A DNA stretch of 64,000 nt from Eukaryota sp. TZLM1-RC (Eukaryota > Protista > Metamonada: BaSk clade): NCBI GenBank assembly GCA_040285825.1, contig JAUPSS010000003.1:1364001-1428000 (forward strand), given 5' to 3'. Made by a program: the position numbers and the translations under genes. The notes beneath the pieces were generated by a model, which ran no database searches, had not been told where the DNA came from, and worked only from the letters and a program-made list of their open reading frames with translations. Positions 1 to 64,000 of the stretch are shown one piece after another. Position 1 is the first letter of the stretch; each line of letters opens with the position of its first letter.

Positions 1-191
1 ATTTTTACAGCTGTTGTCCCGTAATTGTCTCCTGCTTTATTATCTCTTGGTCGCTTTTATGAAGGAAAAACTACCAGTCAATTTTTGTTGGCTGATTTGG
101 GATATGAATATTTAGTATCTTAAATCTTGTGTTTAGCTTTTTTGAAAATAATAAATTCAAAATTATTGAAAACCAATTCTTGAACATTTTT

Positions 192-544
192 TTTTAAATT
201 TAATTTTATTCTAAACCTATAAATCAACATCTAAAAAATCCATCTCTCCCAAAACAAAAACACTAGATGCAACTCTCTCATAGTGAGATCCAAGAGAAAG
301 CAAAGCATCAGAAACCATCTTCAACATCCCCTTAAAAATAGAAAACACAATTCTATTTTGCCAAAACAATCTGTTGAAATTTCTGCCAGTTCTTCTCTTT
401 ACAATCATTTCAAAATCATCCAAAAAACGTAAAGCAGTTGGTGCAAGTGAACCAAAAAGGGAAAATACAAATGGATACAAATTGTATTTTGCATGCTGTA
501 GACTGGCCAATTTGGACAAAGGTTCATTGTATTTTTTGAATTTA
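192..544 (-). mobile_element. 5'-truncated CRE-like (RLE) non-LTR retrotransposon, family A, with 17-bp target-site duplication
   Basis: ORF 217-519 (KYNLYPFVFSLFGSL...FWQNRIVFSIFKG) is homologous to the RLE C-terminus at 3770-4100. On the minus strand it ends in AATAAA plus an A-run. It is flanked by the direct repeat AATTCTTGAACATTTTT at 175-191 and 545-561. Confidence 0.85.
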
Positions 545-594
545 AATTCTTGAACATTTTTGTTCTCTATTTCTAACCCTAAAATTGCTTGGTT

Positions 595-1674
595 ATGATT
601 GAACTCCCAAGTGATTGGTATGACGCCATTCTTGATGGTGTACCCTTCGATGTTGGAGTCAGATGTGCTAATGGGACTCTTTGGTCGTCAATCAAACCAT
701 CTACAAACTTATTGTCTCTTGAAGTAGAAGATAGCACGTTTAGCATTATTGACTACTCTCAGGATCGGCGTTACATAAAACTGTCTACACCAGACTTCAT
801 GAGCACCTTCTTTTCCCCTTATCATCATTTTTCAAATGTTCATCCTTGCTCATCATTTATTTATTCAATGGATATTGCTGAGGTTGAATCGATTGGTATA
901 TCTGGTGCCGAAAACGGTGATTTGAGAGCTTGGGACGTTCGTTCGGGAGAACCTCTCCGTACTTACGAAGGCCATGTAGGTGATATCAACCATTGTTGTT
1001 TGTTTCCTTCAAAAAAAGTCTTACTCAGTTGTTCATCTGATTTGTCTATTCGAATTTGGGATCTTTTTACTGGTAGGTGTGCAAGAACGCTCAATCCCCA
1101 CAGATCCAGTATTCGTAAAGTACTTCCTGTGCGTGTTGGGCGTGAGGTGGTCAGTCTAGAGAGACTGGGAATGGTGTGTGTAACTGAGGTAGCAAATGGG
1201 TGTGTTCTGTGGGAGCACCATTTCGATTCAGCCATGGACATTGATGTTTGCCAATCTCACATTGTAGTGTTGACCTCAACATCATCCTTTTTCGTTTGCA
1301 TTGATTCACATAACATTACTGAAGTAATCCACCCAGCGACATTTGAGCAGCCTAAATCGATTGGTTTTATTGATGATGAAACTGTTGTAGTTGGAGGTAG
1401 GTCCGGGATTCTAAACGCTAATATCAAAGGAGAAACCATTACCATTCGTCCAATTGATGGTACTATCACTAAGATTCTGTTCAGCAATAACAGAGTATTT
1501 TTCTCCATTACAAGTACAGTATATTCACTAAGTATAGAAGATGTAACAGTTGGTAATTGTGCTTCTTTATCTGTGTTTCAAATACCAAGAGCTCATGACG
1601 TTTTCAACTTCAGTGTGAGCAAGAGTTTATGGGTAGCATCAAATGAGGGAATATCACAGTTTAATTTGATATAA
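595..1674 (+). CDS. WD40-repeat protein, proteasomal ATPase-associated factor (PAAF1/Rpn14)-like
   Basis: WD40 repeats; GHVGDINHCCLFPSKKVLLSCSSDLSIRIWD matches the Rpn14/PAAF1-type GH..D.....FPSG.V.LS...D...KIW repeat; ATG at 595. Confidence 0.7.
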   Translation: MIELPSDWYDAILDGVPFDVGVRCANGTLWSSIKPSTNLLSLEVEDSTFSIIDYSQDRRYIKLSTPDFMSTFFSPYHHFSNVHPCSSFIYSMDIAEVESIGISGAENGDLRAWDVRSGEPLRTYEGHVGDINHCCLFPSKKVLLSCSSDLSIRIWDLFTGRCARTLNPHRSSIRKVLPVRVGREVVSLERLGMVCVTEVANGCVLWEHHFDSAMDIDVCQSHIVVLTSTSSFFVCIDSHNITEVIHPATFEQPKSIGFIDDETVVVGGRSGILNANIKGETITIRPIDGTITKILFSNNRVFFSITSTVYSLSIEDVTVGNCASLSVFQIPRAHDVFNFSVSKSLWVASNEGISQFNLI

Positions 1675-2199
1675 AAGATGATAACGCCTAATTGTTTGAA
1701 GTATTGATGATAATCAATTTCATGAAACTAAGAGAACAAACCCTGGAATATTCTCAAAGTACATCACCTGTCTACTTCATTACAGTAATTGAATTAACCG
1801 AATGTTCCAGTTTTTGTAGATCCAATCAATGAGTAACACGTTGCTTCTAGTGGCGTCAGATTGAATAATTGTAGAGCCCATTTGTTCTTGATTTTGGATT
1901 TGCTAATTTTATTTAAAATAAAATTCAGTTTACGCTTTTTTTTCTTCATTGTTTTTCTACAAAGGTTTAATTCAAATTTCATAATGTCATTCAAAAACAA
2001 AAAAAATGAGACATGAGAAATGGTAAATTGACATATTTCGTCAATTTTCTTAGATCGACACTGAAGGCTTAGGCATTAATTATGATGCCGTGGCATTTGT
2101 ATCAATTGTTCAATTACTATTAAAAAACGTCTCTTTCCATTACTTCTGCACATCACCAACACACACTTTGTACATTCCGTACACACCCCACCAAATACT

Positions 2200-2371
2200 T
2201 GGTGGCTATAAATGGTCGAGTAAGAAAACCAATTCTATTCCAATTGAATTCCAATCTAAGGATGACTTAGAGGAAGTTCTAATAGTGGCGGCCTTGCAGC
2301 ATGGGTTTGCTTTAAGTTTGAAATCATCTTATAGTTATTACTCTATTAAATCAATAAATACAGATGGTTGA
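2200..2371 (+). pseudogene. possible FAR1/MULE-type DNA-binding domain fragment
   Basis: EFQSKDDLEEVLIVAALQHGFALSLKSS resembles the F.S.....l..yA...GF.l...sS start of FAR1/Mutator transposase N-termini; short and isolated. Confidence 0.25.
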
Positions 2372-2870
2372 ATAATTAATAAAATAATGAAATCTATAGA
2401 ACTTGAGAAAATTTGTCACAAGACAGTTCTTCTCGAAGTTGTGAATTTAGGTATCACTTTACGATTTCTTTTCAAAATTCTAAATTAAAACATCCTCCAG
2501 CTGATTAAATTGAGTTAAATCACCAATCCAAAAACCTTTAGCGGATTAAAATCAAAAACAAACCCGAAAAACACCTCAAACTTTACAGGTTGAATCAGGT
2601 AACTGAAAAATCGGTGAAGCAGTTCCATGAGGCCTGGGGCAGTGTCATCACTGTAAAAGTTTTAAGATACTAATTTTCTGCTCCCACAATTCTCATAATG
2701 GCTGAGAGATCAGAGGTGTTTAAGAGACAACAGTTTCAAAGCAATGATATTGAACCACTACTGAAGTCCTGCAAGATGTTGGAAATGGTTCTGTATCAGT
2801 CCGATTTATCAAATTGGCCTTGGAAGAGGCGAAATTTGGCTCTGAAACAACTTAAACTATCAAGGTAACT

Positions 2871-4128
2871 AGTAATGAATCTTTAATTTGAAGTCATGTT
2901 TTTTGTTCTGCTGAGTTAGGTGGAATTGGTTTCACGAAGTCTTCGATTTTATGTAAACCAGCTTTTTTAGTAGGTCAAAAAAAATATTATTTTTGAATTT
3001 TTCCAAAGGTTCCCTTATGATGATCATATGATCCATGGTGAATCTAATTGTTGTTTGAATCAACTTCAAATTGAATTAGATAATTTGCCTAGTGATATCT
3101 GGATTCAGTGTTTTCCTCAAAATGTTCAAGAAATTGCCAACCGATCACTTCCAAATTACGTTTTTGCCCGAAAAAGCTTCAGCACCATCTGGTTAAATAA
3201 TATGAAAGCTTGGATTATGAAGTAAGACTTGGCTTGTCCAAAACTGAAAATCCCGCTTTCGGTAATTTTTTAAAGGACATTCGTGATAGTTCTGCTGCTG
3301 CTTTAGTAACTCTAATTCCCTCTGTTTATGGACTTTTGTTAAAAAACAATGAATGGCTTTTAAACATGCGTTTTCGTTGTTTTCTGTGGCCAAACAATTT
3401 GCCCAATCATTTAACTTGTAAATGTGGTAAACCTCTTTTGTTTACTCATCTTTTGAACTGTAAACATTTCATTACATTTAGAAGCAAAGTGCATAATAAC
3501 GTCAGGGACCAAATTTATGTAATGTGCAAATCATATCGAGTAGATTCCTTTTTAGAACCGCTGTTATCAAAATTAATTCTTGATAATCCCAATATTGATA
3601 GTACGCGTCACAACAGAGCTTCTATGGGTCTGACAAAAGGTGATCTAGTTGTTCACGGTTTAAATGGTAGTTTTACTATTTTAGACGCCATGTCTATTGA
3701 CCCTTGTAATTCCTCTAACGAACATCTCATTAACTCGGATGTAAATAATCCTCTTCTTGCAGGCGAAAAATATAAAATTGCTAAATATGCGAAACCCATT
3801 TCCTCGATTAATGAAAATTCTCATGCCCAATATAATTTATGTCCTTTTGTTTTTTCTTTGCTTTGATCTTTGGGTAAGGCTGCTATGGCTTTCCTTGAGG
3901 ATTTTGTTGTAGTTGTAAAGGAAAGAACTGGAAGAATTTTCAATCGTGTTTACTGGCAAAACAGGATTGTATTTTCTATTTTTAAGGGAATGGTAAAACT
4001 GATTGCTGATTCACTGTCTTCTTTTGGGAAATTTTCTGAATCTTTGGCAATTAATTGTTTTGATGTAGGGGAGGCAGGTTTTGAGGATGTGGAGTTTTAA
4101 TTGTGTATTTTATGTTTTCAAAAACAAA
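2871..4128 (+). mobile_element. CRE-like RLE non-LTR retrotransposon, family A, 5'-truncated and disrupted (thumb, Zn knuckle, RLE)
   Basis: LGGIG thumb motif near 2915; CKCG...HLLNC zinc knuckle followed by VHNNVRD, EP, GD..D and K..KY RLE motifs; in-frame TGA at 3864-3866 and frameshifts; near-perfect 12-bp direct repeat ATCAAGGTAACT (2859-2870) / ATCAAAGTAACT (4129-4140). Confidence 0.85.
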
Positions 4129-4162
4129 ATCAAAGTAACTTTGATTCAAAGTTCCTATTGCT

Positions 4163-7100
4163 ATGAAAGCTTCTGGGCCAGATGTTTCCCCAGAACCACC
4201 CATATCCCCTAATGATCCTTGTTTAGACCATCAGTCACATACACCTATCTTTTCTCCGACTCAATTTAGTCCAGAACCCAGATCTTCATTTGCAAACCCT
4301 TTGCTCTCCAGTAAAGTGTCCCCAAGATCTCATCGGACACCCGCTTTCAGCTCTCGCAGCTCACGCACACCTCGCTCATCCAGTCATCACCTCAATTCTG
4401 AACGTACTGTCTCAGATGCCCAACGACGATGCCAGGCACGTGTCCGCCATGTTAAACAACGTGAAGAGGAAGCCAAGAAACTACAGGAGAAGAGAGGTCA
4501 AGAACTTCACGCTGAACGTAAAAGACGACGAAGATTAGAAGAACTCAAAGCTTTAGTCCTACTACGTGAGTCAGAGGACAAGGCACTGGTTAAGAAGAGA
4601 GGAGAAGCGTTGATGAAGGAAAAGAAAGCCATAAAGTCCATGGAACACGAATTCAAATCGTGGCGCCGACAAATGACTGAAGGTTTGGTTAGATTAAAAG
4701 AACAAGCCGAGACCTTTGCAGTAAAGTTGTCTGAAGCCATTGGTAAGGAACGTAGACTATTCAACACTAAGCTTTACCACCTGGAAATGTTCTATCATCC
4801 AATGGAAATCGCGATGATGTCATATCACGATATTGATTGCCAATCAGTTGTCGAAGCTACAGATCACTCAAAAGCTTTATTATCAGTTGTTTCTATTAAA
4901 ATTAATTCAATTTCTATGGAAATGGAGGATAACCTTTCAAGAATAAGAGAAATACTGGAAGAACAGCATTTTGTAACCAATACTATTGAGAATGTTTCTT
5001 GTCAGCATCAATCCAAAATTTCCGAAATTAGTGAGAATAGATCAATGAGGGATCAAGTTTTGAGTGACATTCAAGAGGAAATTAATGTCTTGGAGAAGTC
5101 CTTATCTGATGTCATGAATTATTTAACGAATTTTAATTGTGAAATTGAGAATTTTCCAGAAGAAGAGTCTTTTAAAGAGATGATTAATTCTACTAAAAAG
5201 TCTGTTTCTTCTTTAAAATATGAATTAATTGATCAAAAATCCCATTTAAAGTCCCTTGAACAACAGTTTTCCAGGCTTGATGGTCAGTATTCAAGATTAA
5301 CTGGACAAAAAAAGCAGTTGGAGGATGAATACAATCAATTTTATGATGAGATCAATCAGCACCAATCAAATTTGATTGATTTTGAAGAACAGTATGGTAT
5401 TGAGGTAAGAATGGCAGTCTTAGATGCTGAGAACAATTTGGATATTACCTCATCAGAAGTTAAATTGGACGGAATTAAGCAGGAAATTAATGAATTAAAA
5501 CAAAAAGAATTTGAAACAAGTCGTCAAATTAAAGCAAAAACATCTAAATTACAAGAATTAGAATCTAAAAAGAGAGAAGTCCAAGTTGATTTTGAAAAGA
5601 AGTCCCTTTCTATCAAGCAAGATATTAGAAAAATCAGTGCTTTTGTAGAAAGAAAGCAACAAATTCTTAATTCACATGATGATCAAAATGATGAGCAATC
5701 AATTGTCGTTGGTGACGTCATCTCTGAATTGGTTAATGAAATTTCTGACATAGATTTGTCCTTACAAGAAGAGATCAATCAATCAGCTCATTTCTCAGCA
5801 GTTTGTGAATCACTTTTGTTTGAGATTTCTATTATTGAAGACTCAATAGCTCAGATCCTGGCCAACCCTGATGATCTCAGTGAAGTTATCAATATTTGGA
5901 GTCACCAGAATTCCCAAGAAAGTGATCTCCACCCTTTTGTCACGTCACCAGAGGATATTTCGCTTCTTTCTGAAAAACTCTATTCTCTTGGTCAATTCCA
6001 TGAAAAGTTTGATGATGCTCAAGAAACAAGTCTTAAACACCGTGATTTAGCCGAAGGATTGAGAAAGAAAATGAATTTGGCAGAGAGAAGGAAGGAAGTT
6101 TTACACCAAAATTTTGAGGACGACTCTACAGTGATCTCTTCTAAGAAATTGAGCCTTATTTATGACCTTACTGACGTTACTTTAATGAGAGAAGTCAAGG
6201 AAAATCTGTTGGATGAAGCTGAGTCTGAATATAATCGCTCAATCAACGGAATTGAAGCCGAAAGTAATTCACTTGCCAGTCAAATTGAAGAATTTAATGA
6301 CCAATTAGAGACTTACATTGTTCAATTAAGAGATAAGGAACTCTACTACAACAGATACTATGAAGACGAAGCCCAAAAGCAATACGACAAAACTGTGGAG
6401 CTATCATCTTTATCTGAAGAATTTTCCCATTTTGTCGAGCAAGAATTAGAAAAGTTCGTGTCTGACAACTCTGAAATGTTCTCGAAGCTCCGAAAGCAGT
6501 ATGGAGATGGAGTGGCTGTTCACATGATCAAAGACTATTGCATGGAGCAAAAGCAATTGTATTTGAAGGAAGTTGAGTCCAGGATGGCCAAGTTTAAGGA
6601 AATTGTTAAGGTAAAGGGTGAATTACAGCAACTCTGCCATTCAAAGAAGATTGAGATTGGCGAATTGAATCAGAAACTTAATGAGCTAGAAAAGGAGATC
6701 AATGAAGTTAAACAAAAGATTGAAAATCAAAAGACTACCATTGACCAAACAGAAGAGAATCTTGGAGCTTCTCAATCCAAAGTTGAACACCTTGAACGTG
6801 ATCTCTCCCAATCCACTAAAGCCTTCCAAGAAGGACATGCGATGTTTTATGAAGACCTCTGCGCAACCGTATCAGAACTAGAACATAGAATAAGGGTTAA
6901 GAGAGCTGAATACATCGAAGCCGAGACTGAGCATCAAAGTACATTGGCTGAGGAAGACGTCCTATTGACTAAACTGCAAGATCAGATTTCGAATTTATTA
7001 GAAACTCAGAACAAATTAATTGATGCCAACGCTGAAAAAGAGCAGCAGCTCAGAGAACGATGGCTCTTGCTCAAAAATGAACTAACACCTGCTGTGCAGG

Positions 7101-7753
7101 AAGCTAATACGATCATTGAGGATTGGAACTATTCCTTCAAAAATATTGCGAATCTTTCGTGTAGAGATCATACTCCAGAACTTCAAAAGATTATTAATGA
7201 ACATAATATCGCTGATAGAAGAAGAATCTCCCTTTATTGTTCATGGAAAAGGACTGTAGAGCAGCTTGAATCTGCTACAACACAACTCAATTACCAAATT
7301 CCAAGTATTCGTTGCTTTTTAGAGGAAAAATGGAGCTCATTTGATCAGAAGGCAGCCCAGTTGAGAGTTGAAGCTCATCAAAAGAGAGTATCCCTCACAG
7401 AACAAGCAGAACGGTTACGGTTGGAGATTCTGGCTGATGCTCAAAACTTTGCCAACAATCCTTTATTGGGCACATCACTAGTTGAGTCACAGTCACCCAA
7501 AAGAACTCAAAAAGAAACGGTGTCGTATTCTGATCTGCTGAAGAATCTTCCAACCGTGCCTTCAGAACTTCCCGACCTCCCTCAAATTCACAGGGAATTG
7601 GACTTTACTGAGTTCCAAGTCCAAGCTGGACCATTAAAAGTTCCAGCAGAAGTTGAAAGAAGGGGAGAAGCTTTGTTGCTAAATAAGAGTGGATCAAGGA
7701 AACCATTGCCAGATTTTGTTTCAACTTCACCATCATTTATGCATAAGAGTTAG
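4163..7753 (+). CDS. large coiled-coil protein (1196 aa), function unknown
   Basis: Long uninterrupted ORF with an S/P-rich N-terminus and extensive E/K/L/Q heptad-like composition; no catalytic motifs recognised. Confidence 0.8.
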   Translation: MKASGPDVSPEPPISPNDPCLDHQSHTPIFSPTQFSPEPRSSFANPLLSSKVSPRSHRTPAFSSRSSRTPRSSSHHLNSERTVSDAQRRCQARVRHVKQREEEAKKLQEKRGQELHAERKRRRRLEELKALVLLRESEDKALVKKRGEALMKEKKAIKSMEHEFKSWRRQMTEGLVRLKEQAETFAVKLSEAIGKERRLFNTKLYHLEMFYHPMEIAMMSYHDIDCQSVVEATDHSKALLSVVSIKINSISMEMEDNLSRIREILEEQHFVTNTIENVSCQHQSKISEISENRSMRDQVLSDIQEEINVLEKSLSDVMNYLTNFNCEIENFPEEESFKEMINSTKKSVSSLKYELIDQKSHLKSLEQQFSRLDGQYSRLTGQKKQLEDEYNQFYDEINQHQSNLIDFEEQYGIEVRMAVLDAENNLDITSSEVKLDGIKQEINELKQKEFETSRQIKAKTSKLQELESKKREVQVDFEKKSLSIKQDIRKISAFVERKQQILNSHDDQNDEQSIVVGDVISELVNEISDIDLSLQEEINQSAHFSAVCESLLFEISIIEDSIAQILANPDDLSEVINIWSHQNSQESDLHPFVTSPEDISLLSEKLYSLGQFHEKFDDAQETSLKHRDLAEGLRKKMNLAERRKEVLHQNFEDDSTVISSKKLSLIYDLTDVTLMREVKENLLDEAESEYNRSINGIEAESNSLASQIEEFNDQLETYIVQLRDKELYYNRYYEDEAQKQYDKTVELSSLSEEFSHFVEQELEKFVSDNSEMFSKLRKQYGDGVAVHMIKDYCMEQKQLYLKEVESRMAKFKEIVKVKGELQQLCHSKKIEIGELNQKLNELEKEINEVKQKIENQKTTIDQTEENLGASQSKVEHLERDLSQSTKAFQEGHAMFYEDLCATVSELEHRIRVKRAEYIEAETEHQSTLAEEDVLLTKLQDQISNLLETQNKLIDANAEKEQQLRERWLLLKNELTPAVQEANTIIEDWNYSFKNIANLSCRDHTPELQKIINEHNIADRRRISLYCSWKRTVEQLESATTQLNYQIPSIRCFLEEKWSSFDQKAAQLRVEAHQKRVSLTEQAERLRLEILADAQNFANNPLLGTSLVESQSPKRTQKETVSYSDLLKNLPTVPSELPDLPQIHRELDFTEFQVQAGPLKVPAEVERRGEALLLNKSGSRKPLPDFVSTSPSFMHKS

Positions 7754-7924
7754 AATTAGAATTTGTACTTGTAAAAAAGTGTTTATTTTCTCTTGATTAT
7801 TGGAGTTTTTATTTATAAATTTCTGTATTTTGCTTTGGTTTTTCATAATACTTTTGAACAACAATTGATATTAAAGAAAATTCAAATAGATTTGAATGAA
7901 AAGAAAAATGTATTTATTCGAATT

Positions 7925-8600
7925 CACCTCAACTCACTTTGCGCCATGCTCTAAATTGTTCTAAATTGATAACTTTTCGTTCTTCATTACATGATGCTGT
8001 TAGAGACACTGCTTTTAATATGGGACAAACTGCAAGAATATCGTGTATCAAAGAGCCTCTGCTGAAGGAAACACTGTCTCTGAATAATTTTGGTTCTAAT
8101 GATAAAGGTGATGTATACTGTGATTGGATTGATAATTCTGAAGCTATTGTTGACTTTGTCTCATGTAATGTTGCAAATGATACTTTGGTTCACAGAAGAA
8201 AACTTAATCCTGTGAGTGCTCTTGATTTTAAAGCAAAATAAAAACAAAGAAAATATGATAAAGATATTGAAGAGGCAAATGCTGATAGAAATACACAGCT
8301 AGTTTTATTGCATTCCCATTTTCGATAAATGGAAGATTATCAGATGAAGCAGAAATTTTTTTGAATGATTTCCAATAAATGGTTCAAGAATAAACAACGA
8401 AAAGATTTGACATTTTTTTATGGCGTTCTCGGATTCAATTTGCCATTATTAATAGATTACCTCGGTTTTTCAATCGAATAAGAGAAGCTTTAGCTAGACA
8501 ACAAGCAGATCAAGATTTTGTAGAGGAAATCTTGGTTCAATGATAGTCGTCCCATTAGTTATGAATTAATTTAATTCAGTGTACATGTTCAATAAATATC
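7925..8600 (+). mobile_element. CRE-like RLE non-LTR retrotransposon, family B, 3' fragment
   Basis: HALNC...LHDAVRD...KEPLL...GD...VDF...K..KYDKD RLE motifs; ends QQADQDFVEEILVQ* with 3'UTR tcgtcccattagttatga...gttcaataaat shared with copies at 16278 and 24994; internal stops. Confidence 0.85.
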
Positions 8601-8816
8601 AATTGTTATGATAACCATGGCACAAATTAATTTACCGAAATGGCTGCAAGGAACACTGTCTTCAATTGGGTTTTTTCAGTTTCTGCTCTTTTCCTATGGT
8701 TCTGTACACTTGTAAAACAATATCTCAACTTCGTGCTTTAAGTTGAGTCAAACGGATTCGAGTCAATCTTTTTGGTCAAAAAAAGGAATAAAATCTTCCT
8801 CAGTTTAGTAATTTAA

Positions 8817-11066
8817 ATGCAAAACCAAAACCCCTTTGATCACCCTCTAGATGATGCTCAAAAGGGGTCATATAAGCTTTGGAAACACTATCTAGATAGA
8901 GTTTGCAGCTATACATACTCATTTCCTCCTAATCATGATTCTTGGAATTTACTTATCAACACATTTGAAGAAGCATTACATTACATGCGCAGAATGCCGG
9001 TTATATGGGAACTATATCTTACAGCTCTTCAAAAATCTTTCAGAATAACCCTTACCAGACGTTCTTTTGATCGGGCCCTCAGATCACTACCCCTCACTCA
9101 ACATTATCGAATATGGCCTCTCTACCTCAACTTCTGCAGACTCTCTCATGTTCCTCATGCCACTTCCAACTTGATCATCAGAAGGTATCTTCAGTATGAC
9201 CCTTCTGCGACGTCTCTTGCTGTCAATTTCTTCAAAACAGTTGGTAACTATTTAGATCTATTCAAGTTTCTTAAACAAAAGGAGACCAAAACTAAGCAAG
9301 ATTGGTTAGAATTAGCAAGATCGGCAGCTTCCGTAAACGAGCCAGTCAAAAATGACCCTGATTTTGACCCATATGTTATCAAAACGGCAATCAATCATTT
9401 TGATTACTCAGATGATGGTCTTGTCGGGGAACTCTGGGTGTCCCTGGCTCAGTGCACTGCTCGTGATTCAACTATATTTTCAGCGCGAAGTATTTATCTT
9501 GAAGCATTAAATACTTGCAAATCAAGAGCTGATTTTGCTGTGGTTTATGAAGCTTTTACCTTATTCGAGGAAGCAAATATTGCAGAATTCTCGAAACTTA
9601 ATAATAAATCTCAATTAGAAATTACTATAGGTCTATTGGAGAAGTTGTTGGAAGTCCGGCCTCTTCTTTTGAATTCTATTGAAATCAAGCAGCAACCTCA
9701 ATCAATTCCTAGTTGGATTAGCAGAGTTAGAATTTTGCAAACATTTGATTTCAAGATGGCAGCTTCTGTTGATAAATTGTTATGTTTTGTTGCTAGCAAA
9801 ATTCCTCCAGGAGGATGCTCCGGTAAGTTTGTCTCTTTATACGTGATGCTGGCACGTCATAGGTTCAAATATGCGCACTTTCTGAACCTATCATTTGATC
9901 AGGCCATTGCTGAACTTAGATCAGTTTTCAAACACGGTCTAGCTCAAAAAGCCTGGAAATTCGAAGACCGCAGTCTATTAGTTACTTCATGGGCCGAAAA
10001 TGAATTACTCTACTCAAACGATTTGAATTCTGCAGTCAACGCCTTGTTTCTTGGCCTTGGAATCGACTCTTCCCATCATCTCTCGCCTTCTTCTCCTTTG
10101 CCTGGAGATTTATTTCATGAACTACCCCCAAAACCTTTGAACTTTGAGTACGATGTTGACGATTTGTATAACGAAGTGGATAATGTTGAGTTTACACTAT
10201 CAAACTCAGTGCTTGAATTAGCTCAAAAAAGAACCGATTTTGATCTCTATTCTTGCCAACGATCGCAAGAAGTTTGGTGTTTCCTTTATGATTGTCTATT
10301 TCAACAATCTGACTGGATCAAAATGTGTAATATTTTCGACCGCTGTTCTACTTTTAGTTTAAAACTCTTATTGCACCATGCTCACGTCATCCAATCAAAT
10401 ATGAATGATTTTGAGCGATCATTTTCTTTTTACGAAAAGGGACTTGCAATTCTTCCGAAAGAGGATCATTTAACCATATGGTCATTTTACCTGACAGAGT
10501 TGCTTTCTTTCTACAAATTCAAAGCAATGGAACGTTTCCGTTTTCTCTTCAGGGACTGTGTGTCTCAAATAGATCCGAAAGACTCTAAACACATCCGGTT
10601 ATTGGGATTTTATGCCGAAGCCAAGTATGGAAGACCCAGATATGCGATTTATACCTTGGTGAATGCTTTAAAGTTCCTTACTGGTGAAGATAAGATTGAG
10701 TTTTCTGAATATTTGTTGACTTATTCTATTAATCATTTTGGATTAGAGAAATCTAGAGAGTATTTTGATTTAATAATTTCTCAATCTGATATTTTCAATT
10801 GCATTCGCTTTTCTCTCATTTACGCTAAATTTGAGTTGCTAGTTTCAGAGTATGAAAGGGTTCGTTCTATCTACAAATACGCTGCAAGTCTCTCTCCTCC
10901 AAGTTCTAATCTTTTGGAAATTTGGAGTCAATGGAAGTCCTTTGAACTGAGTCATGGAACTGAGGAAACATATGCGGAGTTCAATTCCACTCGAGTGACC
11001 GTGCAACAAAGATTTGATGTTGAAGGAAAACAAAAAGAAGTTAAGTTTGTAGAAAAGCAGTCTTGA
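8817..11066 (+). CDS. SYF1: pre-mRNA splicing factor SYF1/XAB2 (HAT repeats)
   Basis: GSYKLW..YL, FE.AL..M..MP.IW..YL, ITLTRRSFDRALRSLPLTQH.RIWPLYL and C-terminal W..FEL.HG.EET are SYF1 hallmarks. Confidence 0.9.
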   Translation: MQNQNPFDHPLDDAQKGSYKLWKHYLDRVCSYTYSFPPNHDSWNLLINTFEEALHYMRRMPVIWELYLTALQKSFRITLTRRSFDRALRSLPLTQHYRIWPLYLNFCRLSHVPHATSNLIIRRYLQYDPSATSLAVNFFKTVGNYLDLFKFLKQKETKTKQDWLELARSAASVNEPVKNDPDFDPYVIKTAINHFDYSDDGLVGELWVSLAQCTARDSTIFSARSIYLEALNTCKSRADFAVVYEAFTLFEEANIAEFSKLNNKSQLEITIGLLEKLLEVRPLLLNSIEIKQQPQSIPSWISRVRILQTFDFKMAASVDKLLCFVASKIPPGGCSGKFVSLYVMLARHRFKYAHFLNLSFDQAIAELRSVFKHGLAQKAWKFEDRSLLVTSWAENELLYSNDLNSAVNALFLGLGIDSSHHLSPSSPLPGDLFHELPPKPLNFEYDVDDLYNEVDNVEFTLSNSVLELAQKRTDFDLYSCQRSQEVWCFLYDCLFQQSDWIKMCNIFDRCSTFSLKLLLHHAHVIQSNMNDFERSFSFYEKGLAILPKEDHLTIWSFYLTELLSFYKFKAMERFRFLFRDCVSQIDPKDSKHIRLLGFYAEAKYGRPRYAIYTLVNALKFLTGEDKIEFSEYLLTYSINHFGLEKSREYFDLIISQSDIFNCIRFSLIYAKFELLVSEYERVRSIYKYAASLSPPSSNLLEIWSQWKSFELSHGTEETYAEFNSTRVTVQQRFDVEGKQKEVKFVEKQS

Positions 11067-11165
11067 TTTAATAGAAAAAAATAAATAAAATTAATTTAAT
11101 AAAATTAAAACAATGTTTATTATATTATAAAATAATGTTTATTACAGCAATAAATACATACTCAA

Positions 11166-11748
11166 CTAAGTTCTACGTACAGAGTTTCGAACCAACCACT
11201 GAAGAACCAGGTCGATTCGCACCATATTTTTACAACTAATGTCATAACAGTCCACTTGTCTGTCCTGTATTGATTTAAGATCCAAAACTTCAACGAGTTG
11301 TGGTGCTGTGAGACTATCTTTAAGATCATTCTTGTTCCCCAGGACTAGGACGGGAATTCCGGCAAGAGAAGGGCGACTGAGTAGTTCGTGAAGAGCTTCC
11401 TTTGCTTCCTCATGGGTGTTGGTATCAGCAGCATCCACCATAAAAACAATTGAATTACATCCTCGACAGTATCTTTCCCATTGGGATCTAAGGTGAGGTG
11501 TGAAAGAAACAATACCTGAAACGAGATTGTCCTCCTATGTCCCAGAGTTTTATCGAGACGTTGCCCCGTTGAACCCTGGATACTTGAAAACCAACAGTTG
11601 GGATAGTGTTCATAGTGAATTCTCCAGTTGAGACTACACCGACAAAGGTAGTTTTACCACTATTGCCAAGACCAAGAAGTGAAAGCTCCATCTCCTGCTT
11701 CCAGAATAGACTTTTAAGCCAGTCAAGTAACTTGCTGATGAGTCCCAT
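11166..11748 (-). CDS. ARL8: ARF-like GTPase ARL8; 2 exons (11748-11516, 11487-11166), 184 aa
   Basis: [35 protein letters not shown]; [10 protein letters not shown]|SQWERYCRG is restored by splicing; VLGNKND. Confidence 0.95.
11488..11515 (-). other. 28-nt spliceosomal intron in ARL8
   Basis: GTATTGTTTCTTTCACACCTCACCTTAG; removal restores the conserved [12 protein letters not shown] in frame. Confidence 0.95.
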
Positions 11749-13047
11749 GATTGATGTGATTGAGGTTTGAAGAACCAAGGTGGGGTAACGAAATTTGGTG
11801 ATTCACTCCCCCTCACATTACATACACATTCCTTCTCTGAGCAAATAATTACATAAGTTATAAACTACTTAAACATTGAGGTCCTACGCTCCCAGTCATT
11901 TTGGCATCAACTATTGCAGAAAACATGACTTTTATATTTATTGTACAAAGTTTGCTGTGACAAAAAGCTATTATGTTGCAATAAATAGTGTATTGTAGGA
12001 GACAAAAGCAAATAGACAATAAATAATTTGTAAGTTTATCAAAGAGAATTTAAACAACTTTAATCTCGAAACAGATATGAACCTTTCAGATTTAAAAAGT
12101 GTCAATTAGTTCGGTTCCACAGCACACCTTCCAAGCATAACAAGCACTACCCTTTTTTGGTCCTCATAATGTACATTGTGTTACAAGAACAATTGCTTCA
12201 CCCATATGTTGGAATTTAAGTTGAAACGATCTGCCATCTTCATTTTGATTCTACTGAATTATCATTTTGCATTGTTTGTGAGCTGAAGTTCACTCCAGAT
12301 CCATGTTCTGATGGTTCATTCTGTCAAATTGTTTATTTCTGTCTCATCCTTTTCTTATGTGTTACTTCAAAATCTTCATCTAAATTTGACAGTTGTGGAC
12401 AGGAAAAAACAATGTAAACATTCAATTAAAATTGCTGGGGATTAATAGCTCAGCCTTCAAAAATACGTTTGAATGTATAGATAACATTTTGGAAACTTTA
12501 TAATAGAACTTGTAGACTTGAGGTTAACATAATAGTAAAATTAAAAAAAAAATAAAAAAAACTTGATGCAACTTTGTCTTGTTTTAATTGTTGTGTAATT
12601 TGTTCATTGTGCATCAATTGGCCACATTCTTTTATTCAATCGTTTGCTGTATTTAGCCTTGAGGTCATTTAATTGTATTTAGGACCATTAGTTCTGATTA
12701 AATTTTGCTAAATGTTGCAGTTCAATAAAATATTTCTCGAGCTACAAACACATCAAGAAACAAGTTGAAGTAATTTTAACTTTCAATTGGTGTGATTCAT
12801 CATTCTTTTATCAAGATGTAACAGAAAAATTACTCAATGCTGGTTAAATCACTAACTCTCCACGCCAAATGTGTGTAGTTCTGATGGTGAGAAAAATGAG
12901 CACATGAAGAAATCAGAAAGTCCAATGTTGGTCATGACCGACAGCACAGTATAAGTAGTTTAAAACTTTTCACCAAATAAATTCAATCATATGTAAAAAA
13001 ACTAAAAACAAATGAATTTATAAAATACCAATAAAATAACAAACAGA

Positions 13048-16000
13048 CTACTGAGCCAATAAACCTTCTTCATTTACACTTGACTTCAACAAAGCATGCT
13101 CCAAATCAGACAAAGATGCAGGATTGGAGATTGATCCTGAAGTGGTGGTCTTAATATAGTTATAAACTTTATGAGTGAAGAATCCAACAGTCAAGGTAAT
13201 TCCCAAGAACAATGACCAAAAGTAGATTGGATAGCCAACCTCCAACAAACATTCAGGGCCATAATAGCCTTCCATACAGACATTACAACGAGTACCAGCA
13301 TAGAATCCACGGTCTTCGTCTTGGAAGCATTGGCAGTCGTCATCGTCGCAAACTCCGTTACCATTACATAGCCATTCAGAAGAACAGATTGGGGTCAAGC
13401 AATCATCTCCCTTGTATAAAGGTTCACAGACATCGCAGTTGTCACCATCCCAAAAGCCATTCTTAGAGTCAGAGTAGCAGCTACAAGAACCATCAGTGTT
13501 ACATTCACCATTACCATTGCAAGTGGTTTCAGGTTCACAATTGAAAATAGCGCTAGTTTTGAGGGTGAAGGGGCAAGCTTTGGAAGTACCTTCAACGGCA
13601 AAGTACATTCTGCCAGTACCAAGGTCATCTTCTCCGATAGTAAACTTATGGACTCCCTTTCCACCATGCTGCTTGTTCCAATCGCTAGGATGGTGATGTC
13701 TAGCACTGGCATAAAGAGAGATACCTTCGAGACAGTCCTTATACTCATCAGAAACGGGAACAATTTCGGCATCAAGAGAAATCATTCGTTCAATAATAGG
13801 ATCTGTAATACGGTAGTTGAAGAATTTGTTCTCGTTGAGCATTACGCTTGAGGTGATCGGAACACTGTCATGAATGTGAACTGAGGACATCAAAGAAAGG
13901 ATGTAGAAGCTTCTTCGTGAATAACCATTGACAGAAACCAAAAAGCTACCTGAAATGCTTCCACTTTCATCATGGAGCATTTCTATATATGCAGCTTCAG
14001 TGTCAGCACCAGAGAGATCAAGTTTATAATCATACTGGGAAGCAGAAGGAAGACCAACAGAAGATACGTAAACAGAGACCAAAGACGAATTATCTCGTTG
14101 ACTGGGAGAATAAACTTGGATTTCTAACCAATGATCAGAATCCTGACCATCACTTGAGAAGAGATAAACATGCTCACTTACAGAAGCGGTCAAATCGTTC
14201 CACTGGTATTGACCATTGACAAGGGGGAAGACCAGAGATACATAAAGCTCAAACAGATCTGGGGTAGCATTGGAGGTGCCAAGATGTGCAACTGAAAAGA
14301 ACCAAGTGGAATCGCCATCAGAAACGGAAGAACCATCAACATTGCTTAAAAAGGTATTTCCAGGGGTGATGGTGTGATCAGCAGAGTGTTCATCGGGATT
14401 GCTCCAGAATTGAGAGACGTAGCAGTTGATTTTAGCTTCAGATTCTAGATGAACAATCAACTGAGCACCTGCACAATTACCCTGAACGGTGTTGAATAGA
14501 TATCTTTGCTTATTTTCAGGTTCAATCCACTGTACTAGGCGCTGGCCACTTGTGATAGGGGTGACTCTTCTAGTGATGGCCCTAACAGAGAATCGTGAAG
14601 TGGAAAGACCGCGGAGACCAACATACACATAACGACGATCACCAATGTCATCTCCTGGGATAACCAATTCCTTGACTCTTGGCTGGGTGCTTGAACCAGT
14701 GTAACGATGTGTCCAGGAAAGGGATGAAGGCATCTGGAAATCTAAATCAGCAAAGATTTCGATTGGAGAAGAAGATTCAGATTCGGTTGTAATATGGAAA
14801 TCTTCACCACCATGGTCAGAGGGGATTTCCAATCTGAAAAAGATAGACTTATCAGAGTCAATTGTCATTCTGTAGGTGGAATCTGCAGTCATTCTATGAA
14901 TAAATTGAGTTAAAACAGGAACACTGCTTCCAGAAAATTCTTCAGGGACATTGTCAATAGAAGAATAGTAATGGTGATAGTCACCAACCCAGAAGAAACC
15001 TTCGAAAAAGGCGATTCCTCTTGTTGAATAATCTCCAACTGCTTGGTTGTTGTCTTCATCTGGAATGACATGGGTGGTGGAACCATATATGGTGAACCCT
15101 TCAAGTCTTTCGGGGGGAAGTAAGATCTGGGTAGCAACACCAATGGTGCGGACGGGAATTTCGGCAGCACTTACAAAAGAGGAGAGAGATTCATTAGAGA
15201 CTGGCATCATGGTTTGGAATCCAGGTACCATGACATGATGCTGAGTAGACAATCGGAGTGAATACTCAATAGTAACTCTTGGTTGGAGAATGGTTGGAGC
15301 TAGACCAATGTAGAGGTGAGTTCCAGTGATGTGGACAGTAGGGATGGCCAAAACACCGCCTTTTTCAAGGAAGGAGACATCATCGTAGTGGGTGTCATCT
15401 GGGAATTGGTTGTCATCAGAAAAGGAAACATAGAAGAATGTAGATTCCAACCGCCATGATTCCGATGCAAGTGCAGCAATATAGGTCCCGGCATTAGGTT
15501 CTATAGGGAGGCGAAAATGAGCAAAACACCCACGAGAAAGGGTTCCAGTTAACTCTTCAAGATCTTCAACCTCTTGGAATTCAGTCGATCCTACATTGAT
15601 AGTGAATCCCGTGGATCTAGACACATCAATAGTCATAAACACTGGAGTGGCAAGCTCTGCGGTTATTTCAGTTTCGAAAGTGGTGGAGGTAACAGAAATA
15701 GTGTTATCAGCATCAGTGGGGCGGCCATTGGACTGGGACCAGTAAATGTTATCAACATTACCAGATTGGGCTTCGAGCTCTAGCTTCAGCTTGACTCCTT
15801 CCAAACATGCGGGTACAGAAAACACCACCTTATCACTAGAATGATAGGTGAATGGGGTGTTTTGGCGGAGAGGAATGGCGGAGGTGACCGTGACGGTGTA
15901 ATCGGTTCCGCCCTCGGGAAACTCCACTGCTGGATAGAGGGAGAAGTAAACTGTATTACGACGCCAAAACTCAGGTTCAATTGTAATATGATCAACGGCA

Positions 16001-16227
16001 CTGAAGGTGGCGTTCCAGGGAGCAGGATACGGTTCGCGGTCAACCAAGATAGAGACTGCTTCTGAAGTCTCCACCCAGATCAAGATTTCCTCGTCATTCT
16101 TGGATTCGAATGAGAAAAACTGAGGGTTTCTCCCACGGAGAGAACCACTGTGCGGAACATTAGAGTTGAGTTTAAGAGGTTCAGATAGCGCAATTGTTAT
16201 GCACACAAGCAACAGGAGGAGGCGCAT
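13048..16227 (-). CDS. type I membrane/surface protein with repeated beta-sandwich-like modules and C-terminal EGF/laminin-like domains
   Basis: Signal peptide MRLLLLLVCITIALS; recurring Y.S....P......D modules; two CNGNG.C....C.C......GF..G..C..C EGF units; TM segment YPIYFWSLFLGITLTVGFF; short tail. Confidence 0.8.
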   Translation of the reverse strand: MRLLLLLVCITIALSEPLKLNSNVPHSGSLRGRNPQFFSFESKNDEEILIWVETSEAVSILVDREPYPAPWNATFSAVDHITIEPEFWRRNTVYFSLYPAVEFPEGGTDYTVTVTSAIPLRQNTPFTYHSSDKVVFSVPACLEGVKLKLELEAQSGNVDNIYWSQSNGRPTDADNTISVTSTTFETEITAELATPVFMTIDVSRSTGFTINVGSTEFQEVEDLEELTGTLSRGCFAHFRLPIEPNAGTYIAALASESWRLESTFFYVSFSDDNQFPDDTHYDDVSFLEKGGVLAIPTVHITGTHLYIGLAPTILQPRVTIEYSLRLSTQHHVMVPGFQTMMPVSNESLSSFVSAAEIPVRTIGVATQILLPPERLEGFTIYGSTTHVIPDEDNNQAVGDYSTRGIAFFEGFFWVGDYHHYYSSIDNVPEEFSGSSVPVLTQFIHRMTADSTYRMTIDSDKSIFFRLEIPSDHGGEDFHITTESESSSPIEIFADLDFQMPSSLSWTHRYTGSSTQPRVKELVIPGDDIGDRRYVYVGLRGLSTSRFSVRAITRRVTPITSGQRLVQWIEPENKQRYLFNTVQGNCAGAQLIVHLESEAKINCYVSQFWSNPDEHSADHTITPGNTFLSNVDGSSVSDGDSTWFFSVAHLGTSNATPDLFELYVSLVFPLVNGQYQWNDLTASVSEHVYLFSSDGQDSDHWLEIQVYSPSQRDNSSLVSVYVSSVGLPSASQYDYKLDLSGADTEAAYIEMLHDESGSISGSFLVSVNGYSRRSFYILSLMSSVHIHDSVPITSSVMLNENKFFNYRITDPIIERMISLDAEIVPVSDEYKDCLEGISLYASARHHHPSDWNKQHGGKGVHKFTIGEDDLGTGRMYFAVEGTSKACPFTLKTSAIFNCEPETTCNGNGECNTDGSCSCYSDSKNGFWDGDNCDVCEPLYKGDDCLTPICSSEWLCNGNGVCDDDDCQCFQDEDRGFYAGTRCNVCMEGYYGPECLLEVGYPIYFWSLFLGITLTVGFFTHKVYNYIKTTTSGSISNPASLSDLEHALLKSSVNEEGLLAQ

Positions 16228-16277
16228 TTGTATGATAAAAAAATATTTGTAAATTTAAATGCGATGAATCAAAATCT

Positions 16278-16515
16278 ATTTATTGAGCTTTTACACTTAA
16301 CCACTCATAACTAATGGGACGAAATTCATTGAACCAAGATTTCCTCTACAAAATCTTGATCTGCTTGCTGTCTAGCTAAAGCTTCTCTTATTCGATTGAA
16401 AAACCGAGATAATTTATTAATAATGGCAAATTGAATTCGAGAGCGCCATAAAAAGATATCAAATCTTTTTATTGTTTTTGTTGAACCATTTTTTTTGGAA
16501 ATCATTCAAAACAAT
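16278..16515 (-). mobile_element. CRE-like family B 3' fragment
   Basis: Reverse complement matches 8370-8600 and 25380-25615 (ALARQQADQDFVEEILVQ* plus 3'UTR). Confidence 0.85.
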
Positions 16516-16589
16516 GCGATGAATGGTGTAAGAGAGAAACTCATTTTTTATCGTACCATATTGATTGTCCAAATAGCGAATAATAATTC

Positions 16590-17255
16590 ATCAAATACAC
16601 AATCAAATACTCCACTTTTTCAAAACCTGCATCTCCTACATCGAAACAGTCAATTTTTAAAGATTCAGAAAATTTACCAAAAGAAGAAAGTGAATCAGAT
16701 ATTAATTTCACCATTTTTTTATAAATAGAAATACAATCTTGTTTTGCCAGTGAACACGATTGAAAATTGTTCCAGTTCTTTTCTTTGCAACTACATAGAA
16801 ATCCTCAAGATAAGTCAAAACATGATATCTAAAATGGTAAAGCTTCCATTTAAGCCTTGAACACCAAATCATCTCTTGGCAGACACTTAGAAGCTCTACC
16901 GTAGCGCGAACTATCAATATTGGGGTCATCAAGATTTACTCTTGATAGCAAAGCTCTAAAAGGAATCTACTCGATAAGATTTACGCATTACATACATTTG
17001 GTTCCTGACATTATTATGCACTTTACCTCTAAATGTAATAAACCACTTACAGTTCAAAAGGTGAGTAAACAACAGAGGTTTGCCACATTTACATGTCAAA
17101 TGATTAGGCAAATTGTTGGGCTCTAGAAAACAACGAAAACGCATGTTTAAAAGCCATTCATTGTTTTTTCAAAGAGTTCCACGAGTCGAGGGAAGTTGAG
17201 TTACTAAAGCAGCAGCAAAACTATTGCGAATGTCTTTGAAAAAATTTCCGAATAC
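16590..17255 (-). mobile_element. CRE-like family A fragment (Zn knuckle/RLE, internally deleted)
   Basis: MRFRCFLEPNNLPNHLTCKCGKPLLFTHLLNCK is nearly identical to 3366-3470; WQNKIVF; 3' end resembles 4050-4110. Confidence 0.85.
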
Positions 17256-17470
17256 CTATTAAATACCCCAATTTGTCCAGAAGACCCATTACCACCATTA
17301 CCAAACCAAATAATAGTTTTCCTGTTATTGGCTAGTATCTTAATTTTGTTAATAAATTCAATTAATCTCTTTTGTCTTCTAGTAAAACCAAACTGCTTCC
17401 ACCTATAAAGCCCTCTGTAAATGTTTCCAAAATACCCCAAAAAGCCTCCCTTGGCAGCACTTTTCCTACA
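17256..17470 (-). pseudogene. Fanzor (TnpB-like) fragment, 'WFGNGG' subfamily
   Basis: RRQKRLIEFINKIKILANNRKTIIWFGNGGNG aligns with IRKQKRVSSIISKVKKFANGREVKV*FGNGGGG of the 43930-45730 element; cut off by the CRE-A fragment. Confidence 0.65.
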
Positions 17471-17908
17471 TCTTCACCCCAAAGATTCCCATCTAATTAA
17501 TTAATTCTATACATTGATGGGAATCATAATTCCACAAACTTGCAACATACACTACAATATTCTTTAAAAATACATTTCTGTATTTTGAGTTTGGGATAAG
17601 GTAGATCACTAAGTCATTGTTGGCGCAACAACATCACAACAAGCGTACAGGTACACAATACCTGAAATTACACCTTTCTACTGAAAAAATGTTGTGTTGC
17701 GGATTATGTAAGATTGTAATCAATGAAGTTTAATAATTATTTCAACTTCAACATAGGAAGATGTCTTTACTTTATGCGTGCTGGAGCTGAAGAGCGTAGG
17801 CTCCAATATTTATCATTGAAATTATTGTTTGGTTAATAGTCCAGATCTCTTGTAGATCAAGTATTTTTTAATTCACTTATTATCAGCCTAAAGTATTCAA
17901 ATAAAGGG

Positions 17909-18358
17909 TCAAGTGCTTTTTATCTCTTTTGTTAAATTTAATAAATCTTCTATTGATTTTTGTTGCGCATTAACATAATCCCCTCTCATGATCTGCAATG
18001 CGACAATTTCTGTGTGAATTTCAGACTTGCTTCTGAATCCCATGATTCTACCAATAATTTTTGGAACACTCAAATTAAAAAAACCCTCGCCCAATGCTGA
18101 TAAACCACAGATGAAAATACCTAAGCTGAGATTGGGACCTTTTGCTAAATATGTGGACAACACCATGAGGGCCAGACATGCTGCTCTTAACGTAAACGAA
18201 AAGCTTTCTAAAGTGATTTCCATCTGCAACTTGTTCATGTCAGTCACCTGAATTTCGTGTTCATCTTTCTGCCTTTTCTGAATGTCTTTGAGTGTCCTTC
18301 TGTCTGAGAATCTTAATAAAGACACTTTTTGCCTTAACCAGTGATCTAAGTCTTTCAT
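17909..18358 (-). CDS. hypothetical membrane protein (149 aa, about 2 TM)
   Basis: ATG-started intact ORF with two hydrophobic stretches; no recognised family. Confidence 0.5.
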   Translation of the reverse strand: MKDLDHWLRQKVSLLRFSDRRTLKDIQKRQKDEHEIQVTDMNKLQMEITLESFSFTLRAACLALMVLSTYLAKGPNLSLGIFICGLSALGEGFFNLSVPKIIGRIMGFRSKSEIHTEIVALQIMRGDYVNAQQKSIEDLLNLTKEIKST

Positions 18359-18439
18359 TGGATGAAGAGAATAACGTATTTTTAGAAATACTCGTTTTAG
18401 AAATCTTTTTGATAATGATCCACTTGATGATGATCCACT

Positions 18440-18782
18440 TTTTTAGATGCTATGCTCATGTATCCTTGTGGTTCTTTCAATGAACATTTAACTGGTTGTG
18501 ATGTCAATCATCCTCATCGTGCTGGGGAATCTGTTTGTTTCCTTGCTTGGTTCTTCAGCTAAGGCTGCTTTGGCATTCCTGAACGATTTTAGCGTTGTTG
18601 TGAAGGACAGAACTGGAAGAATTTTTAATCTGATTTATTGGCAATATTGAATTGTGTTTTCAATTTATAATAGAATGGTGAAATAACTTTCTAATTCGAT
18701 TTTCTTTGGTCGATTTTCAAAATCATTGCTCATTAATTCTTTCGATGTTGGAGAGGTAGGTTTTGAGGACGTAGAGCCTTAG
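18440..18782 (+). mobile_element. CRE-like family A 3' fragment
   Basis: Matches 3680-4100 and closely matches 38068-38480; ends VGEVGFEDVEP*. Confidence 0.8.
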
Positions 18783-18799
18783 TTGTTTGTTCGATATAT

Positions 18800-19086
18800 C
18801 TATTTCTATTTATTGGTTAATGAAAATATGGTCATTTTGCCAATAAACACAGATTGCAAAGTCTTTCTCATTGAATCAAAGTCTCAAAAATAACACATAA
18901 CAGAAATTGATTATATATGTATAAAAAAGAATCAAAAACATGGCTAAAATCGTGAAGAGATTATTTGGTTTAGGAAAGGAGGTGATGGACCATCCCTTCA
19001 AAGAGTGAAAACAGCAAGAAAGCGTTTTCTGAAGTATCTCAAGGCTCGATTTCCAGCCGTGAAGGATGGAGGTCAATACTATACAT
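18800..19086 (+). pseudogene. Fanzor fragment, duplicate of 38500-38766
   Basis: Plus frame NREEIIWFRKGGDGPSLQRVKTARKRFLKYLKARFPAVKDGGQYYT covers the region up to RuvC-II (DEY.TS). Confidence 0.65.
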
Positions 19087-19334
19087 GTTTTATAAGAAGA
19101 AATTGACATACAGAAGTGTAATAGTTTTCGAGCTCTCAAATGCTCGTATTGCATCCTTTCTGCAAGAGATTTTTACATATAGTTGGCTGATGAAGTAGAA
19201 TGATAGAAACACCATGGGTGATGACTTAAAAGTGTTGCAAATTCATTGTTTCGTTGTTTGTTAATAGGAAAAATGGTTTTGTTCTTAGAAAAACGTATTT
19301 TTTATATCAACATATTTGTATTGTTTTCCAATTC

Positions 19335-21522
19335 ATGTTAGTTCCTGACTATCTGAAAAGTTACTTTCAGTCATTAGTGGCGCAGCTACTTCATGGCTGT
19401 GGGCGATCAAGCTGTACAAACATATACTGTGCTTCTTGTTCTGAATGTAATCGACCTGCAGATGTGAATCAAGCAGCTATCATGGCATTGGGTTTGGTGA
19501 AAACAGGTCGTTTGGACCTTTTATGCCCTCCAGTGTCAAAGGAAGCTTCCCTTCCTCCTTTGGATCTACCCTCAAGAACCGATTTTACCCTATTTCAATC
19601 TGAATCAGACGTTCTGCCCGATATTCTCTCCTCTGTTCTAGGTTCTCCATCTTCTATTATTTCAAACTTCTTCTCATCCAAACCTGGTGATTCACTGGGT
19701 ATTGATATTGATCGAACTGATGAATTCTTTTCAATCATAAACCCATTAATCAACAAGTCTTCTAACCTTCAAGATGTGGTGACAGGTTCGATCCACAAAC
19801 TTTTAGCTGGCTTTCCTAACACAGCTCCAAATTTCCAATCGAGATCAGGAAACCCCCCTGATTCAGCTGTCTTAAGGTCAATGGTGTTGCTCCTTCTTTT
19901 CCCCATTCTTTCTGAACCAGATTCAATCAATGCTATACTTCGGTTAACTGGGGTGTTGGGGGCTTTACCATCTGATTCCAGAAAGATTATAGCAGATTGG
20001 CTGGCAACTGTTCCTGCTAGTTATTTCAGAACTATTTTGGTTAACATTCAACAACAGCTCACAATTTTAGTGGCCAGAGTCGTTGCACAAGCTTTCAATG
20101 TAGATATTCACAATAGTCGGCCACTGGTGCAGACAATGTCTATTCTCTACGATGCCAATGTCGTAGCGTCCTCCATTGCAGCTCCTTTGATTGAGCACAC
20201 TGAGTTTTACAATGATGCTATTAATGCTGATATTGATTTAACTAGAGATACAATTGCCTGTATAGAAGATCCTTCACATAGTCTTTTTGTTGGTCCCGGT
20301 CCCTTCCTTCTCAATCCAAGATCCAAGGCAAGGGTTCTTCAAGCTGAGGCGAGAGGGATGCAAAGAAAGTTCCAGCAGGATGCTTTTATGTCTCAGTTGT
20401 TTGCTCCTCTGATGCAGACTCGGCCCCAGAACCCTTACCTCTTTTTAAAAGTTCATAGAGACAAACTCCTACATGAAACCCTTCACCGTCTCTCCACCAT
20501 CCCCCCAACTGAGCTGAAGAAACAGCTAAAGGTGCAGTTTATTGGAGAACAAGGGGTTGATGAAGGAGGATTGAGACAGGAGTTTTTTCAATTGGTAACT
20601 GAGGAAATTCTTGATGAAAAGTATGGCATGTTCCATTACACAGGGGATAACACTCTAAGATGGTTCAATATGACGGCTACTGGCAGAGAATCTGAATATG
20701 AGCTTACTGGAATCTTGGTCGGCCTTGCTTTTTTTAATGGAATAACTGTTGATTTGCGATTTCCAACCGCTGTCTGGAAGCAACTACTTGATGAACCAGT
20801 TTCGCTACCAGATTTGCAGGATATTGACTATGATCTTACTCATGGGCTCAACCAACTACTTGACTACCCTGGTGATGACGTGGAGGATGTCTTCTGCAGG
20901 ACGTGGGTCATTGAGAGAGATGTTTTCGACACGAAAAAAACCTTTGAGTTAGTACCGGGTGGGAAGGATATTCCAGTAACAAGTGCAAATAAGGTTGAAT
21001 TTGTAGATGCTTTTACCCAGTTTTTGCTTGTTCATTCTATTAAAGATCAATTTCAACCATTCAAGAGAGGTTTCAGGAAGCTTTTCCAAGATCTTAAGAT
21101 GGTATCTCACCTTTCCCTCAAACCAGCCGAACTCGAACTTATTGTCTGTGGAGAACAGGAAATGGACTTTAAGGCGTTGGAGAGGAGAACTATTTATGAT
21201 GGTTATTCGGCCGATTCAGCTACCATCAGTTTGTTAAATCTATCTTTTTTTAATCCCAGAAGCATTTTGGAATCTCATTCATGATCTTCCTCCAGAACAA
21301 CAACGGAAATTTCTGCAGTTTGTAACTGGGTCTAGTCGTGTGCCAGTCGGAGGACTCAAAGAAATGAAGTTTATCATTGCACGAACGGCCAATACTTCAC
21401 AACTGCCAAGCTCACATACGTGTTTTAATGTGCTAGTGCTGCCTGACTACAATGATGAAGCCACACTTAGAGAAAAGTTCATGTTGGCAATACAGAATGC
21501 AGAAGGTTTTGGTCTGATTTAG
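19335..21522 (+). CDS. UBE3A/E6AP-like HECT E3 ligase with N-terminal AZUL zinc domain; 2 exons (19335-21228, 21260-21522), 718 aa
   Basis: QLLHGCGRSSCTNIYCASC (AZUL); LKKQLKVQFIGEQGVDEGGLRQEFFQL; LPSSHTCFN catalytic Cys; terminal AEGFGLI. Confidence 0.9.
21229..21259 (+). other. 31-nt spliceosomal intron in the HECT gene
   Basis: GTTTGT...TTAATCCCAG; removal gives YSADSATIKAFWNLIH...KFLQFVTG, the canonical HECT C-lobe. Confidence 0.92.
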
Positions 21523-21939
21523 ATGTAAATAAACGTAGGTTATAAATTCTTCCAAATTTTGTTGAATAAAGATAAATCAACACATCGACAATGAATTTTT
21601 TTAATGAATACGACAAATTTTCATTCTTTGTTGATGCTGACAAGCTACACAACTATCAATATCCAACGATTGTGTTAACATTTGAAGGTAATTCCAAAAT
21701 GGACGTTATTCAAGCTTCATCATCCCAACAATATTTTAAAGATTACGGTGCAACACTTGTTTATTTTTCTATTGAGAAGGTGGTTACTCATTTAAAAGAT
21801 ATTCTCACCAAAAAATATAGTTCATAAATTCAATTTTTCAATACAGCGGAATTGGGTCCAACCAATAATGGTTTTGCTTCTTTTAATAAGATTTTGTGAT
21901 CCAAATTCATTTAATAAACTATTGAAATAAATACTTCCG

Positions 21940-22175
21940 TTCCACCCAAAACAAAAGTAGATGTAACTCTCATTATGGGATACCAGGAAAAGTAGTCAAT
22001 CACTAACCAACTTCTTCATCCTGTTAAAAAAAGCAACTAAAATACCAATTATCTAGTAAGGTGCTCCCATTATTTGAGCCATTTTCAACAATCAGTTTAA
22101 AATCTGTCACAAAACGCAAGACAGAGGGAGCGAGTGAACCAAATAGGGAAAGCTCAAATGGATACAAATTGTTTT
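21940..22175 (-). mobile_element. decayed CRE-like family A 3' fragment
   Basis: NLYPFELSLFGSLAPSVLRFVTDFKLIV aligns with NLYPFVFSLFGSLAPTALRFLDDFEMIV at 217-519. Confidence 0.7.
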
Positions 22176-22355
22176 TTCTGTGTTGTTGGGTGCAGGAATT
22201 GGTTAATACCACTAACAGCATGGGGAAGAACTGATTAAAATCTTTCAAAACAATCATTAACAATTGTTGATCAACCACTTTTAAACAGTTGCGCAGGGTA
22301 TCTCATGTAAAAGTATCTGGTGTGTGTGTGTTCTGTTTTGTGCCCACTACCAGCA

Positions 22356-23285
22356 ATGCAATTTTTGCTGCTGCTGAGTGTAGTTGTTTTGTGCACAAGT
22401 TCTTCGGAGTTACCTGATTCCAGCAGCTGTGCTTCTCCAACTGCTCTTCCGTCCACAACTCAAGATGTCATTTTGGCCTCTGTTCATAAAACAAGTGACC
22501 CCTTATGCTACTGCAAACCCTTAATCTCATCATGGAAGAGGCTAAACTCTCAATCACGGCTAGTATTGTTTATTCAGGATATTTACATGAATTCATCCAA
22601 CAAAAAATATATTGAGTTTCTTCAGTATTTGAATGATAATAACGTGGAAATTCAGGTCAATTCGTACAACAATTATGGTCTATTAATGGCTAGGTTTCAC
22701 TATTTTTTTAAATACATTTCTAGAAATTACCCTCAAATTAATAGGGTTTTGATGGTAGATGCACGTGATGTTTTGTTTTGGGAAGATCCTTTTCCATTCA
22801 TATCACATCATCAGTTCTTTTTGGTTTATGAAGGGTGTAATGGCGATCATACTTACAGAAATACAAAGGGTAGTAACAGAATTTGGTTGAAAAAGCTGTT
22901 TGGCTATCCTTTGGTTAAACAATACAAACACAAGAACAAAGGAATTGCTAATTGTGGAGTTATGGGCGGGGGTAAGAGAAATGTACACAAGGTACTAAAG
23001 TCTATGATCAGAACACATGAAACGTTTGGGAAAAGGGGAGATTCTTACGGAAATGACATGGCGATTATCAACTATTTATTCCATTCTGGTACCTTTAAAA
23101 AGCTAAAGGTTGATGTGGAGGCCAAAACGATGACGAATTCGGGTTTTGGAGTAGTGATGTGTGATCATTGGTCGTTTAATGGGAGACCACTCATGTCTAA
23201 CAACTGTCCTTTAACACTATTACATCAGTGGCAAAATAATCAGAAAGGTGCGTCACAAATTGAAGAATACATTGACTATTGCTAG
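22356..23285 (+). CDS. secretory-pathway GT-A-fold glycosyltransferase-like protein
   Basis: Signal anchor MQFLLLLSVVVLC; RF..F, VLMVDARDVLFWEDPF (DxRD), NCGVMGG, GNDMAIINYL and LLHQW motifs. Confidence 0.7.
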   Translation: MQFLLLLSVVVLCTSSSELPDSSSCASPTALPSTTQDVILASVHKTSDPLCYCKPLISSWKRLNSQSRLVLFIQDIYMNSSNKKYIEFLQYLNDNNVEIQVNSYNNYGLLMARFHYFFKYISRNYPQINRVLMVDARDVLFWEDPFPFISHHQFFLVYEGCNGDHTYRNTKGSNRIWLKKLFGYPLVKQYKHKNKGIANCGVMGGGKRNVHKVLKSMIRTHETFGKRGDSYGNDMAIINYLFHSGTFKKLKVDVEAKTMTNSGFGVVMCDHWSFNGRPLMSNNCPLTLLHQWQNNQKGASQIEEYIDYC

Positions 23286-23549
23286 CTGTTTCAATTTTTT
23301 GAAAATGTCGTTTTTCGAAAAAAAAATTAAGCCACTCATAAAAGACAAATAAATGCCAATAGTACTATCTGTTATTTTGGAGATGCAAATTTTGCTCGCG
23401 TTGTGTCTAAGCAAGACTAACTAACTAATGACATTAAGTAGAGTGACATTCAGTCTAAATAAAAGACAAATGTTCAAAACAAAACTAATATCGGATATCT
23501 GCATTATTATGGTAAACTACCAAAAGGACATCTTCGACTACTCTCAAAC

Positions 23550-23792
23550 ATGGGTGGTTTCCTATCTCATCCGCAACCAGAAGTGCCTGACCGTGAAACA
23601 ACGTCACGGTCAAATTCTGAACGTGATATATTCGATTATTATTCAAAACTGGACCATCTTGAAGGTCAACACGTCTTCACCGCATGTGATACAATAGAAG
23701 GTTTCCAAGTACATCAACCACTATGTTCACTTGCGAATGTTACTTTGCCTAATGATACTCTTGCCATCATCAACAACTCAAATGAGGACTGA
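23550..23792 (+). CDS. possible small N-myristoylated protein (80 aa)
   Basis: MGGFLS start (G2, S6); its stop lies 7 bp from the convergent RRP8 stop, like other real convergent pairs here. Confidence 0.35.
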   Translation: MGGFLSHPQPEVPDRETTSRSNSERDIFDYYSKLDHLEGQHVFTACDTIEGFQVHQPLCSLANVTLPNDTLAIINNSNED

Positions 23793-23799
23793 AAAAAAA

Positions 23800-24663
23800 T
23801 TAACGCCTTTTATAAATACAAGGATTCAAAACTAATTTGGATTTTGCCTGTTCAAATTTGGACTCATCAAGTTCTCTTGATTTTCGAAACTCCAATAAAA
23901 TAAAATGACTATTACTACTGTCCTTATGTTTAGATGCAAAGCCTAAAAGCCTCAGAGCAGAGTTAAACTCAGCAACATCATCAAATCTTGACGAGACCTC
24001 TGCAATGTGAAAACTTCCATTTAACTTTAACAATCTTGAAGCTTCCTTGAAGAAACTAAGTAAGTTGGTACCCATTAGTGAGAGACAACAAACAACTACA
24101 TCGACAGAACCATCAGGTAAAGGAATATCGCACATATCAGCTTTGGTGACATGATCATTAATAGGGAAAATGTCAAAGGAATGAACCTTACACTTGAGAC
24201 TCTGAGCGATCTTTGCCTCACCACAACCCAAGTCTGCTACTACAGAGGTGGTTGGCAAACGAGATAGTTTGCGTATAATGACGTTAACAGGGTTGACTGG
24301 CCATGACTTAACTTGTTCAGCAAAGCCCCGATGGTAGATTTGACCTAGAGAAGGTTCTTCTGAGAACATCTTCAAAGAATCAGATGAAGGGGAGGTGTAA
24401 AGAAGTTCATTGATCTGGCGAAACCTTGCACCTTCCAGCTTTTTTTGCATTTTCTGTTGAAGGGGAGTAAGAGGATTGGCATTTGGAATTGCAGGGTTGG
24501 ATTTTGGTTCAGGAGGAGCCTGGGTTTTGTTGTTCTTACGTTGTCGTTTTTTCTTAGGTTTAGAAGAAGAAGATAGTGTAGAAGATGTTCTCTTCTGAGG
24601 AATCGCAATATCAAATGAAGGCTTTGTTGCAGAATCAAAATCTACATCGTCAAAGCCAGTCAT
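23800..24663 (-). CDS. RRP8: 25S rRNA m1A methyltransferase RRP8/nucleomethylin
   Basis: KLEGARFRQINELLYT, YHRGF..QV.SWPVNPV, VADLGCGEA, CLSLMGTN, IAEVSSRF, terminal PCIYKRR. Confidence 0.95.
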   Translation of the reverse strand: MTGFDDVDFDSATKPSFDIAIPQKRTSSTLSSSSKPKKKRQRKNNKTQAPPEPKSNPAIPNANPLTPLQQKMQKKLEGARFRQINELLYTSPSSDSLKMFSEEPSLGQIYHRGFAEQVKSWPVNPVNVIIRKLSRLPTTSVVADLGCGEAKIAQSLKCKVHSFDIFPINDHVTKADMCDIPLPDGSVDVVVCCLSLMGTNLLSFFKEASRLLKLNGSFHIAEVSSRFDDVAEFNSALRLLGFASKHKDSSNSHFILLEFRKSRELDESKFEQAKSKLVLNPCIYKRR

Positions 24664-24993
24664 GAACAAGAGAACTTGAATATATATATAAAGAAACGTA
24701 CTAGAGACGTGCTACAGAGTGACTAGAGACAAAACTCTGATCACTCTGTTCACATCCAAATGTTCTTCATACTAGATAATAAACACAATATATTGTTGAC
24801 TAATGTTTACGGTCTCTCTAACATGTTCAAACTGATGTTGAAATTTATTTTTTAGATTCATTTTATTTAGAATGAGTACATTTTTTTTGCCTTGAATATT
24901 AGTTAATGAATTCATTTTGTCATTTTGTCGTTTGTATTGTAGAGCATTTTGTAAAGGATTATAAATATATATGAGACGCATTAAATTGATAAG

Positions 24994-25615
24994 GTATCGT
25001 TCTTTATTACATGATGCTTTTTTGAAACAGTGTTTTTAATTTGGCACGAACTGCAAGAATCTCGTGTATCAAAGAGCCTCTGCTGAAAGAAACATGATCA
25101 TTGAATAATTTTGATTCTAATGGTAGAGGTGATATATACTGTGATTGGATTGAGAATTCTGAAGCTCTTGTTGACTTTGTCTCCTGTAATGTAGCAAATG
25201 CCACTTTGGTTCAAAGAAAACTCAATTCTGTAAGCGCTCTTGAATTTAAAGCTAAAAAGACATAGAAAATATGACAAAGATATCGAAGAAGCTAATGCTG
25301 ATAGAAATAGACCACTTGTTTATGTTTCTTTTCCATTTTCGATAAACGGAAGACTATCAGTAGAAGCAGGAACATTTTTGAATAATTTCCAAAAAATGGT
25401 TCAAGAAAAAACAATGAAAAGATTTGATATCTTTTTATGGCGCTCTCGAATTCTATTTGTCATTATTAATAGATTACCTTGGTTTTTCAATCGAATTAGA
25501 GAAGCTTTAGCTAGACAGCAAGCAGATCAAGATTTTGTAGAGGAAATTTTGGTTCAATGAATTTCGTCCCATTAGTTATGAATATATTTTGTTAAGTGTG
25601 CAAGTTCAATAAATT
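24994..25615 (+). mobile_element. CRE-like family B 3' fragment
   Basis: High nucleotide similarity to 7975-8600; KYDKDIEEANADRN...QQADQDFVEEILVQ*. Confidence 0.88.
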
Positions 25616-25704
25616 ACATGTAACTGGGGATCAAACTTGTTTCTTTGGTTTGTTTTTATTTTGATTAAAATACAGTTTTAATGTATCAATGATGGCAAAT
25701 TGAA

Positions 25705-26110
25705 TCAAAAACGTCCTACATTATCAAATCTCATAAATGTTTCATCTTCTTTTTCAATTGTTGATAGAAAATTAAATGAGAATTTTCTTACTTCTACTGC
25801 TGGTTTTTCATTTTTAGGAAATGAGAAAGCAATAAATACAACTTGTCTATTTCTATCGTCATTAGCTTCTGCGATGTCATTTTCATATTTTCTGAGCGTT
25901 TCCTTTGTGTTGAATTCAAGAGGTTTTACAGAATTAATTTTCCTTCTTCCAACAACCATAATGTCATTTGCCACACCACAGAAGACAAAGTCAACAATGA
26001 ATTCAGAATTTTGAATCCAATAGCAATAAACATCACGTTCACTACTAGAATCGAAATTTTTCAATTGTAGTGTTTCTCTTAGCAAAGGCTCCTTTATACA
26101 CAAGTTTATT
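25705..26110 (-). mobile_element. diverged CRE-like family B RLE fragment, tail-to-tail with the preceding copy
   Basis: CIKEPLLRETLQLKNF...DVYCYWIQNSEFIVDFVFCGVAND...KYENDIAEANDDRN. Confidence 0.8.
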
Positions 26111-27504
26111 ACATAGTAATTCAAATTCGGTTAAATTATTTCCTGAGATATACAATGAAAATCATTGAGAATTCTATTGAATTCAAAATTAAATGAAGTT
26201 ATTTACTGAGTCGATTGCACGCCTACGTTGTTACAAAGTAGTTTCAGTAGTGCTAACTGCTGAGTGTTAGGCAACATATGGCTTAATGGGGATCGAGTTT
26301 TATGAAAAATTACTAGAAGGGGAATGGTGGGTGCATAAAGCATACTAACTACAAGATAAGAAACTGATTGAAAGCTGACATTGATGCAATTGCATCAAGC
26401 CTTGGAACCCTCAATAGAGACGAGATCGAATGATCACTGGAGGAGACAAAACTATCACCGTTGTTGAAATAAGAAGCCAACTCAGCCGGCATGACACAGA
26501 AGAGTAAAATCTTCCATGGTCAATCCCAAAAGGAAAGACCACACGTCAAAGAACTGTGTCTTGCCATGGGTCGTCATCACTGGCCTTGGTGTTGTCTATT
26601 TTTGAAAAGACAAACGAACGAATCCCCTATAGAAATGATCCTGATAGAGTATAATCGTTGTTAGCCAAACATTTGCATTTTTACAAAGGAAGGTCGGGAA
26701 TTTTTAAAGACCCTTTCACCGTGGAAAATTTTTGAACGAATTCAAATGAAACATCAACTTATTGAACACACAATGTTTGTATTCACAATGATTGGTTCAT
26801 GTGGAACAAGAACTGCGGTTTTTTTGGTGTCTCGTACATCAGTTAATTTCCACAGCTTCTCAGAAATTAGACTCAGAAATAAATCTTAATTTACCGAAAA
26901 GTTTGGATTAGTCATCCAGTATTTGAGCAACAAAAATCTTTCATAAGTACAAATTATCATTTGTTTTTGGACAAAACCAAATCTAAATCTAGTACAAGTT
27001 TAGGCACTGATGAAGACATCATATAAGTAGTATTAAGTGCTTATTACAACAGCAACAAAATTTATTGGTTCTATCATACTCCGATTTTTCATATCGAAAT
27101 AACATTTTCTTCAACATTGATTCAAGGTTGTTTTCAAAAAAAATAAAGTGTCTATATTTGGGGAAATTTGTTGATCAAGGCTTTGAAATTGTTGATTTAG
27201 TTGTAAACAATCATAACATATGCGAGTTATAACTGTTGTTGGTGCATGTTTGTAATTTACGAGTCCCATACTCTTCCTCACTCAGATTTGTACAATTTCC
27301 TATCAATAATAGACTTTTTGTCTGTTGAGCAAAACTTAAAATCACTGTTTAACATGAAAATAGATCTGTTTCTAATGCTGCATTGATCTAAAGTAGGCTG
27401 AATGTCCATCACAATTGAAAACAAAATTTGAATCGACTGAATTTCAGCTGCATTTTATTATATATATGCTGCTTTGCGACTGCAACAACATACTCCTCAT
27501 TTGA

Positions 27505-29733
27505 ATGCCTAATCAACACCATGATGATGTTCGTGAAGCTAGCATTTCCTACCGTATGGGTCTTTCCCTCTTCAAATCAGGAGATTATGCAGGAGCAGTG
27601 ACTTGTTTTTCTCGCTCCATCTCTCTTGTTCCTAGCTGTCCAAAATATTTCTTTTCTCGTGGTCACTGTTGGCGTTTTCAAAATGACTTACTTCGTTCTC
27701 TTTTTGATTATACAATGGCAATCAAAATAGATGGCTCAAATGCTCTCTATTACGCCTATCGTGGAATCACCTTCCGTAAACTTAACCGTTTGATGGAAGC
27801 CATCCAAGATCAAACATTGGCCCTCAACATTGATCCAACTTTAGATATGAGTTTTCATAACAGAGGCCTATGTCTTGCATTACTCAAACGCCATGAGGAA
27901 GCCATCCAAGACTTTAACCAAGCCCTCTCCATTAATCCAAAATCATTCAAGGTTCATTTCAATCTCGGTTGCTCCCTTTTTGTGCTTGGACGCTACAATG
28001 AAGCTGCCAGCCATCTCAAAAAGGCTTCTCAAATAGAGGGAAGCTCTTCTGCTGTATATAACAACCTTGGACTTTGTTGTCTTCATTTAGGGCAGTTTTC
28101 AGACGCCGTTTCTGCCTTCTCCAACGCCATTAAGAAGTCTAAAGCTCAAGACTCTATACCCTTCCTCAACAATAGGTCTCTTGCCTACTACGCTTTAGGA
28201 GAGTTTACTGCTGGCTTGGAAGACCTCACTAGTGCTATAGGCCTTAATAAAGAAGATCCTCAATTATTCTTTAATAGAGGTAACACTCACAGATCAGCAG
28301 GCCATGTCGAGCTTGCAATGGCTGATTTGAACACTGCTCAGAAGCTCAACCCCAACGACGGATTGGTCTATTACGCCCAGGGGTTAGTCCACAGGATGCA
28401 GGGAAAGGAAGATTTGGCGACCCAAAAGTTTCTGAAAGCTTTAGAATTTGAACCCAACTATGTGCCAATTCATCATCAGCTAGGTCTGGTTTACTTTGCT
28501 CAAGGACGTTACGTTGCTGCTTCAGAGGTACTGGAGAAGGCTGTCTCTCTTGCTCCTGATGTCAAGGAATACAGATTGTGTAGAGCCAAAGCTGCATATG
28601 AACTTTGTGAGTGGTCAATTGTTTTGAAACACATGAATGCAGCGATTGAGATTTCAGAAGTTACTTCAAATGATCTTTTGTTGAGAGGAACGGCATATTA
28701 CCGCAGGAATTTATTAAAAGAGTCATTGGACGATTTAACCAAAGCTGCAGAATTGATCAAGGAAAAGAAGTCTCCTGAAGTCCCAGTTGAACAACAAGCA
28801 CTTGCATGTGATCCCTCTTCAGCTTGTTGCGTTTCTCCTTATGTTTCCACAGAGACATTGCCCTCAGCAAGCCGACAAACGCTTGGAAATGTTGCATTTG
28901 TTTCGGGAGAACATGACAGAACGGCTACTGAATCAAATGCAAGATTAACTGACATGATTCACACAGCATTAGCGAGAACAGAAAGAGCTTTGGGAAAGTA
29001 TTCAGAAGCCATTCATCACCTCTCTTTTGCTCTGAACAACGGCCAAGTTGACAGTGATGTTTTGTTTGCTCGAGCTCAGTGCTATTTTGATTTGGGGCGG
29101 TTCATTGAAAGTATTGAAGACATCACCTCTGCTATTGAATTGACTGAAAGTCCTGTTCTTTATTATTGGAGGGGAAGGTACAAAAAGGCTTTGCACGATT
29201 ATGAAGGGTCAGCCCATGACCTAGAAACTACGGTTAAACTGTTGCAAAATCCTCATCTTGTTAACGAAAAATCGTTGGGTGTTGGTCTCTTGTCTGAGGG
29301 CAAATCTCTATCAAGAGGTGAGGTCCACTACCAACTTTGCTTAGTGTATTCTCATTTGGGAAAATTCAAATCAGCTGAGGAATCTTGTCGGCTTGCAATA
29401 GAGAATAGATCAATGCCAGATCTTCCGCCAAAGCTGTCTCTTGTCCATGAGCACGCAAAGACTAGTCAATGTGCAGGAAAACATCATCAAGCTATCCAAT
29501 TGTTTTCTAAAGTGATTCGACACCAACCTAATAATTCTAGGGCTTATTTTAGAAGGGCATTCTCTTACAAAAGTGTAGAAAAGTTCAAGGAAGCAGCAAG
29601 GGATTTTGAAACTGCACGGCGACTTGAACCAACCAATCCTATTTATGTAGTGGACTATAGAAATGTTTTCAGCATAGATTTTTTTGAATTAGGTCCTCCT
29701 GGTATGGAGAGTGATGAAATTGAAGTAGGTTAA
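27505..29733 (+). CDS. multi-TPR repeat protein (TTC6-like)
   Basis: Many TPR units (NRGLCLALLKRHEEAIQDFNQALSINP and similar) across 742 aa. Confidence 0.85.
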   Translation: MPNQHHDDVREASISYRMGLSLFKSGDYAGAVTCFSRSISLVPSCPKYFFSRGHCWRFQNDLLRSLFDYTMAIKIDGSNALYYAYRGITFRKLNRLMEAIQDQTLALNIDPTLDMSFHNRGLCLALLKRHEEAIQDFNQALSINPKSFKVHFNLGCSLFVLGRYNEAASHLKKASQIEGSSSAVYNNLGLCCLHLGQFSDAVSAFSNAIKKSKAQDSIPFLNNRSLAYYALGEFTAGLEDLTSAIGLNKEDPQLFFNRGNTHRSAGHVELAMADLNTAQKLNPNDGLVYYAQGLVHRMQGKEDLATQKFLKALEFEPNYVPIHHQLGLVYFAQGRYVAASEVLEKAVSLAPDVKEYRLCRAKAAYELCEWSIVLKHMNAAIEISEVTSNDLLLRGTAYYRRNLLKESLDDLTKAAELIKEKKSPEVPVEQQALACDPSSACCVSPYVSTETLPSASRQTLGNVAFVSGEHDRTATESNARLTDMIHTALARTERALGKYSEAIHHLSFALNNGQVDSDVLFARAQCYFDLGRFIESIEDITSAIELTESPVLYYWRGRYKKALHDYEGSAHDLETTVKLLQNPHLVNEKSLGVGLLSEGKSLSRGEVHYQLCLVYSHLGKFKSAEESCRLAIENRSMPDLPPKLSLVHEHAKTSQCAGKHHQAIQLFSKVIRHQPNNSRAYFRRAFSYKSVEKFKEAARDFETARRLEPTNPIYVVDYRNVFSIDFFELGPPGMESDEIEVG

Positions 29734-29818
29734 GATTAATTAATTGCATCTGTATAGTATTGAATTAAAACAAATGAATGAACAAAATATTTACAAATCA
29801 GAAATGTAAAAAAATAAA

Positions 29819-31888
29819 CTAGGCATTGGCTAATTCTTGTTTCATGATCTTTATTCTTTCGAATACAATTCCAGCTTCGGGTTTCCTCTTGGCGGATAGC
29901 AATCGTTTGGCACGAGCAATTTCGAATCCAATGGCTTTTTTGACCAATTCAGCATAGCTTTCCTCTGTGATTTGACCTTCTTCTGCTTGTTTGTTAAGAA
30001 CTGCTGCTTTTAATTGCAGTCTACTAAGGCGAAGTTGAAGGTCTTCATCACCTGGATTCTTTCCTAATTGAGCAGTAGTTTGTTCAATTTCCCAATTCAA
30101 AACATCAAAACTTGCAATCAGATTGGTGTCATAGATATCTTCATTGTTTTCTTCGACTTCTTGTTCAACTTCTTCTTTTTTCACTTCCTTCTTTGCAGTT
30201 GGAGCAACTTGAGCAACTTTTATTGATTCCGTTGCCGAGGGAGAAATGGAACTTGAAGGAACGCAGTCTTGAATAGTTACTGATTTTGTTGTTATTTCCA
30301 CGAAAGCAGACCGAGTTTCAACTTCAATAAGCATCTTTGGAACTTCAACACTCTTTCTACTATGGTAGTTCCTAGGTGCATTTGGAGGTACTAGTGGAGA
30401 GGCAATTGAATGGCAACGTTGTGATGCTAATGGTTTTAAAGATAGTGTTGATGTAAATAACAACTGTTCCTTTTTGGTAAATAGATTTTTTTTCAATGAA
30501 TGAATTGAAAACAGAATTTTTGGACCATTTCTTGAATTTTTTAGTTGTTTTTTGAATTTTTCAAGTTCTTTTGGGTTGGTGTTCGTTGTTAAAACCAAAG
30601 TTACTGAAGACCTTGAAATTTTGGAAAAGACATCAGTATGGCTCACTGAGCAAGAACTATTAGCAAAAACACAATCAGCAAATTCAGCTGAAATTTTCAC
30701 CGTATCATCCTTTCGTAAAGAAACCCCATCAAATTTGGAAACAGTGATTTTGATCTTATCGATGCCAATTGAAGAATCAACATCAGGTAAATTGACTTCT
30801 TGGGTAATAAACTTTAAATTCGGAAGTTTTTCATTAATCTCAATGGTTCGTTGGACCAGCTCTTTGGTTCTTTCCAACCTATTTACTCTGTCCGTGAATT
30901 GAGAAACCAAATCAGAGACTCCAACGGTTTGGGAGAATTTTAAAAGTTCCTTATTACGATTTAATACAGTTTCCAGTTTCTTCGAGAATTCTGATGAGGA
31001 AGAAGTGCTTGATTGATCATTTAATTGATTATCTAATTGATTATCTAATTGAGTTTGATTGAGGGCATCCTTCTCTAGATTATCTAAACCTTCTTGATCA
31101 CCAATTTCAGTTAGGAAAGCAATTTTTTGGTCCTTCTGGTATTGATCAAAAGCACGTCTAGCAGCAGCAAAGTTTTGTCTCTTTCCATAATCCCTAGCTT
31201 GGTCAAGTAAAGTCTGGGGTTTTTGAGCTACCTGTGGAGAAACTGCTGGACTTTTGACTCTTTCTTCTTTGTTCTTCTCAATATTGTCTTTTGGCCTCTC
31301 TTTCTGAATCTGGGAGTCATCCCCCTGGTCATTGACGGGAGAAGTAGTGTCGTGGTCCTTGGGTTTCAAGGAAACTCCCATTGATTTTAATTGACTAATA
31401 ACCTCCTTTGCAGAAGCAAGATTTTCTTCTTTTAACAAATGAACTACAGTTTGAAGCAATTTGACTGTCTGCATTGATTGAAGAGCAGCCTGTTTATCAT
31501 GAGCTTGCTTGTGGGCGACGGCCTGGCGCTGATTGTCATGAACAAGTGATTCAAATAGAGCAATTTCATTTTGAAAAAGTGTCGAAGGTTTAGTGTTTGG
31601 TTTTTGTTCAGCAACTTCATTCTCTTGAGTAGAAGTGTTGCAATCTTGTTGAGGAGATGAAGGCTGCGGGGGGCGATGCTGTTGTTGCTGAACAGTAGGC
31701 TTTGATTGTGACGATGACGGAACATCGTCATTTGAAGGTTTTTGAGGTTCTGACGTAGTGTCAGCTTCAGGTTCTTCCCATCCCATTTCTTTCAACTCAT
31801 CTAGAAGCTCTGAATCTGAAATATCATCTTCATTAATCTCTTCAAATTCAAGTCCTTCAATGTCGTTGAAGTCTGTGTTGAACTCCAT
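29819..31888 (-). CDS. CC2D1/Lethal(2) giant discs-like protein (DM14-like helices, C2 domain)
   Basis: N-terminal DSELLDELKEMGW; DM14-like QRQAVAHKQAHDKQAALQSM; beta-rich C2-like region; C-terminal S.DVL.WEI...RIKIMKQEL helical tail. Confidence 0.6.
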   Translation of the reverse strand: MEFNTDFNDIEGLEFEEINEDDISDSELLDELKEMGWEEPEADTTSEPQKPSNDDVPSSSQSKPTVQQQQHRPPQPSSPQQDCNTSTQENEVAEQKPNTKPSTLFQNEIALFESLVHDNQRQAVAHKQAHDKQAALQSMQTVKLLQTVVHLLKEENLASAKEVISQLKSMGVSLKPKDHDTTSPVNDQGDDSQIQKERPKDNIEKNKEERVKSPAVSPQVAQKPQTLLDQARDYGKRQNFAAARRAFDQYQKDQKIAFLTEIGDQEGLDNLEKDALNQTQLDNQLDNQLNDQSSTSSSSEFSKKLETVLNRNKELLKFSQTVGVSDLVSQFTDRVNRLERTKELVQRTIEINEKLPNLKFITQEVNLPDVDSSIGIDKIKITVSKFDGVSLRKDDTVKISAEFADCVFANSSCSVSHTDVFSKISRSSVTLVLTTNTNPKELEKFKKQLKNSRNGPKILFSIHSLKKNLFTKKEQLLFTSTLSLKPLASQRCHSIASPLVPPNAPRNYHSRKSVEVPKMLIEVETRSAFVEITTKSVTIQDCVPSSSISPSATESIKVAQVAPTAKKEVKKEEVEQEVEENNEDIYDTNLIASFDVLNWEIEQTTAQLGKNPGDEDLQLRLSRLQLKAAVLNKQAEEGQITEESYAELVKKAIGFEIARAKRLLSAKRKPEAGIVFERIKIMKQELANA

Positions 31889-31989
31889 TTTCGAAGATGA
31901 TGGAATAAGAATTTAATTCCTGAAGGATTTTCACTTTGGCTCACTTGGTTCTTGGTCGTCAAAATATGTATGTTTCTATACTTTTACAC

Positions 31990-32400
31990 CATCTTTTCTC
32001 TGAATTCTTCTTGTTTCTTATACCTCTGATTGTGCTGGATTTACCTTTTCGGTTTGTCTTTAGCGTCCCAATGAACAAAGCCAATTACAATATTGTCAGC
32101 CTTAGCTTTTAACTTGGCCTTCAATCGGTTAACCTAGGCAGCCTCACTCTTTTGTTTATTTATATATTTGTTCAGAGTGTGGCGCCTAAAGAGGCTGTCT
32201 TGATAAATCGGGCACAGCAATTCGTGTAGTAGTTTCTCTTTAATGTACTCCTTGAATTGTTGCAGATTCAAAAGATGTTTTTTGGAATGTTCTGATAATT
32301 TATCAGATGTTTCTTGTACTGACACCTCAAATTGCGTAGATGGTAAATTAAATTCTCTGAATGTGAAATCGGGAAGAGATTTAATGATTTCCTCTTCACC
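31990..32400 (-). pseudogene. Fanzor1-like fragment (helical insert between RuvC-I and RuvC-II)
   Basis: LNLQQFKEYIKEK...YQDSLFRRHTLNKYINKQKSEAA*VNRLKAK...NIVIGFVHWD parallels the Fanzor1 F..Y...K / FRK.....Y...QK.E / I.GDW pattern also seen at 47480-47700. Confidence 0.65.
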
Positions 32401-32649
32401 GTTGATTCCTTTCGTAACTGCAGTTCGAAAGAGTTTTCACTGCTCTCAACCCTAATAATGATCGAGTCTAAGTAGTTTTTTTCGTTTCTCTGAACTTCTC
32501 TGTTTGAAGTTCAAAGTTTTGCCTACCAGCAGTGTAAGATTCAGTAATTAGTTTGTCTCTTTTTTCTTTAAATTTGTTTCTTTTTTCATTAAATGATTTT
32601 TTTGTTTTTTTTCTGTTTTTTCCTTATTTTTTCCACAGGCATATTAAGT

Positions 32650-35600
32650 TTCACATTTCGTTTTTCGGTTTCAGTCAAATTGATTCCTTTGGACTAGATG
32701 TGACTTTTCTCTGCAGCATATGATTGACTGATTTGGTAAGGAAGTTCCTTTGGATTCGGAGTTTCTGATACTGATACCAGTTTGGTATCATATTCGTTGA
32801 GGGCTACTCCAGCAATGACCTTAGCTTTTAACAATTCAGTTCGTCTTCACAAAGATAATGAATATATAGCTCCTTTTGGAGCTATTGATTCGGAAATACC
32901 TGGAAGCCAATCTCTAATATAATTGATGGATCCTACCAAGGAGCAAACTTCTTTCACTGATCTTGGTCTAGGGATGCTATCAAGGCTTCGATCTGTTTCT
33001 TACTTATAAATCTAGTTTTGTCCTGGAAGGTGCTTCCTAAAATGTCAATAGGGTGTTTGGATGTTACGAACTTACATTTACGTAAGCCTATATTTACACG
33101 TCTATTTCTGGCGCATTGGAGGACTCTTTGTAATCTCTTATAGAACTCTTCGAAAGTCGTTCCAACTATTATGATATCATCAATATATATAAAAACGTCA
33201 TCCATTTGGAAAATTTCCATCATTATGTTTTGAAAGACTGCTGGGATGTTCTTTAATCCGAAACAAGTTCTTTTAAACATAATTGACCTTTCAGGGATTG
33301 AGAATGATGTTTTCTCAATGTCCATTTCAGCTACATTCATCTGCCAGAAAGCTTTTGGTAAATCAAGCGTGGCAATGTAATTTGCTTTATTCAAAAATTC
33401 TAAAATATCACTAATCCTTGGTAGATTAGGCTCTACTGAAATCGTGTGGGCATTAACTCCATCTTTACCACTAAAGTATCCAGTTAACCTGGGTTTCTTG
33501 CCGTCAGGATATATAACTAAAACAATAGGAGAGCTGAATTTATAATTAGATTCAACTACATAGTCCATTTCAATCAGTTCATCAAATATTTTGTTTGCTA
33601 TTTCCATTTTGCTGGGATTTTACCGTCTAGCAGGCTTATGTACTATAGCATAGCATTCTCATCTCTAAAGGAAATTGTGGGAGGATTACAATCGATTCCT
33701 TTTTTGTTTGGAGTTTCACTAAAACATCGCTGAAAATTCCTAGTAGACTCGTTAATTTTAATTTACTATTACCATCATCTAATTTTATCTCACAACCAGA
33801 TCTAGTTAATTGCTCCTCAAAATCGGAAGGACTCGATGATTGGTTATCTAAGGTCCCAATCGAATGTTGAGCGATTTTTGAGTCAAATTCTGATTCTGCA
33901 TTTAACAAAGTGCGGTGTTCTTTGTCTAATCTAATGGAAAGACCATCATCCGTCTGAAGCCCAAGTGTTTTTAACATGTCTGTCCCATGTCTGTTAATAA
34001 TTTGTTCGAACTCGGCATTATGGGAAGAGTATGTCTATAATGTACCTGGTGCGCAATGCTTCCTACGTTGAACGACAGAATACCATTTGTACTCCCTAGC
34101 GATTTACTTGATACGTTATTGGCTGGTAAGAACTCAATCGTACCATCTCTATTAATTGACATGTTGCATTTGTTAGCCAAATCTTCTGTTATAACCGAAC
34201 AAAATGCTGCCGAATCAATAGTTGCAATCATTTCTATATTATTTATTAAGATCTCAAATCTTAAAAGATGGAGAACGCTGGGATCTGTTGTGGTTCTCAC
34301 TAACCGTAAAATTTATACCAAAAATACTGTTGATATCAGAGCTGGGTTTGTGGAATTGTAGAGGATTAAGTAAGAATTGTTGAGTTGTTGGGGAGTTGTT
34401 GACTGGGTTTCCGAAATCGGCAATTGATTGATTGTGATTGATTTCATTTGATTTGTTTCCGATTGTGAAAGTTACCTGTTTTTCTAACCCTATTGCTGAA
34501 ACGGTCGATCCGTTTGTGAGAGGTCATTATCGAACTAGCTGACACGTTCTCAGAAGGGGATGGTGTTGATGGTGTTGCCTGTTGTGTATTAATGTAATAA
34601 ATAGGTCTATACTGACCTCTGCCTTTATGTCCTCTTACATGGCCACCTCGGCCCTACCTCTAAATCTAGCTACACGCCTAGCAAGGCCACCTCGGACCCT
34701 GACTGCACTGCCACTTCTCGCAGGCTGATCAGCCTCGCCGATCTTAAATCTTAATTCTTTAGATACCTTATTCCTGGTACAACGGGGGTCTTTACATTCA
34801 AAAACCGTGTGACCAATAGATCTAGTTCGGTCGCAGAAGTCCTTGGCCCTGCCATCTCGAAATGAGATGGGGTTCAATCATGCTTGATAAGCCGGACGGA
34901 CAAGTACTTATCATCATACTTCTGAATAAGTCGTAATGATGAATAGGGGATTTTAGACGTTTCGTCAGTTCTGGATCGATTCTTAAAAGTGGCTGCTTTG
35001 TGTCCCTATTAATTTCTTTTCTGATGTGAGATGGGAGAGATGAGATGAGCTCAGGGGTAATCTGGACTCTTTCCTTCGCCAAATATTTGGGTTGCTATCA
35101 ACAAAGCACGAGATCACTCAGATTGACCAGGGACTTCGAAGCTTCTATTGGCTATCTTGCACCCGTATTTATCCCATGTTTGAAACTTGAGTAGGAAGGA
35201 GACGAGAGACTTTTTGTTGAGGAGCTTTGTATTCTGCTGACCGAGGCCGAGAGTCTACATCTCTCTGAAGACTACTCGCTATACTCATGTCCAATATATT
35301 CCTTGAAGATTAGAGGCTTCTGGACGGAGAGGCTCCTGAGAAGAAATTCGTCTACGAGGGGGTTGAGGAGGAGGTTCTTCATTTAAACCAGGCCCGCCCA
35401 ACTCGACCTCGTCTTCTGATACATTGCTAAGCATAGGTTGGGAGGAAGTTGATGGTTCCTGAACCACCTGATAAGTTTGTCTACTCGTTCTGTCACATCA
35501 ACTGTTGAAATGTGATCAGGGAGTACATCAATGGAACAGACTTGTACCGGTTGCTTCTTCTCTGATCTTATGGGGGCAATTACTGGAAGCCTAGGTCTCT

Positions 35601-36880
35601 GGTAGAGCTCCGTTGATTGGTCACCCGTAACCATAAATCTAAACTTCTTTTTCCTTGTTGTAGATTCCCCGAATTGTTGAATAAAATTGTTGGGACGGCT
35701 CCTAAATGTGGAGACGCTTAAGCGTTTTGTAAGTAGCGTGCGCGTCAAAAAACTCGCTGACGGGTTTCAGTTTGCTTGGATTTATGCTGTCTACTTGTTC
35801 CATATACTCTCTGAAACAAGTAGGAGCTCCGTCTGTTACCTCTGTGTAGTTATGGATGATCGTATCAAAGTACGAGTCCATCCATGCCGGCATTTTTGTT
35901 TCCAGGATGTCGTCGGTATCGGTTCTGCTTCTTCGTTCGATTGCTAAAAACCTGATCCTTCTCCCGAAGTAATCCAAGTGAATGGCTTCCCAATCAGGTC
36001 TATCTTTGATTAGTTTAGCCAGGGTCACATGGATTTCTTTGTCCATGCCGGCTATCCTAGGACGGCGTTCTGCCCCGCGTCCGTAGGTATCTCTACTCAA
36101 GGCGTCCAAAGCATTAATTAGCTCTCTTCTCTTGCTTTGAGGGAATTCCTAAATTAGACTATATCAGGGTCCCCTTTATGGCCCAGAGTCTGCAATCCCA
36201 CGTTTCTTCCAGATTTTATAAGTTGTTTCCAAAGAGGAGGGAGCTGCTCGAACAAACAGTAATATGTAGGTTCAAGGTGAGCTTCCCCGTCCTTCATTAT
36301 TTGTTGGCGAAGTTCTTTCCCTTCGTCGTCTATTTCATCTAAAGCGGATTGAAGTTCTTCGTAATCCTTCAGAACAGACGAAGTTTCTGAACTTGACCCA
36401 ACATTTGTGTCTTTAGGTGAGGAGGGGGTGGTCCCGTTCCTGAAACCTTTTCTGGCTTGTTGGATTTGGAAGAGGCGGGAGGTGGTTCCGTGCCTGGTTC
36501 CATTGTTTTGGGTTTGGAGGAGGCAGGAGGTGGTTCCGTGTTTGAATCCATGGTTTTTTCTTGAGGGGGGGGGGGCGGAGGGAGGTCTCGAGCCCGAATC
36601 CTCATCACTCTTTGCTACTTCTCCTGTTGATGTAAATGTGTTATAAGCATCCCTGTTGTATTCCCGCATGTTAATTTGAAAAAAGTCAGTGTCCTGGCTG
36701 GGAGAGACTGACATGATATCCGCTAAAGATATCCTCTGTATGAAAGCTGTAAAGTGTGTAAATGGTATACTTAGTATTAACCTAAATGGCCAATAATTAT
36801 TGATGCCGTAGGTTGGAAAAGTGGGTTAAGATAAAGCTGATTTGTTTTCTATTGATATTATAAAAGCCTAAGGGCGCCAA
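32650..36880 (-). mobile_element. decayed Ty3/Gypsy-type LTR retrotransposon (long gag region, protease, RT; RNase H, integrase and LTRs not found)
   Basis: RT 32954-33607 (SSPIVLV, LDLPKAFWQ, CFGLKNIPAVFQ, YIDDIII); aspartyl protease ATIDSAA in 33971-34300; degenerate knuckle CDRTRSIGHTVFEC near 34800; multiple stops and frameshifts; higher GC. Ends approximate. Confidence 0.85.
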
Positions 36881-37164
36881 CATTATTCAACAACAAATGC
36901 TTAATTATTCACATTTAGTCCAAATCAGAGAAGACATGGTATTGATTAATTGTAACAGCCCTGACTGCTCATACAACTAAGTTTCTAAACCCAAGAAATT
37001 GCGACCTTGATCAATGAGTAGTAAATCAGTTATTAAATGACACCATTCTGTTACCTTTAGATACGCGGTGATGATGTATTGAATTTCTGATAAGGTGAAG
37101 GATTGTTGACTGTATTGTTAAAACAATGAAACAATATAAGGTGATTGCAAATTATCTCAATGAT

Positions 37165-37533
37165 AAATATCTATTGATGACCCTGATCCCAATTCTTCTT
37201 AATTTTAAGGAAAGACCCTTGTTGCTGCTGATCCAGAAACAAATATGAACTGTTCTATTATTTTGCAAATTTACAAACTGGATTGACTCATTCAAAAGAC
37301 CGTAAGTTCAATATGTTCTTTTCATGTACACTCTAAATCACAGTAGATTTGAGTCTGAAAGATCAAGGGATAGTATATGGAATGACACTCTTATCACAAT
37401 AAGTAATTCTAATAGTAGGGTAATCTATCAACCCATGAACTACCTGAAGCTCAATAACAAAGGATATATCGCAAAAATAGCACAATTCAGCAAATTTCTC
37501 ATAGAACAATTAGTTTATTTAGAGGTGAAGTAG
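37165..37533 (+). pseudogene. Fanzor1-like RuvC-I region remnant
   Basis: SIDDPD....GKTLVAADPE (YIDD...V..DPG type) followed by MYTLNHSRFES (YT..QRR.E type); stops and frameshifts. Confidence 0.5.
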
Positions 37534-37934
37534 CACAAAAAATCAATATTCTCCAAAAAATTGATTATTCGTTGAGCTAGGGTAACAATGATCACACAAC
37601 CAAGTCTGTTGCAGAATGGGAAGCAATTTTATCCCAGTTCAAGTTGAAATGATGCAGATTTGAGAGAGTTATCCAGTACAGTCAGGAAAACAATTATATA
37701 AATGACATCATTAGTGAAATTTATCATCTAGAATTATTCAGAAAACTGAGACAATGAAGTGATACAAATGGTACAAAGTCTGAGGCAAAAACGGATTCAA
37801 AGCTTCAAATCAGAAATTAGTGATCAGCCAAGTAGTTATTGGAATCAAAGACTGGGAACAACAAAAACACATGAAATTCAAAGAAAATGAACCTACCAAA
37901 TGAAAAGGTTTCAGAATTTTAATTAAAAGGGGAG

Positions 37935-38480
37935 ATTTATTTTGGAGCCATTGTTATCAAAATTAATTCTCGAAGACCTCAACATGGATAGTACTCGTTA
38001 CAATAGAGGTTGTATGGGCCTAACAAGTGATGAATTGTTTGTTGCTGGCTCAAATGGAAACTTCACCATTTTAGATGCTAAGCTCATGTATGCTTGTAAT
38101 TCTTTCAATGAATATTTAATTGATGGTGATGTCAATCATCTACTTTGTGCTGGGGAAACTACAAAATTGCTAAATCCGCGAAACTTCTTTCTTTTGTTAA
38201 TCATAATTTCCATATAATCTATGTCCATTTGTTTGTTTTCTTGCTTGGTTCATAAACTAAGGCTGCTTTGGCATTCCTGAACGATTTCAGCGTTGTTGTG
38301 AAGGGCAGAACTGGAAGAATTTTTAATCTGATTTATTGGCAACAGTGAATTGTGTTTTCAATTTATAATAGAATGGTGAAATAACTTTCTAATTCGATTT
38401 TCATTGGTCGATTCTGAAAATCATTGCCCATTAATTCTTTCGATGTTGGAGAGATAAGTGTTGAGGACGTAGAGCCTTAG
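37935..38480 (+). mobile_element. CRE-like family A 3' fragment
   Basis: EPLLSKLILEDLNMDSTRYNRGCMGLT matches 3555-3640; ends EDVEP*. Confidence 0.85.
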
Positions 38481-38499
38481 TTGTTCGATATACCTATTT

Positions 38500-38966
38500 C
38501 TATTTGTTGGTTAATGAAAATATGGTCATTTTGCCAATAAACACAGATTACAAAGTCTTCCTCATTGAATCAAAGTCTCAAAAATCACACATAACAGAAA
38601 TTGATTATATATGTATAAAATAGAATCAAAAACATGGCTAAAAATCGTGAAGAGATTATTTGGTTTAGAAAAGGAGGTGATGGACCATCCCTTCAAAGAA
38701 AGCGTTTTCTGAAGTATCTCAAGGCTCGATTTCCAGCCGCGAAGGATGGAGGTGAATACTATACATCTGAACTGTTGCAAAGTTTTCCATGAAGACCTTA
38801 ACTGCATAGAGAATGGAGAAAGGAAAAAGTCTTAAACCTATTTTGCATGTCCAAAATGTGGGATGGTTTGGTCAAGAGAAATCTCTACATTGAGAAACCA
38901 GTGACAGATTGGAGTAGCGAGTACTTTTTGAACACTAAACCCCTAGCTTTTAGAAGACCTCAATAA
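38500..38966 (+). pseudogene. Fanzor C-terminal half (RuvC-II, Zn finger, RuvC-III), 'WFGNGG' subfamily
   Basis: With frameshifts: IIWF..GG...KDGGEYYTS / NCCKVFH...YFACPKCGMVWSREIS..RNQ...[15 protein letters not shown], colinear with 43930-44260. Confidence 0.8.
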
Positions 38967-39026
38967 GAATCTTCAAATCCAACGTATTTTTATCTAAGCC
39001 GATCATCTCCGGATGGTCAAGTTTAG
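38945..39026 (+). ncRNA. candidate Fanzor omega-RNA scaffold / right end
   Basis: Overlaps the Fanzor stop; GAAGA...TCTTC stem, ACGTATT linker, GATCATC-tccg-GATGGTC hairpin; same layout as 43865-43950. Confidence 0.4.
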
Positions 39027-39094
39027 ACATGTGGATGTGGATGAAGAATTGGAAATTGACATTTTGGATAAAGCACAAACCAATATCTATAATA

Positions 39095-40252
39095 ATGACA
39101 AACTCACAAACAGTCACTCCCTGGGAGGTAGCCGCAGATAGCGCTGTTGATTATGAAAAACTTCTCCGTGACTTTGGATGTTCTCCCATCACCCCTGAGT
39201 TATTGGCACGATTTGAGTCATTAACCGGACATGTTCCTCATACATGGTTACGTAGAGGCCTTTTCTTTTCTCACCGAGATTTATCTTCACTTTTGGATGC
39301 TTATGAAAAAGGCGAACCATTTTTCCTATATACTGGTAGAGGCCCTTCTTCAGAAAGTCTTCATCTAGGCCATCTTATTCCTTTTTTCTTCACCAAGTGG
39401 CTTCAGGAAGTTTTCAATGTTCCTTGTGTTATACAACTCACTGATGATGAGAAATATCTCTGGAAAGCACTTAAATGGGACGAAGCAAGGCGACTTGCTG
39501 TCGAAAACTCTAAAGATATAATTGCATGTGGATTCAACCCCAGTAAAACTTTCATCTTTAGAGATTCTGATTATATTGGAAAGCTATACCCCAACATTGT
39601 CAACATTCAACGGTTAACCACGTTCAACACTGCCAAGGCCATCTTTGGGTTTGACGATTCGTCTTCTATAGGAAAGATTGCCTTCCCTGCAGTCCAGGCA
39701 GCGCCTTCCTTTTCCACCTCTTTTCCAGTTGTTTTGAATGGTGCTCCTAATATGAGATGCTTGGTTCCTTGTGCTATTGACCAGGATCCTTACTTTAGGC
39801 TAACTAGGGATGTTGCACCGAGAATGAAGAAGAGAAAGCCTGCCTTGATTCACTCAAAGTTCTTCCCAGCTCTCCAAGGAAGTCAGTCAAAAATGTCTGG
39901 CTCTGATGGTAATTCTGCAGTATTTTTAACTGACACTGCTAATCAAATTAAAAAGAAGATTAATAAATTTGCCTTTTCTGGAGGCAGAACCACCACAGAA
40001 GAACATCGTCAACTTGGTGGACAACCTGAAGTTGATGTTTCTTATCAGTATTTGGAATTCTTTTTAGATGATGATGTTGAATTAGAACGTATCAGAACCG
40101 AGTACAAGAGCGGAAGAATGCTCACTGGGGAGTTGAAAGCTATTCTTATAAGGATATTACAGGGCATTGTAGGTAATCATCAAGAGAAAAGAAAAAATGT
40201 CTCTGATGAAATTGTTTTTGAGTTTATGAAAGAACGAAATTTATGTGAATAA
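39095..40252 (+). CDS. WARS1: cytoplasmic tryptophanyl-tRNA synthetase
   Basis: [51 protein letters not shown]. Confidence 0.97.
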
Positions 40253-40308
40253 ATAAATAGTCTTTTGTTTTAAAAAATTTTAAATTTAAATTTTATTTTA
40301 TCATACAA

Positions 40309-43300
40309 TTACAATTTCTTACAATAACTTGGGGGAACATATTTTAATTCACCAAAATCATCAATGGCCACGAACCAACCGCTACGTTCTCCTACGACTT
40401 CTACTAATTGAGCTGGCCTAAGTGACATGTAATGAGGTGCGGGGGCTTCATAAGCAAACAAAGCTTGGTAGACAATTGATGCAGGTGGAGGTGGAGGTGG
40501 AGGCAATGAATCAGGATTGAATTCCGTAGTATCAGTGCCTGATTTGCTCTTTTCATCTGCCACATCATCATTTTGACCTATGGCGTCATCTTTGTGAACT
40601 GTATTGGATTCTTGATCCACACTGGTGACATTTGAATCTTCAACTTCTGTTTCCTTGACGGTAGTCTTTGGCTGTTCTACAATTACTTCAACTTTCTTCT
40701 CCTTGTTATCGTCTTCATTCTCTTCGTGTTCTTCTAACTTCTGCTCTTCCTGACTTGGTTCTTCAGGAGGCGGAGAGAGTGCTTCCCTTTCCTCAGCACT
40801 ATCTATTGTTTCCTTCACCTGTTTCCTGTTACTTCTGAATGTTGGGGGAGGGGGAGGACTGGACTGGACAGGAACATTAGGAGGAAATGAAGGTGCAGGG
40901 AAAAGCCCTTCTCTTATTTGTTTAAATAAATCACAAATTTTAGCTCTCAATTCTTCACAAGAGAGAGTAATTGAATTATCCACGATGCACCTGGACCAGC
41001 AAGGGCGAACTTGGAACTTACCCTGCAGCAAAGAAAGAGAAAAGAACTTTTTGCAAGAACCTAGGACAGCCACTACTTCATCAGAAAGCTTTGCTCGACA
41101 AATTTCATCTCCGAGTTTGCCAAATCTTTTACGTTCTTTAATAACCATATTCATTGAATTAATTTCTAAAACTACCTTAGTTTTGTGGGGGTTATTGGGA
41201 ACAACAAGCTTAATTGGAAATGAAACAGGGGATTGTTTTAATTCATTTAGGATCTGGGGTTTTGGTTGTGTAGATTGTGTGGAGAAAAGAGATTGATTGA
41301 TTGGTTGAGGTCTCGGTGGAATATCTTGATCTTGTGAATTCAAAACATTTTCCTTTGCTTTCTGATTAGTTTCTTTTGCATCTCTTTCTATTGGTTCTGT
41401 TACGGCTGTCTTCTCTTGGATTGTCTCTTCCATTGTCTCTTCTGTCAAGTTTTCTTTGTTGAAATTAGATTCTGCTGAACTTTCAGACAGCTTCTGTACT
41501 TCACAAACACCCTCTCTCTTTCCAACCAAACTAAGTCTTTCTACTTCTGGATCATGATCTTCCACCTCCACAGTCTCAATGGTATCTACTGCTACCTCAG
41601 TATGGCAAAGCTTTGATCTTGGAGTGCCCGGTAAAGCCATTGAAGAGGAAGGGGAAGGTGCTTCTCGAGTAGGAGGGTGAAGTTCGTACAAATCACAATC
41701 ATCGACGGCAACCATGACATCATCACTTTCCTTTTCTCGACTCTTCCCTTGATCTCCACTTCTAAAGCTTGGTCTTGGGGGAAGGTTTGGTTTTGATGGA
41801 TGGGCAGAAGGGGGGTTGGCAGGAAGGGAAACTGTCAAATCAGCAATTGATTGAACTGGATTTTGATCTGATTGAGATGGTTGTGTATCCTCTGCTTTTT
41901 CATTTTCTTTCACTTCTTCTTTCTCTTCTTCTTTCTCTTCTTCTTTTTCTTCTGTTACATAAACTTCTGGGCTATGCAAAGCACTTTCCTCGCCATCCAA
42001 CACCTTGGCAGCTGTAAAAGGAGTGGTGACGTCATCAGACCAATTGATAACGTGATCATGAAGGTCGGCAGGGTGGGGCTCAGGTGGGGGGAGGGGGTCT
42101 TCCTCAGTCAAAGGTTTTGATTCGTGACTAGATTGATCATTTTGAACTGGTTCTATTTGAGCATTATACACAGTTGGCGCTGAATTTGATCCAATTTGAT
42201 CAATTTCTTGAATTTTCGACTTGCGGAGATTTTCAAGCCGCTCCAATTCTGATTTGAGTGAAGCTATTTTCTGAGCAACAGATGACAACTCTTCATTTGA
42301 TTGATTAGGGTTTGATTGATTAGGGTTTGATTGATTAGGGTTTGATTGTTCCACAGTTGATTGATTAGGAACCTCCTCCTTTTGCAAAACTTGCTTTGTC
42401 ACATTCTTGACGGGAGTACCTCTATCCAAATTATCAACTTTTGATTGCTGATTTGAATGCTCTGTCATTGACCCTTTCGGACTAGGAGTTGCCGACCTAA
42501 CTTCCGACCTATTCTGATTCTTTAATTTACTTTCCAATCCCATATGCATTTCCCTCACAGAGTCCAACAACTTTTTCTCATTGACGACTGCACTAGAAAA
42601 CCCATTCAAAGGAACTTCCTTTGCTTTTGGGGGACTCCTTAATGGAGAGTCCCTGGATTTCAAAGGACTGGAACGTGATCTTGGAGAAGCAGCAGGAGAA
42701 CAAAGAAAGTGAGTTATTCTTGAATTTCTGGACAAAACATCTGCCACTCTGTTGCACTGAGAAGGAGACATGGAATTTGAAGATAAATTCAGTGCAATTA
42801 AAGAGGGGTGATTACAAACCACTTGAGCAATGTCCAGACAACCATTATAAAAAGGAATGTCATTGGACCTCAAATTGAGAAAAACAAGCGTCCTATTTAG
42901 TGTTAGAGCTGAAACTAAAGCAGTGGCTCCTTCCTTTGAAATGGAGTTGCTCGAGAGATCTAACCTTTTAAGGAAGGTATTAGCTCTAAGGGCATGACTG
43001 ATCTCAATAGTACCAACATCACCAAGCTTGTTTGAGCCTAAGTGAAGTTCTTTAAGACTGGGATTGGCGGTTAAAAACTGTTTTAAAGCTGGCCCGATTG
43101 CAGATGTGAGGTTGTTAGACCATAAATTTAAATGAACCAGTTTTTTGCTTCCGGATAAGATTTTCCCGGCACCATCATCACCAATATTATTGGCAAACAT
43201 ATCCAAGTGAACCAGGGCACAATGAGGAAGAACTGCTGCTAGTTTGGCAGCACCTTCAGCAGTGATAGCGTTGGCTCCAAGGTTGAGTTGAGCAAGGGTC

Positions 43301-43727
43301 CTGTTTGAGAAAAGAGCGTGGGAGAGATGGGAGACACCCTTGTCTGAGATGGAGTTGTAACGTAGAAAGAGGGAACGAAGGGATTTGTTTGTGGGGAGAG
43401 CAGAAGAAAGCGAAATGAGGCCTTCATCAGTTATTCGGTTACCAGCAAGATCAAGAACTTGAAGGTCACATTCAGGAGAAGAGAGGTATTGAGCAAAGAG
43501 TGGGCATGAGCTGTCGGTAATACGGTTAGAGCCAAGGTCAACGAAGCTATGATGAATATGATAGATTAAGCATACCGTAAGCGTTTAAACTGAAGCAGAG
43601 TTGATACTGATAGATCTGTGACGAGTTGGTTAAAGAATTTGACCGAAAGTGGTCCAATATTCTGTGATTGACGTTTGAGGAGTGTGTGTAACTCATCAAT
43701 GGACGAAACAGATAGTTCGTCGCCCAT
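40309..43727 (-). CDS. RNI-like LRR, Pro-rich linker, PH-like region and C-terminal SH3 protein; 2 exons (43727-43576, 43546-40309), 1129 aa
   Basis: 28-aa LRRs (L..L.L..N.I...G...L...L); PxxP tracts; ALFAYEA....MSL....V.V....GWF.......YVPPSY SH3. The reading frame stays open from 43206 upstream to the intron. Confidence 0.88.
43547..43575 (-). other. 29-nt spliceosomal intron in the LRR-SH3 gene
   Basis: GTATGCTTAATCTATCATATTCATCATAG; removal gives the LRR FKRLRFVDLGSNRITD in frame. Confidence 0.9.
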
Positions 43728-43864
43728 TCTTTGGTATAATATTAAGAGAAGGTTTCTCAAGAAAGTTTGTGGTTTTTGAAATGCATACTTTCTTCAAGCA
43801 TCATTCAAACTTATTCCAAGAACCTTCATCCTTGGTGAGATCGTGCACAAACGTTCTAGAATCC

Positions 43865-43950
43865 TCAAATAATTGGCCACCAATCTCAGTGAGCCCATTT
43901 TTCTTCTAAAACAATACGTAGCTTCGAAGCTAGTGTCTTTGTGCTCTCTG
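43865..43950 (-). ncRNA. candidate Fanzor omega-RNA scaffold / right end
   Basis: Perfect palindrome TAGCTTCGAAGCTA (43919-43932) over the stop codon, ACGTATT linker, then the GGCTCACTG-agat-TGGTGGCC hairpin. Confidence 0.4.
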
Positions 43951-45730
43951 GAACGCTTCTAGTCTTGTTCCATAGTAGTGCTCACTGAGTGCAATTTCTA
44001 GCTGATTTAGTGATGCAGAAATGTCTCTAGACCAAACTTGATTACATTCCGGACAACTGAAATAGGCGTTGTGAACTTTAACTTCACCATCAACTTCTCG
44101 ATAGATCTTTTGGTGTAGCATCTTGCAGCAGTTCACCTTTGCAGATGTCATATATTCATCTCCGATCTTCACATTAGCAAATGAGCGTGGTGTTTTCACT
44201 TTTTGACGTGATGTACCACCACCTCCATTGCCAAATCACACCTTTACTTCTCGACCGTTTGCAAATTTTTTCACTTTGCTGATAATTGAGCTGACTCTTT
44301 TCTGTTTTCTTATAAAGAAGTCAAATGTGTTTCTCCCCAATGCTTTTCGAGCACTCAGATATAATTGCTGCTTAAGCAATGATCGTCTTTCGTTAGTGCC
44401 TTCATAGTCCTTATAGTCACCGATAGTTGATATTTCAAGCAGATAATGGTTCAATTTCTGCACCTCATAAACATCTATTGATGAGTGGGTCAGTGAAGCG
44501 GAGTGATTGGTTTTTCGTTGCTTTGGTGTCAAGAAGATATTGGATACGGTCGGCCCTGAACGTGTTCCAGTGCTGGAACCACATAGATTTGAGTGGTTGG
44601 GGTCGATGGCCCAGAACACCTTTTCCATTTCGTCATCAGGTGCCTGCCACTCAGTAGCTTTTGGTTTCTGGCGAGGTCTTGGCCGTTCAACCTTGGCTCG
44701 CAGTGTGTGTTTTCTATTCCGAGTGGTTTCGTAGTAATCAAGTTCCCCTCTGGATCTCTTATCAGCCAAGGCTTCTCCAGACAATCTCACTCGTGCTGCT
44801 TTTGGCTGGGGTGAGAAAGTTATACGGACACTATCACCATTAGAAGACACAGTAGTAGTCCTTTTGTAGTAGTCATAAGCTTTTGTTCTGAAAAATAAAT
44901 AAGGGTTTTTCAAAGTTGTGTGTGATGTGTTTTTGGAGATACAAATGGTCGAGAACCCATATGGAAAAGGGAACAAAAGCAGGCTTCAAACTAGCAATAG
45001 GGGTGACTCTCTGTCGTCTGAAGGTATGCGGAAAATTTGCTCGAGGTGGTTTTCGATTGTTAATCCGCAACGAAGGATGTAGGTACTGTTTGGTTGATTA
45101 AGAATCACGCTTCGGGAAGAGTATTGTACCTTTGCAGATCTCCAACCTAAAAGTTAAATAAACTAGCAGCCAAAGTATGGTGTGTGTTGAACCAAGACAG
45201 AAGAGGTTCCCGAAAGTTGGTTTTGTTGTGAAGTACAGAGCCAGAATATGTGGCTGGTGCAGGGCAGTTAAGACCGACTGCCTACGAGCGGAAGAAGTTG
45301 AGCTTTCAAGACACAAGACCACCAGCTAGGAGCTGCTGGTAATTGTCATGCAGCTGTCGGTAGCTTGCATCCACCACTTGTTGGAAAGGCCTACTAGTGG
45401 GTAGCGCATGATTAGGCCCTTTCTTGACATGAACAAAACAGCCAACGGCCTTGATGTAGAGGTTCGCTGGAGTTTCTCACACACGTGACCTCTGTCAGGT
45501 CTGTTGAATGGATGTCTGATTTTCGGCTCAGAGACGCCACAAAGTCAAGACACTGGATCCAGAATTGATGCTGTATCAGGAAATGACTGTTTTCAAGAAA
45601 GAGTACATCAAAAACTCTGGTCAGCTGTCCATCAATATAGTCACATACTGGCTGCTCAAAGAACTGATGAAGAGAACAGGCACGTGTCCATGACTGCATA
45701 AACCCTACTGAAAGTAGAAGATTTACAGCC
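43930..45730 (-). pseudogene. near full-length decayed Fanzor (about 600 codons), 'WFGNGG' subfamily
   Basis: In order: TPIASLKPAFVPF (WED-like), SSNGDSVRITF (TDG.SV-like), FWAIDPNHSNL (RuvC-I D), GDEYMTS..NCC (RuvC-II E), CPEC..WSRDISASLN (Zn finger, RuvC-III D), TRLEAFQR tail; several stops and frameshifts. Confidence 0.85.
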
Positions 45731-46029
45731 AATCAGAAACGATTGATTTTTGAGTTTTAATTACTTATGGACTTTGGTCTATTTTCAACTTCTTACATCC
45801 ACAAAACAGTAAAACATGGACAAAATGATAAATAGACACATTTATAATGGATACTGGACCTTCTTCAATGATTATCTTGCCTAAAAGTAGTAATCTGATG
45901 TCAAATTTGATGAAGATGTAGTAAGTCACAGCTGTTGTCTGTTTACTGAAGGGGTTTGCAGATTCATTCAATGAGTTCGTATAAAATTTCACAATGTATT
46001 TCCTTCTTTCAGTTCTTCCCTTGTTGTTT

Positions 46030-46620
46030 TGGTGTAGTTTTGCGTTTTTCATTGTTGTCAACTCTGAACTACTTCGAAGTCATGCGTTTTCTTCATCTAC
46101 TTTTGGTGGAATTAATTTCGCAAAATCGTTTATTCTCTGTCAAGCTGCTTTCCTTGGTGGAGAGAAAAATTTTGTTTTTGAATTTTCCAACCGCTTTTCA
46201 AATGATGTTGATTTACTGATTTCTACTAGTAATAATTATTAAAGAGACCTTGAAAATGCTGTTGATTGTTTACCCCCTGAAATTTGGACTAAATGTCTTC
46301 TCGATAATGTACAGGAAATACTACTTAAAACAATAGTAAATTTGAGGTATTGTGTTCAAAATTGCAGCAAAAATTGACAGTAGTTTTTGAAGGTTTTGAT
46401 TATATTGTTTGACTTGGCTGGGCCAAAAATGGTAATCCCCTTTTCGCAAACTTGTTGTGAGATGCTCAAAACAGTTTTTGTTCGTGTTTTGTTACTCAGA
46501 TTCCCCAAATTTATGGTCTTCTTTTAGGTGATACCACATTTTATTGTACAATGGGCAATCGATGTTTTATTTGGCCTGATAACGTGCCGCATAATTTTAG
46601 TTGTAAATGTGGGTCCACTA
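46030..46620 (+). mobile_element. diverged CRE-like family A internal fragment (thumb to Zn knuckle)
   Basis: LRSHAF....FGGINF.KS.ILC..AFLGG matches 2890-3000; RCFIWPDNVPHNFSCKCG near 46560-46612. Confidence 0.75.
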
Positions 46621-46889
46621 CAATACCTGATATTTTTCTTTGTTTAAGAAAAGTACCTTTTTAAATAATAATTCTTTCACAATCAATCCTCATTTTAAGT
46701 ATAATTTAATTCCACTTCAGACCACTGAAATACCTGGGCATGCTTTACGGGATGCCCAGGCAATTTACAGAAATTTAATCCCAGGTTAATCCAATATCCT
46801 GAAAAATTCTGAAGCGTTACGGGTGAAAATATACAAAAATTCCAACATTAATATTGGAAACGGATAAGGTGAACGGGTAAAAGAGTTTT

Positions 46890-48039
46890 CCATCAGAAAG
46901 ATTATTGCTTTAACTTTTCTATGACTGATGGTGTAAATTGCTCATTACATCTCATACGAAGAGATAAAGCTGGGAAGAGTCGCCTCAAGAAGCCAGAAAA
47001 AGGTGAAAAAGATCCGCACTTGACTGAAATTCCACGAGATGAGCTGATCAACATTACCTTTACAGTAATTGACCCTGGCATTAAGGACCAATTGATGGCT
47101 GGGAAACGAAAATTAAATTGCCCAAATCCCAACATGTTAACTGAACCACACTCAACCCCAACAGATTCATGATTAGAATGGGACGAATGGCGTCATGAAG
47201 AAAACAAAGGAAGAAAAAGAGGTTTTATTAACAGAATGAAAAATACAAAAAGGCAAAACAAAAGATTCTAGCCTTCGGGTCAAAAAAATCCTCCTCCTGC
47301 AAATGAAAACAAGAAAACAAAATTAAAAGAATATATTTTCAAGAGGCTCACTGCTCCTCAAAGGAGAAGAGAAACTCTGAACAAAGACCATCAAAAATTC
47401 CAAAAGGATGGTAAGGAATCATGGATATATCAAAACAAAACTGTAAAGAAATGGGAAGAAGAATAAAAACAATTTTTTTAAAAAAACTCTACATCATGAA
47501 AAATTCCTAAATTACTGCAAGGCAAAAACAACTTCTCCATGTTGGAGCTTTTTACTTTAATTAAGAGTCGTGAAGCTAAGAAGATTCATGGCCACAGAGA
47601 GGTTTGAAGCAAAATGGATGAATGAATTTGAAAATAAAATTGGAGGTCCAGAAAATAACATTGTAGACTACAATTTGTAGTGATGGGTGATTGGAAGCAT
47701 ACCAATTTTAAACAACAAGCACCTACAAAGAATGTTGGTAAACGAAAGGTGTTTAAAAAAAGCAACTTCCGTCTACTGCTGCTGAACGAATATAGAACAA
47801 GTTGTCGATGTCATGCATGTGTACTCGAGGGAAAAGAAGGCGAACATGTAAAGAAGCATCGAGTACCTAACCCAGACCCGTACAGGAGAGCAAAGACTCC
47901 AACAGTCTTTAGACATGGATTACTCACTTGCAAGAAGCGTGGATGTCTATGGAGTCGTAATGCCAATGCTGTTCTTAATATGATTCATGATGTAGATCAG
48001 TATCTCAAAGGAAATGAAAGTCCTCAAACAATCCTTTGA
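46890..48039 (+). pseudogene. decayed Fanzor1 C-terminal half (second subfamily)
   Basis: MTDGVNCSLHL, TVIDPGIKD (RuvC-I), KTLHHEKFLNYCKAK, VMGDW...QAPTKNVG, LNEYRTSCRCHAC (RuvC-II), HGLLTCKKRGCLWSRNANAVLNM (RuvC-III, D>N). Confidence 0.9.
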
Positions 48040-48113
48040 AAGACCTCTAAATCATTTCATCTTCAGTAATCTCAACGGTTTACTACTATTTGACATTTTT
48101 GTGCTATTAGCCG

Positions 48114-48527
48114 ATGTCACTGCTTCAAGCTCTTCAAACAGCAGTTCAAGATACCTATTCAAACAGTGAGGATTCGTGTTCCTCGTCTGAGAATGAAGAT
48201 ATCTCAACCTTAACAGCTGAGGTCGATAAACAGATTATGGAGGAAAAGGTTCAGAAGAAGATTACACATCTACGCAAACTTAACAAGGAAAAACCTCACA
48301 AGAAACCTTCTAATGATGACGCAGCACACGAACGACATTTACTGAAACTTGGAACCAAGGGGATTGTCAAGTTTTTCAATGCTATTTCAGAACATCAGCG
48401 TCAACAGCGTTGTAGTTCTCGACCTGAAAATACACGATCATTTGCTGAACTTATTGATAGTAAAATGTCTGTTGAACCTCCAGTCAAAACTTCACGAATA
48501 TCCAATGACATATTGGATGATATTTGA
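48114..48527 (+). CDS. RRP15: ribosome biogenesis protein RRP15-like
   Basis: HERHLLKLGTKGIVKFFNAISEHQ matches the Rrp15 core E..L...AT.GVV.LFNAV...Q. Confidence 0.8.
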   Translation: MSLLQALQTAVQDTYSNSEDSCSSSENEDISTLTAEVDKQIMEEKVQKKITHLRKLNKEKPHKKPSNDDAAHERHLLKLGTKGIVKFFNAISEHQRQQRCSSRPENTRSFAELIDSKMSVEPPVKTSRISNDILDDI

Positions 48528-48629
48528 GTATTTAGTTTTATTTAGTATGTAGTTTATTATTTTTACGAATTTAGAACAAGATTTGCTTTCAAAACCTTAA
48601 TAAATAGTTACAACAGTTACAAAAAGAAA

Positions 48630-48878
48630 TTATAATGGATATACAGCAGCAATTCCAGCACCCTTGATAACACCCATTCCAAGTGAACGTTTCTTGTCAG
48701 TAACGACACTCAAATCAGAGGGATCTCTTAAAAGTTCTGACATGTCTGCAAGTACACAGTTCAGTAGTGAATCGTAGCCCTTCAAGGTTCCTGTAAACTG
48801 CCTCCCACCAGCAAGTGTTATGTGTATGTCCTTGTTGATAAATCGATGTAGATCAATGATATCTCTGCGTTGGGACAT
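48630..48878 (-). CDS. LSM7: Sm-like protein LSm7
   Basis: IIDL..F..K.I.....GGRQ.TG.LKGYD.LLN.VL....E.LRDP.D......R.LG. Confidence 0.92.
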   Translation of the reverse strand: MSQRRDIIDLHRFINKDIHITLAGGRQFTGTLKGYDSLLNCVLADMSELLRDPSDLSVVTDKKRSLGMGVIKGAGIAAVYPL

Positions 48879-49469
48879 CGGCTAACAACTATAATTTTAG
48901 GTAAAACTATTTGAGATTACTGGTGGATGAAGATGAAAAAAATCAATGTGAGGTTTTCATTTTTTTTGAGATGCCAAGAGTTGTTCATATTCTCCATTTT
49001 AGATTTCAAGTAAGTAATACATTATTACACGTATAAATCACAGTACTTAACGTTCTATTTGGTTCTAAGTCGGTCTTGTCCTGTGATGCATCATTATATT
49101 CTTTTGTAAGTCATTCACAACAATTGCTGACTTTTGTTTGTTCAAGCAGAGAAAGTCTTTGAGCTCAAGAACTCGTTCTGACAATGAAAACAAGTTGCAT
49201 ACTTCCAACAATAGCTCCTTCAATATTGTGTCAATTGTAGTTGTTTCAATTGCCCAAAATTGGACAGCATTTCACAAGTTTCAATATGGTTCTGTGTGGC
49301 ACCATTATTTTGTGAATGTAGAGAATGTCTCAACTGGTTGTTGGTACACACCTAGATTTCCTGTAGTTATCCTAAGAAACACGAAGACAAAATCAACAAA
49401 CAGCAAAGAATTCTGAATTTAAATATCAAAAACTATATCAAAAACTAAAACTAGCCTCCTAAAAACAAA

Positions 49470-52400
49470 TCATCTCCTCCTTGACTTTTTTGCTTTTGCG
49501 CCTTTCTTTGCGCCTTTTATCAGCCCACTGAACAGATCTTCCTTTTTTGTCTTCTTCTTCAACTGATTAGGTGTAAGCTTTACCACTGAAACCTTATCTA
49601 CACCCACAGCCGAGCCCTTCTTTAAGTTGTCGCCTTCGTCGTTATGTCTTCTTTTTCTGTTGCTTTTGACTTCAGATTCTACCTTGCCAGCTCTAATAAC
49701 AGTAGAAAGATCGGTAGAGTCTTCTTTTTTCTTGTCTGGACGGTCAATAACTACACGATCACGGTCGACTCTCACGTGATCATGATGACCACTTTTGACC
49801 TCCTTTTTTGAACCATTTCCAACGACCTGAACTCCCGTAATCTCCTCTTGTTCAAGCAAGTCAAACGTTCCAGGAAGGATAATTTGTTTAGGACCTTCAT
49901 GCATTTCCTCTTTTTTACTTGATTCCTTCATTTCTTTTGTCTTTCTAATTTGTCTCCTCAAATTCTTGTCGACAGCTTTAATTACCTTTGTAAAAGTGCC
50001 CAATTCAGCAATCAGACAAGCTTCTACACCAAATCTTTTAATGAATTTTTCAATAATAAAACGAATTAACTTGCTTGATTTGCTTGAATACTGATACCAA
50101 TATTGGAAATAAACCAAAACTTCAGGTAATAAAACAGAAGAAATAAGCTTTCTACCCCTATTAAACGATAAAAGCTTCTTAATTAAAACTAAAACACTTC
50201 TAAAGAATTCAAAAGATTTTTCTTCAGAGGTCAAGATACTGCTGATGTAATCACTGATCAAATTGAGTGAATCAGGAGTCAAAACAGAAGAATAATGAGC
50301 TACGAGCGCAGATAGTGCCATTACAGTAGACATTTTGTCTTCAGAATTCAACAATAATGAGCGGATCACATCATCAATTCCATCATTTTGAGCTGAATAA
50401 ATCCCCGCAATCTCAATCAGAACGTCACCTGCAGTTTTTTTGACCTTGGATGACGTGTTACAGAGACAAGAAACAGTATATTTTGCCCAATTACCTAGTA
50501 TGGTGGTATCATTAACAAAATGACATAGTGATTTTAAAAGGCGAAGGTAAGATCTTTTTTCACCTTCCTTGACAGTCAAAGGGTCAATATTGGAGGTCAA
50601 ATTAAAGACAGTTTCCTTGACTTTATTTGACTTCAAAGAGGAAAGGAAACTAGCTAATCGGAACAGTTTGTGGCGTAGTGATGAATCATCAATTGTAATC
50701 AATGACGTGATGCAATTGACAACGACAACTGCAGGTTGCTCAATCAATGATAAATCAGCATCACCTCTAAAGAAACTTGCCAAAGAAAAGACGTGGATCA
50801 AATCAGTGTAAACGTGTAGGTCAAAAAGGTCGTTGGAAGTCATCTTGTTCACGTGATTGATTGATTTTTTGATTGCTTCTGATAAAAAGTTCAAGACACC
50901 ATTGACAGGCGAAACAAAACAGACTGCATACAATGTTTCTAATAACTGTTTTCGAGTCTCACTTTTGAGCTGATTGGAGGTTTGATTGGACTTGGATGAC
51001 GTCATCAAAAGATTGATTAAAGTAACAATGATTTGTTTGCAATTGGGAAGTAATAATTTTTTATATTCCGAGGTGATGACGTGATCTACATTAACCAGCA
51101 TTGACTGCTGAGCTGTCGCTTCGTCATCACTATCATCATCACAGTCAGAATCATCTAATTCATCATCTGTCTTGAAATTTTCATCCTGATTTACTTCAAA
51201 AACTGATTGAAGTGATTCCTTTTCTGAAAAAGTCAAGCAAGATGATGTGATAAGATTGTAAAGAGATTTACAGGCAGGTAATATCATTTCTGTTGAATAG
51301 AAAGAATCCTTTAATTTAAAGCAATTTAATAAAAATTCAAAATAATTATTAATTTGATCTTTAAAGTCTCTACAATACAGACACAAAGAAGGTAAAGTTT
51401 CAATAATTTGAAAGGAAAGTAATTCAAGATCAGCAACTGCCTTCATCATTGGGTTATCACTTTTGACTGAGTTTTTGATTGTTTGAGCACGTGACTTGAT
51501 TGTCATTGATTGAGGGAGTAAATAATCAAAAAAGATTGATAGCTTTGAATTACTTGCACCCTGACCAATGCACCAAACTAACCAGGGCCTGGGGGTCAAA
51601 AGAGGGTCATTTTCAAGAAGATTCAACGGGAAAAGTTCTAAAACACGTTCAACCCCAAAACATTTGATCAAAGAAACCATCGTTGATTTGCCAACATTTA
51701 AAATAGACTCATTAAAAAAATAATCAGTGTTTTTGTCGTGATTATCTTGATTGTTACTATTCTTGGTAACATAAAGATGGGCATCATCTAAGAGTTTCCC
51801 GATGAATTGGGATAATTTTATTAAACAATTTTTATGAGATTCATTACAGATTGAAAATAGTTTACCTGAAATCGATAACAGATTGCTCCAAGCGAGCCGA
51901 GATTTAATCGAAAAACTATTTAATATTAAACTTGAAGTTTTGGTGACACATGTCAGCTCATCTTCATTTGGATTATTCGACAAAAAATTTCCTAATTTGA
52001 CCATTAATGAGTTACTTCTCTTTTGCATGGATAATATTGTTGATCTTGAATTAGAATCACATTGAGAAAGGAAAAGGGCAAGAATTTCAGGAATTTTGGA
52101 AAAAAACTGCTTTGAATGTGATTGATCGTAATCAATCTGATTGATTGCCTTACTGATGAAACTGTAAACAGAACCTAGACACTTTGGTGACGTCACATTT
52201 TGAGCTAGATTAATGAGCTCCCATGTCACCTCAAACGTGATATCTGAAACTACCTGCATTGCTAGTCCAAATGCTTTTATTATATCTTCACTTCCCTCAG
52301 AAGAGACATTCTTAATGAAAGAGAGAAGAGAAGAAGAGGGTTGGGGAGAGTCAAGGGAGAACAAACGGGGAAGAAGAAGTGAAGCACGAGAAGAAATGGT

Positions 52401-52856
52401 ATCAGAAGGGTGAGTTAGAAAGTAGAAAAGGAGGTCAGATAAAGACTTGGGTGATCGTGCAGAGAGAAGGGAAGGGGAAAGATAGGTGAGGAAAGAGACA
52501 GAAGCTGAAATAGCAGCAGGTATAACTGTTTCATCTTCAACAAAGGATTTTAGTATCTCGAGTAGGACGTCCGATGTGAGGATGGATTGTTTGATTAGAA
52601 TAGAGTCTGGTGTGACAGTGACCACGGCAGAAAAGAGGTACAAGATCGAGGAGAGTTTGGAAGTCGAATGAGAGCTTGGATTTTGGAGTAAAGAAAGTAG
52701 AGCTGCAAAGAATGAAGTAGCACTGGGAGGAAGTCCCTGTTCTTTAACCAAGGCTTCGATAGCAGAAAGTACAACAACACCCTCACCAGAATCATCTCTT
52801 GATAGAACATCATAGAAAATCCCATCTAACAATGAATCTAAATCAGTGAGATTCAT
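49470..52856 (-). CDS. RRP12: RRP12-like HEAT/ARM ribosome biogenesis protein
   Basis: VLSAIE......G........FAALLSLL N-terminus; G.E.VL...PLNL.......RPWL and L..F...LLP NUC173-type motifs; K-rich tail GAKKGAKAK. Confidence 0.75.
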   Translation of the reverse strand: MNLTDLDSLLDGIFYDVLSRDDSGEGVVVLSAIEALVKEQGLPPSATSFFAALLSLLQNPSSHSTSKLSSILYLFSAVVTVTPDSILIKQSILTSDVLLEILKSFVEDETVIPAAISASVSFLTYLSPSLLSARSPKSLSDLLFYFLTHPSDTISSRASLLLPRLFSLDSPQPSSSLLSFIKNVSSEGSEDIIKAFGLAMQVVSDITFEVTWELINLAQNVTSPKCLGSVYSFISKAINQIDYDQSHSKQFFSKIPEILALFLSQCDSNSRSTILSMQKRSNSLMVKLGNFLSNNPNEDELTCVTKTSSLILNSFSIKSRLAWSNLLSISGKLFSICNESHKNCLIKLSQFIGKLLDDAHLYVTKNSNNQDNHDKNTDYFFNESILNVGKSTMVSLIKCFGVERVLELFPLNLLENDPLLTPRPWLVWCIGQGASNSKLSIFFDYLLPQSMTIKSRAQTIKNSVKSDNPMMKAVADLELLSFQIIETLPSLCLYCRDFKDQINNYFEFLLNCFKLKDSFYSTEMILPACKSLYNLITSSCLTFSEKESLQSVFEVNQDENFKTDDELDDSDCDDDSDDEATAQQSMLVNVDHVITSEYKKLLLPNCKQIIVTLINLLMTSSKSNQTSNQLKSETRKQLLETLYAVCFVSPVNGVLNFLSEAIKKSINHVNKMTSNDLFDLHVYTDLIHVFSLASFFRGDADLSLIEQPAVVVVNCITSLITIDDSSLRHKLFRLASFLSSLKSNKVKETVFNLTSNIDPLTVKEGEKRSYLRLLKSLCHFVNDTTILGNWAKYTVSCLCNTSSKVKKTAGDVLIEIAGIYSAQNDGIDDVIRSLLLNSEDKMSTVMALSALVAHYSSVLTPDSLNLISDYISSILTSEEKSFEFFRSVLVLIKKLLSFNRGRKLISSVLLPEVLVYFQYWYQYSSKSSKLIRFIIEKFIKRFGVEACLIAELGTFTKVIKAVDKNLRRQIRKTKEMKESSKKEEMHEGPKQIILPGTFDLLEQEEITGVQVVGNGSKKEVKSGHHDHVRVDRDRVVIDRPDKKKEDSTDLSTVIRAGKVESEVKSNRKRRHNDEGDNLKKGSAVGVDKVSVVKLTPNQLKKKTKKEDLFSGLIKGAKKGAKAKKSRRR

Positions 52857-52926
52857 AGTGAGCTTGAAGTTGGAGACAATTGAAATCAGTTCATGGTTTT
52901 CGCTTCCCTTCCACACAACTTATTTG
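52857..52926. promoter_or_regulatory. 70-bp bidirectional promoter region between RRP12 and GPN3
   Basis: Divergent ATGs at 52856 (-) and 52927 (+). Confidence 0.6.
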
Positions 52927-53709
52927 ATGGGAAAAATAGCACAATTTGTCGTTGGTCCAGCTGGTTCTGGTAAGAGTACTTATTGCTGGCAAATGTCAGA
53001 GCACTTCCACACCATTGGGCGTACTGTTCATATAGTTAACTTAGATCCTGCTGCTGAGTATTTACCTTATACACCTTCTTTTGATATCCGTAATCTTATA
53101 TCTTTAGAAGATGCTATGGAGGAAATGGACTTTGGACCAAATGGAGGACTCGTCTTTTGTATGGAGTATTTACTACAGAACATGGACTGGCTGGAGGAAG
53201 AACTCGGTAGCTATGAAGATGATTACCTTCTTCTTGACTGTCCTGGTCAGGTTGAACTATACACAAATGTTCCAATGATGAGACACTTAACAAAAACCTT
53301 TGTGAACTGGGGTTACAATATGGTTGGTATCTATTGTTTGGATTCAAACATAGTCCTAGACCCATGTAGGTTTATTTCGGGTTTTCTCACATGTGTCTCT
53401 ACCATGTATCAATTCAGTCTCCCACATGTCAATGTTCTCACCAAAACTGATTTGATTGCAGACAAGTCAAAGCTGGAAGAACTAGGTCCCAGTAACCCAG
53501 ACCTTTTAGATGACTTGGATAGAATTTCTACAGGTAAATATAGGCAACTCAACAGATGCATTGTTGATGTTTTACAAGAAAACGATGTCGTTAGCTTGTT
53601 ACCTGTCAATTACAATGATGAAGATTCTTTATCTAATTTGCTGTTGCATATTGATTTAGTTTCGCAGTATTTTGATGATGCAGAAGTCAAAGAAAGTTTT
53701 ATAGATTAG
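52927..53709 (+). CDS. GPN3: GPN-loop GTPase 3
   Basis: AQFVVGPAGSGKSTYC, NLDPAAE, GPNGGLVFCMEYL, DDYLLLDCPGQVELYT, PHVNVLTKTD. Confidence 0.92.
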   Translation: MGKIAQFVVGPAGSGKSTYCWQMSEHFHTIGRTVHIVNLDPAAEYLPYTPSFDIRNLISLEDAMEEMDFGPNGGLVFCMEYLLQNMDWLEEELGSYEDDYLLLDCPGQVELYTNVPMMRHLTKTFVNWGYNMVGIYCLDSNIVLDPCRFISGFLTCVSTMYQFSLPHVNVLTKTDLIADKSKLEELGPSNPDLLDDLDRISTGKYRQLNRCIVDVLQENDVVSLLPVNYNDEDSLSNLLLHIDLVSQYFDDAEVKESFID

Positions 53710-53715
53710 TTTAAT

Positions 53716-54648
53716 TTAATCTGTTTTATCTTGCTTAAGTTTTTCCAAATCTAATAATATATTATTTTCAACGGAGTTAAAATCTTCAATCATCATTAGA
53801 TTTGTTTCTGTTAAATATCTATTTTCCTCTTTTAATTTAGCACAGTATTGGTTTAAATATACATTTGCTTCTTTTAGTTTGTTGTTATTTGCCCTACTTA
53901 AATTATAATCATCCATTGTTAAAATCTCACAACTTATCCCAACCTCAGTTACAGATTTTTCAGATATAACCTCATGTCTTTGCTCAAAAGGGGTTAGTTT
54001 GAGGTCAACTGGTAAGTGTGGACTGCTGGCTACAGGGGAAACAATTTGTGTGTTTAGGAGTCTAAACTTAGATCCAGACGATATATTTTGAGAAAGATGG
54101 GCAGTTGAACCATTATGCGTTTTGGGGGTAGCCTGATTCACAAAAGATTGACTTGGAAACGTCAACTGGTGAAGTACGTTGTGAGAGTCCTGATTCTGAC
54201 CAACATGTTGAGCATAGACGAAATCTGTCTTCTCCTCATCGTTGTCAAAGAACCTTATTCTTGCAGATGGATTAAGACTTTCTTGTAAGTCCTGTTCATG
54301 TTGGCTGACACAGTCATCATCTTGTCGTGGTGATGGGATTAGTTCATGTGAGACAGTTTTAAGCAGCTGATCTCCAGATAGATTTGGCCGTTTTCGTTTT
54401 GGCAGGGATCTTGTTAGGGGGTGACTAATCTGAGGTTGTTGACTGTGTGGATTTTGTGTGAATGGTGTTGATCGGCTCAGTGTGAGCAAATCTTTACTAA
54501 TGCCTACACGATTTGAGGAACATGGGATGTGCTGTGAATGTGAAGAAGATGCAAAGAAAGCCTTCTGAGTTGATTCGAGTAGTCTGCGTTTTCGTGCTCT
54601 TATGAAGTCAGTCAATGAAGCTGAGACATACTGGATATCAAACAGCAT
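53716..54648 (-). CDS. hypothetical protein (310 aa, disordered with C-terminal coiled coil)
   Basis: Intact ORF; stop lies 6 bp from the GPN3 stop. Confidence 0.65.
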   Translation of the reverse strand: MLFDIQYVSASLTDFIRARKRRLLESTQKAFFASSSHSQHIPCSSNRVGISKDLLTLSRSTPFTQNPHSQQPQISHPLTRSLPKRKRPNLSGDQLLKTVSHELIPSPRQDDDCVSQHEQDLQESLNPSARIRFFDNDEEKTDFVYAQHVGQNQDSHNVLHQLTFPSQSFVNQATPKTHNGSTAHLSQNISSGSKFRLLNTQIVSPVASSPHLPVDLKLTPFEQRHEVISEKSVTEVGISCEILTMDDYNLSRANNNKLKEANVYLNQYCAKLKEENRYLTETNLMMIEDFNSVENNILLDLEKLKQDKTD

Positions 54649-54944
54649 TTTAATGCTTTGCCGGGAAAATACACATAAAATAGTCCTCCACCTCCATTTC
54701 TATTGGTCTGTCACTAAGACCAACAAATCCAGTCTTTTGAATAGGCCCTTTGCATGAGTTTGCTCAAATTCAACGAACTGCCAATAAGTAGATATGACTA
54801 ACAACATCTAATAGTCATTGTCTATAACATTGTCATACAGAATGATTTTTCATTCATGATTTATAAATATCACAACGTTTATTCTGACACCAAAAAACAA
54901 CGTACTTGCATAAAAAGGTTATTTCCACTAATGTACAAAACAAG

Positions 54945-55301
54945 CTAACTTTGTTCGAACCTCTTACGACGTTTTTCAAGCTTCTCTTCTGTTTGGCCGG
55001 GCAACAATTTGGATTGAGGCTTCTGTTGAGGCTTCTTCACTTTACTAGACTGGCGCTTTCTTGATGTAGGATTGGTTCGCTTTTTTTGTTCAGTAGTGGC
55101 CTGATCAGGAATACCAAATCGCTTAGCTCTGAGAGCAAGTCTCTCGCGATCAACTGCTTTTGCAAAATCCTCCTCTGAGAGCTCTTGGCCAAATTTTTCA
55201 AGACGAGATCGGACTTTGGCCTCTGCATCTGCTTTGAGGGAAGAAGAAGGTATTTCTGATAAAGGTGTGGTATCTGAAGTAGGTTGTTGATTCTCGGACA
55301 T
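54945..55301 (-). CDS. Tho1/SARNP/MOS11-like small RNA-binding protein (no SAP domain seen)
   Basis: Repeated R..RF motifs (RLEKFG, RAKRFGIP, EKLEKRRKRF). Confidence 0.65.
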   Translation of the reverse strand: MSENQQPTSDTTPLSEIPSSSLKADAEAKVRSRLEKFGQELSEEDFAKAVDRERLALRAKRFGIPDQATTEQKKRTNPTSRKRQSSKVKKPQQKPQSKLLPGQTEEKLEKRRKRFEQS

Positions 55302-55340
55302 CAGAAATATTAATAATAGAATTTATAGAAATTCAATACT

Positions 55341-56626
55341 GAGTGGCGTCAAGCAAGGAGATTCATTGGTACCTCTTTTCTTCTGCCTGGAAATTCATTC
55401 AATTTTATTACAAATTCAAGCAATGTTTCCCTCATTAAAAATGATTGCTCACATGGATGGTGTGGTTTCAATAGGCGACTTAACGATAATGAAAAAAGCA
55501 ACTTTATGTTTTAACGAATCATTTAACAAAATTGGTCTTCAACTGAACTTATTTAAATGTGTTTTACTTTCAAGTTCTCCAATTTCAACATTAGTTGACG
55601 GAACTGAAATTCAACCCAAGTTATATTCATCTGATGCAATTGGTGATCTCAGTTCGTTCTTAGGCATTAATGATGAAATCTTCAAACAACTATTTGAAAA
55701 ATTGAATATGATTTCTGGAGAAATTGACCAAATGATGAAATTCGATATACAGAAACATATCATATTTAGCATAATAAGACTCTGTTCTAATTCAAATTTC
55801 AATCATATATTTCAATCTATTAATCTTCTTATCTCTAGACCGGTGGCCCAAATGTTCAATGAATTTTGTGCTAAAGTTTTGTCTCAACTGATAGTGTGTA
55901 AATTGTCCCAAATTCCCACTTATGCACATCTAGGTCCACATTATGGCGGTTCAGGTTGGACTAAGGCCTCAATTCTCACTTCATGTGTTTTTTTTGGTGG
56001 ATAGAGAAATGCAACATTTGAGTTTTCTGAAAGATTTGCAGATTGGAAAGACTTTTTGGTGACAATGCAAAGTTCTACTGTTTTTGCATTAAATGAAGAT
56101 ATTTTATAAATTGATACTGAAAAATGGAATCAATGATTTCCTCAATCATTCAATGACAATATTCCTGAACAAATTCATTTGAATTTAAAATACACACTTC
56201 AAACATTACAAAAACGAATGACGAAAATGTATGAAGATGCTTCTTTAAAACATTTATGCAGCTCTGCTGTTTTAGTTCAAGATCTTCTTTCATTACTATA
56301 AGAAAAAGGTCTGTGCGATAATAAGTCATCAGGTTCATCACTATTTGTCACCATTGTGCCACGAAAGTTTGGGCAATGTGCCTATAATGAAGCTTTTGTA
56401 ACAAAAGAGAAATTATATTTGAATATTCCCATTAATCAATTATTACAAAAACAAGTGTTTGTTCTACTTCATCACAGCTCACTTTACGTCAAGTTCACAA
56501 TTGTCCCAAATTGATAATGTATCGTTCTTCATTACATGATGCTTTTAGAGACACTGTTTTTAATATGGCACGAACTGCAAGAATTTCGTGTATCAAAGAG
56601 CCTCTGCTGAAGGAAACACTGTCATT
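55341..56626 (+). mobile_element. CRE-like family B internal fragment (RT core to Zn knuckle)
   Basis: SGVKQGDSLVPLFF (GV.QGDPL.P) and AHMDG (decayed AY.DD) RT motifs, GLQLNLFKC, YGGSGW; 56500-56626 matches 7950-8080. Confidence 0.85.
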
Positions 56627-57142
56627 CCGGTTTCAATAATTGCTGCAATGATAAAATAAACTTTTTCAAACTAATTCAATGACAGTGCTTCTTAAAGCAA
56701 ATCCTCTTTGACGCGTATTTCTTGCCTAATTTTCTTATCCTATGAAAAACTGTGTCTCCAACATCATTATGTATAAAAGTAGGAATAATTCATAAAAAAT
56801 GATTAAGACCATGGTGAGTTTTGGAGACCAAATAAGTAACAATTAAAGACCAACAAATATTGGTTTCTTTGAATAGTAATTCGATAATCGGAATATTCGA
56901 TTTTAGTTTCACAATTATAGGGAAAGCATAATCAGTGCCGCATAATCCAAGACATGGAAGTGGAATGGATACAACAAGTAATAATGAATCAGCTCAATAA
57001 TAGATATAGATTTTTGTAAAAACAGAGAGTGAAGTCTTCATCTAAAGCAACCAAAGTAAATGTTTCACAGCGCTGGATTTGTATTTATCGAAATCATATA
57101 TTGCATTTAATTAAAACTGTTTTAAAATAATGTTAAACCTAG

Positions 57143-57664
57143 TCAACCTAGAGAATATTTATTTCGTTGTAAAACATCAGCTATGTCAGTTCTACAAATA
57201 GGACATCGAGATGAAAACGAAAGAGCCTTCGAAATACACTTAAAGTGAAAAACATGACCAAAATCACATGGGAGGATTAAAAGCTTTTGCTTCGCGTTGA
57301 AATGATCTAAACAGATACAACAAGCTTCACCATTGGCATCACTTGCCAGAAAGGTTGGAAGAGTAGAAATTTCTTTTGGTGTTAATGTAGTCTGCGTCGT
57401 ATCAAGACTACGTAAGATTTCATAATCATTTGGACTAATTTCTCTCATTCCTAGGTACATGTGCACATGGAGAGGCAAAGCATCACTAGAAAACCCACTA
57501 GAAGATCTACACTTACATGACAAATAGAGTACTGCTACTAAAAGACAAAACACAATGTTAAATAATAAAAACAGGTGAATGGGATTCACATTAACTCTTG
57601 TTATCTCTTGTGCTATGGTAAGCACAACAGAAGTTAAACTGGTAAGAACGAAAGCACAGGACAT
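57143..57664 (-). CDS. transmembrane RING-H2 E3 ubiquitin ligase
   Basis: Signal plus TM; DYEILRSLD; CCICLDHF......ILPCDFGHVFHFKCI.......RCPICR. Confidence 0.88.
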   Translation of the reverse strand: MSCAFVLTSLTSVVLTIAQEITRVNVNPIHLFLLFNIVFCLLVAVLYLSCKCRSSSGFSSDALPLHVHMYLGMREISPNDYEILRSLDTTQTTLTPKEISTLPTFLASDANGEACCICLDHFNAKQKLLILPCDFGHVFHFKCISKALSFSSRCPICRTDIADVLQRNKYSLG

Positions 57665-57869
57665 TGAACACCATAGTGTTCAGGGTCGTAGGTAACGATT
57701 AGAAGGTATCTGAACAGACATCTTTTTTGATTGGTAAGTAATGATGTCCCCAATCGAAATATATAGATCTAAAGTTTGAAAGATCTTGAATCTAAGATTG
57801 AAAGAAATACGAAAACTTAGTGTAGACTTGGCCAGGGTCAGTGCAAAAATATTCATGTTGAAGCAAATG

Positions 57870-57965
57870 ACGAGCCTAGAATAAAAGACAATGAAATTGA
57901 AGAAGCTAATGTGGATAGAAACAAGCAACTTGCATTTATTGCTTTCCCATTTTCTATAAACTATC
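57870..57965 (+). mobile_element. tiny CRE-like family B remnant
   Basis: NEIEEANVDRNKQLAFIAFPFSIN matches 25280-25350. Confidence 0.65.
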
Positions 57966-58199
57966 TGAGCAAAACAACACAAAAGATAATAGATAACTTT
58001 CTATAGGGCTCTCGACTACGACCTACCATCATCAATGGGCTTTCATTATTTGTTTATCATATATAGCACACTAAAAAAGCTATAGCAAGGAGGAAAGTAA
58101 ATCAAGTACGGAAACTTTTATTTCAACAAATTGTGTCTTATATTTTGAACAATAAATAATAATTAAACAACAAAAAGAAATATCAAATAGAAAATAAAA

Positions 58200-58680
58200 T
58201 ATTCACTATTTTGTAAAAATCGAAAACTCCAGAAAATTCAAGTATCCATTATTGAAAATTGTTGCCGAAAAATTTCAAGGAATGTCAGAGTAGCCTTACT
58301 CCAATAATTGAACAAAATAAAATCAAAGGTACATAGATTTAATTAAGCATTAGAGTTTTCTGATTCGGTGTATCAAACAAATCTGTATTTTTCCCCAGCA
58401 AGAAGGACAATATTGACATGACACATCTAATATTCATTAAAATTGTTACCAGGGTCAGACACATAGAAGCTCTAGTGTAGCACGTACTGGCAATAATGGG
58501 GTCATCAAGAATTAATCTTGATGGCAAAGGTGCTAAAAAATATCCAATCGATAAGAATTATACATAAATTTTGGTCCCTGCCTAATAACTTTGCACCTAA
58601 ATGTCATAAAATGTTTACAATTCAAAAGATGAGTAAAGACGAGAATTTTGAGAATTATTTACATGTAAATGAGTAGGCAA
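58200..58680 (-). mobile_element. heavily decayed CRE-like family A fragment
   Basis: SRLILDDPIIASTCYTRASMCLT and reverse-complement similarity to 3400-3640 and 3830-3980. Confidence 0.7.
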
Positions 58681-58931
58681 ATAAAATAAGGATAAAAAAC
58701 GAAAGGTGTTAAACAATCTAAGACACATTCAAATTATGGAAATCTGAGGAATGTGTTTGCAAACTAAGCCATTGTGAAGAGTAGCAACAATTGCTCCATA
58801 TTCACTCAAATTTTAACATACAGTATTTGACTATTGCCTCCTAAGCAACCCAATTCTTTGTTCAGAATAAACTATTTATTGTTCATAAAACTATAAACAC
58901 TCCTATCAACAAGACAAAAAACCCGCAAACC

Positions 58932-61900
58932 TTACCTCCTTTTCATCTTTCCTGGACTCTGTTCTATTGCTCTCTGAACCCCACTTTGAACGAAAGGACT
59001 ATCATTGCTGGTCTGTCCAGGGGAAACTGCTGTGGGAGAATCATAATCTTCATCTGTAAGTTCTGAATCAGTCAGTCCTTCTCCCACTGAAACAGACACT
59101 TCTGAAGAATGAACATCATCAGAAGATTCATATAGTTTGGTGACATTTTGCTCTTCATCCACATCAAACTCACTACAATTCCAAACCCTGTGCCAATCTC
59201 TGTTTCTTTTGACCAAAGAACGAAGAACTGGATGGTATGGGGGTAACCGTGAGGGATCATCGACTAAACGATCAAAGTTCTTGCTTCTAGGAACATATTC
59301 AAAAAGATTATAAAACAACGCAACAACTCTAAATGCTAAGAGCAACAATCTGTATAAAGGGAAAATAATGATAACTAACAATGGAGCACGAAGATCACGT
59401 CGACGGCGCAGAGTCCAGAAGTTGAAGATGAAAAACAAGCAATATTGAATTAGTACAACTCTAGCTGCAATAACTATAAGACTTGGAACATCATTGAGAT
59501 AAACAAAGTATATCATAACCAGAATTCGAAGATAGTCTTGAATGATTGTCAGAATTTCATGTAAATAGTAGAATTTCAAAACAATAGTTTTCTTACTCCA
59601 ATAAAACAACAAATGTTGAAGATACTTGAACAAGAAGCGATGGGCAGTAACGTCCCAAGACTTGATCCTCTGAGCCAATAAGGACTTTTCATCAATAGAA
59701 ACATCATTGAAGAGGTCTTCGCCTGGATGACAAAGGTCTTCAGGCACTGAGGTGAGCACGGGGGTGTTACCATAAGCTAACAACATTTGCATATCACCCT
59801 TTTCCTTTGTCATTTCTCTTAAAATTAACCCCATTTGGGCATCTTCTCCATTAAACACTGTGTTATGCCGTTCCATGACCTCAACCATAACATCGCGTTT
59901 CCATATTGACACAGCCCCATGAGGATAATTTGCGGTAGACCAGGAAGACTGGAAGAGCTTGGAGAAACCAGCAAGAAGATACTCAACATCTTGCATCCAA
60001 ACGAGAAGCGAACGTCTTCTAAATCCTTTGCTGTCTTTATTAGGTGCTGTTCTGATAATTGGAACAGCCCCCGCTACAGACTTGTTGCTAAGTTTGTTGA
60101 TCTGGAAAGACATATCAGGACTAGGGTTAAAGAAAATTAGAAAGAGACATACGGTAGAATGATATCATCATCCATAATAACCACTGTATCAATATTGGGA
60201 GGGAGCCAGTACTTTGCCGTCCAAAGGAGAGCTAGTGTTTTATTACCTACAGGGACATAGACATAGGAAATCTTTCTTCCCCATTGAGCCACTTTGGAGA
60301 CAACATCAATAGTACGGTCTCCAGCAGCAGGAGCGGCTCCTCTAGAATTGTGACAAACAAAGACTTGACCATCTGGAACTAGCATTGAGGCCATCTTGAG
60401 AGTTTTTTCAAAACCTTGTTCCTTTTCCTGCTGAATTCTTGTCAAGTTCTCTCTTGTCAGATTGGCAGTCCCCATGATGTTATTCTGAGCTTTGGAAGCT
60501 ACAGCATCGGGATGTTGACCAGCAGATGCATGAGAAGCTATCAGTATAGCCACATTACGATGGTTCCTTGGAAGAGTTCGTACAGATGGCCATGACTGAG
60601 TGAACAGAGCAGCACCCAGCAAGCAATATTCAAGACCCAAAATGATGGCAGAGAGTGTGAAGGAATCCAGCCTGTGGAACCATTTATTAGCTAGAATATA
60701 ATCCTTGAAAAACCACACCATTGCAATGACAGCAGCAAAAGCAAGGCCAATCAGGAAAGTCGTTTCAGCCTTGGATCGCTTTGTCTTTTGGGAAAACTTT
60801 GAGGATTCATCAAAAGAACGGAGCATGGCGACCCATTCTGCTTCTGAATCCTGCATGGATTTGTTCAGCTTCTTCTTCATTAAATCCTCATTGACTTCCT
60901 CATCAGAAGCAAAGTTCTCTTCTGGATTCCTATGAATTGTTTCCATCATTTCTTTAAGCTTTTCTGTATCTCGGTGTTTCTTGTCAAAACGTTCAGGGGG
61001 GTCAAACAATTCTTCTTCAAGAGTTCCCTTGGCTACCTTTCCTTTAGCATAGATAGATGGATCCTTCACATACTTGGCTACCTTACGTTTGTCCACTGCT
61101 TCCCAAACCAGAGCAGCAGATAAGCAAAGAATGAACATGGCAAGTAAAAATGAATCAATAACTGTCCAATGGATTTCTCTGACATCAAACGCTAAATAGT
61201 TGATGTCAATGTACTTTAATGAAGTGTAGGATTCAATCTTGATAACCAATTCCATATCAGTAAAAGTGGTTTCTTCGACAAAACAGCTGACTCTGAGGGG
61301 TGACTCACCGGTGTCAAATCCAGAAACTGAGAGAAAGATCCATGGAATTCGTAGAAAATCTCTTGAGAAAGGAACGGTTACCTTGTGGGTTTTGAACATA
61401 TCAGAGGGCAAATCCAGCTGCCAGTGAGGGGTTTCATCTATTCCAAGGGTCAAAAGTTCTGTTTCATAGTGGATATTATCAATGTTATCCATGGCAAAGT
61501 TGAGGGACGAAAGTCGGAGACTATCGAGTCGCCCATCATCCCAAGTTGAAATAGTAGATTGGAAGCCTCCAGGACTGACTTCCCATGGCCAAAAAGCGAG
61601 AATGTTGGACCTTGATTCACCAAAGTCAACACCAGAAAGTGAGAGAAGTGTAGTCGGTTGAGCATCTAGGGGATCGAAGCGATGTTCTAAGGAATAAGAG
61701 CGTTCACCAACATCTTGAGCGTTTAAATTCCAATTAGGAGAGTAGGAAGAACCAGTACCAAAAAGAGGACTACGGAAGCCCTTGACAATGTTGTTTGATG
61801 AGCATTGAAGTTCAACAGCAAGCCAGTTGATCCTAACAAAACGAATGACTGAGTCATCCCAAGTGGTAACACGAAGGGCAAATTGATAAGGTCCTACATC

Positions 61901-62215
61901 AACTACCTCAACATCGATGCGAGGAGGGTTGACAGGGGAGTCGATTCCAACAATTGAAACTGTGATTTCTGGAGGTTCATAAAACCTATGATCCAATTCT
62001 ATTATTTCAGTATACGAGCGCATTCCTGTTCCCCAGTTGAGGACAAAGTTAGGTAATTGCTCACCAATGACTAACTCACCATTCTGCATCTCCACATAGG
62101 GTACACAAACAAAGCGGTTAATAAAGTCAGACACCGCCGGAGGGGGTGTGATAAAAACGAAGAGCATGACAAGAACAACGATGACCGCATACACCAATGA
62201 TGAGAATCTACCCAT
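58932..62215 (-). CDS. triple H-type lectin fused to a processive GT2 glycosyltransferase; 2 exons (62215-60153, 60120-58932), 1083 aa
   Basis: N-terminal signal/anchor; three H-lectin repeats (F...P.......G.D......R.......TWDD......W.A); TMs; GT2 motifs GNKTLAL, VVIMDDD, QDVEY, HGAVSIWK, GEDAQMG, QRIKSW; C-terminal TMs. Confidence 0.88.
60121..60152 (-). other. 32-nt spliceosomal intron in the GT2 gene
   Basis: GTATGTCTCTTTCTAATTTTCTTTAACCCTAG; joins DDDIILP|PDMSF in frame. Confidence 0.92.
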
Positions 62216-62989
62216 AAGAGAATCTTACAATTAATGCAACCAACCGTGGAATCTCAGCGACAGAAGGGTTTCAAGAGGATTTCTCATCATCTACAGCAAC
62301 TTCACTATTGTCTACAGTACAGATTTCCAATTTTTATTAGTTTGAAAACCAGGATTAAAAGGTCTCTAAAATATAATGTTGTTCCTTATTAATTAATTAA
62401 TCCAATGCTGTGCTATGACCAGTTTCTTTTATCTGGATTTTTACTTCATTGGTGGATTCAACATCAACAGAATTTCATTCATGCAAACTGCACGGTCCAC
62501 TATCCATTGGAGGTCAATAGCGAGATGTCATACAAAGTTGGTATTAACAATGAGGAATTTGATTGTTCCTTTGAATTGTAGTAAAAATCAAGTGCTGTCC
62601 TCACTGTTTGTGTAATATGTGAATTTGCGAGGAAAAAGTTAATAAAATTTACCATTTCGTACATTATTTTCCAAAGCATTTGCTGGGCCTTGTTTGCCTA
62701 AAAATCTGAAACGATCTATTTCTTAAATACAATTGATAGTTGTGGATTTTGACCGACCTCAGAGACAATTTTAGCAGTTAATACTGAAATGAGGTATGTT
62801 CAAGACATTGAAAGAGTGATTAATCTATATTTTGAGAAAATGGAAGTTGAAGAAGAGATGACCCAAAAGTAAAAGTCTTTTTTTTCGTTGGAGGTTACGT
62901 CAAATCAAAAATCTATTTCTTCAGATAAATCGTGACAATCTTCCCTCTACTAATGATCAAGTTGATGATTTCATAAAACTTTCTGATGA

Positions 62990-63900
62990 TGAGATCTTGA
63001 ACGAAGATAATGAAAAAAGTTTGAATCAATCAGCAAAATCTGTTGCTCTATACAGTACTCATCCCAAAATTTGTAGGTTATCAAAAGATGAAAACTGGAT
63101 GGATTCAATTATTCCTAGCTCTATTGTAGTAAAAAATTCAAAAAATGAGGAGAATGCTATTGAAGTTAAATTATTACTTTACACTGTGCAAAAACATCCC
63201 CAATATTTTATCAGATCAGATAAGAAATTTAATAGTTTTAAAAATAGAAGACACAGACGGGACAACATTTGATGCCTTTTCCAATTGTTCGAAATAAATT
63301 TTCTGTATTTTTCTGATGTTGATAGCCAGGGACTATGGGGTAGTTTGCGTTCTTTGTTACAGATTAAGATATTACTGACAAAAGAATAATTCTGAGTGGA
63401 ATTCAAGGACTGACCTTAATCGTAAGTATCCAGAACACAATTTATTTTGGACATATTTTTTTTCGAATTTAATAGACCATTTACCGAAAAAGGCTACAAA
63501 TTGAACAACATCTTGAAAACTGATGGTTTTGCAGCCTGTATTGAGCTAGCAAGAGAGGATTGTATTGGCATGTCCTTCAAGCGTGATAGTGCAAAGTTTG
63601 CAATCACTGAAAACTATTTGGATGATTTGGATGTTGAATTTCTATCATCAAAACACAAAGTACATATTGACCCTGGTAAAAGCGATTTACATTAATTTTG
63701 TAGTCAAAAAAGATTCACACTTAATGCAAAAGTCCAATTAAAAAGAGATAAACAAAATGACTCGCTGAGATTAACAGAATTGGAGTGGTCAAAGGTGTCG
63801 AGAGTTCACCAAAAATTCAGAAAATTGAAAAAGAAAGAGTTTATTTTACAAAATGGAATCACAGCCCAACAAACAGAAGCTACAACCAAAAGAATCATCA
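62990..63900 (+). pseudogene. decayed Fanzor1 (REC/WED to RuvC-I), a further subfamily
   Basis: GYKLNNILKTDGFAACIEL...YLDDLD......KVHIDPGKSDL; flanking K-rich broken frames. Confidence 0.75.
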
Positions 63901-64000
63901 AAATCTTTTGTTTAAAATAATTTCTATTCTTCTGTTGCTTCCAAGCTGACAAACATGACATTTACATTTGATTACTGCTGTTTAATGATATCACGCATTC

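Follow-up and report, generated by a model that had tools for sequence, protein, structure and literature searches.

Skoliomonas is a flagellate and a relative of Giardia, and one of its genes raises the question of whether a polysaccharide synthase can carry, at the opposite face of the membrane, its own lectin for the polymer it makes. The gene, P9112_004692, lies in a stretch of 64,000 nucleotides (the window, to which all coordinates below refer) from isolate TZLM1-RC, the type isolate of the anaerobic soda-lake metamonad Skoliomonas litria (PMC11603281). It occupies positions 62215-58932 on the minus strand and comprises two exons of 2063 and 1189 nt around a single 32-nt intron, giving 1084 codons (1083 amino acids and the stop) with no internal stop. 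An earlier note on this DNA had obtained a 1083-aa reading frame by removing a 32-nt intron, and the independent NCBI model (P0001, 1083 aa) agrees with it at 100% over both exons. The features are as follows, with residue numbers in parentheses.

60153..62215, minus strand: exon 1 (residues 1-688), running from the signal anchor through three H-lectin repeats and TM1-TM3 to the DxD motif inside the GT2 domain
62150..62206, minus strand: TM0 (4-22), probable uncleaved signal anchor
61805..62095, minus strand: H-type lectin repeat 1 (about 41-137), retaining Asp92, Arg99 and Trp119 (equivalent to discoidin I W235)
61490..61777, minus strand: H-type lectin repeat 2 (about 147-242), retaining Asp197 and Trp225
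61178..61474, minus strand: H-type lectin repeat 3 (about 248-346), retaining Asp301 and Arg308, without the Trp
61097..61168, minus strand: TM1 (about 350-373), predicted to bring the chain back to the cytosol, lysine-rich past the helix
60764..61096, minus strand: charged linker, predicted cytosolic (about 374-484)
60596..60763, minus strand: TM2-TM3 hairpin (485-540), preceding GT2
59574..60559, minus strand: GT2 domain (about 553-870, across the intron), with His622, GNKT 657, DDD 682, QDVEY 731, YPHGA 753, GED 779 and QRIKSW 838
60121..60152, minus strand: intron, 32 nt, GT-AG, phase 2, junction identical in the NCBI model
58932..60120, minus strand: exon 2 (689-1083), with the remaining GT2 domain, the C-terminal membrane helices and the acidic tail
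59289..59564, minus strand: membrane and amphipathic helices at the C-terminus (about 874-965), which presumably form the polymer channel with TM2-3
58932..59186, minus strand: acidic Ser-rich tail with a terminal KxKxx di-lysine, a possible COPI retrieval signal

Since exon 1 alone carries the lectins and the GT2 domain as far as its DxD motif, the fusion is independent of the intron, and the claim that both parts share one reading frame is borne out by the counterpart gene of Barthelona PCE, a single intronless ORF. A chimera of assembly or gene modelling could be suspected from the small indel errors in these assemblies (seen in the ortholog of Skoliomonas GEM-RC) and from the ortholog of isolate TZLM3-RCL, which is present as two pieces. 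Set against this are the exon common to lectin and GT2 and the recurrence of the fusion in about ten genes from four genomes, including the one without introns. The chance of a chimera is thereby close to nil, the explanation is effectively refuted, and the lectin-GT2 fusion in P9112_004692 is real. The genes downstream (window 49470-57664) encode a RING-H2 membrane protein, a Tho1/MOS11-like protein, a GPN-family GTPase and RRP12; these neighbours are unrelated housekeeping genes, and a search for synteny of them with other genomes returned none.

Pfam H_lectin (PF09458) matched the protein in three stretches with 81 bits overall (E 1e-23). Taken singly, and with the cut-off at 24 bits, repeats 1, 2 and 3 scored 39, 20 and 36, so that repeat 2 alone is sub-threshold; the three H-lectin-like repeats of the earlier note are recovered by the whole-protein match and, individually, by repeats 1 and 3. 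PDB matches of the lectin profile were HPA, HAA, the discoidins and SLL-2. The module was modelled with AlphaFold2 over 321 residues using an 11-row homolog alignment (a single-sequence run gave pLDDT 40), and the predicted structure is a six-stranded beta-sandwich repeated in a compact pseudo-trimer (pLDDT 88, pTM 0.87), values which over this length indicate that the three lectin domains pack as one unit. One modelled repeat superimposed on discoidin I with an rmsd of 1.8 over 95 residues and on HPA with 2.4 over 90 residues. The modelled whole module aligned with single-chain three-fold beta-sandwich trimers, namely the PCSK9 C-terminal domain and single-chain C1q (Z 7-9), a likeness of the model that is one of common arrangement and not of homology. 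The single-chain three-fold pseudo-trimer postulated earlier is thus supported as a prediction. The module also aligned with ESM Atlas models of fungal triple-H-lectin proteins (TM 0.76-0.77 over about 280 residues), and for this reason the single-chain triple-H-lectin module is not in itself unique. These fungal proteins, which occur alone or with astacin/M10 peptidases and are predicted to form the same pseudo-trimer, have no glycosyltransferase fused to them and are without experimental characterisation (PMC8227253).

H-lectin pockets sit between adjacent domains of the trimer, and three tandem repeats can therefore form sites within one chain; the discoidin sugar site requires W235 and Y241, and ligands other than GalNAc are also bound by H-lectins (10.64898/2026.06.18.733164). 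W235 aligns with W119 in repeat 1 and W225 in repeat 2, and the second pocket aromatic, discoidin Tyr241, is missing from all three repeats. The equivalent of HPA Asp55 is present in every repeat and that of Arg63 in repeats 1 and 3, and we take both to be pocket residues; the tally is thus Asp in three of three, Arg in repeats 1 and 3, Trp in repeats 1 and 2, and Tyr in none. Judged by its residues, the pocket appears partly intact, with a specificity that is not readable from sequence. Cys37 and Cys138, which flank repeat 1 and are invariant across ten homologs, likely form a disulfide, and this would fit a lumenal placement.

Hydrophobic segments were found at approximately residues 4-22, 350-373, 485-503, 519-540 and 877-965, and hydropathy is consistent with two TMs before GT2 and two or three after it, much as the earlier description of a signal/anchor with TMs on both sides of GT2 had it. 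The order TM0, lectins, TM1, charged loop, TM2, TM3 and GT2 would place lectin and GT2 on opposite sides of the membrane, and Lys/Arg are enriched past TM1 and ahead of TM2. Paralogs of P9112_004692 with a kinesin head, which was confirmed on P9112_009699 and RCL1_001272, share the core TM0 - 3 x H-lectin - TM - GT2. As the same helix is internal in these proteins, TM0 is probably an uncleaved anchor; as the kinesin motor that precedes it is cytosolic, the lectin should be lumenal. The TM order, the positive-inside charge, the Cys pair and the paralog kinesin head thus all point to a lumenal lectin opposite a cytosolic GT2 domain, as had been proposed. The C-terminus (window 58935-58949) reads KxKxx, and that of the GEM-RC ortholog KKxx, possibly for COPI retrieval to the ER, and di-lysine endings occur in these two proteins versus 3 of 139 other hits.

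The motifs DDD, QDVEY, GED and QRIKSW were located where the earlier note had put them. The DDD of P9112_004692 is the DxD motif, and His622 stands where the D,D,D,QxxRW signature has its first Asp, the same replacement being found throughout the lectin-bearing clade. The second and third Asp, Q, R and W of the signature are present and nearly invariant, with a spacing between Q and W that is one residue longer family-wide. The description of QRIKSW as a variant of QxxRW holds, but the variant is not specific to this gene: QRxxSW marks a whole GT2 family. Asp781, in GED, is the likely catalytic base. Against PF13641 the protein scored 21 bits, below the cut-off of 27 when taken alone; the Barthelona counterpart is above the cut-off and 50 of 58 sampled homologs match, so the GT2 assignment rests on the homologs. 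An NCBIfam scan of P9112_004692 returned nothing.

A profile search with the GT part gave 517 clusters from protists, giant viruses and Legionellales, and the QRxxSW GT2 family is thus wide; it is uncharacterised. The best real PDB match of the family profile was the chitin synthase PsChs1 of Phytophthora sojae (PDB 7WJM; E 3e-6); matches to gp120 and MntH were rejected as composition noise. With the channel-entrance and catalytic motifs of PsChs1 taken from PMC9556331, the counterparts in P9112_004692 are GNKT for KASKL, DDD for DVGT, QDVEY for QHFEY, YPHGA for VLPGA, GED for EDR and QRIKSW for QRKRW, and these are nearly invariant in 136 homologs, the extra residue of QRxxSW included. The two enzymes, both GT2 with a GT-A fold, also have amphipathic helices and C-terminal TMs in common; they differ in that P9112_004692 has HNS for DGR, lacks the Arg of EDR and carries a lumenal lectin, which PsChs1 does not have. 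In the chitin-synthase motif test it showed GED-A instead of EDR and QRIKSW instead of QRRRW/QRKRW, and the SWG motif (after IF3), looked for past the GT domain, was absent. By motif, therefore, it would be classed as processive-beta-synthase-like and not as a chitin synthase. The small-channel processive GT2s PgaC/IcaA, NodC and hyaluronan synthase resemble it, as read from hydropathy, in having two TMs before GT2 and a few after, and have no fused product-side lectin. Family members match the PgaC/IcaA and NodC profiles, all below the cut-offs, and these weak matches to GT2s of GlcNAc polymers incline us towards a HexNAc donor.

Among the best 150 of the 517 clusters, lectin-bearing hits came only from S. 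litria, Skoliomonas GEM-RC, TZLM3-RCL and Barthelona PCE; 147 flanking segments from the remaining top hits of that set yielded no H-lectin, and more than 130 homologs are without lectin. The cross-eukaryote search suggested earlier thus confines the architecture, within these 150, to Skoliomonas and Barthelona, where it is conserved BaSk-wide. The claim of novelty stands in that no characterised precedent was found; it does not stand as a one-off, since the architecture forms a paralog family in both genera. Word searches with P9112_004692 returned Skoliomonas proteins only, and with the lectin alignment nothing, blanks that are attributable to the low sensitivity of the method; metagenome scans gave no close relative. 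Lectin-less relatives were found in BaSk, Carpediemonas, Phalansterium, a chytrid, a giant-virus MAG and Legionellales/Coxiellaceae MAGs, as well as in GCA_003568945 and GCA_024181965, presumably Kipferlia and Aduncisulcus.

QRxxSW GT2s were seen in the giant-virus MAG and in Legionellales/Coxiellaceae and Bdellovibrionia MAGs (L012 2731-4674; L013 3457-7457; L015-L023), at one of these loci as a tandem pair adjoining a kinase gene, and the gene neighbours of the bacterial homologs held no sugar-pathway clue. Five lectin-less paralogs from BaSk and unassigned sources (P0014, P0015, P0016, P0020 and P0023) are 2200-3200 aa long, with N-terminal parts of 1400-2200 aa that have no Pfam match. Two lectin-GT2 paralogs, P0006 (1-500) and P0010 (1-480), have an N-terminal extension with a signal-like helix, several TMs and no Pfam domain. 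RCL1_008408 and the preceding 812-aa gene (L003 3552-6919) together make up a single lectin-GT2 paralog, in which several short introns are missing from the annotation. In the GEM-RC ortholog (L004 8770-8930), the model contains an artificial intron that skips two apparent 1-nt indels, likely assembly errors, and the last TM helices are garbled.

A tree was computed without fragments of fewer than 230 profile columns and with a midpoint root only. The lectin-bearing GT2s formed one branch (SH-aLRT 99), within which the kinesin-headed and other extended paralogs made up a subclade (90); P9112_004692, its GEM-RC ortholog and Barthelona branch outside the headed subclade, in a fork order that is not resolved. 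The headless P9112_004692 is thus probably the ancestral type, subject to the root. It shares core and clade with the kinesin-headed Skoliomonas paralogs, and differs from them in lacking a cytosolic head and in having kept the pocket residues. Repeat-1 Asp and Trp occur together only in headless genes, Barthelona among them; the headed paralogs have lost the pocket residues and retained the three-repeat fold and the Cys pair, which indicates that a classic sugar site is not needed for the module to persist. Between Skoliomonas and Barthelona, identity is 23% in the lectin and 51% in GT2, yet repeat-1 Asp, Trp and the LNxGxGxR loop are conserved, and their retention at 23% identity suggests that selection has maintained a sugar site in this orthogroup. 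P9112_004692 keeps the pocket residues best among the Skoliomonas paralogs examined; having no large cytosolic head as well, it is the best first choice among them for expression.

Both parts have close parallels. HPA, discoidin I/II and SLL-2 have the same fold and some of the same pocket residues (Asp, Arg, Trp), and differ as soluble homotrimers from the three diverged repeats, without the pocket Tyr, on one membrane-tethered chain. BcsA-BcsB, tunicate CesA-GH6 and bacterial deacetylase-GT2 fusions, one of which was found here, are synthases paired with a product-side carbohydrate domain, and ppGalNAc-Ts carry a ricin lectin on the catalytic side. The logic of a transferase with a glycan-handling module is the same in all four, which use other folds, and BcsB is a separate subunit, unlike the fused lectin here. 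A literature search, with subscription journals mostly beyond its reach, found no lectin-GT2 fusion, and the architecture is apparently undescribed, built from two known parts. The arrangement of a polysaccharide synthase with its own product-side lectin trimer, absent from the literature found, would offer a single-gene system in which to study the capture and organisation of a nascent polymer once it has crossed the membrane, and it gives an entry to the large QRxxSW family of protists, giant viruses and amoeba-associated bacteria.

The reading that we favour, at somewhat better than even chances on sequence and model, is that of a processive synthase of a beta-HexNAc polymer with a product-side lectin trimer. 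P9112_004692 would be an inverting GT2 enzyme that makes polysaccharide processively in a membrane of the secretory pathway. Its cytosolic GT2 domain would take a UDP-sugar, most likely UDP-HexNAc, and extend a beta-linked chain with Asp781 as base, and the growing chain would pass through the enzyme's own TM channel to the lumen. There the disulfide-closed single-chain H-lectin trimer would bind a glycan, in the simplest case the chain as it emerges or the primer of that chain, and the bound chain could be held, bundled or positioned to build a cyst wall or surface coat. GalNAc in particular as the sugar is possible but on balance rather unlikely. The missing pocket Tyr, the His in place of the first Asp, the QxxRW motif longer by one residue and the absent SWG count against the favoured reading as a whole, and so do the pocket residues lost from the headed paralogs, the more than 130 homologs that do without a lectin and the fact that reports of cysts do not include S. 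litria (PMC11603281).

The strongest competitor, a minority view that deserves real weight, keeps the processive synthase and has the lectin bind another glycan or a glycoprotein, for sorting or for anchoring to a wall scaffold, or serve as a structural or oligomerisation spacer. It draws on the kinesin-headed and other paralogs that keep fold and Cys pair without the pocket residues, on the divergence of the lectin (23% identity against 51% in GT2) between Skoliomonas and Barthelona, and on the mismatch between the GlcNAc polymers made by the closest GT2 relatives and the preference of H-lectins for Gal/GalNAc. The kept repeat-1 Asp, Trp and LNxGxGxR, suggestive of a selected sugar site, oppose it weakly, since such a site would fit any glycan. 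A non-processive or short-chain GT2 of the ER or early Golgi, making a glycolipid or oligosaccharide (cf. glucosylceramide synthase, NodC) with the lectin holding acceptor or product, is unlikely. GT2 is surrounded by just four or five TM helices, its signature lacks the first Asp and has an altered QxxRW, 6 of 58 members weakly match Glyco_transf_21, and the di-lysine ends set this protein and its GEM-RC ortholog apart from nearly all other hits (3 of 139); however, the residues lining the channel entrance of chitin synthases (E/Y, R/W and those of the gate loop) have been kept, and a cytosolic active site with a lumenal lectin is most sensible if the product crosses the membrane. That the protein is a divergent true chitin synthase is more improbable still. 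PsChs1 is the best PDB match and 4 of 58 members weakly match Chitin_synth_2, whereas P9112_004692 itself has no chitin-synthase Pfam match, reads ED-A for EDR, QRIKSW for QRRRW and His for the gate Pro, and lacks SWG.

[quoted passage not shown] Free-living relatives of Giardia have QRxxSW members, and the fornicate branch makes the family a candidate for the Giardia cyst wall synthase; by analogy, a metamonad origin, use of a cytosolic UDP-sugar and polymer synthesis in vesicles would be common to P9112_004692 and the Giardia enzyme. No Giardia protein was present among about 40 organism-assigned family hits. We consider it doubtful, though worth stating, that P9112_004692 is the ancestral form of a BaSk wall synthase making a beta-GalNAc polymer which its own lectin trimer grips, with the lectin-less, Carpediemonas-like fornicate cousins marking the QRxxSW GT2s as the home of the Giardia cyst wall synthase.

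Cysts have been reported only for isolate TZLM3-RCL and not for S. litria (PMC11603281), and it is in TZLM3-RCL (contig JAUPST010000001.1) that the ortholog lies in two pieces, about 16 kb apart on the same strand with the C-terminal piece first. The split is inside the GT2 domain, between RCL1_004512 and RCL1_003599, and both pieces are well conserved (L001 6001-8468, L002 6001-7102); the N-piece has a stop ten codons past the GED helix, and the ATG of the C-piece is in register with an internal Met. Trans-splicing of the pieces was considered and found no support: splice signals are absent at the simplest break, and the best complementary stretch, 13 nt, was reached in 4 of 200 shuffles. The split may reflect mis-assembly, a block swap or gene fission, and is evidence neither for nor against a role in cysts; other intact paralogs are present in TZLM3. 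Three telomere-like CCCTAA units lie 180 nt past the N-piece.
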